A stretch of 38,890 nt of DNA from a virus. Its lineage: Duplodnaviria > Caudoviricetes. This document shows, in pieces, positions 1 through 38,890 of the stretch. Where the stretch lies: the IMG/VR virus record IMGVR_UViG_3300007643_000272, positions 1 to 38,890 of that record, one strand, 5' to 3'. Each line of letters opens with the position of its first letter. Positions within the stretch are counted from its first letter, which is position 1. Made by a program: the position numbers and the translations under genes. Under the pieces are notes generated by a model. The model was not told the origin of the DNA and searched no databases. It saw nothing but the letters and a program-made list of their open reading frames with translations.

Positions 1-252
1 TTATGATTTAGGCTTGCTTACTGGCAGCGTGGTTGGGTCGGTTGCTACTAGCTCGTCGCGGCCCAGCGCGGTGATGCAAATCGTGATGTTGTGAATGCGG
101 CGCCCAATAATCAATACTGGCTGGCCAAGCTCAAGGTCTGCGATCTGCGCGGCAGTGTAAATCTCTTCAACTTCCGCTTTGCTGTAAGTAGATAATGACT
201 GCTCACCGTTTGGTTCGCTGCGCATAAATACTGCTTTGCCTTCGATATACAT
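1..252 (-). CDS. hypothetical protein (moron-like, own promoter)
   Basis: ATG at 252 preceded by GAAAGGAC RBS. The longer ORF-track start at 408 runs through the promoter and is unlikely. Confidence 0.65.
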   Translation of the reverse strand: MYIEGKAVFMRSEPNGEQSLSTYSKAEVEEIYTAAQIADLELGQPVLIIGRRIHNITICITALGRDELVATDPTTLPVSKPKS

Positions 253-330
253 AATCTTTAGTCCTTTCGGTGGGGCGCTGCCCCGTTGTTGATGATTTAT
301 ATATACAGCTTTTTTCCGGCTTTGCAAGTC
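250..330 (-). promoter_or_regulatory. sigma70-like promoter + small hairpin + RBS, copy 1
   Basis: Minus strand TTGCAA-AGCCGGAAAAAAGCTG-TATATA, then a GGGGCAGCGCCCC hairpin and GAAAGGAC...ATG. Near duplicate of 1420-1497. Confidence 0.65.
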
Positions 331-417
331 GATATATGCATTATTCTGAAAAAACTTTAGGCGTCCGGATGGAGTAGCTGAAGCAGCAGGGACTCGCCTC
401 GCCCGCATCGCTTCTTC

Positions 418-1422
418 CTACTCATCGCCAAACACCTCCGCCATATCAGGATGCGCAGAACCTGCCAGCAGCATCTCAATGATCACAGTCGCTGGGCCTG
501 TCGGGCCTGTGCCCTTTTCCCACTTACGGACGGTCGAGCCGATGTCGCGCCCTTTGAGCCGCAGCAGCTTGCCCATCTCGGTCATTGATACAGGCCTGCC
601 GAGACCCCATAGGTCTCCCAACTCGCCGCGCGCGTCTCTAAGTTCTTCGCCTGTCTGGTAATAATCGTTCTCGCGCGCCATGGTCCAAGCGGCGTTAAAG
701 AGGGCCGTGTCATCGTCTAACATTCCATCGTCAGTCCACTCGGTTTCTCTTCTTAAGGCGCGCTTTATGCCTTCATCCATCGCCATATTGGCGTCGCAAT
801 AATCGTGGCTTGTGCAGTAATCTGTCCGAAGAAAATTGCCGTTTACAAATGCGGGCTTATTGGCTTCGACCACGGCAGCCATCTGTTCGGCGGTAAGCCA
901 TTCTGCGAGAACCGCTGAGAAGCTGCGCGCGACCTTCTCTACATCGGTCATGAATGGCTGAGCCTTGGCCTCTGGTGTGCCCCTCGGCACCCAGCCATGC
1001 TCAGCCGAATGCAGCTTACAAGTAAACTCATAGGTGACATATTCGATCAATATTTTGCGACGATCAGCTGCGCTTAGCGCTGCCCAGCTTTCGTCGGTGA
1101 TCTCTTTTCCGTTACAGAAAAAACTAGCCTCCATGCCGTCTTCAACTATGAGGGCGTCCTGAATAACGATAAATGCATCGTCGAGATTGGCATGTTTTGC
1201 AGCCGTGTCTAAAGCGTTTGTTATTACCCACGAGTTTGTCGTGTGGACTGGGCCATGGCTCGGCTCGTCGTCAGCGCAATAGTGAAGCTCGCCGTATACA
1301 TGCCCTTCCAATAATTCTTGCATGAATTCTTGAGCAGCTGTCAAAGGCGTATGGCCTTCGAAGGTGCCGTCCTTGCGAGTGTCGCCGGAATGTGTGTGAG
1401 ATGTGAAAACAATGTAAGTCAT
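418..1422 (-). CDS. multi-domain phage protein with C-terminal XRE-like HTH
   Basis: ATG at 1422 after GAAAGGAC. C-terminus SMTEMGKLLRLKGRDIGSTVRKWEKGTGPTGP is HTH-like; internal CTSHDYCDANMAM motif. Confidence 0.7.
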   Translation of the reverse strand: MTYIVFTSHTHSGDTRKDGTFEGHTPLTAAQEFMQELLEGHVYGELHYCADDEPSHGPVHTTNSWVITNALDTAAKHANLDDAFIVIQDALIVEDGMEASFFCNGKEITDESWAALSAADRRKILIEYVTYEFTCKLHSAEHGWVPRGTPEAKAQPFMTDVEKVARSFSAVLAEWLTAEQMAAVVEANKPAFVNGNFLRTDYCTSHDYCDANMAMDEGIKRALRRETEWTDDGMLDDDTALFNAAWTMARENDYYQTGEELRDARGELGDLWGLGRPVSMTEMGKLLRLKGRDIGSTVRKWEKGTGPTGPATVIIEMLLAGSAHPDMAEVFGDE

Positions 1423-1497
1423 AATCTTGTCCTTTCGGTTGGCCGCTGGCCTGTTTTGATGTGACCTTAATACAGCTTTTTTCCGTGCGCGCAAGTC
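1420..1497 (-). promoter_or_regulatory. sigma70-like promoter + small hairpin + RBS, copy 2
   Basis: Minus strand TTGCGC-GCACGGAAAAAAGCTG-TATTAA, GGCCAGCGGCC hairpin, GAAAGGAC RBS. Shares atacagcttttttccg (1470-1485 = 303-318) and gcaagtc at identical spacing. Confidence 0.65.
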
Positions 1498-1562
1498 CAC
1501 CGTGTACATTTTCTGCACCTCATTTGAGGTGGCAAAAATTAACATGACTGAATTCCAGGCAC

Positions 1563-1609
1563 AAAAAAAGGCCCCGGCTGGAACATCCGAAGATGAACCA
1601 GCCGGGGCC
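1563..1609 (-). terminator. intrinsic terminator ending the late operon
   Basis: 12-bp stem ggccccggctgg/ccagccggggcc followed by a 7-T run on the minus strand. Confidence 0.85.
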
Positions 1610-1661
1610 AGGGAGAGAGGAGCACCCGTGGGGTGCGAGATTTTCCAATCAGGAAAACTGG

Positions 1662-1994
1662 TTAGGTCGCGCGGCGAGCCTCCACAGCTGCACGCGCGCG
1701 GGCGAGATGTTCACGCATCTGATTACGGCGAACCTCGAAGTCTTCCTCGGTAGCGCCGCCGGCATCTTGGATCGCTCGCATATCTGCGTTGATGCCGTCC
1801 AGCGCAGCCATGTAATCGGCCGCACCGTCCAACAGAACGTCTTCACCGAACTCAAGCAAATTAGCTGCGAACCGGATCCCTTCAGCGATGGTCGCTGCCA
1901 TAGGCCCGCCGATCGGCACAAAGGTCATAACAGTCGATGCCATGCCCAGCGCTTCGGACGCGCGCGAGATAACCTGACGTGCATTGATATCCAT
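1662..1994 (-). CDS. hypothetical helical protein of the lysis region
   Basis: Starts 1 nt after the lipoprotein stop; last gene before the terminator; mildly hydrophobic N-half and charged C-terminal helix. Confidence 0.65.
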   Translation of the reverse strand: MDINARQVISRASEALGMASTVMTFVPIGGPMAATIAEGIRFAANLLEFGEDVLLDGAADYMAALDGINADMRAIQDAGGATEEDFEVRRNQMREHLARARAAVEARRAT

Positions 1995-1995
1995 C

Positions 1996-2430
1996 TTACG
2001 ATCCTCCGAACAGCGCGCGCAGGGCGGCTATTTGCTTCTCTGCCTCTGCCCACCGCGTCTTGGCATCGGTCGATGCCGCACCGATCAGGATCAGGCCGTC
2101 ACCGATATCTCCGCCGATGGCACCCTGAACGGGATCTTTATAGGCGACATAGACTTGACCGGATTGAGCCACCAGATCGCATGTAGGCTGTAGGCCCTCC
2201 ATACTGATCAGGATGGCTTCGGCGACCGTAAGCGGTGTCGATGGTGATGAAACCACATCCGCTGCGGTCTTGAGCGTTTCTTCACAGACTTCGACACCCG
2301 TCAGTATTTGGACGCCAACATCTGAGATTCCTTCGGCGGGATTGGAAGGCGCTGAGCCGAGACCAAGGCTTGAGCATGATGCGAGCAGCAGCATGGATGC
2401 GGACGAAATGACCGTCATTAGTTTATTCAT
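1996..2430 (-). CDS. lipoprotein, possible outer-membrane lysis (spanin-like) component
   Basis: Signal peptide with lipobox LLAS-C; AGGAG RBS; directly follows the endolysin. Confidence 0.65.
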   Translation of the reverse strand: MNKLMTVISSASMLLLASCSSLGLGSAPSNPAEGISDVGVQILTGVEVCEETLKTAADVVSSPSTPLTVAEAILISMEGLQPTCDLVAQSGQVYVAYKDPVQGAIGGDIGDGLILIGAASTDAKTRWAEAEKQIAALRALFGGS

Positions 2431-2451
2431 TTTAGGCTCCTGTGATTAGGT

Positions 2452-2901
2452 CTACCGATACGGCAGGCCCTTGGTGAAAGGGGTACCGGCCCCCTTCTTC
2501 TGGGTGAGTACCTGACCGCGCAAACGCGGATTGAAACTGATGTGTACGATATTACGGCTCACCTCGAGAATGACTTGATCGAACACCAATGATGATTTGA
2601 CGATCGCCTTCGCGACCGCTAGCGGCGGCATCCCGCGCACTGATATATCAGCAGCGTATCCCTTGGCATGATCGGATGTCGGCACACCGCCCACCGCTTT
2701 ATTGAGCGCCGGTGATCGATACCCGGAGGTCACGCGGATAGACTTGTCGCCAATAATCGAACGCACCTGCTCGAGGCCGAACGCGGTCAAGACCAGATTG
2801 GCTCTATGTCCCGGCCCAGGCTGATTGTTGATGCCGCGCGTCGACGCTGTCTGCGAGCGTGTAAATTCGGCTAGCGTAAAGTGTGGTGTCAGCTGGGTCA
2901 T
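2452..2901 (-). CDS. endolysin, peptidase M15 (Zn D-Ala-D-Ala peptidase fold)
   Basis: LTPHFTLAEF, VTSGYRSPALNKAVGG, SDHAKGYAADI and VHISF motifs. ATG at 2901 overlaps the upstream stop (ATGA). Confidence 0.9.
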   Translation of the reverse strand: MTQLTPHFTLAEFTRSQTASTRGINNQPGPGHRANLVLTAFGLEQVRSIIGDKSIRVTSGYRSPALNKAVGGVPTSDHAKGYAADISVRGMPPLAVAKAIVKSSLVFDQVILEVSRNIVHISFNPRLRGQVLTQKKGAGTPFTKGLPYR

Positions 2902-3119
2902 GCCGGATCTTCCGGCTTCATCTTGGCTTCCCAATTACCTTTGCGGCCCTGCGCGTCTGTGAAGTCTGCGTCCTCACCTTCGACTTGAACCTCGGTAATA
3001 ATCTTGTAGCGCTGCATCATTGGTACCGCCGCGGCGCACGAGACGCTGCGACCATCTTCTAGCTTGATGGTTACTGCTGATTTTTCAGAGTCCTGCCATT
3101 TAACAGATATCGGCGTCAT
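2898..3119 (-). CDS. small hypothetical protein, possible fibre assembly factor
   Basis: Coupled to both the tail fibre and the endolysin; function inferred from position only. Confidence 0.55.
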   Translation of the reverse strand: MTPISVKWQDSEKSAVTIKLEDGRSVSCAAAVPMMQRYKIITEVQVEGEDADFTDAQGRKGNWEAKMKPEDPA

Positions 3120-3122
3120 GGC

Positions 3123-4841
3123 CTAAGCCTCCTGAGTGCAAATCTTGAAGAATAAGAAGCCCAGCGCTGAGCCGCTGGTATTCTTAAATGTGAAGTCGGT
3201 GGTGGTCTTGGCGATGATGTCACCGACCCATGGCCCCTCCATCCGCTCGACAAAATAGTCGGTGGTGCGAGCCTCTTCTGGAAGCGCGATCACCACCTCT
3301 TCGCCGATTGCTGTTGTGGGAGATCGAAGATATTGAGCGACCGTGCCGTTATAATCATGCACGCGCGTGTTTGAGGAATAGTCGCGAACCGCCGGCTTCA
3401 TATCGCTCATAACGATCATCTGGCCTTGACCATCATAAACGAGGTTTAGCGCGCGCTGCTGGGCACCGAAGTAGAACGGCGTGGTGTCGTTCCAAATCTT
3501 ACCTCTGCGATAATCTCGCAAGTTCATGCCGTCAGGCAATTGCAGTTTTGTGCCGGAGGGCTCGCCTGCCACATAGTCAGGCCGGACGCCGGTAGGGCTA
3601 AGCTGGTTAAACCATGTGTTGCCAGCGAACTCGCCGAGGGTGCCAGGGTTTTTAAGCGTGATTGTCGAGGCGCGAACGCGGACGACCGGCGACCGATAAA
3701 TATCGAAGGTTGCGACCGCAGCGTCCTCATTATATTCGATCACCGGCGGCACCAAGCCGAGCTTGCGATCATCGGTGAAGTTACGCGTAATGCCGAACGG
3801 CAGAGGCGAGCCGCGTTGACCAAACACACCTTGCAAGAATCCATCATACAGGCGGCGGGACCGGATCGGCATTTGATCGTTATCAAAATGCGCGTTGTCC
3901 GTGGCAGTCAGGCCATTTGCAGTAACGTAAACGCTGTTCTCGTCATAGCTTGGCATGTCCGAGATAATGTCTTCCCGGTGCCAGCGACCGCCACTCGCGC
4001 GTTCAATATCTGCAAACAGGCCCTCAGACAGAATGATTGTGTCTTCGTCGATCACGTTTGCGGCCTTCAAATTGGCGACCATCTCGATACGCTCTGCCTT
4101 CGCTGAGCTGCCTGCTAGCGGGTTGCTTGAGCTCGTGCGATCAGCGCCGCCCAACGCGATCAAAAGCACGCGCAACGGGCCGAGGCCCGACGCGACGTGG
4201 CGCGCGACAAATTCATCGAAGCCCGGCTGACCAGCCTCTTTCCAAACCGCATGCTCTGAGCCTGGAATGTGGAACGTGACAGAGTCGACGCCGATCGGGT
4301 GCCGACTGACGATTTCATACGCCAGCCACGGAATGATGTGAGCGTCGACGCCGACAAAGTCGCCGAGTCCTGGTACCGGCCTGACCGACCAATCATTTAA
4401 GGTGGTATCCCAGTTGCGATAACTGTGCTTTTCAGGATCCCATGTGGGCCAGACAACACCCATGCCGCGCGAGTCCGGTGCCTCAATCTGAGACTGCCCC
4501 AGAGCGCCAATGCTGATGCGATTATTCCCGCGCGGCTGCAGACGCGGCTTCAAAAAGTCGTTCGTCTTAAGGTAAAGTTCTATCGCATCCTTAAGCAAGT
4601 CGTCGCTAGCCGGATCTTCGTCGACCTTCCCGACAAGCAAACCAGAAAGGTTCGCACCGCGAACTAGGCTTCGTTTATTCGCTAGCATGAAGTTGAGGTC
4701 TTCGGCCGTCAGAACCGTGCCGTCGCCAGCGCCCGGCGCTGAACAGTTGTCGTACCATGTGTCATCATTCGACGTGGAAGGCACGTGCGCCGGGCGCGTG
4801 GTCGTGCGTTTGGAATTTTTGACACCAAAAATATCAGTCAT
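3123..4841 (-). CDS. tail fibre/spike with SGNH (sialate O-acetylesterase-like) domain
   Basis: Follows gp48-like gene; N-terminal baseplate anchor GTVLTAEDLNFM; GALGQSQ (Ser) and TDNAHF (DxxH) motifs. Confidence 0.75.
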   Translation of the reverse strand: MTDIFGVKNSKRTTTRPAHVPSTSNDDTWYDNCSAPGAGDGTVLTAEDLNFMLANKRSLVRGANLSGLLVGKVDEDPASDDLLKDAIELYLKTNDFLKPRLQPRGNNRISIGALGQSQIEAPDSRGMGVVWPTWDPEKHSYRNWDTTLNDWSVRPVPGLGDFVGVDAHIIPWLAYEIVSRHPIGVDSVTFHIPGSEHAVWKEAGQPGFDEFVARHVASGLGPLRVLLIALGGADRTSSSNPLAGSSAKAERIEMVANLKAANVIDEDTIILSEGLFADIERASGGRWHREDIISDMPSYDENSVYVTANGLTATDNAHFDNDQMPIRSRRLYDGFLQGVFGQRGSPLPFGITRNFTDDRKLGLVPPVIEYNEDAAVATFDIYRSPVVRVRASTITLKNPGTLGEFAGNTWFNQLSPTGVRPDYVAGEPSGTKLQLPDGMNLRDYRRGKIWNDTTPFYFGAQQRALNLVYDGQGQMIVMSDMKPAVRDYSSNTRVHDYNGTVAQYLRSPTTAIGEEVVIALPEEARTTDYFVERMEGPWVGDIIAKTTTDFTFKNTSGSALGFLFFKICTQEA

Positions 4842-5437
4842 GCTAAGATGAACCTCAGTTGCATATGGGCGGGAGCTGCGCTCTCAATTAGACAGCGCAG
4901 CGGGTCAAAGATGGGAGCGCAAAGCGGCGTGCAGCCGACTTCAATGCATCCCATGTGCGAATGATCATCGAACGACGGACCATTTATCACGGTGATATCG
5001 AGGCGTCCGCGCGGCTCTTCGCACAGGGCTGTGCAGCCGACTTCAATACAGCCTGCCAGTGAATTTTCGTCAGGTGGCTCTGCGACGGTGATCTCCCAGC
5101 CATCACGCTCGGCGACTGAAACCATCCATTCAGCAGAGCCGTCGCCATTGGCGAGAACCTTTAGACAGAGGCTGTTTCCGTAGGGATCGCACTCGCTCGG
5201 CAGGCCGTATTCTTCCATCCACATATCGCGAGTAGCCGTCGCCGTGGAACAATACATTTCCTCTTCAAGCGCGCATGTCGCTTGGTGAAAATCCGCCCAG
5301 ACTTCGCATACAGAACGCCAAAACTGAGTGATGACAGAATCGGTGCCGTCTGGCAGAACGCGTGGCCAAGCGCGCCCGCGGGGCAGTAGCTGTAAGACCT
5401 GCTTCAGCAAGCTTTCACGATCATGGCACGGTTGCAT
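4838..5437 (-). CDS. baseplate wedge protein, Mu gp48/DUF2313-like
   Basis: LLPRGRAWP, WMEEYGLP and APAH motifs; synteny after the gp47-like gene. Confidence 0.85.
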   Translation of the reverse strand: MQPCHDRESLLKQVLQLLPRGRAWPRVLPDGTDSVITQFWRSVCEVWADFHQATCALEEEMYCSTATATRDMWMEEYGLPSECDPYGNSLCLKVLANGDGSAEWMVSVAERDGWEITVAEPPDENSLAGCIEVGCTALCEEPRGRLDITVINGPSFDDHSHMGCIEVGCTPLCAPIFDPLRCLIESAAPAHMQLRFILA

Positions 5438-6501
5438 CAGGTCTTACTCACGGTACCAATCACAGCAATTTCATACGGCTGTAGAATTACATCACCGGTG
5501 GGCTCCACTAGCCGATGACGGTGCTCGCCCTTAGCGTCCGCTACGGCCTGCGCAACCCACGACCGACTAATGGTGGTGCCGTCGTTCGGAAGGCTCGGAC
5601 GGCCTCGCAAGCGCAGCATGCCGGCGACTTCTGCGCGTATGGCATCCATCACCCGGCCCGTGCCAGGCGATAGACCGTCGACGACGATATCCACAACCTT
5701 CGGTATCGGAGCGCGGACGGTGATCGTTGCACCGACCGGAGCCTCCGCCTCGAGCGCTGCTTTGATGCGCGCGATGTCCGCTGCTTGCGGTATTCCGTCT
5801 GCATAGGTGTCGTCCATCATGAACATCACAAGCACAGTGCCGGGCCCGTAGGCAACACGGCTGACATATGCGCGCGTCACGCCTGCCTGCTCGCGCGTCC
5901 AGCGGATGTAATCAGATGAATTTCCGGCCGCAGGTGGATAGGCCTTACGATACAAAACGCGGGCACGGAGGCTTTCGATTGGCTCGATATCTGCGCCGCC
6001 CGCAAGACCGGCAGAGGCGACGACGGCCGTCACACCAGCGGGAGCGCCGGACAAGTCTGCGCCGCTCAGCAGGTTCACTGCATAGCCCGTTTCGACGGAA
6101 GTGACCTGCGCATCGATGATGCCCGTCGCCGGAATTTCGGTATCTTCGAGAAGTGTGTACTTCACGCCATCTGTTCTCGTGAACTCGGTACCAGCCACGA
6201 TGATCGTGCTAGCCGGTCCAGTGAAAGTCACTAGCCCGCGCGACGACGTAGCGGAGAGCCGCGTTACACCAAATTCGGCCGCATGACGCAGGAGCGCATC
6301 GGTGTTTGCTGTTGAAGCAAATATCTGTCGCTGCAGATAGTCGAGGCGCTGGTAGCTCGCATGCGTCTCAAGGGCGATTACCTTAGAGGTAGCCGCAATA
6401 TTGGAGGGCCAGAGATAAGGGTCGGAGCCCGGCAAATGTGCCTTGAAGGCTCGGCGCAGGTTCTGACCAATGGTCTCAAGCGAAGGGATGGAAATACTCA
6501 T
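5437..6501 (-). CDS. baseplate J-like protein (Mu gp47)
   Basis: LAGGADIEPIESLRARVL, GNSSDYIRW and GPGTV motifs; ATG at 6501 overlaps the gp46-like stop. Confidence 0.92.
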   Translation of the reverse strand: MSISIPSLETIGQNLRRAFKAHLPGSDPYLWPSNIAATSKVIALETHASYQRLDYLQRQIFASTANTDALLRHAAEFGVTRLSATSSRGLVTFTGPASTIIVAGTEFTRTDGVKYTLLEDTEIPATGIIDAQVTSVETGYAVNLLSGADLSGAPAGVTAVVASAGLAGGADIEPIESLRARVLYRKAYPPAAGNSSDYIRWTREQAGVTRAYVSRVAYGPGTVLVMFMMDDTYADGIPQAADIARIKAALEAEAPVGATITVRAPIPKVVDIVVDGLSPGTGRVMDAIRAEVAGMLRLRGRPSLPNDGTTISRSWVAQAVADAKGEHRHRLVEPTGDVILQPYEIAVIGTVSKT

Positions 6502-6998
6502 TCGAGGGTCTCTTTCCACACGCGATCAAATCGCTGGTCGTAAATTTTTGAGCCGCTTTGGGCATACATGACGATGCAGATTTCGAGCCGGTCTTCTATT
6601 TGATTTGCCGCCGCTTCGACTTCAATTTTCGCCGCAGCCTTCTGGCGCAGCAGAGGGCGTAGCGCCTCGTATGCGTAGCGCCTCGCGGTGCGCGCTGTCT
6701 CATTTGTCAGGATACTGCGTTCGAGCGTCCACAGCAGGCTACCCATCGGACCTTCGCCCGCGTTCGCGTCAACGTCAAAGCCGTCGCCAGGCCAGCCGCG
6801 CCGATCCAGCGGGTCATCAATGACGAGATTGTCAGGCGCACGAACGTCTGTGAAAAGGCAGAGCACGACCGCCGAGTGCAGTGCTGCGTCGGCCTTCAAA
6901 TTGCCGGCAGCGAGCGCCCAGTCTCCATAGGTGCCATGCCAGACAGTATCCCAGCCTTGACGCGGCAGATCAGGCCCTTCGTTGGCTCTCGCATACAT
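6498..6998 (-). CDS. baseplate protein, Mu gp46-like
   Basis: LHSAVVLCLFTD, RRGWPGD, GSLLWTLER and YAYEALRPL motifs. Confidence 0.9.
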   Translation of the reverse strand: MYARANEGPDLPRQGWDTVWHGTYGDWALAAGNLKADAALHSAVVLCLFTDVRAPDNLVIDDPLDRRGWPGDGFDVDANAGEGPMGSLLWTLERSILTNETARTARRYAYEALRPLLRQKAAAKIEVEAAANQIEDRLEICIVMYAQSGSKIYDQRFDRVWKETLE

Positions 6999-7630
6999 CA
7001 GACTGCTTTCACTTTGACTGCCGTTCCGCTGACAATGGTTCCACCGTTTGTCGTCACCGATCCGAGGACTGCGACAGGCTTGCCGCCCATGCCTCCGAGG
7101 TTGATATCGGCGCTTTCGATGACGACCGTTGTCGCCTTGATCGTCAGCTTACCGCATGTGATTGTGTAGCCATCAGAACCGGCATCCATCGTTGCCTCAC
7201 CTGATTTCACATCTAGCGTCGCGCCGTCGGTGTCTTGATCCCATGCTCCCGTGCGGATGGTAATCGGTTTTGATTTTGTATTGAATTCTGCTTCGTCGGG
7301 AATGAATTTAAGTATCTTGCCGTCCGCATCGTATAGAGCAGCGCCGCCTTCAGGAAGGTCTTTCGGGCGACTGTCTGCATGCTCCATCCGAACGATCACC
7401 GCCTGCTCAGACGCACCACGCATCCGCAGAGCCAGACCTTTCGAGCCGACCGGCGGATGGCTACTGAAACCATAATCCTGAAAGCGTGGCGCCGTAGCGC
7501 CCTCGCCGAGAATCTGCCCCGCGATCGCAAGCACCTCGACCAGTTGCCTTTGGCCGCTGTCATCAAAACCACTCTGCTCGACATGATCGGCAAAGGTGCG
7601 CAGGCGCTGAGCCAGCTGTCTATTCTCCAT
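6998..7630 (-). CDS. baseplate central spike, Mu gp45-like
   Basis: RFQDYGFSSHPPVGS and RPKDLPEGGAALYD motifs plus C-terminal beta-helix; ATG at 7630. Confidence 0.88.
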   Translation of the reverse strand: MENRQLAQRLRTFADHVEQSGFDDSGQRQLVEVLAIAGQILGEGATAPRFQDYGFSSHPPVGSKGLALRMRGASEQAVIVRMEHADSRPKDLPEGGAALYDADGKILKFIPDEAEFNTKSKPITIRTGAWDQDTDGATLDVKSGEATMDAGSDGYTITCGKLTIKATTVVIESADINLGGMGGKPVAVLGSVTTNGGTIVSGTAVKVKAV

Positions 7631-8678
7631 TAGGCGTGTCCCAGATTTGGTCGCTACGGGTGCGCCCCGGCTTCTCGCCGCCATGCGTTCGTGGATCGAC
7701 CAACGTCAGGTCTGCAAGCGTGCCAGACCGCTCACTTTGCGTGAACCGAACACGCTCGATAAGCATATCCTGATCAAGACGCAAAAACGGGGAACGCACA
7801 TAGATCAAACGATTTGGTTCCCATAAGTCGCCATCTTCGTCGCGCCATCGGTTGACAGTTACATCGGCGCGCGTTGCGTTCCCCGCCGCCCTACGTACCT
7901 CATGTGAGGCACGCTGCTTGCATTTCGATGAACGTGCCTCCTGGTCAATGACCAGGACTTTCGTTCGGTCAATCGGCACTGTTTCATCGATCGCCTCGCC
8001 CTTGCCGCGAAGCTCGTCGCCGAACTCGTCAACCGCTGTGCCGTGGACAATCACTTTAGAGTACCGATCAGCCCCATCAAATGTGGCGGTACCGGAGTCA
8101 ATTTTTGTGCCCGCGTCGGTGCCCATGACGAGCGCGCCAGCGTGACGCTCGGTGCCGGCCTTGGTCAGCCGAATGCCGCCGCTAGGCAACCCCATGGCCG
8201 TCAGGCCAATCGGCTGGATAGCTCGGTGGACTGCAGATAAGATCGTCTCGCCCGGATTGTGCTGAAACTTTCCAGGCAACGGGCTGAGGTCTTGATCAGT
8301 TTCAAAAGCGGTGGCTGTAGTGTTCAGCGCGTCGGCGATTTGGAGCGCTGTTCTGTTTACGAACGCACCGCCGGTATAGGTGACAAAATTGTCAATCACC
8401 TGACCGCCTTTGCTGCGTCCGCCGACGCCGACCGAGTGCGAAGATGGCGTGAAGCCCGGCTCGTAATAGTCGACATACCCGTCGAGCAGGAGGTCGCCAC
8501 CAGCCAGCACCTTGACCGGCGCGTATGGCTTGAAGACGGGCAATGCTTTGTCGGCGATTGGCTCTGTGATCGACACATGAAAGTCGCGGGCAGCGATCGT
8601 CAGGCCAGCGGTGATGGCAACCAATGTCCAACCGCGGTATGTGTTCCCATCGACCTCGACAGTGACTGCTTCAATCAT
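7620..8678 (-). CDS. baseplate hub / tail protein, Mu gpP (gp44)-like
   Basis: YRGWTLV, GRSK, PGETI, DRYS and WRDEDGDLWEPN motifs. Confidence 0.9.
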   Translation of the reverse strand: MIEAVTVEVDGNTYRGWTLVAITAGLTIAARDFHVSITEPIADKALPVFKPYAPVKVLAGGDLLLDGYVDYYEPGFTPSSHSVGVGGRSKGGQVIDNFVTYTGGAFVNRTALQIADALNTTATAFETDQDLSPLPGKFQHNPGETILSAVHRAIQPIGLTAMGLPSGGIRLTKAGTERHAGALVMGTDAGTKIDSGTATFDGADRYSKVIVHGTAVDEFGDELRGKGEAIDETVPIDRTKVLVIDQEARSSKCKQRASHEVRRAAGNATRADVTVNRWRDEDGDLWEPNRLIYVRSPFLRLDQDMLIERVRFTQSERSGTLADLTLVDPRTHGGEKPGRTRSDQIWDTPNGE

Positions 8679-9925
8679 CGGACCAGTGCATCGAATTCTG
8701 TGGGCATCGCCAGCGGGTCGCTAACGCCGTTTCTAACAACGAGCTCAGTCGAGCGGCTCGGATCGGCATAGATTTGCCACGCCGCCAGCGCCGCCGGAAT
8801 TTCACGAGCGCGGGTGACCTTGATCGTGTCCGGAGCGTGCAAAGCTGTCTGATATAGATGGTCGGCGACGAGTCCATGCAGTACCGTGATGGCATCCGTG
8901 CTCGCCGCTGACTGAGCCTCGATTGCTGCCTGATACATGACGTCGTGAAGCACGGACAAAGCGGACTCCGCAAGCGTCACGGTGTCGTATTCTATCTCGA
9001 TCACGGCCTGCGCATACGCGAACGAAAGCTCGGCGAGCAGCATCTTGTTCAGCGCGGTTTCTAAAGTATGGATGCTGCGGTGCGACTCTGACTGGAACGT
9101 TGGCTCCTCTGTGATCTCGGCACGTACCTCTGCGATGGTATCCGCCATTGCAGAACTGGTCGTCCGCGAGCTTGGCGCGTCTGCCAGCATTGCGGTCATT
9201 AGGATATTGATCTCGCCGGGTAAGCGGGCCGTCAGATCAGAGCGCAGGCCGACGTATATATCCTCGGCAAAGCTATCAGCGATGCGATACGCTTCAGCCA
9301 GAGCGTCTGCTGTGTCCAGCACGTCAGACAGGTACCGCTCGGTCAGGCCGGACACTCCTGCCCGCACACGCGCGCGCAGCTTGATAAGCCGCTGCGTCTG
9401 TTCACGGATCTTGTCGGCCAGTGTTTCTTTGGCGATATCAGGAGCCTTGGCCGTCGAATACACGTCGGTGAAGTCCTGCGCAGATGCCAGATGAGCCGCC
9501 CTGGCAGCATCCGTGATACGACGCTCGCCAAGCCCCTCCACCCAGATACCGAGCGGCTTGTCGTCGAGCAGACGAAACCGCATGCGGACGTTGAAGCGGC
9601 CCAGCGTATCCGCGCGGTACGACCGCGTGACCTCGATGCAGATGGCCTGACGTTGATCACGGAACGGTAATACCAGTTCACCTGCGCCGCTCTCGCTGCA
9701 ACGCTGAAACAGCGCCTCGGCATTTCCGTCAGCGCCGTCGCCGACCAGATATCCCTGCACGGAAAGTTCGGGAGCCTTCCGGCCTAGATCCTCGTGATCG
9801 GCAGCATCGGTACCGACGTATTCGTTCGTCTGCACACGACGGCCTGACGTGATGGATTCCCCATCAAGAGCAAATGGGATGCCGTCAAAACTGGCCTGCT
9901 CCTTATCACCAATCCAGTCGCGCAT
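8675..9925 (-). CDS. Mu gpN-like DNA circularization/tail protein
   Basis: N-terminal ASFDGIPF...GRRVQTNEY...EDLGR; C-terminal PAALAAWQIYADPSRSTELVVRN. Confidence 0.9.
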   Translation of the reverse strand: MRDWIGDKEQASFDGIPFALDGESITSGRRVQTNEYVGTDAADHEDLGRKAPELSVQGYLVGDGADGNAEALFQRCSESGAGELVLPFRDQRQAICIEVTRSYRADTLGRFNVRMRFRLLDDKPLGIWVEGLGERRITDAARAAHLASAQDFTDVYSTAKAPDIAKETLADKIREQTQRLIKLRARVRAGVSGLTERYLSDVLDTADALAEAYRIADSFAEDIYVGLRSDLTARLPGEINILMTAMLADAPSSRTTSSAMADTIAEVRAEITEEPTFQSESHRSIHTLETALNKMLLAELSFAYAQAVIEIEYDTVTLAESALSVLHDVMYQAAIEAQSAASTDAITVLHGLVADHLYQTALHAPDTIKVTRAREIPAALAAWQIYADPSRSTELVVRNGVSDPLAMPTEFDALVR

Positions 9926-9930
9926 GATCG

Positions 9931-12042
9931 TTACTCCGTGCCGGTCTTATCGACACCCAGATTTAAGTTACGCGGCACGTCTCCGCTCGTGCGGATGCCA
10001 TCGACGGTAGCGCCTGCAGCTGGCTTGACGACCACCTCGAGACGTCCCTGCTGACCTGCGGTTGCTTGAGACGCAAGGATATCAAGCAGCTGCTGGTGGC
10101 TGGCTTCTGTCAGCACGCCGCTGCCTTTGCCCTCGAGACCGGCCAGCGTCTGCTGAGCCATCACGGCTTTGACCTGCGCGTTGTTTTGAACGACGCGGGT
10201 GATGCCACCGTTGCCCACGATGCCTTTGATCAGACCGAGGTCTTTCAGCAACCCACCAGCCCACTTTGTGATGGGGCTGAGAAAGTCGCCGACCTTGGAT
10301 GCAAACGAGCCAAAGCCATTTGCAATTGATCCAAGCACATTGCGGACCTTTTCCTCCATCCCGTCGGGCAGCCATGACAACATGACGTCGCCGAGTTGAA
10401 GCATGCCCCGCCAGATGCCCTGAACAGCTCCGGCGACGATCGTCTTGATCGCGCCCCACACGTTTGCGACTAGCTTTTTGAGGTGCATCCATGCGCCCGC
10501 AAAATCGCCTGACAAGAGGTCGCCGATTAAGCCGAACGCAGAGAAGAATACTTTTGCGATCGCACCGACTGAGCGGATCAGCCAGCCCGTAATTTCCTGC
10601 CAGTTGTTTGCCAAAAGATATCCCGCCGCACCGAGCAGCGCGACGGCGGCGACGGCCACCGCAGCAACGGCCAGAAACGGCATCCATCCGGTACTGGCCA
10701 AAGCGCCTGCAAGCCCCATGACGCGGCCTAGCAAAGCCATTCCCGCCGCGATCTTTCCGATCGCAAAGACGACCACCGGTGCCAGAACAGCAAACTGACT
10801 AATTGACCAGATCAGGAAGCCAAGCGTGATGATCACCGGAGAAAGAACTGCCGTGATTACCAGCATCTTGACAATGAAGCGAAGAGTCGATGCGTCGCCC
10901 GCCGCCAAAGCGTTGGAAAGTTTGATGACGCTATCAGCCCAATTGCTGAAACTCTCTGCCACGCCGCCCTTGTCTGCGATTGCGATCATCAGGCCTTCGA
11001 TTGCAGACCACAGCTTTTTGACTGTCCCCGGCAAACCTTCCATCTGAACGTCTTGCAGACGTTGACCGATGCCATCTGCGGACTGCAAGATCTTCACCTG
11101 CTCACGCAGTTGGTGGCCTTTGCCGTAGAGCAGCTGAATGATGTTCGCAGCGCGGTTGCCGAAGTCTTTACCGGCCCGCATTGGGTCGTAGCCCTTTTCC
11201 TCCATCTCGATCAGGAGGTCGGCCAGCGGTCGCAGCTTGCCGTCTGACTTCTTAATTTCGATGCCAAGACGTTTGAATTCTTTACGCAGGTGTGTCGTAG
11301 GATTGGCAAACTTATTGTTAACCATCCGAAGACCAGTACCGCCGATATCGGCAGCGCCGGCATCACCGACAAGACCGAGAGCAGCAACCGCCTCAGTCAG
11401 GTCTTGGCCCATCGCTTTCGCGTTACCGCCAAGGTGTTTCATCTGCTCGCCGATGGAACGCATGTCGATGTTCGTGGACGTGAAGCCTTTGGTCAGTACG
11501 TCGACAACGCCGTCGACCTCTTCAATTTCGAGACCCATGCCTTTCATGACATTGGTGACGTAGTTTGCAGCTTCGCCAAGATCCATCTGGGCGGCCGCAG
11601 CAAGCCGGAGCGTCGCTGGCGTTGTGCCCAGAATGCGCTCAGCATCATTGCCGGACATGGCGAGAAACTTTTGCGCCTCAGCTACCTGGCGCGCCGTGAA
11701 CATGGTCGTTCGACCAAGCACTAGAGATTGCTCGCGCAAGGCCTCAAGCTGGTCAGCCGTCGCGCCAGCCTCACGGGCCATGCCTTTTACGAAATTGGCA
11801 GCGCGTTCGTAACCCTCTGTAATGAACAAAGATCCGCCAAGCACGCCCGCCGCTGGAAGGCTGATGGCCGTGCGCATGCGCGCGCCGTCTTCCATCATTC
11901 GGCTGCCAGCCACGCGCATGCGTCCACGAACGCGGTTCATGCGTTGGGCCATGCCCTCAGCCCGCATCGCCACTCGGTTGAAGGCGCCACGCGTCCGGTC
12001 GTCGACCGTTAGAACGGTTTTGGTTGAAAGCACAGTTGCCAC
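9931..12042 (-). CDS. tail tape measure protein (TP901-type core)
   Basis: LGRTTMFTARQVAEAQKFLAMSG and LRLAAA motifs, hydrophobic segments, position after the chaperone. Confidence 0.92.
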   Translation of the reverse strand: MATVLSTKTVLTVDDRTRGAFNRVAMRAEGMAQRMNRVRGRMRVAGSRMMEDGARMRTAISLPAAGVLGGSLFITEGYERAANFVKGMAREAGATADQLEALREQSLVLGRTTMFTARQVAEAQKFLAMSGNDAERILGTTPATLRLAAAAQMDLGEAANYVTNVMKGMGLEIEEVDGVVDVLTKGFTSTNIDMRSIGEQMKHLGGNAKAMGQDLTEAVAALGLVGDAGAADIGGTGLRMVNNKFANPTTHLRKEFKRLGIEIKKSDGKLRPLADLLIEMEEKGYDPMRAGKDFGNRAANIIQLLYGKGHQLREQVKILQSADGIGQRLQDVQMEGLPGTVKKLWSAIEGLMIAIADKGGVAESFSNWADSVIKLSNALAAGDASTLRFIVKMLVITAVLSPVIITLGFLIWSISQFAVLAPVVVFAIGKIAAGMALLGRVMGLAGALASTGWMPFLAVAAVAVAAVALLGAAGYLLANNWQEITGWLIRSVGAIAKVFFSAFGLIGDLLSGDFAGAWMHLKKLVANVWGAIKTIVAGAVQGIWRGMLQLGDVMLSWLPDGMEEKVRNVLGSIANGFGSFASKVGDFLSPITKWAGGLLKDLGLIKGIVGNGGITRVVQNNAQVKAVMAQQTLAGLEGKGSGVLTEASHQQLLDILASQATAGQQGRLEVVVKPAAGATVDGIRTSGDVPRNLNLGVDKTGTE

Positions 12043-12054
12043 GACACAAATCCT

Positions 12055-12230
12055 TTAGCGCTTTTTAATGTGCGCCTCTTCTGCGCGGCGTTTGGCCTCT
12101 GACCAGTTCACAAACCGATCGTGCATGTCTTTGATCTGATGACCGGTCAGCGAGTTGATATCGGCGAGAGATAGGCGCGCGCCAAAAACTAGGTCGTCAA
12201 CCAGTCGCTCTAATCTTTGGCGCCCATGAA
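12055..12230 (-). CDS. probable frameshift extension of tail assembly chaperone (gpGT/gpE'-like)
   Basis: The -1 frame reads LERLVDDLVFGARLSLADINSLTGHQIKDMHDRFVNWSEAKRRAEEAHIKKR* and fills the gap before the tape measure gene. Confidence 0.6.
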
Positions 12231-12623
12231 AAGCGTCAGTGCCATTTCCTGATAGATCGGCTGCAGGATGCGCGCCGGCATCTTCTCAAAGTCGCCGAGC
12301 GTAAGGTCAGACAGATGCGACGCATATCGCTTCATCTTCTTGTTATCGATGCGAAGCTCCATTACCTGGTCGCCACCCTCACCCGCGCCCATGAAGAGCT
12401 GCCGGTAAGGCGTGCCAAACTTATCGAGTGTGCTTCCTGTTGGCTCCTTGATCACAAATTCAGTGATCGGGTCGCCATGGTCGGGCTGGAACGGCTTCTT
12501 GAAACGGCACGTCAGAGTACCGTCGTCGTTCAGCGTGAACGCCTCAAACTCCTCGTCGGTTGCCTTCGTCTCAGTCACCGATTTTTTCAGCTCATCGCCA
12601 TCAAGGTTTAGTTCATCTGACAT
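12210..12623 (-). CDS. tail assembly chaperone
   Basis: Between tube and tape measure genes; IKEPTG motif as in Mu gp41-like chaperones. Confidence 0.8.
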   Translation of the reverse strand: MSDELNLDGDELKKSVTETKATDEEFEAFTLNDDGTLTCRFKKPFQPDHGDPITEFVIKEPTGSTLDKFGTPYRQLFMGAGEGGDQVMELRIDNKKMKRYASHLSDLTLGDFEKMPARILQPIYQEMALTLFMGAKD

Positions 12624-13006
12624 TATCGATCTTCCCGACGATATGATCCAGCGCCGCCGGATATTTCGAAGCCGTCGATCTCGCCGGACTTCAGGTTTTT
12701 GGTCAGGTTGCCGGTCAGCATCCCGCCAGTCAAAAGATGATAGATTTCCACATCATCTTCCTTCACCGTCACGTTCAGAGAGTCGGCATTCCAAAGTTCT
12801 TCAAGACTAGACCCCTTACGATCGATGATCCCGATCTTGAAGACGGTCGGCGCAGCCTCGATGGTCACTGCAAGGTTGCCGGAATCCGTCGCCTTAGCTT
12901 CGCGCGTCGAGCCGTATGGGTTCTCGATCGAGACGTCGCCCATGACTTCGATATCGACGCCATTTGCTTTCACGGTGACGCGGCCACCGATAATTGTGTC
13001 AGCCAT
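12623..13006 (-). CDS. tail tube protein (Mu gpM-like)
   Basis: 127 aa directly after the sheath, GGAGG RBS, beta-rich. Confidence 0.8.
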   Translation of the reverse strand: MADTIIGGRVTVKANGVDIEVMGDVSIENPYGSTREAKATDSGNLAVTIEAAPTVFKIGIIDRKGSSLEELWNADSLNVTVKEDDVEIYHLLTGGMLTGNLTKNLKSGEIDGFEISGGAGSYRREDR

Positions 13007-13017
13007 GGTATGGCCTC

Positions 13018-14493
13018 CTATAGTTGCTGATTAGACTCATAGGCCAGCGCGAGGATACGCAGCTGTCCGGTGTGGTCGGCCTTGAGATAAACATCGACAC
13101 GGTACTTATCGGTCGGGTTGATCTCAACCACCAGCGCTTCAGAGAACGCTGACAAGTTTTCCACGACGCCAACGTTTTCAAGGGTGGCATACTCATGAAG
13201 AAGCGTGTTGCGAATGTCGTCAGGCGTCGCAACGCTGGAAGCGCTGGAAACATTTGATTGAGCCAACGCCTTGCGACCGTGCTCTGCTTCAATTGCAGCG
13301 CGTAGCCGGCGGATGGCGTAGACCTGCTGGGCAAGCACCTGAATGTCCAGCTGGCCTGCATCGTCGGTACCGAACGCATTACGCTGGTACGTCGTGATCG
13401 TCCGCTGTATGCGAACATTGCCAGATGCATCGACATAGAAAGTCGAGATGCCATCGCGGAGCAGCGCCTCGCTCTCGCTGAACTCCCAACGATCGCCAAT
13501 CTGCTTAGGTCCACGGACACCCGGAATTTGCAAGGTCTGCAGGGGACGGTTTAGCTCAGGAGCGTTTGCCAAATGCTTAGCAATGATCGCACCGAATGAC
13601 GCCACCCATGTAGCAGGATCAGTCGGAGAGTTTGACGTTCCCATAATCGTCACGTGCGGGTCATTCCGCGCATTGCCGTAAGCAGAGATCACACCGAACG
13701 CACCCGGACGCGCGGTGATGTAGTGACCATACAGTTGGCGTGTTGGAGACCAGCGACCGGTCTGACCATTCAGCGCGGTTTCCACTTCATCAAGCGTATC
13801 AGTCTCGGAGAATGGCGCAGCGATGTAGTCAAAGGTCTCGGAGCCCATGTTTGCAAACGCGGTCGTCAGGGCTGGCGTTCCTGCACCGCCTGACATAGCC
13901 GTGAAGGTGAGCAGCGAGTCTGCCAGCGAACCGTCAGAGGACTCAAGGCCGGTTACGAAAAAGATGTCATTCCCGATCGCGCCCTGATGCAGAGCGGTCA
14001 GATCCACTTCATTTGTGGCAGCACCGACGACGGCCGTCACCTGAATACCAGGCGTCGAAGCAATGGCAGCCTGTAGCTTGGTGGCCACATCATCTGCAGA
14101 ATCGGTTCCTGCGATCGCAACGCGAACACGGACGCCGCCGATGTAAACAGTTACGAGACCAGATGATGACGGCGCGGTCGAGACCGCAATCTTACCTGTG
14201 GCAGCAACGCCGGCACCCGGCTCAGCGACAGGCACCGCCCAGATGTCGATCACCGAACTTGCAGCACGGGCAGTCGCGACCATTTGGGCAAGCTGAGAGC
14301 CCGCGCCGAAGAGAGCAATCTCTGATCCGCCGACGCGGATCGGTTGGTCGTCCGTGGCAGTACCAGCCGGCAGCTTGTGGCCCATCAAAAGCAAACGGCC
14401 TTGGCCCTCGGTGATAACCGAAGCTGCGCTAAGTTCGGCATAGAAAAATGGCGTGCGAATGCCAGACGGAATCTCGTTAAATTGTACAGCCAT
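13018..14493 (-). CDS. contractile tail sheath protein (Mu gpL-like)
   Basis: FNEIPSGIRTPFFYAE, LFGAGSQLAQM, RPLQTL and IQRTITTYQRNAFG motifs. Confidence 0.95.
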   Translation of the reverse strand: MAVQFNEIPSGIRTPFFYAELSAASVITEGQGRLLLMGHKLPAGTATDDQPIRVGGSEIALFGAGSQLAQMVATARAASSVIDIWAVPVAEPGAGVAATGKIAVSTAPSSSGLVTVYIGGVRVRVAIAGTDSADDVATKLQAAIASTPGIQVTAVVGAATNEVDLTALHQGAIGNDIFFVTGLESSDGSLADSLLTFTAMSGGAGTPALTTAFANMGSETFDYIAAPFSETDTLDEVETALNGQTGRWSPTRQLYGHYITARPGAFGVISAYGNARNDPHVTIMGTSNSPTDPATWVASFGAIIAKHLANAPELNRPLQTLQIPGVRGPKQIGDRWEFSESEALLRDGISTFYVDASGNVRIQRTITTYQRNAFGTDDAGQLDIQVLAQQVYAIRRLRAAIEAEHGRKALAQSNVSSASSVATPDDIRNTLLHEYATLENVGVVENLSAFSEALVVEINPTDKYRVDVYLKADHTGQLRILALAYESNQQL

Positions 14494-14496
14494 GGA

Positions 14497-14721
14497 TTAG
14501 CCCTCTTTGTCCGGTTCTTGTTTGGTGGTGGTTTTTGGCGGCTCTGCCTGCTTACGAACAGGAGGCTTCGTAGCCTCGACCAGATCACCGGCCTCTAGCC
14601 GCCGAGCGATATATGGATCAGACGGGTTTACCGTTTCAAAGTCATCGCCAAATGGCTCATAATTGCGTGCAGGATTACGCACGCGCCGACCGTCAGCCGG
14701 ACGCACTTTAATGGTTTTCAT
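14497..14721 (-). CDS. Mu gp38/DUF2635-like small tail protein
   Basis: MKTIKVRPADGRRVRNP...YIARRLEAGDL; AGGAG RBS; lies before the sheath. Confidence 0.85.
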   Translation of the reverse strand: MKTIKVRPADGRRVRNPARNYEPFGDDFETVNPSDPYIARRLEAGDLVEATKPPVRKQAEPPKTTTKQEPDKEG

Positions 14722-14731
14722 AAGTGAGCTC

Positions 14732-15511
14732 CTAAGTTTGTGGCGGCTCTGCCGTGGCCCTGTGGACCGATTGCGGACCTTCCGGCCCATCGTGAATTTG
14801 CGCTGTGATCAGCGGATTAAGTGAAGGGCGCTGCAGAACTGGCATCAAGGTCGTCCAGAGCGCCGTCAGCTGCTCGGCATGGGCCACGATATCGCTGCCT
14901 GTTTTACCTTCATCAATGATAGTTTGAAGTGTAGTTTTCAAAGGCTCTGGAAGTTCAATTGTGCGATCTTCGCCAGTGAACGCATTCGCCCAGACCTCGC
15001 CTGTGCATGTCTCTTTCACCCGGCAGGTCAATGTTAGGATGCGCGCTGCAACTCTGCCGGCCGCCTCCTCGTTATAATAGCGCTCAGACTTCTCTGCATC
15101 AACGCGCTGGCAAATGGTGACGAACCGCTCAGCCCACAGGTCAGGAGCCATTTTCATCAGCGCATGCCGCACCTGTGCTTCAAAAATATCAAGCGCAAGT
15201 TCTAGCGTGCCGTCGGTTTCAGCAAAGACCATTTCGCCTTGGATGGTGCCGGCGAACCATAGCTCTATAATCAGATCGCAATAGTGCTCGCTCGGACCTT
15301 CGGTGCCGCGGCGCTCATCGCCAGGGTCGACCGTCGTGTCATCGGTATAGACCAGAATTAAAGGCTTTGGGTCCGGGTCGTCGGTAAGCTTCTGCACCGC
15401 GTCCTGCTGGCTGTCATAGACATACTGACCGGCCATCGTCCGGTCTTCATGTCCGCCAGCGGTAAGTGCTCCCATGGCAGAAAGACGAAGCGCTGCGCGA
15501 GCGAGTGACAT
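14732..15511 (-). CDS. putative tail completion/terminator protein
   Basis: Position between head closure and sheath genes; VYDS and PLILVYTDD motifs. Confidence 0.6.
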   Translation of the reverse strand: MSLARAALRLSAMGALTAGGHEDRTMAGQYVYDSQQDAVQKLTDDPDPKPLILVYTDDTTVDPGDERRGTEGPSEHYCDLIIELWFAGTIQGEMVFAETDGTLELALDIFEAQVRHALMKMAPDLWAERFVTICQRVDAEKSERYYNEEAAGRVAARILTLTCRVKETCTGEVWANAFTGEDRTIELPEPLKTTLQTIIDEGKTGSDIVAHAEQLTALWTTLMPVLQRPSLNPLITAQIHDGPEGPQSVHRATAEPPQT

Positions 15512-15882
15512 TAGCTGACCTCATGAACCATGTAGCGAGTGCGGTTGCGGTTATGGTGAGGATCGATGTCGAACACCTCATATTTTCGGCCGTCATGCAG
15601 ACGGGTAAACTGGTCGCCGAGCTTCACGTCGGCGGGCCGCTGGTTATACGCGATCGAGAGCCAGGCTTTTGTGTGCCGGGCTTCGCCGCGAGATGGGCCA
15701 GAAGATCTAGTTCCAGTGTCCTGAAAATAGGCCACCAGAGAAGCAATCGCAGCCCGAGAGGTATCGGGCTGCGATCTGACATTCACGCCCTTGAGGCGTG
15801 GCTCATAGCTGAACGTCTCGCCATGCATATTATCGATGATGGCGTCAGCCTGTCGAAGTAATGCATCGAAACGTGTAGGCAT
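15511..15882 (-). CDS. putative head-tail joining (head closure) protein
   Basis: Follows the capsid gene; 123 aa beta-rich with GDQFTRL..YEV pattern. Confidence 0.6.
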   Translation of the reverse strand: MPTRFDALLRQADAIIDNMHGETFSYEPRLKGVNVRSQPDTSRAAIASLVAYFQDTGTRSSGPSRGEARHTKAWLSIAYNQRPADVKLGDQFTRLHDGRKYEVFDIDPHHNRNRTRYMVHEVS

Positions 15883-15886
15883 AGAA

Positions 15887-16930
15887 CTAAGCGGTTACCG
15901 GGATCAGCAGGTCTGGACGCGTGCAGAGGTTGATGACGTTCGTCTGAACCTCCATGTCGCGGCCCTTGCCGTTCGGCTTCGGCCACTGCTTAGCGTAGCG
16001 AGGGCGACCAACTGTGTTGACCGTCTCCTCGTAGTCAGCAGGTGCGAAGCGGGTCAGCCACATGTTGCGGACGCCCTTTACGATGACTTGACCACCGGCT
16101 TTGGGTATCCATGGGTCACCCTTAGCGCCGCCATCAGAGCTAACCGAGCCCTTGGCAGCGTCATGGGCAGCAGACACCTGATGACGCTCGAACGTGATAC
16201 CGGCATAGGTGAAAATATCGTCTTCCATATCGCCGCGAAGCTCTGCAGCCGATTGCCAGTTAAGATACGACTCGCGCACGTTGTCGTGATCGATCAACGC
16301 GTCCCAGAAGTCGTCGCCGACCATCACGTGGATGCTGCTGAAGCTTTGTCCGCGCAGATTGTTCTGCACCTGACGTTTGAGATTTGCACACTTCGTGCGG
16401 ATCTTTGTCGTCGCTGTGCCTAGGCCAAAATTGTAAGCCGCTGGCTGAGCGAAGCCGAAGGACGTGAATAGATCCTCCATCACGTTGCCATCGCGGTCCA
16501 GCACCTTGCCTTTGAGGCAGCCCAAACGCTGATGCTCAATCGTTGCATCGAGGTCTTCTGTGTGCTGGCGCATCCGGTCACGGACCAAGCCGCGAACCGT
16601 CTCGACAGAGCTTTCGCTGCCAAACGCGCGAACATTCTGCACCTCGTCGGCGTTGACGGAATCGTCACGCTGGAAGTGCGGAATTACGAATGCACGCAGG
16701 TTGCGTGTATCGCGATCGCGTGTCTCACCGGGTCCGCCACGAGGGGTCGGATTGATCAGACGCAAAGTTCGGTCACGACGCTCGATAGAGATCGTGGTTG
16801 TCGGCACACCGCGCGCTTGGAAAATACCAAGGCGACCGATCTGGCCAGGTACGAACGGCATGTCGTTAACGTCTGCCGTCAGAGACTGCATGCTGAATGC
16901 ATCGTCTTCAAAGATATTCATGTGAGCCAT
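15887..16930 (-). CDS. major capsid protein (lambda gpE family)
   Basis: TPRGGPG, IPHFQRDDSVNADEVQNVRAFG, FAPADYEETVNTVG and CTRP motifs. Confidence 0.95.
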   Translation of the reverse strand: MAHMNIFEDDAFSMQSLTADVNDMPFVPGQIGRLGIFQARGVPTTTISIERRDRTLRLINPTPRGGPGETRDRDTRNLRAFVIPHFQRDDSVNADEVQNVRAFGSESSVETVRGLVRDRMRQHTEDLDATIEHQRLGCLKGKVLDRDGNVMEDLFTSFGFAQPAAYNFGLGTATTKIRTKCANLKRQVQNNLRGQSFSSIHVMVGDDFWDALIDHDNVRESYLNWQSAAELRGDMEDDIFTYAGITFERHQVSAAHDAAKGSVSSDGGAKGDPWIPKAGGQVIVKGVRNMWLTRFAPADYEETVNTVGRPRYAKQWPKPNGKGRDMEVQTNVINLCTRPDLLIPVTA

Positions 16931-16942
16931 GTGTTAGGCCTC

Positions 16943-17323
16943 CTATGCGCTCGGACGCACTTTGATCCCGGCATCGCCGAGCTGTGCGTAAGCTGTTTGT
17001 TTTTGCGCGTCGGTGACACCCGTCGCCCATACGAGAAGGGCTTCGATGACCTCGGCATCCGTGTCGATGACGGCGACTTCGAGAGCCGCGCCGTCGGCGT
17101 GTGAAGCTTTCAGCAAAACTGCCTTGGCTACCTCGCTGCCATCACCGGCCGCGGGATCAAGGATCTTGAACTCGCTGGTGGTGGTGTCTTGTCCGAGGAC
17201 CGTGCCCGGCTGAAGGTTTTCACCATCAGCCAGCATCACGTTTGCCCGTGAGCGTGAGCGGTAGCCCTCGCTCAGAATAAACCCGTCATTGTACGGACCT
17301 TTGGTTTTTGGCGTGCCAAGCAT
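16943..17323 (-). CDS. head decoration protein (gpD family)
   Basis: FILSEG..SRSR, PGTVLG and DGSEVAKAVL motifs; between protease and capsid genes. Confidence 0.9.
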   Translation of the reverse strand: MLGTPKTKGPYNDGFILSEGYRSRSRANVMLADGENLQPGTVLGQDTTTSEFKILDPAAGDGSEVAKAVLLKASHADGAALEVAVIDTDAEVIEALLVWATGVTDAQKQTAYAQLGDAGIKVRPSA

Positions 17324-17326
17324 GGC

Positions 17327-17776
17327 TTATGCCCCCTTCATCTGTTTGTTGTAGCTGTCGTAAATTTCAGCCGTGGATTTGCGAGCCTCCGAAGGCTTCT
17401 GCTTCGGAGCTGGTGCCTCGACCTGCATGCCAGCGTCATCGACACTAGCGGTCGGCAGAGACGGTGTCCCCGCTTCTGCGCCTGGCGTCGTTGGGGTCGG
17501 AGCAGATGGAGTGGCGGCAGCTGGTACCGCTTTCGGCGCAGCGGCCATGGCGGCGATCGCCTTCGCAGCATCGTCGTCAGTGTCGAAAGCATAGTGCTTG
17601 GCGAGGTCTTCGCGGCCTTGTGCTTCCTCACTGTTCAAGATGGCTGAGATGCGAGCCTTCTGGTCGATAGCCTGCGGCGCAGGTGTCGCCGCTGGCGTCG
17701 CGGGCGTGGTTGGTGTAGCGCCAGAAGGTTCTGGCAGTGCCGGATTAGCCCCCGGCGCAGGATTTGGATTTGACAT
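17327..17776 (-). CDS. nested in-frame scaffold protein (Nu3-like)
   Basis: Internal ATG (MSNPNP) preceded by GGAG; Pro/Ala-rich with RISAILNSEEAQGREDLA. Confidence 0.65.
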   Translation of the reverse strand: MSNPNPAPGANPALPEPSGATPTTPATPAATPAPQAIDQKARISAILNSEEAQGREDLAKHYAFDTDDDAAKAIAAMAAAPKAVPAAATPSAPTPTTPGAEAGTPSLPTASVDDAGMQVEAPAPKQKPSEARKSTAEIYDSYNKQMKGA

Positions 17777-18640
17777 TGTTGTCGCTCCGGTTGCACCCGA
17801 CGAGCCGGGCTGGTTACGTGGAACTTGCAACTCATCGAGAAGCGTCCCCACACGATCGGCAAGGCCGCGATTGACAGCGTCCTCCCCGGTGAACATGTCT
17901 CCACGAAACGCGTCGACTTGTTCGTTTGAAAGAGAGGGCCGACCAGAGCGAACGGTCGACTTAAAGTCGGCGTAATAACCCTGCAGGTCTGCCAGAATTC
18001 TTGCCCGCGCATCGGCGGTCAGGTTCTCAAATCTGTTACCCAGCGTCTTGAGATCGGACTCCACGTTGGTCAGAAGATTGACCTCGATGCCCGCCTCTTC
18101 GAGCGCTTTCTGCATGCTGATATGCATCTGCACGACACCGATAGAACCAACCTCGCCAGTCTGGTCGATGACTATTTCGGAGGCCTGTGACGCCAATCCA
18201 TACGCTGCTGAAGCAGCCCAGCCATATACGACGGCGGTAACCTGTTTTCGATCGTTGGCCTCGCTCACCACATCCGCGCAGGAAGACATGCCAGAGGCAA
18301 GACCGCCAGGGCTGTCTATGTCGAGAATGATGCGGCTGATTTGTGCGTCGTCGGCTGCAGCAGTCACCCGAGCCTCGATCATTTCATAGCTGTCGAGATA
18401 GTAGGACCGGCGTCTATTCAGTGGGCCCACGATCGGGATGATCGCCGTCGAACCATATTGGTAATAGAGACCTGTTTCGGAGACCTGACCAACATATCGA
18501 CGCGCATCAATCTCGCGGAACTTGCCCACGCTCTGATCGCGCGTCGCACACATCTGCAGAAACTCGTGCGCGGAATCGATGTGCATTCCAAGCGGCTCAT
18601 TAGCGACCGTCGTCAGCAATTCTTTGAAGTCAATGTTCAT
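17327..18640 (-). CDS. S49 capsid maturation protease fused to scaffold (lambda gpC-like)
   Basis: LDIDSPGG, AASAAY and VGSIGV motifs; ATG at 18640 overlaps the gpW-like stop. Confidence 0.92.
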   Translation of the reverse strand: MNIDFKELLTTVANEPLGMHIDSAHEFLQMCATRDQSVGKFREIDARRYVGQVSETGLYYQYGSTAIIPIVGPLNRRRSYYLDSYEMIEARVTAAADDAQISRIILDIDSPGGLASGMSSCADVVSEANDRKQVTAVVYGWAASAAYGLASQASEIVIDQTGEVGSIGVVQMHISMQKALEEAGIEVNLLTNVESDLKTLGNRFENLTADARARILADLQGYYADFKSTVRSGRPSLSNEQVDAFRGDMFTGEDAVNRGLADRVGTLLDELQVPRNQPGSSGATGATTMSNPNPAPGANPALPEPSGATPTTPATPAATPAPQAIDQKARISAILNSEEAQGREDLAKHYAFDTDDDAAKAIAAMAAAPKAVPAAATPSAPTPTTPGAEAGTPSLPTASVDDAGMQVEAPAPKQKPSEARKSTAEIYDSYNKQMKGA

Positions 18641-18921
18641 GCGTAGGAGTCTCCTGGTCCGATGAAGCCCGACCTGATCGATTTTCGATCTGAGGATTCG
18701 ATGACGTCGCCGCCAGCGGCTTTGCAAAGCGCTCGAAGCTCTTCCATCTTTGCGCTCAGATCTTTGAAGTTGCTTTGGTGGAACTCGACCACACGCCCTT
18801 CGATCTCGACACGCTTGGTGCCTCCGCCGCCGCCCTCGAGCAGCTGATAATAGGTTGGAGCCAGCGCTTCATAGATCGCGCACGGATCGTTGAAGTCGAT
18901 GTTCTGCCAGTCGATCGCCAT
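18637..18921 (-). CDS. head-tail adaptor, gpW-like
   Basis: GGGTKRVEIEGRVVEFHQSNFKDL hairpin-helix pattern; here placed downstream of the portal gene. Confidence 0.7.
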   Translation of the reverse strand: MAIDWQNIDFNDPCAIYEALAPTYYQLLEGGGGGTKRVEIEGRVVEFHQSNFKDLSAKMEELRALCKAAGGDVIESSDRKSIRSGFIGPGDSYA

Positions 18922-20501
18922 TATGATGCACTCCGCCGTGGTGGCTCATCTGGCTCGTCAGGAGCCTCTGGTGGTAGCGCCTGCAACTCGGCCAGCACGT
19001 ATGGATGGAGACGCCCGCGCGCTTCCCAGTCTTCGATTTCGTCAGCCAACTCGTCGAGGTGATCGCGGCCATCTTTGCCGTCTTCGGAGACAACGGTCCC
19101 GACCGTTTTGAGGCCGGATGTCGTCTCTACTTGCCGAGCCTTTGCCGTCTTCAGATCGTCAGCTGTCGGCTTGGATGGGCCGAACCATTTCGCACGACAG
19201 ACGTATGCGCGCATCTTGTGGAAGCGACGCAGGCCACCGGGAAACGGTGTCGTGCCGCGATCAATCTCGTCCTCAAGCCATGCCTCAAACGCGGCCTGAT
19301 AAAACCGACCTGTGATGTTCTGCCGGCGGTGCAAGACGAGCGGCCAGTTGCTCGAGACGCCCATACGAACACTCGAGTAAGTGGCCGAGGTATAGTCGCC
19401 GGTCACATCCTCATACATAAGGCCCATGCACGTCGCGATTTCCTGCAAGAGCAGTTTCATCATTGCCACGTAATTATCGTTCGGCGCTCCTGGCGTGTGG
19501 AAGCTCAGTTCGTCGCCCGCGTACAGATATGCGACCTGACCGTGATCGCCGAGGTCCACTTTCGCTTGGTCGTACCATTTCAGCCGCTCGAGTTGCTGCT
19601 GCGCAAACGTCTTAGCGCCCGCGGTCTGGATCCCTTGCGACGCAGCGTCTTCGCCGGCGTCCGATTTCAAGGTTGCGGCAAACACCGTCTGCAGAAGCTG
19701 CGCGGCCAATGTCGCGTCTTGCGATTGGTCAAACTGGCGAATGACCTTCAGCACAGGTGCAAGCACTGTGATGCCGCGGTACTGACCGACTTCGCCGTCA
19801 AACAGATGAAGCACCTGAGTTGTGCCGGTTGCGGTGCGAGCCGGATATCTGCGCTCTTGTACCTCACCGTTCACCAATTCGACTTCAGTATGATAAGCGA
19901 TCGGCATGCGGTCGCTGCCGATTTCGACACCCTGAATAATGTTAGGGTATTCGCTTTTGTGGCTGAGCGTCATGGACTCTCGCAGATCCATACGCACGTT
20001 AGAGACGGCACCATTCCGCGCTTTGCGCGGGATGAACGAAACCACCTCTCCGGTGCCGAGAAACGACCGGGTGGCCATTTTCGCAAGCTGGTGCATGGTC
20101 ACCCGTCCGGTGATATCACACTCCATCGGTGTCGAAGCCCACGTGGCCCAGCGACGCTCGACGTCCTTGGTCCACTCGCGAGCGTATTCTTTGGTCCAGC
20201 CCAGCGCTTTCCAATCCGGCTCAGTGTTCAGGTTCAGGCCCGTGCCGCAGATATGTGCAAGCGCCTTCTCGACCGCTCCGGAAATGTAACCGGAGTTGTG
20301 GATCGTATCGATCGCGCGCGCTGTTGCCTTGGTCCAGGCCTGCTGAACGTCAACCTCAGACGAGCGCAGGAATGGGGTCCATTGGCGAAGGATCCCGCTA
20401 ACGGTATCTCGCAGGTAACGTGACTGCGGTTCCTGACGAGCCACGCCATCGCTGGGCGCGCCCGCCGCCCGCTTGGAGATAAAGTCTGGCAGTAGTTTCA
20501 T
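18921..20501 (-). CDS. portal protein, lambda family
   Basis: IIQGVE, VLHLFD..GQYRG, YEDVTGDY..ATYSSVR and ADDLK motifs. Confidence 0.95.
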   Translation of the reverse strand: MKLLPDFISKRAAGAPSDGVARQEPQSRYLRDTVSGILRQWTPFLRSSEVDVQQAWTKATARAIDTIHNSGYISGAVEKALAHICGTGLNLNTEPDWKALGWTKEYAREWTKDVERRWATWASTPMECDITGRVTMHQLAKMATRSFLGTGEVVSFIPRKARNGAVSNVRMDLRESMTLSHKSEYPNIIQGVEIGSDRMPIAYHTEVELVNGEVQERRYPARTATGTTQVLHLFDGEVGQYRGITVLAPVLKVIRQFDQSQDATLAAQLLQTVFAATLKSDAGEDAASQGIQTAGAKTFAQQQLERLKWYDQAKVDLGDHGQVAYLYAGDELSFHTPGAPNDNYVAMMKLLLQEIATCMGLMYEDVTGDYTSATYSSVRMGVSSNWPLVLHRRQNITGRFYQAAFEAWLEDEIDRGTTPFPGGLRRFHKMRAYVCRAKWFGPSKPTADDLKTAKARQVETTSGLKTVGTVVSEDGKDGRDHLDELADEIEDWEARGRLHPYVLAELQALPPEAPDEPDEPPRRSAS

Positions 20502-22525
20502 CGACTGTGGAGCTTTCCGAGCATCGCTTGCAGAGCCCGGTCGTCATCGTCTGACGTTGGGGCGTCGCCATATTCAGCGGGGTGAAGTATCTCGCCCTCG
20601 GTCAACAAATTGACCTTGAGCATGTCGGCTGCGGCCGTCGCCAGCATTTCGCAGTCGAGGTAGTGGTTGCCACGCCTCAGCGCGATCCATTTTGGCTTGC
20701 CGCTAGGCTGAAACACACGCGCCTCTGATGTCAGCGCGCGAAAATATTCTTCATCTGGGTCGAGGCCATATCTAAAACGCGGCATCGACTCCTCGTCGGC
20801 GCGCAGCCAGCCCATGATCTTCGTCTTGTAGTGATCCGTATCGACGTTCCAAATCTGAGCGCCTTTAGGGATCAATTTACCATCGACCGTGATGTCGATA
20901 ATCGACCTGTAGAACGGCTTGTCGAGCTTGTCCCGGCCACGCGCCGCACGGATGCGAGCATGACGCTTCGCAAACTCGTACACGCGATGCACCGGCACCA
21001 TGTCTTTCTTGCCGGGCCGGAAGCCTGCGTCCACCATGGTCAGTCCGATGTTGAAAGCGCCCACCGGCGAGATCAACATATCGTAGAGCTGCTCCCAGAC
21101 CTCAAAGCCAGCGGTCTGGCCCTCGATCGTACCGTTTTTTAGCAGCCAAGACTGCTCGAGCATGCCCCATCCACGAACGACGTAGTGAATCCTGTGCGCG
21201 CCGATATCGACGCCGCATGTCACGGCCTGCACCCCAGCAGGAATTTCCGGCCATTGATATGGGAGCGCGCGTCCCTGCAGCACTTGCCAGTCCAGAGCCT
21301 CGCCGCCATCGACAGAGTATAGCTCGCCGAAGCCGGTGTTCATCGCCGCGATCAGCGCCTTCTCGTCGCCGACCAGTTTCGCTTCATAATACCGTTTGGC
21401 GCGGTTGCCGAACGACCTGAATGGAGAGCAAAGCCCAGACACCCAGAAGGAACCTGTGCTGCTGTCTATTTCGTCGCCGGTGACCTCGCCGTCAGGGCTA
21501 ACACTCTGCCCTGGCGAGACGTAAACGCCGGCAGCGTTCATCGCCTCTTTGTCTTTCTCCTCGATAACGCCGCCGCAATCTGGGCAGACCATGCAAGCGC
21601 TGCGTTCAACCGCTGCGCCCGTTGAATTCTCGACCGTGGTCAGCGTCGTGAGCTCACCCGTCCGGCCACACGTGGCGTACAGATGCTCGAGACGCGGCAC
21701 GAAATACTCGGTGCAATGCGGACAAGGCCACGCCCATTCATGCCGTGTGCCGCCCTGCCATAGCCGCCAAATAGGGCTGCCAATCTCGTCGGCGTCGCCG
21801 GGCTCCCAATGCATGAGGCCCGTCTCCTCGTTCAGCTTTGCCTCAGCGCTGCCCTCTGTTGGCGTCGAAGTGACGCCCAGCTTGAAGTCCGCGTATGTAT
21901 CACCGCGCGCCTCAACCAGCGTGACAGGGTCGCCCTCGCCTTTGATGTTTGAGGACATGCCATCCCGCTCATCGACGATAACGAGGCCGGCAGCACTGGA
22001 TTTCAGCGGCGCAGTGGATCCTGCATAGGCCAGTCGAAGCTGAACACCTGAGACCTGCTTTACCAGTTTCTTATCGTTCTGGCCCTCCATCCAGCGCGGT
22101 CTCAGCGCCGATGAATTCTCCAGCATCTCTTTGACGCGTGGCTCAAACTGGTCACGCACAAAGGCCTCGGAAGGGCCGACATAGATGATCGGGCACGCGC
22201 GCTCGTGAAGGCGCTTACCCATGACCGTCAGGGTTGCCTCCGTCTTCGACATTTGAGATCCGCAGACGAAGATGATTTTGTCGAACGGGCTTTCCTCTTC
22301 GAAGGATTCGAGGATCCGTTTGACGTATGGTGTTATATCGTGATCGAGCGGGCCCGGCGTGTCTGCACTGTCAGGCAGCTTGCGCTCTTGGACAGCCCAT
22401 TCAATCGGGTCACGAACCGGAAGCGGTTCATATAACTCACTTAGATCCCTCAGCAGAACCAAAGACTTTGATGTCAGCTGCGATCTCGCCGAGGACCGTG
22501 TTGATTTCGCGACGGGCTTTGGCAC
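20498..22525 (-). CDS. terL: terminase large subunit (lambda GpA family)
   Basis: SQMSKTE (Walker A), VIVDERD (Walker B), TSTPT, CPHC/CPDC, TCGVD and NHYLDC motifs; exact start uncertain. Confidence 0.95.
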   Translation of the reverse strand: MPKPVAKSTRSSARSQLTSKSLVLLRDLSELYEPLPVRDPIEWAVQERKLPDSADTPGPLDHDITPYVKRILESFEEESPFDKIIFVCGSQMSKTEATLTVMGKRLHERACPIIYVGPSEAFVRDQFEPRVKEMLENSSALRPRWMEGQNDKKLVKQVSGVQLRLAYAGSTAPLKSSAAGLVIVDERDGMSSNIKGEGDPVTLVEARGDTYADFKLGVTSTPTEGSAEAKLNEETGLMHWEPGDADEIGSPIWRLWQGGTRHEWAWPCPHCTEYFVPRLEHLYATCGRTGELTTLTTVENSTGAAVERSACMVCPDCGGVIEEKDKEAMNAAGVYVSPGQSVSPDGEVTGDEIDSSTGSFWVSGLCSPFRSFGNRAKRYYEAKLVGDEKALIAAMNTGFGELYSVDGGEALDWQVLQGRALPYQWPEIPAGVQAVTCGVDIGAHRIHYVVRGWGMLEQSWLLKNGTIEGQTAGFEVWEQLYDMLISPVGAFNIGLTMVDAGFRPGKKDMVPVHRVYEFAKRHARIRAARGRDKLDKPFYRSIIDITVDGKLIPKGAQIWNVDTDHYKTKIMGWLRADEESMPRFRYGLDPDEEYFRALTSEARVFQPSGKPKWIALRRGNHYLDCEMLATAAADMLKVNLLTEGEILHPAEYGDAPTSDDDDRALQAMLGKLHSR

Positions 22526-22898
22526 GCTGAGATTTATCCCTTGTCAGACGCGCTGGCAGCGATGTGAGACGGCTGCGCACGGTGCCCGCATGTGACTGAA
22601 GCATTGCCCGCGCCTCTGTCACTTCAATAAGTTTGCCTTCGCGGAGATCATTCTCCGTTTTCAGGCGGCGATATCGCTCGGTGCTGACGTTTTTGTCAGC
22701 GTTTTTACGAGAAAGTTCATCGATGCGAGACTGCTGGTAGGAAATATAGCCCTGCACCACATTGACCAGGCTGTACTGACCGTGGCCAGCCTTCTCTATC
22801 CACCCGTCCTTGGTGAGTTTTTGAACAGTTCGCGGCGTAACTTTAAGTAGCTGGGCCGCAGTTGCGACACCAATTAGGCCGTCATCCGGCTTTGCCAT
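22437..22898 (-). CDS. terS: terminase small subunit (Nu1-like)
   Basis: N-terminal winged HTH (AAQLLKVTPRTVQKL), coiled coil and LPARL; overlaps terL. Confidence 0.88.
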   Translation of the reverse strand: MAKPDDGLIGVATAAQLLKVTPRTVQKLTKDGWIEKAGHGQYSLVNVVQGYISYQQSRIDELSRKNADKNVSTERYRRLKTENDLREGKLIEVTEARAMLQSHAGTVRSRLTSLPARLTRDKSQRAKARREINTVLGEIAADIKVFGSAEGSK

Positions 22899-24123
22899 CA
22901 ATTACCCTTTCGGCCTTTTTACCCGTCTTCTGCTCCCAGCGAGCGATGATGATATCGACATACGCTGGGTTTAATTCGATGCCGTAACAGATACGGCCTT
23001 CCTGTTCGGCCGCAATGACCGACGTGCCGCTGCCCAGAAACGGATCATAAACCTTGTCGCCGCGCTTTGAATTGTTCCGCATCGGACGCGCCATGCACTC
23101 GATCGGCTTCTGCGTACTGTGCCCTGTCTCGGACGCGCGAGGCTTAGGGATATCCCAGACCGAATGCTCTTTGCGGCTGCCTGTCCAGTGCGCCTTGCGA
23201 CCTTTGCGAACGACGTACCAACAAGGCTCGTGCCGCCAATGATAGTGGCCGCGGCCGATAGCAATCTGGCCTTTGTCCCAGATCAGCTGCGCGCGATATT
23301 GAAAATTACTGGCCTGCAAAGACTGCAGAACCTCCGCGATGAACATTGATGCGTGCCAGACATAGGCGACGTCACCCTCAAACAAGTCCCACGCTTCCTG
23401 CCAATCTGCGCGGTCATCGTTCTTAACTTTACCTAGGGCCCTTGCACCATCCTTAGAACCATCGGCGCGCTTGGCACCATTTCGCCAGTTTGCGTCGTAT
23501 TCGACACCGTATGGCGGGTCAGTGACCATCAAATGAGGTCGCGCACCATCCATAAGTGCCGCGACGATCGCAGCGTCCGTGCTATCACCGCAAGCCACGC
23601 GATGCTGACCAAGTTGCCAGACGTCGCCGAGCGCCGCGATAGGGTCGTCTGGAACCTTGATCTGTACCTCTGGCGGCTCTTCACCACCACGATTCAGGAA
23701 ACGAGCAAGGTCGTGATCACTGAATCCGAGGCTTTCCAGGGCCACAGGCGTGGCGTCCAGTGCCTCAAGCTCTGATCGCAGCAACGCCTCATCCCAGCCC
23801 GCCGCAGCAGCCAATTGATTATCGGCGAGCATATATGCGCGCTTTTGATCCTCAGACCAGCCATCGCAGATAGCGACCGGAATCGTTTTGAGGCCCAGTT
23901 TTTGGGCTGCAAGCACGCGACCATGGCCGGCGAGTATAACGTCGTTCTCGTCAATCAAGACGCGGTTGGTAAACCCGTATTGTTCAATAGCTGCAGCGAT
24001 CAAGGCGACCTGCTCATCGCTGTGTGTACGGGCGTTTTTGGGATTTGCCGTCAATTTCGTGAGCGGGCGGTCTTCGGTCTTGTGGGCGGGCCAAATTGGT
24101 TTGGCTTTCGGCTTTCGGGCCAT
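22882..24123 (-). CDS. ParB-N domain fused to N6/N4 DNA methyltransferase (beta class)
   Basis: NARTHS, YGFT, LAGHGR and ADN (ParB); TDPPYG, HSTQKP and DPFLGSGT (MTase). Confidence 0.93.
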   Translation of the reverse strand: MARKPKAKPIWPAHKTEDRPLTKLTANPKNARTHSDEQVALIAAAIEQYGFTNRVLIDENDVILAGHGRVLAAQKLGLKTIPVAICDGWSEDQKRAYMLADNQLAAAAGWDEALLRSELEALDATPVALESLGFSDHDLARFLNRGGEEPPEVQIKVPDDPIAALGDVWQLGQHRVACGDSTDAAIVAALMDGARPHLMVTDPPYGVEYDANWRNGAKRADGSKDGARALGKVKNDDRADWQEAWDLFEGDVAYVWHASMFIAEVLQSLQASNFQYRAQLIWDKGQIAIGRGHYHWRHEPCWYVVRKGRKAHWTGSRKEHSVWDIPKPRASETGHSTQKPIECMARPMRNNSKRGDKVYDPFLGSGTSVIAAEQEGRICYGIELNPAYVDIIIARWEQKTGKKAERVIDGKAG

Positions 24124-24201
24124 CGTATTTCCTTTCGACGCCTGCTGCCCGAAGCGAAGCGAAATGAAAAATTCAAAAAAAAATTCTTGCGCAATAATCG
24201 G

Positions 24202-24243
24202 GGCAGCGCGCCCGCATTGTGTCTGTGAAGCGAATACGGTCCC
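24202..24243 (-). promoter_or_regulatory. putative cos packaging site (cosQ + cosN)
   Basis: Minus strand GGGACCG-23 nt-GGGCGCGCTGCC followed by T-tracts; parallels lambda GGGTCCT-23 nt-GGGCGGCGACCT; upstream of GpA-type terminase genes. Confidence 0.65.
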
Positions 24244-24270
24244 TAAATGTTTGAGAACATTATGTTTTTC

Positions 24271-24855
24271 TCAGTACACTTTTACGTGCCGTGATCCCAC
24301 TCTGCGCGCCACTCTGATTAGCTCCTGCTTGGTTTCGTGCTCGATGCGTCGAGGCAGATGTGCGCGCGCCACTTCGTTCACCACCTGTTGTGCATCGGCC
24401 ATAGCTGCCTCCATTGGGATGGCTGGCCCATAGAGCTTCTTGATTGGGAAGCGTGCCGAGCCCTCCCGTTTATAGACGTGGCCGCCCATCTTGCGGTTCA
24501 GGAACGTGCCCTTAAATCTCTGGCGTTTGCCCCACGGGGAAGCAGAAACGCCCCTTCGAGTTTGCCGGGGACGAAATTCTTTCAGGGACAAATATCCGCC
24601 TGTGAATTGCATCTCATAGGTTTGCCGACCGGAGCCACCTGCGTCGGCTCGCTTGGTCCGCATGAACCGGCGTACCGTGGTAGACCGTGCCCCGGATGAT
24701 TTGGCGATGTACCGGACGTGCTGGGTGCGGGCCATAGAGCCAACACGGTTTAGTGCCCGTGCTGTGATCTTGCGTTTGCGGTAGCCACCCATCGACATAT
24801 AGAGCCTCGACAGGTCTTTGATGCCCGCCGTTTCAATATCAATATAGACAGCCAT
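24271..24855 (-). CDS. lambda gpZ-like minor tail/neck protein
   Basis: Very basic; ARALNR, LSLKEF, GGHVYKREG.ARFPIKKLYGPAIP motifs. Confidence 0.8.
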   Translation of the reverse strand: MAVYIDIETAGIKDLSRLYMSMGGYRKRKITARALNRVGSMARTQHVRYIAKSSGARSTTVRRFMRTKRADAGGSGRQTYEMQFTGGYLSLKEFRPRQTRRGVSASPWGKRQRFKGTFLNRKMGGHVYKREGSARFPIKKLYGPAIPMEAAMADAQQVVNEVARAHLPRRIEHETKQELIRVARRVGSRHVKVY

Positions 24856-24864
24856 GCTATCGCC

Positions 24865-25140
24865 TTAACAAACCAAATCGACCTCAAACACTTGAATGCT
24901 GTCATCACTCATTCGAGCGACGATGCGATACTCCTCGTCGGGCGCGCTTTCCGCGCCAGGGTTGATGCCTTGGCTCAGCGGGATCAAAGATGTCTCGGTA
25001 AATCCAGCAATTTTGATCTCAAGGTAAACCTGCCCGCCAAGGCCACCTGCAACACGCGCTCTTACCGGCACACCAGCGCCTACGCTCCACGGAGTTGCGG
25101 GCGAGGCTGCGGTCAAATGAGTGCGCGTGATCGTTCCCAT
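24865..25140 (-). CDS. hypothetical small beta protein
   Basis: Tightly packed in the operon; no family recognised. Confidence 0.6.
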   Translation of the reverse strand: MGTITRTHLTAASPATPWSVGAGVPVRARVAGGLGGQVYLEIKIAGFTETSLIPLSQGINPGAESAPDEEYRIVARMSDDSIQVFEVDLVC

Positions 25141-25142
25141 GT

Positions 25143-25916
25143 CTAAATCTCTTTCAGGTCATATTGTCCCGCGCAGACGACGTCGTTGCTGTCTGCCGGA
25201 AGTGGTCGCCCAGCCGTTGCGGCAAAGGCGCGGCGGTTTGGCACTTTGCGTCCGTCCGCCTGTAATTTGAAAATCTCGAAGTCAAGCTCGCTCTGGCCTT
25301 CGGGCAAATCCCAGCCTGGCCGCGTGCCGTCGTCGAGACAGAAGGTCTTCTCAAGCATCGAGACGTGGTCACGCTCGGCGCAAGGTGGGCACTTGTTTTC
25401 ACGAGCGTCGTCCCACGTGTCGCCGAGCCAGCGCCAGACACGCTGTGTCGCCGACCAGGCTTTGAGGACGTAGTGATCGATCCGACGCGAGCGGCCTTTC
25501 TGTTTTGCGATGTAGCCGTCGGTCTCTGACGAAACCATGCAGGCCCGCAAGTTGTACATCGGGAAGCCGATCGCCCAACAGAGCAGAGCGGTCAGCAGCC
25601 CTCGTCCGTCGCAGTCGTCGTAGACCTTGCGGAGTGGATCAAGCAGCGCTTCATATTTGGTGCGCCAGTGCTCCGGGTCGTCAGCCTCAATAAATAAATA
25701 TGGGTCGCTACCCTGATCTTCGTCTGACGTGTAGACGCTGTCCGCGCGAACGATCTCAGAGCAGGCCACGGCCTGAGCCATGCCGTCCTCGTCAGCCCGA
25801 ACAGGCGTCAGCCCTTGCTCGTCGATCAGCCAAGTGCGGATGCGCAGCAGCAAGTTTTGCTGCTCGGTTTTCAGCGCGTCCCATCCAGTGATGCGAGCGT
25901 AAGGTTGTGTCGACAT
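25143..25916 (-). CDS. transglutaminase-like cysteine peptidase (BTLCP/LapG-like)
   Basis: YTSD..EHWRT, DDCDG (cf. GDCED), IGFPMYNLRACMV, DHYVL (cf. HAVL) and WLGD give a Cys-His-Asp triad in family order. Confidence 0.7.
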   Translation of the reverse strand: MSTQPYARITGWDALKTEQQNLLLRIRTWLIDEQGLTPVRADEDGMAQAVACSEIVRADSVYTSDEDQGSDPYLFIEADDPEHWRTKYEALLDPLRKVYDDCDGRGLLTALLCWAIGFPMYNLRACMVSSETDGYIAKQKGRSRRIDHYVLKAWSATQRVWRWLGDTWDDARENKCPPCAERDHVSMLEKTFCLDDGTRPGWDLPEGQSELDFEIFKLQADGRKVPNRRAFAATAGRPLPADSNDVVCAGQYDLKEI

Positions 25917-25937
25917 TTGTCCGTCCTGATAATTGGT

Positions 25938-26192
25938 CGTGTGGCGGAGCAGTAGGTTTACACGTGAAGGGCCGAGTTGCGTGTCGGCCCGGCAACGCGG
26001 CTAGCTTGCAGCCACCGCGCACATTGTCAGCACGTCAGGGTTCGCCGCAGTTACGCGCTTGCGATCTGCTCAACAGCCTGTGCTTCGTTGGTCGCCACAC
26101 GGGAGAGCAGAGCGGAGGGCTTATTCTCCATCACTGCAGAAGGACGACAAGGACTCCGCCCTGACCTGCGCTAGCTCTGCTCGCCGGTGTGG
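25938..26192 (-). ncRNA. candidate structured RNA in a 283-nt intergenic gap
   Basis: Nested inverted repeats: cgtgtggcg/cgccacacg, gagcag/ctgctc, gggccga/tcggccc, gagcagagc/gctctgctc, ccacac/gtgtgg. Strand assumed from the operon. Confidence 0.4.
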
Positions 26193-26199
26193 TGTTCGA

Positions 26200-26547
26200 T
26201 TATTTACAAAAGGGCAGCTCTGGCTGCGCCTTACACATTTTAATTTCGGCCTCGACGCTGAAGCCAGCTGGTTTGCCGCGCTCCTGTGCCTCGGTCGTGT
26301 TCTGAGCCGTGCCGGGGCCGTAAGGGTCTCCGGCGTCCTCCGCCATCGGCTGACCGCGCTTGATCGGCTGCTCTGCTTCGGGCTGCGCCTCTGGCGTCTC
26401 GATCGGCTTGATGCCGGACGGGTCGACGCACTCGCAGTGCTCGACCACCTGCTCCTGCTTCAGACCGAAGCCAGGGCCGAAAACTTTGTTGAAGGTTTGG
26501 CAGCCGGTCAGCGTGAGCATGGCGGCGAGGAGGAGGATACGGTACAT
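26200..26547 (-). CDS. lipoprotein
   Basis: MYRILLLAAMLTLTG-C lipobox; AGGAG RBS; four further Cys (CEC and CKAQPELPFC). Confidence 0.75.
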   Translation of the reverse strand: MYRILLLAAMLTLTGCQTFNKVFGPGFGLKQEQVVEHCECVDPSGIKPIETPEAQPEAEQPIKRGQPMAEDAGDPYGPGTAQNTTEAQERGKPAGFSVEAEIKMCKAQPELPFCK

Positions 26548-26557
26548 AGCTTAGCTC

Positions 26558-28786
26558 CTAAGTGCGCGGTGCGTGACCAACGAGCCACTTACGCTTGCCG
26601 CGATATTTGAAAGAATAGTCAATTCCCTTGTGCTCGCAAATATACTCATTGATCGTTTCTACACCTGAGACCTCGTCTACGAAGGTGGTGACGAATGTTG
26701 GCTCTTCCGGCGGTGGAATGTAAATCACACGAGTTCGACCATCTGGATAAGCGCCGCCTGTAAAGGTGGGCGTGGCACCTGAATTGGAAGTGACGTAGAG
26801 ACAAAACTCGCCACCAATGTCGTCGCCGTCGGTGCCCATGTCGTCAGGAATGACAAACAGTGAAGCGCTCGGTGTGAACAGTTGACCGTTTAGCACGAGG
26901 CGTCCGTTGTTCGGCTGAGCGCGCAGATCATAAATCGTGTTGTTGATGTCCTTGCCGTGCATCCTTGAGCCGAGAGACGCGTCGGGCCGAAGCAGTCTGC
27001 GGATTTGGTGGAGCGCCGCGGCCTGGAAGCGACCGCCCTCAAATGACCGTAGAGCCGCCCCTCCTACTTCTTCGCCCCAGTTATGCCGGTTCTCTGGATG
27101 CGAGCCATCGACGGCCGTGTAGCCGGCGCTTGAAGCAACGGCGTGCCGAGGGCCGAGGTCGGCCTGCAAACTCACAATATCGTTCCGGGCCTTTTCGTAG
27201 GATTTCTGACCTGCGTTGGTCCGCAAGCTCTCGTAGCTTACCCACATGCTGTCGGAGTCGCACCAATGCCCCTCGACGCCGTCGAACACGGAAGTGCGGT
27301 TCATAAGTGCCGCGTAAATCTTTTCGCGCATCGACTGGTAGTCTTCTGGCTGCGAGACACCGCCGACCGTCGAAACTAGGTCGTCGTAGCTGAGGCCGAC
27401 ATTTCCGCCGTTTTGGATGTCTGACCAAATGCGGATCTTGCGGAGGCCCGTGAGTTCCATCGTTCGTTCAACTTGGCGGATGAGTTCGTCAAGTAGATGG
27501 TGAATGCCAACTTTTGAACCGGCAGCGGCTGTAACTCCTGCGCCGTTGACAGGGCCGTCGATCGTGTGGACTTCAAACGTTCCGGGCACTGGCGCTGTCG
27601 CCTTGCGGATATCGCCATATACCCACGATGTATTCATCGCATAGTACCAGCCGGTCGGCGACGTGGGAACACCGGTCAGGCCTAGGAGCGTGACCTTCGA
27701 AGCCTTGTTCGTGGTGGTCGCTGCGGCGAGCTTCCGGCAATCGGAAACCGCAATAATTAGCGGATTGCCCGGTGTGATCGAGGTGATCTCCGCCTCGTTT
27801 TCAGCATCGTAAAGGTCGATCGCTTGGCTGCCCTCGGCGACCGTGATCAGTGTGATCCGCCGACCAGTTGCATTATGGCGAGCCTGTGCCTGCCCCAGAT
27901 GGACGCTGTTTAGACCGTTCTTGAATGGCTCGAGGCCCACTGTCACGGGACCAACATCGTCTTGGTCTGGGCGATAGCAGAGGATTGCCGGGCCGGGGTC
28001 TTTACCAACGAAAGTTTGCTTGTATGTCCCGTCGCCCTGATCTTCGATGATCTGATTTTCGTGGCACGGCGTGGTCGTGAAATGCGGTTCGCCGTTCTGC
28101 TTGATGACAAACTCATTCGCCGTCGCATAGACGATAGACTGGCCGATCATCACCGACAATTCTTCTTCGCCTGCTGGCCCATGCCAACGTCCCGGTGCGG
28201 CGTCGGCTATGGTGACCGGTTTGATCGTGCCGAAGCCCCCATCGTCTCTGCGAAGTGATTCCGCATACCAAATCCACAGGCCTTGGCCTGCGCGGGGGGT
28301 GTCTCCGGGAGTTTGGCGATAGTTGCAAATGTACCCGCTGCGGACTTTATCAGCCCCGCCATCGAGACTGCGCAGGTCCATTGATCTGCCCAGCATTCCG
28401 ACCGCGTGCAGGTCGCGGCCAAGCTCGGCTAGGTTATTTCCGGCGGACGGAGGGTTGGAAATCAGACGCTTCAAGTCCTCTGCGCGTGCATTCAGGCGGT
28501 CTACTTCGCGGTTGAGCCCTGGCTCGGTGACGCCGTCTTTGGCACTAGACAAGTGAGTGGTGTCGCGCCAAATTTTGACGTCTACACCAGCGACGCCTGC
28601 TTTAAGCGTGATGACGCCGCCCATCCATGCCTCACCTACCACGTTTGGCGCATGATCGAATTCTTCAATCTTGAGGATTGTTCCGCCGACGTCGACGCGC
28701 AAGTCCTCTTTGTCAAAATACTCCCAGTCAAAATCGAGCGGGCCTGTGCCGACAAATGCTGTGAAGAGTTTCTCAAAATCAGCCAT
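26558..28786 (-). CDS. tail fibre/spike: T7 gp17-like N-terminal anchor + SGNH acetylesterase-like domain
   Basis: FDWEYFDKEDLRVDV..VKIWRDT anchor; GQGLWIW..DDGG..GRW tailspike head motif; MIGQSI and VDGSHP catalytic motifs. Confidence 0.72.
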   Translation of the reverse strand: MADFEKLFTAFVGTGPLDFDWEYFDKEDLRVDVGGTILKIEEFDHAPNVVGEAWMGGVITLKAGVAGVDVKIWRDTTHLSSAKDGVTEPGLNREVDRLNARAEDLKRLISNPPSAGNNLAELGRDLHAVGMLGRSMDLRSLDGGADKVRSGYICNYRQTPGDTPRAGQGLWIWYAESLRRDDGGFGTIKPVTIADAAPGRWHGPAGEEELSVMIGQSIVYATANEFVIKQNGEPHFTTTPCHENQIIEDQGDGTYKQTFVGKDPGPAILCYRPDQDDVGPVTVGLEPFKNGLNSVHLGQAQARHNATGRRITLITVAEGSQAIDLYDAENEAEITSITPGNPLIIAVSDCRKLAAATTTNKASKVTLLGLTGVPTSPTGWYYAMNTSWVYGDIRKATAPVPGTFEVHTIDGPVNGAGVTAAAGSKVGIHHLLDELIRQVERTMELTGLRKIRIWSDIQNGGNVGLSYDDLVSTVGGVSQPEDYQSMREKIYAALMNRTSVFDGVEGHWCDSDSMWVSYESLRTNAGQKSYEKARNDIVSLQADLGPRHAVASSAGYTAVDGSHPENRHNWGEEVGGAALRSFEGGRFQAAALHQIRRLLRPDASLGSRMHGKDINNTIYDLRAQPNNGRLVLNGQLFTPSASLFVIPDDMGTDGDDIGGEFCLYVTSNSGATPTFTGGAYPDGRTRVIYIPPPEEPTFVTTFVDEVSGVETINEYICEHKGIDYSFKYRGKRKWLVGHAPRT

Positions 28787-28875
28787 CAAGGGCTCCGCTG
28801 GATATGACGATGAATAGGGCCGTTCCCGCTAATGCCAGGCAAAGCAGCAACAGCCCCATCTCGATTTGATCTGTG

Positions 28876-29349
28876 TTATTCCGAAGGTGTTTCATTAGCT
28901 TCCAGCGGAGCGCCGGTCGGATCTTCCATCGCGCCTTCAATGACGCCAATCAGAAGGCCTGCTAATGGGTGGGCTTTGAGCGCCGTCTTTGCCGCTCGGA
29001 ATGCAATAGGTGCAACTTTAGGTGCCGCGCGTTTCAGGAAGCCAAGGGAGGCGCGCAGCGTGGACTGTATCGGTGTGGTTTGGTCTTCAGGTACCGGCTC
29101 GGCCTCGACAGCTGTCTGGATACGCACGATAGCGTCGGTGACAGATGGGTCGCCTTCATGATCGGCTGCGGCCTGTGCCAGCGCCTCTTCAAATGTTGAC
29201 GGTTGGTCACTGCCCATGTCGATATCGCCGTGCATGTCACCCTCGACATTGACGTTCTTGGATTTATCGATCGTTTGAGCCACATCGCCGTGTACGTCGC
29301 CGCCGATGCTCATGTTAAATCCGCCGGATGTTTTTTCGTCACCGGTCAT
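28876..29349 (-). CDS. putative amyloid-motif-controlled helical effector
   Basis: N-terminal pseudo-repeats MSIGGDVHGDVAQT and VNVEGDMHGDIDMG; C-terminal amphipathic/hydrophobic helices ending HPLAGLLIGVIEG; ATGA-coupled to the upstream gene. Confidence 0.6.
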   Translation of the reverse strand: MTGDEKTSGGFNMSIGGDVHGDVAQTIDKSKNVNVEGDMHGDIDMGSDQPSTFEEALAQAAADHEGDPSVTDAIVRIQTAVEAEPVPEDQTTPIQSTLRASLGFLKRAAPKVAPIAFRAAKTALKAHPLAGLLIGVIEGAMEDPTGAPLEANETPSE

Positions 29350-29391
29350 GTCTTTTCCTTTTTGATAGTTTGAGCCACATCGCCGTGGACG
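29269..29391. repeat. direct repeat encoding VHGDVAQTI in two adjacent genes
   Basis: Exact 20-mer gtttgagccacatcgccgtg at 29273-29292 and 29368-29387; the flanking mismatches are synonymous third positions. Confidence 0.95.
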
Positions 29392-29741
29392 CTGCCTTGA
29401 ATGTCTGTCCGGTCGCCCGTGTTCACCTGAACGCTGGATTTATTCGCCGCCGCAGCCATGGCATCGAGCCGGCCTTGCATTCCTGACAGGCCTTTGATCA
29501 TCTTGGTCATGGTCGCTATCTGTTGGCGATCCGCCTCTATGCGATCCTTGCGCTCTTGCTCGCGGCGATTGCGTTCTTCACGCCTATACTCGAGCATTTC
29601 TTGACGATCGATGATCATCCGTTCGCGGTCTCTTATCGCGCCTTCAATGTGCGCGCGGACGTCGCCCGTCAAATTGGCTAGATCTTTGCGAATGTCGGTG
29701 ACCTGATCCATGGCCAGTTTCAACATTATTTCGGCGCTCAT
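29346..29741 (-). CDS. coiled-coil adaptor with C-terminal amyloid-like motif
   Basis: E/R-rich long helix followed by SSVQVNTGDRTDIQGSVHGDVAQTI; ATGA overlaps at both ends. Confidence 0.65.
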   Translation of the reverse strand: MSAEIMLKLAMDQVTDIRKDLANLTGDVRAHIEGAIRDRERMIIDRQEMLEYRREERNRREQERKDRIEADRQQIATMTKMIKGLSGMQGRLDAMAAAANKSSVQVNTGDRTDIQGSVHGDVAQTIKKEKT

Positions 29742-30565
29742 AGATCTTTCTCAAGGTCATCGACCATGGCCTGCATCGCTTCGAGTTCGCTCATAACTTT
29801 GTCTTCAACAATTGGCGGTGAGGGGGCAGGTTCAGGAGGGTTATTTGGTGGCGGGACTGGCGTCGGGGCAGGCTGCGATTGGTCGCCCGGCACTGGTTCC
29901 GTTTCGGCCTCTGGCAGAATTTCGTCAGGCTGCAGCGGCGGCACAGGGACCGGCTCGACAACTTCCACAGGCGCTGGCTCGTCGGTCTTGACGGGCAGAG
30001 CCACCTGATCAATATTTTTCTTAGTCTCTCGCACACCGTCAAGCATAGCGAGGACGGCTTCTAACAAATCATACTTCTTTAGCTCTTCGGCCAATCGCGC
30101 ATGCTGCCCTACCTCGCCGAAGTCGGATGGCAAGTTCACAAAGCCGAAAACCATCTTACGATTGTGGTCGTGTTTGTTCAGGCAGAACGTCTCGCAGAAG
30201 CTGTCGCTAAATGGCTTCAGGCATATGCGAGCCGCAACCTTGCTACCGTCAGCGTGCTTAAACTCGAAGGCTCGGAAGTCGCGCGCCTCGAGCGCTTTGC
30301 TTACGGTGTTGCCGAGCTCGCCATAGCGTTTGACATAGCCCGGATGATTTTCGTGCAAGTAATCAGGCAGGACCGTATTGAAGTCCAAACCGATCAGTCT
30401 GTCGCCTGGCTCATGGCCAAGTTTCTCTGCGAGACGCGGATCGAAGCCGATAATCTTGTGGTCGTAACCAATCGCCACTGGGTAGCACGGCATGTTTCCA
30501 AAGACGAACTTCGCGACCTCAAGGGAGTAAGAATCGTCAGGATTTGTCCAAGTCACATTAATCAT
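29738..30565 (-). CDS. FixL-like heme-PAS domain protein with Pro-rich linker
   Basis: LIGLDFNTVLPDYLHENHPGYVKRY aligns without gaps to FixL AIGQNVNILMPEPDRSRHDSYISRY (recalled); also KHADGS and FGFV; no kinase domain. Confidence 0.8.
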   Translation of the reverse strand: MINVTWTNPDDSYSLEVAKFVFGNMPCYPVAIGYDHKIIGFDPRLAEKLGHEPGDRLIGLDFNTVLPDYLHENHPGYVKRYGELGNTVSKALEARDFRAFEFKHADGSKVAARICLKPFSDSFCETFCLNKHDHNRKMVFGFVNLPSDFGEVGQHARLAEELKKYDLLEAVLAMLDGVRETKKNIDQVALPVKTDEPAPVEVVEPVPVPPLQPDEILPEAETEPVPGDQSQPAPTPVPPPNNPPEPAPSPPIVEDKVMSELEAMQAMVDDLEKDL

Positions 30566-30644
30566 AGAGTTGCCCGTATTGATGCTGGGCGTTCGTGTGG
30601 ACCGTAGACGCTGCCCAGACGTTTCGGAAATATGGATCAGGTCA

Positions 30645-30941
30645 CTAAGTGATCCGCTCGATCAAAAAGGCCCACACTGGAAGCCAGCCGTGGCCAGCCG
30701 CTATGCCTGCGATAAAGTAAATAGGACGCGCACGGCCTCGAGAGGCGCGCACCTTGTCGGTCTTTGCCGCTTCCTTCTCGACGGAAGCTACACCGAGCGC
30801 GATGGCCTTGGCCTTCGCAGCTTCCGCATTCTCAGTGCGAGCGCGTTCAGCCAACACATCGGCGTCACGCTGAGCCAGCTGACGATAGAGTTTTTGCTCC
30901 TTGCCACCTAATGCGGTCAATTTGCGCGGAGGCTTAGACAT
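30645..30941 (-). CDS. small membrane protein (coiled coil + C-terminal hydrophobic segment)
   Basis: PIYFIAGIAAGHGWLPVWAFLI tail; overlaps the upstream gene by 8 nt. Confidence 0.65.
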   Translation of the reverse strand: MSKPPRKLTALGGKEQKLYRQLAQRDADVLAERARTENAEAAKAKAIALGVASVEKEAAKTDKVRASRGRARPIYFIAGIAAGHGWLPVWAFLIERIT

Positions 30942-31122
30942 TATTTTGATCTACTGAGACCGGTGACGCGGTGTCCTCGGCGGAGCTGTCGTCACGCATT
31001 GAATCTTTTGCAATTCTGGCCGCGTTCTTCGCTTTGCCAAATACTCGCTTAATCATGGCCAGCCGGCGAATGATGACGTCTGCGACCAGGATGGACAGAG
31101 CGATGAATAGAATGAAGTTCAT
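30934..31122 (-). CDS. small membrane protein (N-terminal TM, basic then acidic tail), holin-like candidate
   Basis: MNFILFIALSILVADVII followed by RRLAMIKRVFGKAK; AGGGA RBS. Confidence 0.6.
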   Translation of the reverse strand: MNFILFIALSILVADVIIRRLAMIKRVFGKAKNAARIAKDSMRDDSSAEDTASPVSVDQNNV

Positions 31123-31194
31123 GTTTTTTATCCCTATTGTAGTTTGTATTTTCTTACTGTTGGCACGTCAGAGGATGGTGTAATCGGGCATGGG

Positions 31195-31797
31195 TTAGAT
31201 GCGCTCCAATTCGATAAAGCCCGCATGGCAGCGGACATAATAATTCGTGCTAGGCGTCGTAGACGCACCTGCTACGCCGAGCGTCAGCATGTCTCCGGCT
31301 GGCACCACGTTCTCAGCATTGCCGCTCAAATCAATATCCGTAAGCTGTCGGATAGTGGTTGCATAATTATTGTAACCTGCTGCGCCTGTGGCGGTGACTT
31401 GATCGAGGACATAAGTCGTCGTGCGCGTTGCAGATCCGCCGGACCAAGTCTGCTTTGCTAATACCCATGCCCAAGAGATTGCAGCGTTTGCATTTGAGTT
31501 GGTGTGATGTACGAGCAACCGCTTGACACGAACGTCATATGGCAGCACGACGCCGCCCGTGCTGGTGGCTAGGTTAGTCGCGCCTGCATTACCCAAGTCG
31601 TTCGTGTGGCGGTCATCCAGTCTGCCCCGCACACCCCAGCCGTTGATCTCGCCGGGATCGATCAGGAACTCACCGCCAAGCATGATCGGCGGGTGCCATG
31701 TTGAGCTAACCCCGCTTTCTTGAATGTCTGTGACTGCGGCCTGAGTGGTAGCGACATCGGCTAAGAGACGTTCAGCAAGGGTGGTGTAATCGGTCAT
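31195..31797 (-). CDS. putative fibre tip / receptor-binding protein
   Basis: N-terminal heptad helix followed by a Thr/Gly/Asn-rich beta domain; follows the collar-domain fibre. Confidence 0.5.
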   Translation of the reverse strand: MTDYTTLAERLLADVATTQAAVTDIQESGVSSTWHPPIMLGGEFLIDPGEINGWGVRGRLDDRHTNDLGNAGATNLATSTGGVVLPYDVRVKRLLVHHTNSNANAAISWAWVLAKQTWSGGSATRTTTYVLDQVTATGAAGYNNYATTIRQLTDIDLSGNAENVVPAGDMLTLGVAGASTTPSTNYYVRCHAGFIELERI

Positions 31798-31813
31798 GGA
31801 TTAGACGCGCCAC

Positions 31814-33739
31814 CTACGCTTTATTGCCGTAGACAGTCCATGAGATAGTGCCTGCCCCCGTGCCCACGTCGTCCAAGATTGTGACCGGACAGTTTGTAGC
31901 TGTGCGAGTCCCTTCCTGCGCCGTGCAGCGCTGGCTGGCAGATGTGCCGCTCCCAGTCACGGTCGTATGCAGTGCGTAGCCCGCCTGAAGTGCCACGCCC
32001 CAATCAAGGGTCGCGTTCGGGTTCGCGGCAATGCGCCCATGCCGAACAAAGTCATAGTCAACATCAGGCCCGGCGCTTGCTGCTGGGGCGTCTGTGAATG
32101 TCGCTGTGCCATCGCCGTTCGGCGTCAGGACTCTGGTTGTGTCGGCTTCGTTCGGATTGGTAATCGTTAGGGTGCCCGGCTCAACCATGATCGTCTTGGC
32201 ATAGCTGTCCAGCACCAGCACGAACTGCATGGCGAAGTTATGTGGTCGTGTTTCTGGGTCAGCCGATGACATGCCAACGCCGTTATTGGCCGCGCCTGTA
32301 AGACTTCCACTACCCTTGCCAAAATCGTTGTTACTTTGTCCGTTCCAATCGGATTGAACGTATGTTCTTAACGTCCGCAGCCCATTGACCGCCGTGCCGT
32401 CAGCCTGCGACGCCATGAACGCGGCAGCATTGCCACCAAGGTTACGAATGAACCTACCGTCAAATGTGCTCGGCACCGTCAGATCATCGCCGATCACGAA
32501 GGTCGGGAACATCGCTGCAAACTTCGGATTATCTACGGCACCGTTCGTGAGGCTATAGCCGTTAATTAGAGGCAGCAGCCCCTCAGCCACATAATCAGCA
32601 GGAAACTTAGCCGTTCCGTCAGTTTTTACATTTGGCACTGCCTTGAAAGCGCCAATCTCATTGGCTGCAATCGTGGTGTAGATTTCAACCTTATTCCAGA
32701 AACCAGTCGCAGCATCATCAGCGGCATCGCCAGACGTTGCGCCAAGAGTGAACACATACCAGTCTGCACCGACGCGGCGGGTCTCGCCATCACGGGCCGT
32801 CAGAGCAGTAAGCTCTGCAAGCGTTGCCACAGGTGCGCCGCGCAGTCCTTCAGGCTCATCATTTGGCGTGCCAATGCCAAAGCGAGACAGGCGCGGCTTG
32901 ACCGCAAGCAGTTCGGCCTCGGTGCCGTTTGGCACCTCTGTATCGAGGATGGTTTCGCCGGTGTTGATGACCCAATTAAACCACGTCTGATAATCTGGAT
33001 CAGCAGGATCAGGCTCCGGCGCAGAGAACACAGTGCCCTCTGTGTACTCGGTCGCTTCAAGAAACGTTGCGGCCTGATCGGATGCCTCAACCGTCTGGCT
33101 CGTTGTCCAGTAAAGCGGATCAGTGATGGCCGCAACGTTGGTAAAGCTGTCGTTGTAGTTCGTGCCCTGATAGGTGACGATCACGCCCTGCGATGAGCCG
33201 CCATTGGCAGGTGTTGCATTGATTGCAGACAGGCCGTTCGGGAACTTGCCCGTGTAGTAGAACTTGACCGTTCCCGCCTTGTTGCGGCCAAGACCGATCG
33301 TGCCGTTGAACAGAGCCTTATCCGTAATGATCGTAGCCGTGCCACCCGAGTACTGAACGAGGTTGGCGTCATACACCCAATCGCCGGGCGGGTATGAATT
33401 GCCGTCATTATCGACGAACTCCAGCCCGACATTTGAGCCAGCATTCGTGCCGGCAGAGCGAAGCGTTACCTCGATATAATTCAGAACCAGCGTTTGCGGG
33501 TCTTTAGATCCGAAGTTGAACCAATCGTCATTCGGCACACCGTTTGCAGGGAATGCCGCAGTCGTCGCGGTTCGGCGCGCCCATAGTTCTTCCGTGCTTC
33601 GGATAAATACAGCGCTATCGGCTGGTATAGTTTCAGCCGCCGGAGCCGCGTAATCGTCGAAGTAGAGCAGGCGCACATCCGGCGCATCCGCCTCATCGGG
33701 AACAACAAAAGTCAGTGGGCCTTCATTGATGTCTGGCAT
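31814..33739 (-). CDS. fibre protein with tail-collar-like domain
   Basis: IGAF..LINGYSL..PKFAAMF..DGRFIRN..SQAD..ETRPHNFAMQF collar signature; VATLAELTAL..DG head motif; C-terminal ISWTVYG beta domain. Confidence 0.75.
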   Translation of the reverse strand: MPDINEGPLTFVVPDEADAPDVRLLYFDDYAAPAAETIPADSAVFIRSTEELWARRTATTAAFPANGVPNDDWFNFGSKDPQTLVLNYIEVTLRSAGTNAGSNVGLEFVDNDGNSYPPGDWVYDANLVQYSGGTATIITDKALFNGTIGLGRNKAGTVKFYYTGKFPNGLSAINATPANGGSSQGVIVTYQGTNYNDSFTNVAAITDPLYWTTSQTVEASDQAATFLEATEYTEGTVFSAPEPDPADPDYQTWFNWVINTGETILDTEVPNGTEAELLAVKPRLSRFGIGTPNDEPEGLRGAPVATLAELTALTARDGETRRVGADWYVFTLGATSGDAADDAATGFWNKVEIYTTIAANEIGAFKAVPNVKTDGTAKFPADYVAEGLLPLINGYSLTNGAVDNPKFAAMFPTFVIGDDLTVPSTFDGRFIRNLGGNAAAFMASQADGTAVNGLRTLRTYVQSDWNGQSNNDFGKGSGSLTGAANNGVGMSSADPETRPHNFAMQFVLVLDSYAKTIMVEPGTLTITNPNEADTTRVLTPNGDGTATFTDAPAASAGPDVDYDFVRHGRIAANPNATLDWGVALQAGYALHTTVTGSGTSASQRCTAQEGTRTATNCPVTILDDVGTGAGTISWTVYGNKA

Positions 33740-33748
33740 GACAGTCCC

Positions 33749-34396
33749 CTACGGCCCAGTCTGCGGAGCACGCAGATTGTAAGTAAATTCGTAAGTCGGC
33801 GGATCAATCGCGGCATTTGTGCCGTTTTCGAGATAGATCGTGAGCGTGTCAGCGGCAGTCACGTCACCCCACATCGTCAGACCTTGCAGCGAACTGTCAG
33901 CTACGAGTTCCACGAACATGCCGGGCGTCGCACCCGTAACAGCTACCGGGCGCTCGCGGCGCTGCCCCGCATTTAGCGTGGCTGCATTCCAATTGTGTGT
34001 GCCGATCAAATCAATCAGGCCTAGCTTTGTCTTGATGTTGTTCCGCGAGGTGTCAACATCGAGGACGGCGTTATCAAAGGCATCGCGGAGAACTTGGCTA
34101 CTGATCGCCAACGGCACGCGGTCGCCGTTTGCGGTATAGACAAACACAAAGGCCCGTTCGTCAGGTTTTCCGTTAGGCGTGATGATAACCACGCGCACTT
34201 CGCCCGCAGCGCCCGTGGCGTCCGCCGACGCCACCAATGGCATAAGCGGCGCGCGAGGTACCGGAGCGCCACCGGTATTGACCACATATTCAGTTATGCT
34301 GCCGCTCGCTTCCAGCACATCGTAACGATGGCCGGAAGTGAACGTGGACAGCGCGTCAAACTCTGCGCGCGTGACGCGATGCCAAGAAATAGACAT
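33749..34396 (-). CDS. putative fibre/virion appendage subunit
   Basis: N-terminus similar to 34403-34882; C-terminal VAVTGATPGMFV..VTAADTLTIYLENGT..IDP domain typical of spike termini. Confidence 0.6.
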   Translation of the reverse strand: MSISWHRVTRAEFDALSTFTSGHRYDVLEASGSITEYVVNTGGAPVPRAPLMPLVASADATGAAGEVRVVIITPNGKPDERAFVFVYTANGDRVPLAISSQVLRDAFDNAVLDVDTSRNNIKTKLGLIDLIGTHNWNAATLNAGQRRERPVAVTGATPGMFVELVADSSLQGLTMWGDVTAADTLTIYLENGTNAAIDPPTYEFTYNLRAPQTGP

Positions 34397-34402
34397 GGGG
34401 CG

Positions 34403-34882
34403 CTACCAGGTCTCGGTGCTGTAGCCGACAGTCGCCACCGTAATCGGCGTCGGATCTGTGGTCGTTTGCGCATTGCCGTCGCCGTCAGTCCAAGTAATTT
34501 CCACAAGGAACTCGTTCGCGCCGCCGCCTGCTTTTAGGTCGATGCCCGTAATCGCTGTGTGAGCAACACCAGTCAAGCCAGTGTTCAATTCCTCAAGCGC
34601 GGCCTTCACGTTCGTTGCTGTCATTCCTGACGCAACATTGTCAAAGCTAGTGCCAGCAGCGGTCTGGTCAATGCCTGCAAGCGCAGCGGTGATCGCCGCC
34701 GAAATTGCAGCGGCAGATGCAGCCGATGTTACGGCGTCCAGTTTGCGTGGTGTGCCGCCAGTATCGGTGACATAGACGGCTTCAAGGCCGTCATTTGCGC
34801 CGTTTGACTCAAAGTAAATGTGGCCTGCTGTGGCCGTGCCGGGCACGGCCCCATTGGCTACGCGGTGAAAGTCTAGTGCCAT
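34403..34882 (-). CDS. putative fibre/virion appendage subunit
   Basis: FDNVASGMTATNVKAALEEL trimeric-fibre motif; ends in GYSTETW. Confidence 0.65.
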   Translation of the reverse strand: MALDFHRVANGAVPGTATAGHIYFESNGANDGLEAVYVTDTGGTPRKLDAVTSAASAAAISAAITAALAGIDQTAAGTSFDNVASGMTATNVKAALEELNTGLTGVAHTAITGIDLKAGGGANEFLVEITWTDGDGNAQTTTDPTPITVATVGYSTETW

Positions 34883-34886
34883 GGTT

Positions 34887-35552
34887 TTACCATCCTTCAG
34901 TTAGGTAATTTAGATCAGCTGCGGTATCTGTTCCACCTGAACCACCAACGTTCACTGGAAACAATTTCCCAAATCGGTAGTGGTAAAGATCGTTGCGGGC
35001 CTCGTCGGCCTCGGAATGAATAAGCAAATAGCTCTTGCCGTCTTCCAGCGTCAGCGTACCTGCTGTGACCGCTGCTGCGGCGTCGGCGAATGTCCCAAAG
35101 GCGGGTATCTCGGTCGACGGCACGTCAGGGACAGCGACAGAGATCGCAAAATCCCACTGACCACCATTGGTCAGATACACACCGCGAGGATATTGCGGGT
35201 TTTCTGCGTCGCCGGTGCCAATATCGTCGGCTGTCAACCAGGTCGAAAAGGTCGTCGTCGCGTCGGCCTCTGCCGGGATGGCAGGCAGACCAGCATAGGT
35301 ATCGGCAAACGGCCGCAGCATCTGACCGGTGACGTCCAGATTATCTATGTCATTGCGCAGCTGGCCAAGGGCGATCGCAAGCGCTGCCTTTTCCGCCGCG
35401 CTGGTGTGGATATCGTCGTCGCTGGTATGATCCGCCGGGCCGACATTGTCCCAGCCATACACGCCGTCAGATATCACCCTAGCCACGACGAAGTCGCCGA
35501 AGCGATCGCCTTCCTGCAGGCCCAGCTGTTTTAAGGACGTTGCCTTAACCAT
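34887..35552 (-). CDS. putative fibre/virion appendage subunit
   Basis: Acidic; HTSDDDIHTSAAEK fibre motif, ADTYAGLP..GVY..GGQW; ends in NYLTEGW. Confidence 0.6.
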   Translation of the reverse strand: MVKATSLKQLGLQEGDRFGDFVVARVISDGVYGWDNVGPADHTSDDDIHTSAAEKAALAIALGQLRNDIDNLDVTGQMLRPFADTYAGLPAIPAEADATTTFSTWLTADDIGTGDAENPQYPRGVYLTNGGQWDFAISVAVPDVPSTEIPAFGTFADAAAAVTAGTLTLEDGKSYLLIHSEADEARNDLYHYRFGKLFPVNVGGSGGTDTAADLNYLTEGW

Positions 35553-35555
35553 AAC

Positions 35556-36110
35556 CTAAGCCGCTGTAGACCAGTAAGCGGCCATCTGGCCAGCGTCAGC
35601 GCCGAGCGCGATATGCTTGCCGCGAAGGCTCTCTGTCGGATCGTTCAGCACAATGGCCTCGGTGCCAGAGCGCACGGTCGTCGGATCCGGCAGATCGGCA
35701 TACGTGTTGTAGCCGAGCGCTTTGATGTCGCCTTCCACCCAGTCCGTCCCATTGTAGCGATCGGTGCGGTCGATGTCGTCAATGTAGACGCGCTGGCCGG
35801 TCTCGACTTCCGTCAGGGCGTCGCGCGCAGCCACATTGGCCTCGCTAACTTCATAGTTCTCGACCTCATAAACACCGTCGTTGACGACATAGACCAGACC
35901 ATTGCTTGAAGTCTTTACCCGATAGCCGTCTGATTTGGTCGCCACGTCGGGGCGGTCTGCTTTCGTTGCCACGGTGTCGTGCAGGTCGGTTGCAACCGCA
36001 GCCGGAGCAAAACCATAGTGCATATCAGCGAAGACATGGACCACCACGTCGCCGTTGATGGTGTCACCGATTGCGCCGCCTGGCGCATTGCGAGATGCGA
36101 GAATTGCCAT
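35556..36110 (-). CDS. putative fibre/virion appendage subunit
   Basis: ANVAARDAL..GQRVYI..RYNGTDW small fibre domains; C-terminal domain paralogous to 36130-36570; ATG at 36110. Confidence 0.6.
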   Translation of the reverse strand: MAILASRNAPGGAIGDTINGDVVVHVFADMHYGFAPAAVATDLHDTVATKADRPDVATKSDGYRVKTSSNGLVYVVNDGVYEVENYEVSEANVAARDALTEVETGQRVYIDDIDRTDRYNGTDWVEGDIKALGYNTYADLPDPTTVRSGTEAIVLNDPTESLRGKHIALGADAGQMAAYWSTAA

Positions 36111-36129
36111 AATAAATTGCCCTGTTGGT

Positions 36130-36570
36130 TTAAGATTGCAGGCGGTAGTAAACCGCCATGGAGCCCTTCGGCGCACCGAGCGCCAAGTGCTGACCGGTCA
36201 GCGCGCCATCATCGACAACGGTGACCAGAGTGCCGACCTCAATCGTCGCCGGATTGGGCGCGTCTTGCAGGCGGTTATAGACATGATCGGAGGATGGCAC
36301 CGATGCTTCAATTAAATTTTTAGCGGTCAGCGCGGCATGCGTGGTGCCTGTGTTGAGCGTGATTGGCCCGGCCGTGGTGTTTTGAAACCGGATCAGCGTA
36401 TCGGATGCCATTGTCCATTCACCAACGCCGACGACTGTGGTCGCGTCGCCGACCGGGGTGCGGCCCTTGAGGTCTGCAACACCTGTTCGCGCAACCGCAT
36501 CGACGGTACCGCCTCCGCCGGGTGCGGAGGCCCCGCCGGATGTCCAGAAAGGATGGCGACGGTTAAGCAT
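36130..36570 (-). CDS. putative virion appendage subunit
   Basis: GGAG RBS; DAVAR motif; C-terminal domain shared with the downstream gene. Confidence 0.55.
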   Translation of the reverse strand: MLNRRHPFWTSGGASAPGGGGTVDAVARTGVADLKGRTPVGDATTVVGVGEWTMASDTLIRFQNTTAGPITLNTGTTHAALTAKNLIEASVPSSDHVYNRLQDAPNPATIEVGTLVTVVDDGALTGQHLALGAPKGSMAVYYRLQS

Positions 36571-36572
36571 GG

Positions 36573-37133
36573 CTAGGCTCCTGTTTTGTCCGCAGATGCC
36601 TCGCTGTCCGAAGTGCTTTGATCGCCGCTGGTTTCTGTCGGCGCATCGGTGGCGGGGGCTGGTGTTTCCGTTTCAGTTTCAGCGCTTGCTGCGGCCTCGC
36701 CTGCTGCAGCCGGGGCCTCGTCTGGACCGGCGTCGGCTTCGGGCTCTTCGTTCTGAACTTCGACGATATCGAGGTGACCACCTTCGGCGACGCCGGCGAA
36801 CGGGCAAACAGCGGTCACCGCATTATCACGGTACTCCATCGGCGTGACGGTGATCTCAGCGCCGCCGGCACTGGCGTCGCGGTGTTTGGAAACGCCGCCT
36901 AGCACTTCGAGATTGTCGTGGAAGTCGATAGCAACAAAGCAGAAGAGTCCGGTCGTGCCTGCCAGATAAGCGGCAAGGTCAAGCGACGCTATCTTGCCGT
37001 TCGTGGCGGCATCGGCAGGCGTCCACCGTGTAACTAGACCCGGCTCAAGACCAAGTTGACGCTGGCCACCGAGAGGCTCCTGCATCCATGCGTTAATGGC
37101 TTGCGAAATTTGAGCGATGATATCTTCGGACAT
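36573..37133 (-). CDS. hypothetical protein with acidic low-complexity tail; first gene of the late block
   Basis: Follows the terminator; stop lies 2 nt from the next start. Confidence 0.6.
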   Translation of the reverse strand: MSEDIIAQISQAINAWMQEPLGGQRQLGLEPGLVTRWTPADAATNGKIASLDLAAYLAGTTGLFCFVAIDFHDNLEVLGGVSKHRDASAGGAEITVTPMEYRDNAVTAVCPFAGVAEGGHLDIVEVQNEEPEADAGPDEAPAAAGEAAASAETETETPAPATDAPTETSGDQSTSDSEASADKTGA

Positions 37134-37167
37134 AGGAAACAGGCCTTTTACGGTGAGACTTCAGGTC

Positions 37168-37204
37168 AAAAAATACCCCGCCATGCAGCGAAGCAAAGCG
37201 GGGT
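37168..37204 (-). terminator. intrinsic terminator in the late leader (tR'-like)
   Basis: accccgc/gcggggt stem followed by ATTTTTT on the minus strand, about 35 nt before the first late ATG. Confidence 0.65.
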
Positions 37205-37360
37205 GAAAGTGATGGGTAATGTGCCTAAGCATTCAAGAGGAAGAGCGCCAGCGTAGAAATATCTACCTCGATTTGCGGATTATGCGGAAAACTTTTTTTA
37301 TATTTTTGCTAGGACTCGGTTTTGATTCCAAAATTATCACCACGCCTCTGAGGAAAATTT

Positions 37361-37900
37361 TTATATTTTTGCCTCGCCAGAGGCCCGCGCTTGCGCAAAC
37401 AATACTTCCTGCAGCCGTGTTGCCTCGCGCTTCCAATGATAGATTGAACGGCTGCCTAGTTTGCCGATCGTGGCCATGTGCGCTTTGACCTTCATCCAGT
37501 CTTCGCCCGCCCATTCTGAGCGCAGCAGGTTGAGCGCGCAGCTTTCCAACAGGCTATGCTCCCAGCGATGGAAGCCGCGTCGGTTGCGATCGCGGCCTTG
37601 CCAAGATGCGATCCATTCTAACACAACGTCGAGCTCGTCAATTTGGCGCGGCGTTGGCGTCCAGGCGATGCCACCTGATCGCGGGTCGACCTTTTCGCCC
37701 TCGACCAGATCTTTGTTATAACCCCAATCGCCTGGCTGGTATTGATAGACCGGCCAGCATGATCCGCCGCCAGACGAGACGCCGCCGCGTGGGGTCACGT
37801 AAAGCGTCAGATACGCTTCATGCACCATGCGGGCAATCCGGTGACGCTCTTGAGCTGCGAAGTCGATCTCGGAGGAGAGTAAAGCTTTTTCATTTGTCAT
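37361..37900 (-). CDS. putative late transcription regulator (DUF6362-like, C-terminal HTH)
   Basis: EAYLTL..P..WP..PTPRQIDELDVVLEW pattern with C-terminal W..V..SRSIYHW helices; Q-like position before an AT-rich intergenic region. Confidence 0.55.
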   Translation of the reverse strand: MTNEKALLSSEIDFAAQERHRIARMVHEAYLTLYVTPRGGVSSGGGSCWPVYQYQPGDWGYNKDLVEGEKVDPRSGGIAWTPTPRQIDELDVVLEWIASWQGRDRNRRGFHRWEHSLLESCALNLLRSEWAGEDWMKVKAHMATIGKLGSRSIYHWKREATRLQEVLFAQARASGEAKI

Positions 37901-38246
37901 CGGCGAGTGCCTCTCCCTGCGGAGCATGGTCCATGTCGGACGTTTCGATATAGGTGCGCAACCGGATGCCGATTTGATAGGCCATAGCCAGCGCGTCAGT
38001 CTTGTCTGCGGCAAAGCGCATGACCACCGAATAGCCGAGGGCGACGGCCATGCTGCGGCCGCTGTCGCGGTCCACGATGTTGGCTGCAAAGCCTCTGTCG
38101 AAAAGTGCGTACTGGGCAAGCGACAGCACCGTGGCAGGCCGCATAGTCGGATTGGCGGTTAGCAGCGCCTCGGTGAACGCATGCGCCGCCTGCTCCACCT
38201 CCGGCGTCCATTGCAGGGTCTCGCCTGCGCCGAGCGGGGCGGTCAT
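37890..38246 (-). CDS. hypothetical protein
   Basis: ATG at 38246 overlaps the HD gene stop (ATGA); overlaps the next gene by 11 nt. Confidence 0.6.
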   Translation of the reverse strand: MTAPLGAGETLQWTPEVEQAAHAFTEALLTANPTMRPATVLSLAQYALFDRGFAANIVDRDSGRSMAVALGYSVVMRFAADKTDALAMAYQIGIRLRTYIETSDMDHAPQGEALADDK

Positions 38247-38890
38247 ACCAGCGTCCCCGTCGTTTGAGGAGCGATGGCAAGCCGCAAAGCGTGTACACGG
38301 CGAACGAATTCTCTCGCCGCTGCTTCTCGGCCAAGGGGCTCGCCACACATGCGCTGCAATTCTGAAACGGTATATTTATCCAGCCAATCAAGCTGGTCTA
38401 GAAAATCTGGTCGCGGGCCAGAGGCAAAGAATGTAAAAGCTTCAGCTGTCAGCGCTAACGAGTCGGCGGCTTTGACGCGAGAACACTGATTGGCAAAATC
38501 CAGCATGTCGTCGCCTTCACGGCTCAATCCCGCCTTTACAAATATGACAGCGTCTATCCGACGCTCGAGATCCTGCCATGCGTCAGTAATTTCCTTGCCT
38601 GATCCCGTAGCGGCCAAGGCCTGCTTCACGGGAGTGGTCAAGTCGCCGATATAAGCCTCGTGAGCATCGTGCAGCAAGCCATGCAGTTGCGCACGCTGGT
38701 CTCCGCCCTGTTCACGAATGATCCGGGCCACAAGAAGGCTATGGTCGGCAACAGACCAATCGCCGACGAGCGCGCCGTCGAAGCGGCGTAGCCCGGCAAG
38801 TTGATATCCAATATCTGCCCAATGGACCTGGTCGGGTGTCGGATTATGCAGATCGAATTTGCGTCCGGTATATGTTTGTTTCCATGTCAT
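38243..38890 (-). CDS. HD-domain phosphohydrolase (YfdR/5'-deoxynucleotidase-like)
   Basis: TYTGRKFDL..P, RRFDG, WSVADHS, LLHDAHEAYIGDLTTPVK and VKAAD motifs. Confidence 0.9.
   Translation of the reverse strand: MTWKQTYTGRKFDLHNPTPDQVHWADIGYQLAGLRRFDGALVGDWSVADHSLLVARIIREQGGDQRAQLHGLLHDAHEAYIGDLTTPVKQALAATGSGKEITDAWQDLERRIDAVIFVKAGLSREGDDMLDFANQCSRVKAADSLALTAEAFTFFASGPRPDFLDQLDWLDKYTVSELQRMCGEPLGREAAAREFVRRVHALRLAIAPQTTGTLV

What the first reader, a model, noticed from the sequence alone, without database searches (positions are those of the whole stretch)
28876..31122. Candidate new system: phage heme-PAS sensor -> coiled-coil adaptor -> amyloid-motif membrane effector (gas-gated lysis or death switch)
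Seen: three translationally coupled genes encoding a FixL-like PAS protein with no enzymatic output, a coiled-coil protein ending in VHGDVAQTI, and a protein starting with the same motif and ending in hydrophobic helices. Two small TM genes precede them. Each protein's C-terminus resembles the next one's N-terminus. Established: fungal NWD2/HET-S, mammalian RHIM and bacterial NLR-associated amyloid motifs signal by templating a shared short motif between receptor and effector (adjacent genes in the fungal and bacterial cases), triggering membrane damage; FixL PAS senses O2 through heme. Inference: a phage-encoded relay coupling oxygen, redox or heme status to membrane permeabilisation, i.e. 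environmentally timed lysis (no holin is visible by the endolysin) or abortive defence by the prophage. I know of no described PAS-amyloid relay in a phage, but could not search.
Basis: partly seen in the sequence, partly recalled or inferred. Interest (0 to 1): 0.92.

Follow-up and report, generated by a model that had tools for sequence, protein, structure and literature searches.

The report
Phage gene pair shares amyloid-like tag
Two overlapping genes of a dormant bacterial virus carry the same short peptide tag at their facing ends, which likely lets the two proteins stack together as in amyloid-controlled cell-death switches; they sit beside a likely heme-binding sensor gene whose link to them is untested.

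Summary
The window is a provirus (lambda-like head, Mu-like tail). The three genes exist and overlap by 4 nt.

The tag shared by gene 2 (C-end) and gene 3 (N-end) is real: score 65 against at most 43 in 2209 control pairs, with a codon pattern pointing to selection. Gene 3 belongs to a small unnamed family (9 homologs aligned). The tag is its best-kept part, followed by a helical domain related to a TCAD2-labelled protein. The PAS gene resembles DosP/FixL (E 0.002) and keeps the heme-ligand His.

The PAS-to-gene-2 resemblance is not significant (p 0.07-0.10). Gene 3 has amphipathic, not transmembrane, helices. A missed 38-aa transmembrane gene follows gene 3.

No second locus was found, so co-conservation and co-variation are untested. 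Best reading: a tag-coupled, amyloid-signalling-like pair in the late operon, probably acting at the membrane (0.33). The full gas-gated relay gets about 0.12. Interest 0.5.

The parts
29738..30565 (-). Gene 1, 275 aa: stand-alone DosP/FixL-like PAS domain (about residues 20-130; His74), a helix (150-185), a Pro/Glu-rich linker and a short amphipathic C-terminal helix; no enzymatic output; no clear Shine-Dalgarno before the ATG
   Evidence: only itself among 874 candidates
29346..29741 (-). Gene 2, 131 aa: long helical protein with a 60% charged core (residues 37-78), ending in the tag
29359..29396 (-). Tag copy at the C-terminus of gene 2 (core GSVHGDVAQTI)
28876..29349 (-). Gene 3, 157 aa: N-terminal tag in two pseudo-repeats 20 residues apart (residues 9-43), then a five-helix domain (53-142) related to a TCAD2-labelled protein, with basic amphipathic helices at its end
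29264..29301 (-). Tag copy at the N-terminus of gene 3 (core GDVHGDVAQTIDKS); the second pseudo-repeat is at about 29224-29246
28779..28895 (-).
   Evidence: no Pfam or PHROG hit
30934..31122 (-). 62-aa ORF with an N-terminal hydrophobic helix, preceded by an A-rich 72-nt gap
30645..30941 (-). 98-aa Ala-rich helical ORF with a borderline hydrophobic C-terminus

Best explanation
Genes 2 and 3 carry the same tag at their facing ends and likely form a tag-coupled pair, in which the long helical gene-2 protein would cluster its tails and template the two-repeat tag of gene 3 into a beta-stacked (amyloid-type) assembly, likely freeing gene 3's amphipathic helices to act at the host membrane late in infection, while the neighbouring PAS protein is a likely heme or small-ligand binder whose control of the pair is untested. 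SHOWN: gene layout, shared tag, its conservation in gene-3 homologs, the helical C-terminal domain and its relation to a TCAD2-labelled protein, PAS similarity with His74 kept, and position in the co-directional run upstream of terminase. INFERRED: co-assembly through the tag (about 0.7), amyloid fold (about 0.5), membrane action (about 0.4), late expression (about 0.7). It works like Bab/Agp or HET-S/NWD2 but back to front and without an NLR or Bell domain. The 38-aa and 62-aa transmembrane ORFs may be its membrane partners.
For: 1. Tag score 65 against at most 43 in 2209 control pairs.
2. 13 of 17 codons keep the residue despite 14 nucleotide differences, 10 of them packed into 4 codons; neutral-simulation P 0.0003 on a window chosen after the fact.
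3. Gene 2's tag matches its own neighbour best, 12 of 15 against 5-11 for the 8 other tag-bearing homologs, including a His that only this locus has.
4. Residues 9-43 of gene 3 are 63% identical across 9 homologs against 12-19% for residues 44-143.
5. Tag composition is Q/N/G/V/I 0.51-0.52 against 0.29 and K/P/L 0.04-0.06 against 0.16, the bias reported for BASS motifs; overlapping collinear genes and two-fold pseudo-repeats are also reported for BASS pairs.
6. A profile of the C-terminal domain alone scores the TCAD2-positive protein P0012 at 25-28 bits against at most 9 for 500 shuffles.
7. Atlas look-alikes are 130-160-aa cyanobacterial/Chloroflexota hypothetical proteins (25 of 30 hits) and TCAD2 proteins (5 of 30), scores 0.90-0.91.
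8. The last three helices have hydrophobic moments of 1.36-1.38, two of them basic.
Against: 1. Single locus: 7 viral, 2 metagenome and 1 genome-collection scans gave no true relative with context, so co-variation in homologous pairs is untested.
2. The homologs were found largely through the tag, which inflates its apparent conservation.
3. No transmembrane segment in gene 3; only 1 of 9 homologs exceeds hydropathy 1.6.
4. No pore-former stood out in fold searches, and the fold is a generic helical bundle.
5. Gene 3 has no TCAD2 match itself, and I found no paper giving TCAD2 a function.
6. Published effectors carry the tag at the C-terminus behind a hydrophobic N-terminal helix.
7. 9 of 13 shared residues use identical codons (5.7 expected, p 0.05), and another junction repeat with no signalling role lies 2 kb away, so local duplication is at work here.
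Confidence: 0.33

Rival explanations
1. Decoy or counter-defence: the phage carries copies of a host signalling tag, and a possibly disarmed tag-plus-helical-domain protein, to soak up or mis-template a host amyloid-type death switch.
For: Gene 3 resembles stand-alone bacterial tag-plus-helical proteins. It has no transmembrane segment. Gene 2 is little more than a long helix displaying the tag. The Bab/Agp preprint notes that viral and bacterial pathogens use RHIM motifs as counter-defence.
Against: The two phage tags match each other better than any outside homolog, which suits a private pair. The host is unknown and no host protein with this tag was found.
Confidence: 0.2
2. Structural or assembly role: the tags are beta-solenoid/beta-helix strands that join genes 2 and 3 into a fibre or virion accessory, or that act in its assembly.
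For: Location in the co-directional run before terminase, after several unannotated beta-rich-looking genes. The tag gives weak tblastn matches to cyanophage gp5 beta-helix repeats (best E 0.06), and 1 of 10 family members touches Gp5_C at E 3.2.
Against: Those matches are chance-level. Two or three short repeats are few for a fibre. No PHROG or BFVD match. The C-terminal domain links to bacterial, not virion, proteins.
Confidence: 0.15
3. One reading: the heme-PAS protein reads O2, redox or heme status, binds gene 2 through its C-terminal helix, and gates tag assembly and membrane permeabilisation (lysis timing).
For: His74 aligns with DosP His77, the proximal heme ligand, and Arg98 with distal Arg97 in the HMMER alignment. 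The three genes are translationally coupled. The PAS tail is heptad-like (a/d hydrophobic 0.86) and faintly resembles gene 2's start at DNA level (24 of 45 nt, p 0.04, post hoc). A DosP PAS query finds 0 of 50,697 phage records, so this gene is an unusual acquisition. No clear holin lies beside the endolysin.
Against: Protein-level junction similarity is not significant (p 0.065-0.10). The same His is present in all 4 reference PAS domains aligned, two of them not known as heme sensors, and the Arg shifts by one in the MAFFT alignment. Met95 and Asp40 equivalents are absent. No FNR-type box lies near the genes. A 14-bp inverted repeat brackets the PAS gene, which would fit a separate insertion. 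The 62-aa and 38-aa single-TM ORFs are simpler holin candidates.
Confidence: 0.12
4. Lysogen-expressed abortive-infection cassette protecting the host from other phages.
For: The record is a provirus. Bab/Agp and three homologs sit in prophage hotspots. An A-rich gap precedes the 62-aa gene.
Against: Same strand, GC (0.54-0.57) and GC3 (0.56-0.63) as the structural genes. No consensus promoter in that gap. No recognisable phage sensor; the only PADLOC match among 9 proteins is a coiled-coil-level one at E 0.009.
Confidence: 0.1
5. By-product of a local duplication: gene 2 picked up a copy of gene 3's start and the match has no function.
For: 84% DNA identity over 38 nt; excess of identical codons (p 0.04-0.05); a second junction repeat at 31172-31204 / 31778-31810.
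Against: Differences fall at synonymous sites or pile into 4 codons. The resemblance extends upstream of the DNA repeat to a stretch shared with homolog P0011.
Confidence: 0.1

Closest known systems
Bab/Agp (BASS11) abortive-infection system of E. coli ECOR25 (bioRxiv 10.1101/2024.11.07.622273; parts 1, 3 and 4 of 8 read)
   Same: Adjacent genes sharing a roughly 20-residue tag at the C-terminus of the first and the N-terminus of the second; prophage location; a small helical domain with one tag.
   Different: In Bab the helical killing domain is N-terminal with a hydrophobic first helix and the tag is C-terminal; the N-terminal tag is on a 1094-aa TPR-GreA/B-PIN sensor. Here the small helical domain follows an N-terminal tag, the C-terminal tag is on a charged helix, and no TGP or NLR is present.
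Bell/NLR pairs with BASS1-10 motifs (bioRxiv 10.1101/2020.01.06.895854; parts 2 and 3 of 10 read) and fungal HET-S/NWD2
   Same: Overlapping collinear genes; tag length and composition; two pseudo-repeats in one partner and essentially one in the other.
   Different: No Bell, NB-ARC or NACHT domain; the pseudo-repeats are on the N-terminal-tag partner; phage late region rather than a multicellular bacterium's chromosome; match to the published logos could not be tested.
TCAD2 (Pfam PF19971) and unnamed 130-160-aa cyanobacterial/Chloroflexota proteins
   Same: Beta-rich N-terminal stretch followed by a helical domain ending in amphipathic helices; profile link to TCAD2-positive P0012 (hhalign 93%; C-domain alone 25-28 bits).
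   Different: Gene 3 and all 9 aligned homologs lack a TCAD2 match of their own; no function for TCAD2 was found in print.
Effector-associated domains (EADs) of Kaur et al. 2020 (PMC7159879; section 30 and passages read)
   Same: A duplicated element in adjacent genes, closer to its neighbour's copy than to others, proposed to couple proteins homotypically.
   Different: EADs are small folded domains, mostly helical, tied to NTPase ternary systems; here the element is a short beta-type tag with no such core.
Heme-PAS oxygen sensors DosP and FixL (PMC4263535; passages read)
   Same: PAS sequence similarity (E 0.002); proximal His and the following Tyr kept; distal Arg possibly kept.
   Different: No phosphodiesterase or kinase output; Met95 and Asp40 not kept; under the Pfam and NCBIfam thresholds; encoded by a phage.

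Membership tests
BASS amyloid-signalling pair (Bell/NLR, Bab/Agp) | Adjacent collinear genes, overlapping or within about 10 bp | tested here: met
   4-nt overlap; feature
BASS amyloid-signalling pair (Bell/NLR, Bab/Agp) | Shared 20-25-residue motif at the C-terminus of one partner and the N-terminus of the other | tested here: met
BASS amyloid-signalling pair (Bell/NLR, Bab/Agp) | Motif rich in Q/N/G/V/I, poor in K/P/L | tested here: met
   0.51-0.52 against 0.29; 0.04-0.06 against 0.16
BASS amyloid-signalling pair (Bell/NLR, Bab/Agp) | C-terminal-motif partner is a Bell/HeLo-type bundle with a hydrophobic N-terminal helix, or a TIR/CHAT/hydrolase effector | tested here: not met
   Gene 2 top hydropathy 0.49, 60% charged core, long-helix matches only; no Pfam family
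BASS amyloid-signalling pair (Bell/NLR, Bab/Agp) | N-terminal-motif partner is an NB-ARC/NACHT NLR or a TGP protein | tested here: not met
   Gene 3 is 157 aa with no such domain; none among the 47 window proteins scanned
BASS amyloid-signalling pair (Bell/NLR, Bab/Agp) | Match to a BASS1-11 signature | not testable with these tools
   The logos are figures and the preprints' supplements are closed
BASS amyloid-signalling pair (Bell/NLR, Bab/Agp) | Motif co-varies within pairs across loci | tested here: inconclusive
   One-sided only: gene 2 is closest to its own neighbour; no second locus obtained
BASS amyloid-signalling pair (Bell/NLR, Bab/Agp) | Amyloid formation, templating and cell death | not testable with these tools
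   Needs bench work
TCAD2 (PF19971) | Score over the curated cut-off of 27 bits | tested here: not met
   No match in the window; 0 of 10 aligned members; only the distant relative P0012 passes, 78.7 bits
Heme-PAS O2 sensor (FixL/DosP) | PAS domain of the FixL/DosP type | tested here: met
   7 of 8 PDB matches, best E 0.0023; 15 of 20 plasmid records with a match carry a PAS or DosP annotation there, 5 none; weak, below family cut-offs
Heme-PAS O2 sensor (FixL/DosP) | Proximal His heme ligand | tested here: met
   His74 on His77 in both alignments; also present in two reference PAS domains not known to bind heme
Heme-PAS O2 sensor (FixL/DosP) | Distal Arg that stabilises bound O2 | tested here: inconclusive
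   Arg98 on Arg97 by HMMER, one column off by MAFFT
Heme-PAS O2 sensor (FixL/DosP) | Enzymatic output domain | tested here: not met
Heme-PAS O2 sensor (FixL/DosP) | Heme and gas binding | not testable with these tools
   The single-sequence model was unusable, pLDDT 36
Holin or pore-forming membrane effector (gene 3) | At least one transmembrane helix | tested here: not met
   Top 19-residue hydropathy 1.27
Holin or pore-forming membrane effector (gene 3) | Fold shared with Bell/HeLo/MLKL-type domains | tested here: inconclusive
   Best Z 8.6 among generic helical bundles, no Foldseek match at E<=0.001

The most novel reading that the evidence does not exclude
A phage has wired a stand-alone heme-PAS sensor to a back-to-front amyloid-signalling pair, so that oxygen or heme status sets when a TCAD2-like helical effector, with a small transmembrane partner, breaches the host membrane: gas-gated lysis timing.
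Probability: 0.12. Interest if true: 0.92.

Novelty: new variant of a known kind. Interest (0 to 1): 0.5.

Why it matters
If the tags co-assemble, this is an unnamed amyloid-type signalling motif used by a phage in its own late region, with no NLR or Bell domain and with reversed polarity. It would also give a first testable role to the TCAD2-like helical domain, whose relatives are common in cyanobacteria and Chloroflexota. If the PAS protein gates the pair, a phage would be timing host death by oxygen or heme, which my literature searches did not turn up. The module is three to six short genes, so it is cheap to test in a laboratory E. coli strain. For now it rests on one locus.

Tried and rejected
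HOMOLOG SEARCHES. The PAS protein (residues 1-190) found only itself among 874 candidates, and gene 3 alone only itself among 118. Gene 2 had no homolog search of its own in the large protein sets; it gave no match in 'phages', no usable atlas hit and a one-member cluster.

CONTEXT. Seven scans of viral contigs and two of metagenome contigs returned no locus. The genome scan returned 3 loci, all three mid-protein matches in unrelated frames of 700-3244 codons, which I dropped as chance. In 401 genomes of one phylum, TCAD2 matched 0 of 401 with no control ringing, and the family profile matched 1 of 401 at E 0.006 with a stop inside, dropped as chance. Two Nostoc plasmids gave 0 of 2. tblastn of P0011, P0006, P0012 and P0008 in phages or plasmids found nothing. 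No sequencing run was listed.

STRUCTURE. The gene-3 model (pLDDT 68; helices 53-142 good, tag unresolved) matched no known fold clearly. The PAS model was unusable. The complex predictor was not available, so nothing was folded.

REJECTED. (1) A chain of homotypic links across all three genes (p 0.065-0.10). (2) FNR/FixK control: 2 boxes against 0.96 expected, none near the genes (consensus recalled). (3) Gene 3 as a transmembrane protein. (4) TCAD2, Bell or NLR membership. (5) The profile's PDB matches to the helical E2 region of amyloid precursor protein (E about 0.8-2.6), which are chance-level.

LITERATURE. 'TCAD2' and its long name gave no relevant paper, and it does not occur in the main text or 2 supplementary files of PMC7159879 or the main text of PMC8195603. 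PMC12261475 and PMC12881547 were read as passages only and added nothing specific.
Full report
SETTING. The window is a whole virus record classed as a provirus, about 57% complete, from a contig of 55,728 bases. The main genes run on the minus strand. They include a lambda-type terminase, portal, protease, decoration and capsid, a Mu-type sheath, tube, tape measure and baseplate, and a peptidase-M15 endolysin at 2452-2934. The phage has no close relative: the capsid's best match is 44% identical and the terminase finds no locus among viral contigs. The host is unknown. The finding lies in a run of about 13 kb of unannotated genes between 38119 and a neck gene at 24855, on the same strand as the terminase and upstream of it. 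GC (0.54-0.57) and GC3 (0.56-0.63) of the trio match the structural genes. I infer late-operon expression; no transcript data were available.

THE OBSERVATION. The three ORFs exist and each overlaps the next by 4 nt. The tag shared by gene 2's C-terminus and gene 3's N-terminus scores 65. That is the best of 47 adjacent junctions (next 29) and above all 2209 non-adjacent end pairs (max 43); 0 of 20,000 shuffles reach it. The PAS/gene-2 junction scores 27, p 0.065-0.10 depending on window, with a faint DNA-level excess (24 of 45 nt, p 0.04, chosen after the fact). The claimed chain of resemblances therefore holds for one junction of two. Gene 3 has no transmembrane segment (1.27). The 62-aa ORF has one (2.21) and the 98-aa ORF is borderline (1.59).

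THE TAG. Over 17 codons, 13 residues are identical and 14 of 51 bases differ. Four differences are synonymous and ten sit in four codons. Random placement of 14 changes keeps 13 residues in 0.03% of trials (simple model, window chosen after the fact). Nine of the 13 shared residues use the same codon against 5.7 expected (p 0.05; p 0.04 by recoding). I read this as a common DNA origin followed by selection on the peptide. Gene 3 holds a second pseudo-repeat 20 residues on. Both tags show the Q/N/G/V/I-rich, K/P/L-poor bias that Dyrka et al. report for BASS motifs (10.1101/2020.01.06.895854, parts 2-3 read). I could not compare them with the published logos, which are figures; the preprints' supplements are closed and may bear on this.

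THE GENE-3 FAMILY. A search of 1.84 billion representatives gave 5 homologs at E<=0.001 besides the query. A profile of these added 5 more at E<=1 among 7991 candidates. I aligned 9 of the 10 homologs and kept P0012 (E 0.58) apart as a test case. Eight of the 9 carry the tag core; P0010 keeps only the helical domain. Identity to gene 3 is 63% over residues 9-43 and 12-19% over residues 44-143, partly because the search favoured the tag. Gene 2's tag matches its own neighbour at 12 of 15 positions and the 8 other tagged homologs at 5-11, and the His in VHGD is found only at this locus. This is half of a co-variation test. The C-terminal domain is a five-helix bundle (pLDDT 70-90 over most of 53-142) whose last helices are amphipathic, two of them basic. 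A profile of that domain alone scores P0012's C-terminal part at 25-28 bits against at most 9 for 500 shuffles; leaving gene 3 out, it scores gene 3 at 19.7 against 8.0. P0012 is a clear TCAD2 (PF19971) protein. The atlas gives the same neighbourhood: 25 of 30 hits are unnamed 130-160-aa proteins, the rows shown mostly cyanobacterial or Chloroflexota, and 5 of 30 are TCAD2, at 0.90-0.91, a level that shuffled proteins reach 4-10 times in 100. Gene 3 and its 9 homologs do not match TCAD2 themselves. I found no paper on TCAD2's function; its link to conflict systems rests on the Pfam name and my recall. Three homologs lie on contigs of 35.6, 47.8 and 61.7 kb, which is phage-sized but not shown to be phage.

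NO SECOND LOCUS. Seven viral, two metagenome and one genome-collection scans, 401 sampled genomes and two cyanobacterial plasmids gave no true relative with flanking DNA. The three loci and the one were dropped as chance.

THE PAS GENE. Seven of 8 PDB matches are DosP or FixL entries, best E 0.0023. His74 and Tyr77 align with DosP His77 and Tyr80. His77 is the proximal heme ligand, and Arg97 is named as the distal gas-binding residue in reference titles (PMC4263535, passages). Arg98 falls on Arg97 in the HMMER alignment and one column off in MAFFT; Met95 and Asp40 are not kept. All four reference PAS domains carry the His, including two not known to bind heme, so heme binding is likely rather than shown. 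The domain is below Pfam and NCBIfam thresholds, and the single-sequence model failed. A DosP PAS query finds 0 of 50,697 phage records at E<=0.001, so a PAS of this type is rare in cultured phages. No FNR-type box lies near it. A perfect 14-bp inverted repeat brackets it (29698-29711 and 30632-30645), which may mark a separate insertion or be chance.

MECHANISM. Most likely the two tags stack, gene 2's long helix serves as the clustering nucleator, and gene 3's amphipathic helices are released to the membrane, perhaps with the 38-aa or 62-aa peptides, late in infection (0.33). Layout, tag, selection signal and domain kinship are shown; stacking, amyloid fold, membrane action and timing are inferred. 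Rivals are a decoy against a host tag system (0.2), a structural or assembly role (0.15), the full PAS-gated relay (0.12), lysogen defence (0.1) and idle duplication (0.1). A 33-nt repeat of the 200-aa gene's start just after its stop shows that junction duplications without a signalling role occur nearby.

COMPARISON. It works like Bab/Agp (10.1101/2024.11.07.622273, parts 1, 3, 4 of 8 read) and Bell/NLR pairs in layout and tag. It is not a member: no Bell-type effector carries the C-terminal tag and no NLR or TGP carries the N-terminal one. Amyloid signalling in prophages is therefore already known; the reversed polarity, the partner domains and the PAS neighbour are what is new. The logic also recalls EAD coupling (PMC7159879, section 30). 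Searches for a phage PAS/heme/lysis link listed one paper, unrelated by title and abstract start, and 96 loose matches of which 12 were listed, none on this. Searches on amyloid motifs and phage listed 8 and 3 papers, none describing this arrangement by title or abstract start. Earlier AI notes from this scan describe reversed tag pairs and phage tag decoys in other genomes; they are unchecked leads, not support.

VERDICT. A real and selected shared tag, a small new protein family and an unusual phage PAS gene, all at a single locus. New variant of a known kind; interest 0.5. The gas-gated version has probability about 0.12 and would rate about 0.9.

Noticed in passing
window 28779-28895 (-): Unlisted 38-aa single-transmembrane ORF overlapping gene 3 and the 743-aa gene; holin-like or membrane-partner candidate.
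   Followed up: partly
window 29698-29711, 30632-30645, 30003-30013: Perfect 14-bp inverted repeat bracketing the PAS gene, with a third related 11-bp copy inside it (the pattern was taken from the repeats, so the count is not a test).
   Followed up: partly
window 31172-31204 and 31778-31810: 33-nt direct repeat (88%): the start of the 200-aa gene recurs just after its stop as a 7-codon stub, as if a paralogous gene had been deleted or swapped.
   Followed up: no
window 30566-30665 (-): The PAS reading frame stays open for about 32 codons upstream of its ATG and overlaps the end of the 98-aa gene, and the ATG lacks a clear Shine-Dalgarno; a non-standard start or an old fusion is possible.
   Followed up: no
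window 26558-28789 (-): 743-aa protein with no Pfam, PHROG, NCBIfam, PADLOC or phage-record match, followed by a 115-aa lipoprotein-like ORF (26200-26547).
   Followed up: partly
window 31195-36570 (-): Seven unannotated ORFs (146-641 aa), Gly/Ala/Thr/Asp-rich and fibre- or decoration-like by eye, placed upstream of the terminase rather than with the tail genes.
   Followed up: no
window 1662-2934 (-): The endolysin is followed by a lipoprotein-like 144-aa ORF and a 110-aa ORF with an amphipathic Gly/Ala-rich start; no clear holin beside them.
   Followed up: partly
window 261-330 and 1429-1497: Two pairs of 27-28-nt direct repeats about 1167 nt apart, near the starts of the last two ORFs; possible shared promoter or operator block.
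   Followed up: no
window 3873-3886: One perfect FNR/FixK-type box (consensus recalled) inside the 572-aa gene after the baseplate genes; overall count at chance level.
   Followed up: partly
P0010 and P0004: Two homologs share a very similar C-terminal domain but P0010 has a different beta-rich N-terminal stretch, hinting that tags are swapped on this domain.
   Followed up: no

What the first reader, a model, noticed from the sequence alone, without database searches (positions are those of the whole stretch)
29210..29435. Shared amyloid-like motif in R0 / R1-R2 arrangement across a gene junction
Seen: the adaptor C-terminus has TDIQGSVHGDVAQTI (one copy, preceded by VQVNTGD). The effector N-terminus has MSIGGDVHGDVAQTI and VNVEGDMHGDIDMG (two pseudo-repeats). 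The DNA copies share an exact 20-mer and differ at synonymous sites, consistent with duplication plus protein-level selection. Alternating hydrophobic/polar residues with Gly turns fit beta-arch amyloids. Established: NWD2 has one repeat that templates the two-repeat HET-s domain. Stacked His/Asp could add pH or metal sensitivity (inference).
Basis: partly seen in the sequence, partly recalled or inferred. Interest (0 to 1): 0.85.

Follow-up and report, generated by a model that had tools for sequence, protein, structure and literature searches.

The report
Reversed amyloid-tag switch in a prophage
Three overlapping genes of an uncultured prophage encode a sensor resembling haem oxygen sensors, a predicted helical linker and a small predicted helical protein; the last two share a short tag tail-to-head, which likely lets them stack like the amyloid switches of bacterial and fungal cell-death systems, but in reversed orientation and probably triggered by a metabolic signal rather than an immune receptor.

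Summary
The 131-aa adaptor ends in, and the 157-aa protein behind it begins with, the same Gly/Asp/Val tag (0 of 10,000 shuffles; best of 44 junctions; the window's only exact repeat of 18 nt or more). The downstream protein has two pseudo-repeats, and its five distant homologs keep the tag far better (66%) than the helical domain (18%). All three lie in a provirus. The same tag letters occur in ordinary-polarity Bell-like/NLR-like pairs, supporting the amyloid-signalling reading. But polarity is reversed from NWD2/HET-s and BASS, there is no NLR, and the effector fold is unassigned. The R1 His is in only 1 of 6 homologs, so the His/Asp idea is weak. No homolog's neighbourhood could be read, so recent copying of the tag into the adaptor is not excluded. 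Amyloid formation and toxicity are untested. The scan noted similar arrangements on other DNA before (e1-3441647, e1-8052621). New variant of a known kind.

The parts
29738..30565 (-). Output-less PAS protein, 275 aa: PAS domain (about residues 12-144), Pro-rich linker (23 Pro in residues 190-252), acidic C-terminal helix-like tail. Proposed sensor.
   Evidence: ATGA overlap with the adaptor
30344..30346 (-). His74, aligned with DosP His77, the proximal haem ligand
   Evidence: alignment; PMC4263535 passages; 7 of 7 genome hits have His here
29346..29741 (-). Adaptor, 131 aa: helical-looking body (Glu/Arg-rich 37-75; heptad pattern 72-100, 36 of 5,000 shuffles; 7-36 not significant, 472 of 5,000) and C-terminal tag. 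No homolog found.
   Evidence: not folded
29364..29432 (-). Adaptor tag (R0): VQVNTGD plus TDIQGSVHGDVAQTI, residues 104-126
28876..29349 (-). Effector candidate, 157 aa, ATGA overlap with the adaptor, AAGGA ribosome-binding-like site
   Evidence: family
29269..29313 (-). Effector tag repeat R1 (residues 13-27; conserved block extends over 9-30)
29212..29253 (-). Effector tag repeat R2 (residues 33-46), shortened in 2 of 6 family members
28924..29196 (-). Predicted five-helix domain (residues 52-142) ending in a moderately hydrophobic Gly/Pro/Ala helix (123-141, mean hydropathy 1.27)
   Evidence: no family or fold assigned
29273..29292 (.). Exact 20-nt repeat, effector copy
29368..29387 (.). 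Exact 20-nt repeat, adaptor copy
30645..31122 (-). Two small upstream genes with one hydrophobic segment each (62 aa, hydropathy 2.21; 98 aa, 1.59); possible membrane anchors of the module, membership not shown

Best explanation
Three coupled prophage genes likely form a sensor-adaptor-effector switch in which a tag shared by the adaptor's end and the effector's start would stack into an amyloid-like beta-solenoid and so likely switch on a membrane-acting helical domain. Steps. (1) Shown: three genes with ATGA overlaps; PAS-type domain with the DosP/FixL His; shared tag; tag conserved in the effector family. (2) Inferred: the PAS domain binds haem and reads oxygen or redox state, and acts through its flexible linker and acidic tail on the adaptor's helical body. 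(3) Inferred by analogy with NWD2/HET-S and Agp/Bab: clustering of adaptors brings their C-terminal tags together, nucleating the beta-stack. (4) Inferred: the stack recruits and refolds the effector's N-terminal repeats, freeing its C-terminal hydrophobic helices, a mirror image of HeLo/Bell. (5) Weakest: the output is membrane damage or depolarisation that ends or arrests the cell (abortive defence of the lysogen or control of the late lytic phase).
For: Tag match far above chance. Tag identity to five homologs 66% (190 position comparisons) against 18% for the helical domain (455); 16 of 17 invariant columns lie in residues 1-38. P0010 keeps the helical end of P0004 but carries a different Gly/Asn/Gln-rich N-terminus, so tags look exchangeable on this domain. 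Length, composition and short gene spacing fit the BASS description (about 25 aa, enriched in Q, N, G, V, I; often overlapping genes; single versus double repeats; 10.1101/2020.01.06.895854). A pattern made from R2 retrieved, among 137 loci, two ordinary-polarity pairs with the motif at protein ends: L154 (C-end of a small protein, N-end of the next gene, a P-loop protein with a weak AAA_16 match, E 0.003) and L134 (C-end of a Bell-like small protein, upstream of a NACHT gene, E 1e-9). Amyloid signalling is proven in a prophage-borne defence pair, Bab/Agp (10.1101/2024.11.07.622273). PAS: best PDB sequence hits are the DosP haem domain (E 0.0016) and FixL; Atlas feature score 0.97 and structure rows name PAS; top Foldseek rows are DosP and FixL haem domains, probability 1.0, E 0.001-0.002; the F-helix His is called the primary determinant of haem binding in this PAS cluster (PMC10468136). 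The hydrophobic maximum of all 9 family members lies near the C-end.
Against: No neighbourhood of any effector homolog could be read, so the pairing is seen at one locus only. No homolog of the adaptor or close homolog of the PAS protein was found. The homologs were found largely through the tag, which inflates the tag-versus-domain contrast. The DNA copies are closer (20-nt run, 8 of 11 identical codons) than in the one control pair examined (L154: 9-nt run, 10 of 15), which fits recent copying. The C-terminal helix is only moderately hydrophobic (0.89-1.84 across 9 proteins). PAS evidence is below Pfam and NCBIfam cut-offs, the model is weak (pLDDT 57) and was built from FixL-like rows, so one search is not independent; the distal Arg register differs. 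A link between PAS protein and adaptor rests on gene overlap only; their end similarity is not significant after 44 tests (150 of 10,000). The cassette has ordinary GC and GC3 and lies among beta-rich, virion-like genes on the morphogenesis strand, not like a typical defence island, and about 26 kb from the endolysin.
Confidence: 0.45

Rival explanations
1. Finite docking, not amyloid: the two tags complete a short beta-helix or beta-sheet that clips adaptor and effector into one fixed complex, as if one sensor-coil-helix protein were encoded in three pieces.
For: Tail-to-head order with ATGA overlaps is what a split protein would look like. The GDVHG-type repeat occurs in tandem in several phage proteins that look like beta-solenoids (for example L047, L049, L051, L090, L180). 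The tag weakly matches cyanophage gp5 baseplate-hub proteins (E 0.06-0.6), whose C-terminal triple beta-helix is recalled, not from a call.
Against: One or two rungs per chain give a small interface; composition and terminal position match described self-templating motifs; same letters in Bell-like/NLR-like pairs. Fused forms were not searched (no 'longer' search left).
Confidence: 0.25
2. Local copying accident: the 5' end of the effector gene was duplicated into the tail of the upstream gene; the effector's tag works on its own or with another partner.
For: 20-nt exact run; 8 of 11 identical codons (P 0.03; six in a row P 0.005, computed after seeing the run); the adaptor shares the His found in only the window's own R1; no second locus seen.
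Against: Three synonymous changes inside 11 kept residues, in frame and five residues from the stop; the adaptor has a further strand-turn unit upstream (VQVNTGD) not copied from the effector; co-evolving or converted partners would also share private residues.
Confidence: 0.15
3. Counter-defence decoy: the phage tags cross-seed and jam a host Bell/NLR amyloid switch, as viral RHIM proteins do in animals.
For: Tag core resembles motifs of cellular pairs L134 and L154; viral RHIM counter-defence is stated in 10.1101/2024.11.07.622273.
Against: A decoy needs neither a matched pair nor a PAS sensor; host unknown; the resemblance was found with a pattern made from the tag.
Confidence: 0.08
4. Virion part: the tags splice subunits of a fibre or appendage that carries a PAS domain.
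For: Flanked by 641-aa and 743-aa beta-rich proteins that look like fibres or decoration proteins (read by eye; no family hit); earlier scan notes report matched end-tags on fibre genes.
Against: Both tagged proteins are predicted or appear helical and short; a haem-type PAS domain points to a cytoplasmic role; no PHROG or viral fold match.
Confidence: 0.07

Closest known systems
Bell/NLR pairs with BASS1-10 (Dyrka et al., 10.1101/2020.01.06.895854; parts 2-3 of 10 and passages read)
   Same: Adjacent collinear, often overlapping genes sharing a roughly 25-aa G/N/Q/V/I-rich motif at the junction: C-end of the upstream protein, N-end of the downstream one; single versus double repeats; small five-helix partner.
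   Different: There the small helical effector is upstream with a C-terminal motif and an N-terminal hydrophobic helix, and the NLR is downstream. Here the small helical protein is downstream with an N-terminal motif and C-terminal hydrophobic helices; no NLR; a PAS protein and adaptor instead; on a provirus.
Bab/Agp, BASS11 (Ibarlosa et al., 10.1101/2024.11.07.622273; parts 1, 2, 4 of 8 read)
   Same: Prophage-borne adjacent pair with a shared amyloid motif and a non-NLR trigger; small helical executor.
   Different: Trigger is a 1,094-aa TPR-GreA/B-PIN protein with an N-terminal motif; Bab has the motif at its C-end. Shown experimentally there, untested here.
NWD2/HET-S of Podospora anserina (PMC7889193, part 1 of 4 read)
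   Same: One repeat in the trigger, two pseudo-repeats in the effector.
   Different: Repeats are 21 aa with a flexible loop; R0 N-terminal on a NACHT-WD NLR, R1-R2 C-terminal to HeLo. Here about 15-20 aa, reversed, no HET-s family match.
DosP / FixL haem-PAS oxygen sensors (PMC4263535, PMC10468136; passages)
   Same: PAS domain with the proximal His and the following Tyr.
   Different: No phosphodiesterase or kinase output; Pro-rich tail; insertions; DosP's distal Met95 not kept; haem binding untested.

Membership tests
BASS Bell/NLR pairs | Shared short motif in products of adjacent collinear genes | tested here: met
BASS Bell/NLR pairs | Partner is an NB-ARC or NACHT NLR with the motif at its N-terminus | tested here: not met
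   The partner is 131 aa with the motif at its C-end; no STAND family hit among the 32 window proteins scanned
BASS Bell/NLR pairs | Effector carries the motif C-terminal to its domain, with an N-terminal hydrophobic helix | tested here: not met
   Motif at residues 9-46, hydrophobic maximum at 123-141
BASS Bell/NLR pairs | Effector domain is Bell/HeLo/MLKL-like | tested here: inconclusive
   Five helices predicted; best structural rows are designed bundles, Z 8.9, rmsd 3.7, 92 aligned; comparison with one Bell-like protein matched only the tag
BASS Bell/NLR pairs | Motif belongs to one of BASS1-11 | not testable with these tools
   Logos are figures and bioRxiv supplements are closed; no BASS profiles available
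BASS Bell/NLR pairs | Motif forms amyloid and templates its partner | not testable with these tools
   No ArchCandy; needs ThT, EM, seeding
HET-s / HRAM type (R0, R1-R2) | One repeat in trigger, two in effector | tested here: met
   Met in the window; R2 shortened in 2 of 6 family members
HET-s / HRAM type (R0, R1-R2) | Sequence homology to HET-s prion domain or RHIM | tested here: inconclusive
   No Pfam family for either protein at E 0.05 or for the effector at E 1; short motifs are easily missed
Haem-binding PAS (DosP/FixL cluster) | PAS fold | tested here: met
   (below curated Pfam cut-offs)
Haem-binding PAS (DosP/FixL cluster) | His on the F helix (DosP His77) | tested here: met
   His74
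Haem-binding PAS (DosP/FixL cluster) | Distal Arg (DosP Arg97) | tested here: inconclusive
   Arg98, Arg95
Haem-binding PAS (DosP/FixL cluster) | Binds haem and oxygen | not testable with these tools
   Needs spectroscopy
TCAD2 (PF19971) | Match to the family profile | tested here: inconclusive
   Atlas rank 4, score 0.90; profile found nothing in the window but also nothing in 14 control genomes; no Pfam hit

The most novel reading that the evidence does not exclude
A phage-encoded amyloid switch of reversed polarity in which a haem-PAS oxygen/redox sensor, not an immune receptor, nucleates the amyloid through a coiled-coil adaptor and fires a new, mirror-image membrane effector: amyloid signalling used by a virus to tie cell fate to host metabolism.
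Probability: 0.27. Interest if true: 0.9.

Novelty: new variant of a known kind. Interest (0 to 1): 0.68.

Why it matters
In the texts read here, amyloid signalling pairs put the motif at the trigger's N-end and the executor's C-end, and the trigger senses non-self. This cassette would show the opposite polarity can work, add a metabolic (oxygen or redox) input, add a new executor domain, and place the switch among a phage's own genes. The parts are tiny (33- and 41-residue tags, 131- and 157-aa proteins), so the decisive tests used for Bab/Agp can be run directly. It would also give one possible output for the output-less PAS proteins that this scan keeps noting in phages. No paper describing this arrangement was found in searches; the library lacks most subscription journals.

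Tried and rejected
Genomic context of homologs: alignment A1 gave 0 of 78 candidate stretches in viral contigs, 0 of 196 in metagenomes, and 3 of 73 in genomes, all three spurious (secretin-like and haemagglutinin-like proteins, read by eye). Tag patterns: 0 loci; 38 loci, none a family member by eye; 17 viral plus 120 metagenome loci, the latter from 26 of 64 parts, best A2 profile E 0.012, none a family member (5 loci read in detail); doubled-tag pattern, 120 loci from 35 of 64 parts, 9 passing a position filter, none convincing, no A2 or PAS profile hit. A2 found 0 of 401 genomes of one sampled phylum. PAS protein and 743-aa neighbour: no viral relatives; haem-PAS pattern gave one ordinary kinase. 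Plasmid and phage tblastn: nothing real (the Polaromonas hit is not a gene). No sequencing run was listed. Complex prediction of three adaptor tags with three effector tags: no verdict, score 0.02. Fold searches of the effector assigned no family; this does not exclude Bell. PADLOC: only a weak coil match. Second tag between PAS C-end and adaptor N-end: not significant after correction. GDxHG resembles a metallophosphoesterase motif (recalled; several such hits), rejected because no such domain follows. Direct membership of the lysis cassette rejected: the M15 endolysin is at 2452-2934. Promoter and terminator scan was uninformative (6 against 2.9 +/- 1.9; 9 against 7.3 +/- 2.7). Two Kaur et al. 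papers (PMC7159879, PMC8195603; passages only) gave nothing on this arrangement.

Full report
Setting. The window is an IMG/VR provirus record, 57% complete, with lambda-like head genes and Mu-like tail genes on the minus strand and an M15 endolysin at 2452-2934. The host is unknown; the nearest annotated terminases are 41% identical or less. The finding lies upstream of the head genes, among unannotated beta-rich genes, in three minus-strand ORFs: 29738-30565 (275 aa), 29346-29741 (131 aa) and 28876-29349 (157 aa), joined by two ATGA overlaps. Their GC (0.54-0.57) and GC3 (0.56-0.63) resemble the other genes.

Observation. All quoted peptides and the exact 20-mer are present. The 20-mer is the only exact direct repeat of 18 nt or more in the window. 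The junction score of 65 was reached by 0 of 10,000 shuffles and tops 44 junctions and 1,980 end pairs among 45 genes that I selected; R1 against R2 scores 46, also 0 of 10,000. Of 11 shared residues, 8 have identical codons and 3 synonymous ones; 4.5 identical would be expected by independent choice (P 0.03), so the copies share DNA ancestry.

Effector family. The word-indexed search found only the protein itself. phmmer over 1.84 billion representatives found five relatives at E 2e-13 to 1e-6, and the profile three weaker ones at E 4e-4 to 7e-3; all are unnamed and rare. Sixteen of 17 invariant columns lie in residues 1-38. Identity to the window protein is 66% in the tag and 18% in the helical domain, a contrast partly due to how the hits were found. 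R2 is shortened in P0003 and P0007. The His of R1 is private to the window (others L, S, K, K, S); the Asp of each Gly-Asp is invariant. P0010 shares the C-terminal helices of P0004 but has a different Gly/Asn/Gln-rich start. AlphaFold2 on nine rows gives a low-confidence N-terminus and five helices at 52-142 (mean pLDDT 64). No Pfam, PHROG, NCBIfam, PADLOC or fold assignment emerged. The Atlas lists unnamed 132-158-aa proteins of Cyanobacteriota and Chloroflexota at 0.90-0.91, a lead only. In all nine proteins the most hydrophobic 19-mer lies near the C-end, with modest values of 0.89-1.84.

The sensor. The 275-aa protein has no close homolog. Its first 150 residues match the DosP haem domain (E 0.0016) and FixL (E 0.035) best among PDB sequences; the Atlas names PAS by features and by structure. 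His74 aligns with DosP His77, the proximal haem ligand (PMC4263535, passages; numbering counted). All 7 hits in 201 sampled genomes have this His. PMC10468136 (passages) calls it the primary determinant of haem binding in this cluster. A model built with FixL-like rows (pLDDT 57) returns DosP and FixL haem domains first, but this is biased by those rows. The domain stays under curated cut-offs. It has no output domain: a Pro-rich linker and an acidic tail follow.

Is the tag an amyloid signalling motif? It fits the published description of BASS motifs in length, composition and gene spacing (10.1101/2020.01.06.895854). A pattern from R2 retrieved 137 loci; most are wrong-frame or unrelated hits, several are tandem GDVHG repeat proteins, and two of the five I read in detail are ordinary-polarity pairs: L154, a small protein whose C-end matches the N-end of the next, P-loop gene (15 of 21 residues), and L134, a small protein with a Bell-like start (judged by eye) and the motif at its C-end, upstream of a NACHT gene. 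The letters match by construction; the terminal position and the partners do not. Bab/Agp shows such signalling can sit in a prophage and use a non-NLR trigger (10.1101/2024.11.07.622273). I could not see the BASS logos or supplements, so the tag may belong to a described family.

What differs. In NWD2/HET-S (PMC7889193), BASS pairs and Bab/Agp the trigger carries the motif at its N-end and the executor at its C-end, behind a domain with an N-terminal hydrophobic helix. Here the presumed trigger carries it at the C-end and the small helical protein at the N-end, with hydrophobic helices last. Two defining features of the Bell/NLR family are not met, so this is not filed as a member; it may work like one.

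Mechanism. Most likely (0.45): oxygen or redox state read by a haem-PAS protein clusters the adaptor, whose tags nucleate a beta-stack that converts the effector's repeats and frees its C-terminal helices to act on the membrane. Only the gene anatomy, the tag match, its conservation in the effector family and the PAS features are shown. Rivals: finite docking of a split protein (0.25), recent copying accident (0.15), decoy against host amyloid defence (0.08), virion part (0.07).

Main gap. No neighbourhood of a homolog was obtained, so co-variation of adaptor and effector tags is unproven. The adaptor shares the window's private His, which fits both co-evolution and recent copying; the one control pair has a shorter shared DNA run (9 nt). 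Earlier unchecked notes of this scan describe a phage PAS module followed by two proteins with matching end peptides (e1-3441647) and reversed-polarity tags in bacteria (e1-8052621, e1-9821341, e1-2931544); I could not test them and count them as leads only.

Verdict. Real feature, first reading partly supported, new variant of a known kind, interest 0.68.

Noticed in passing
window 29679-29703 and 29741-29765: The PAS protein's last 15 residues resemble adaptor residues 7-21 (both end in KDL; 72% DNA identity over 25 nt). Possible second, helical docking tag; 150 of 10,000 shuffles reach the score, not significant over 44 junctions.
   Followed up: yes
window 31172-31204 and 31778-31810: 33-nt direct repeat (88%) that copies the start of the 200-aa gene 31195-31797 (with the end of the gene before it) at that gene's own end; trace of a module insertion or duplication just upstream of the cassette.
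   Followed up: no
window 31195-37133 and 26558-28789: Run of eight or so beta-rich, Gly/Ala/Thr-rich proteins with no family hit between the HD phosphatase and the head genes; the 743-aa protein's start looks like a tail-fibre attachment domain (recalled, no hit). Possible second set of virion appendage genes outside the tail operon.
   Followed up: partly
window 303-318 and 1470-1485: Exact 16-nt repeat near the 5' ends of two consecutive minus-strand ORFs (1-408 and 418-1545); possible shared regulatory site or duplicated gene start.
   Followed up: no
window 4929-4945 and 5031-5047: Internal repeat in the Mu gp48-like baseplate gene coding a Cys-rich peptide twice.
   Followed up: no
L154:1-626 and L134:1-2240: Two metagenome loci with ordinary-polarity small-protein/NLR-like pairs whose motif shares the NxxGDxHGD core; may be a described or undescribed BASS family.
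   Followed up: partly
L047, L049, L051, L085, L090, L180: Small proteins, several on viral contigs, made of tandem four-residue GDVH/GNVG-type repeats, probably beta-solenoids of unknown function.
   Followed up: no
window 29725-29754: 10-of-12 sigma-70-like site on the minus strand across the PAS/adaptor junction; it could only drive the effector; may be chance.
   Followed up: no
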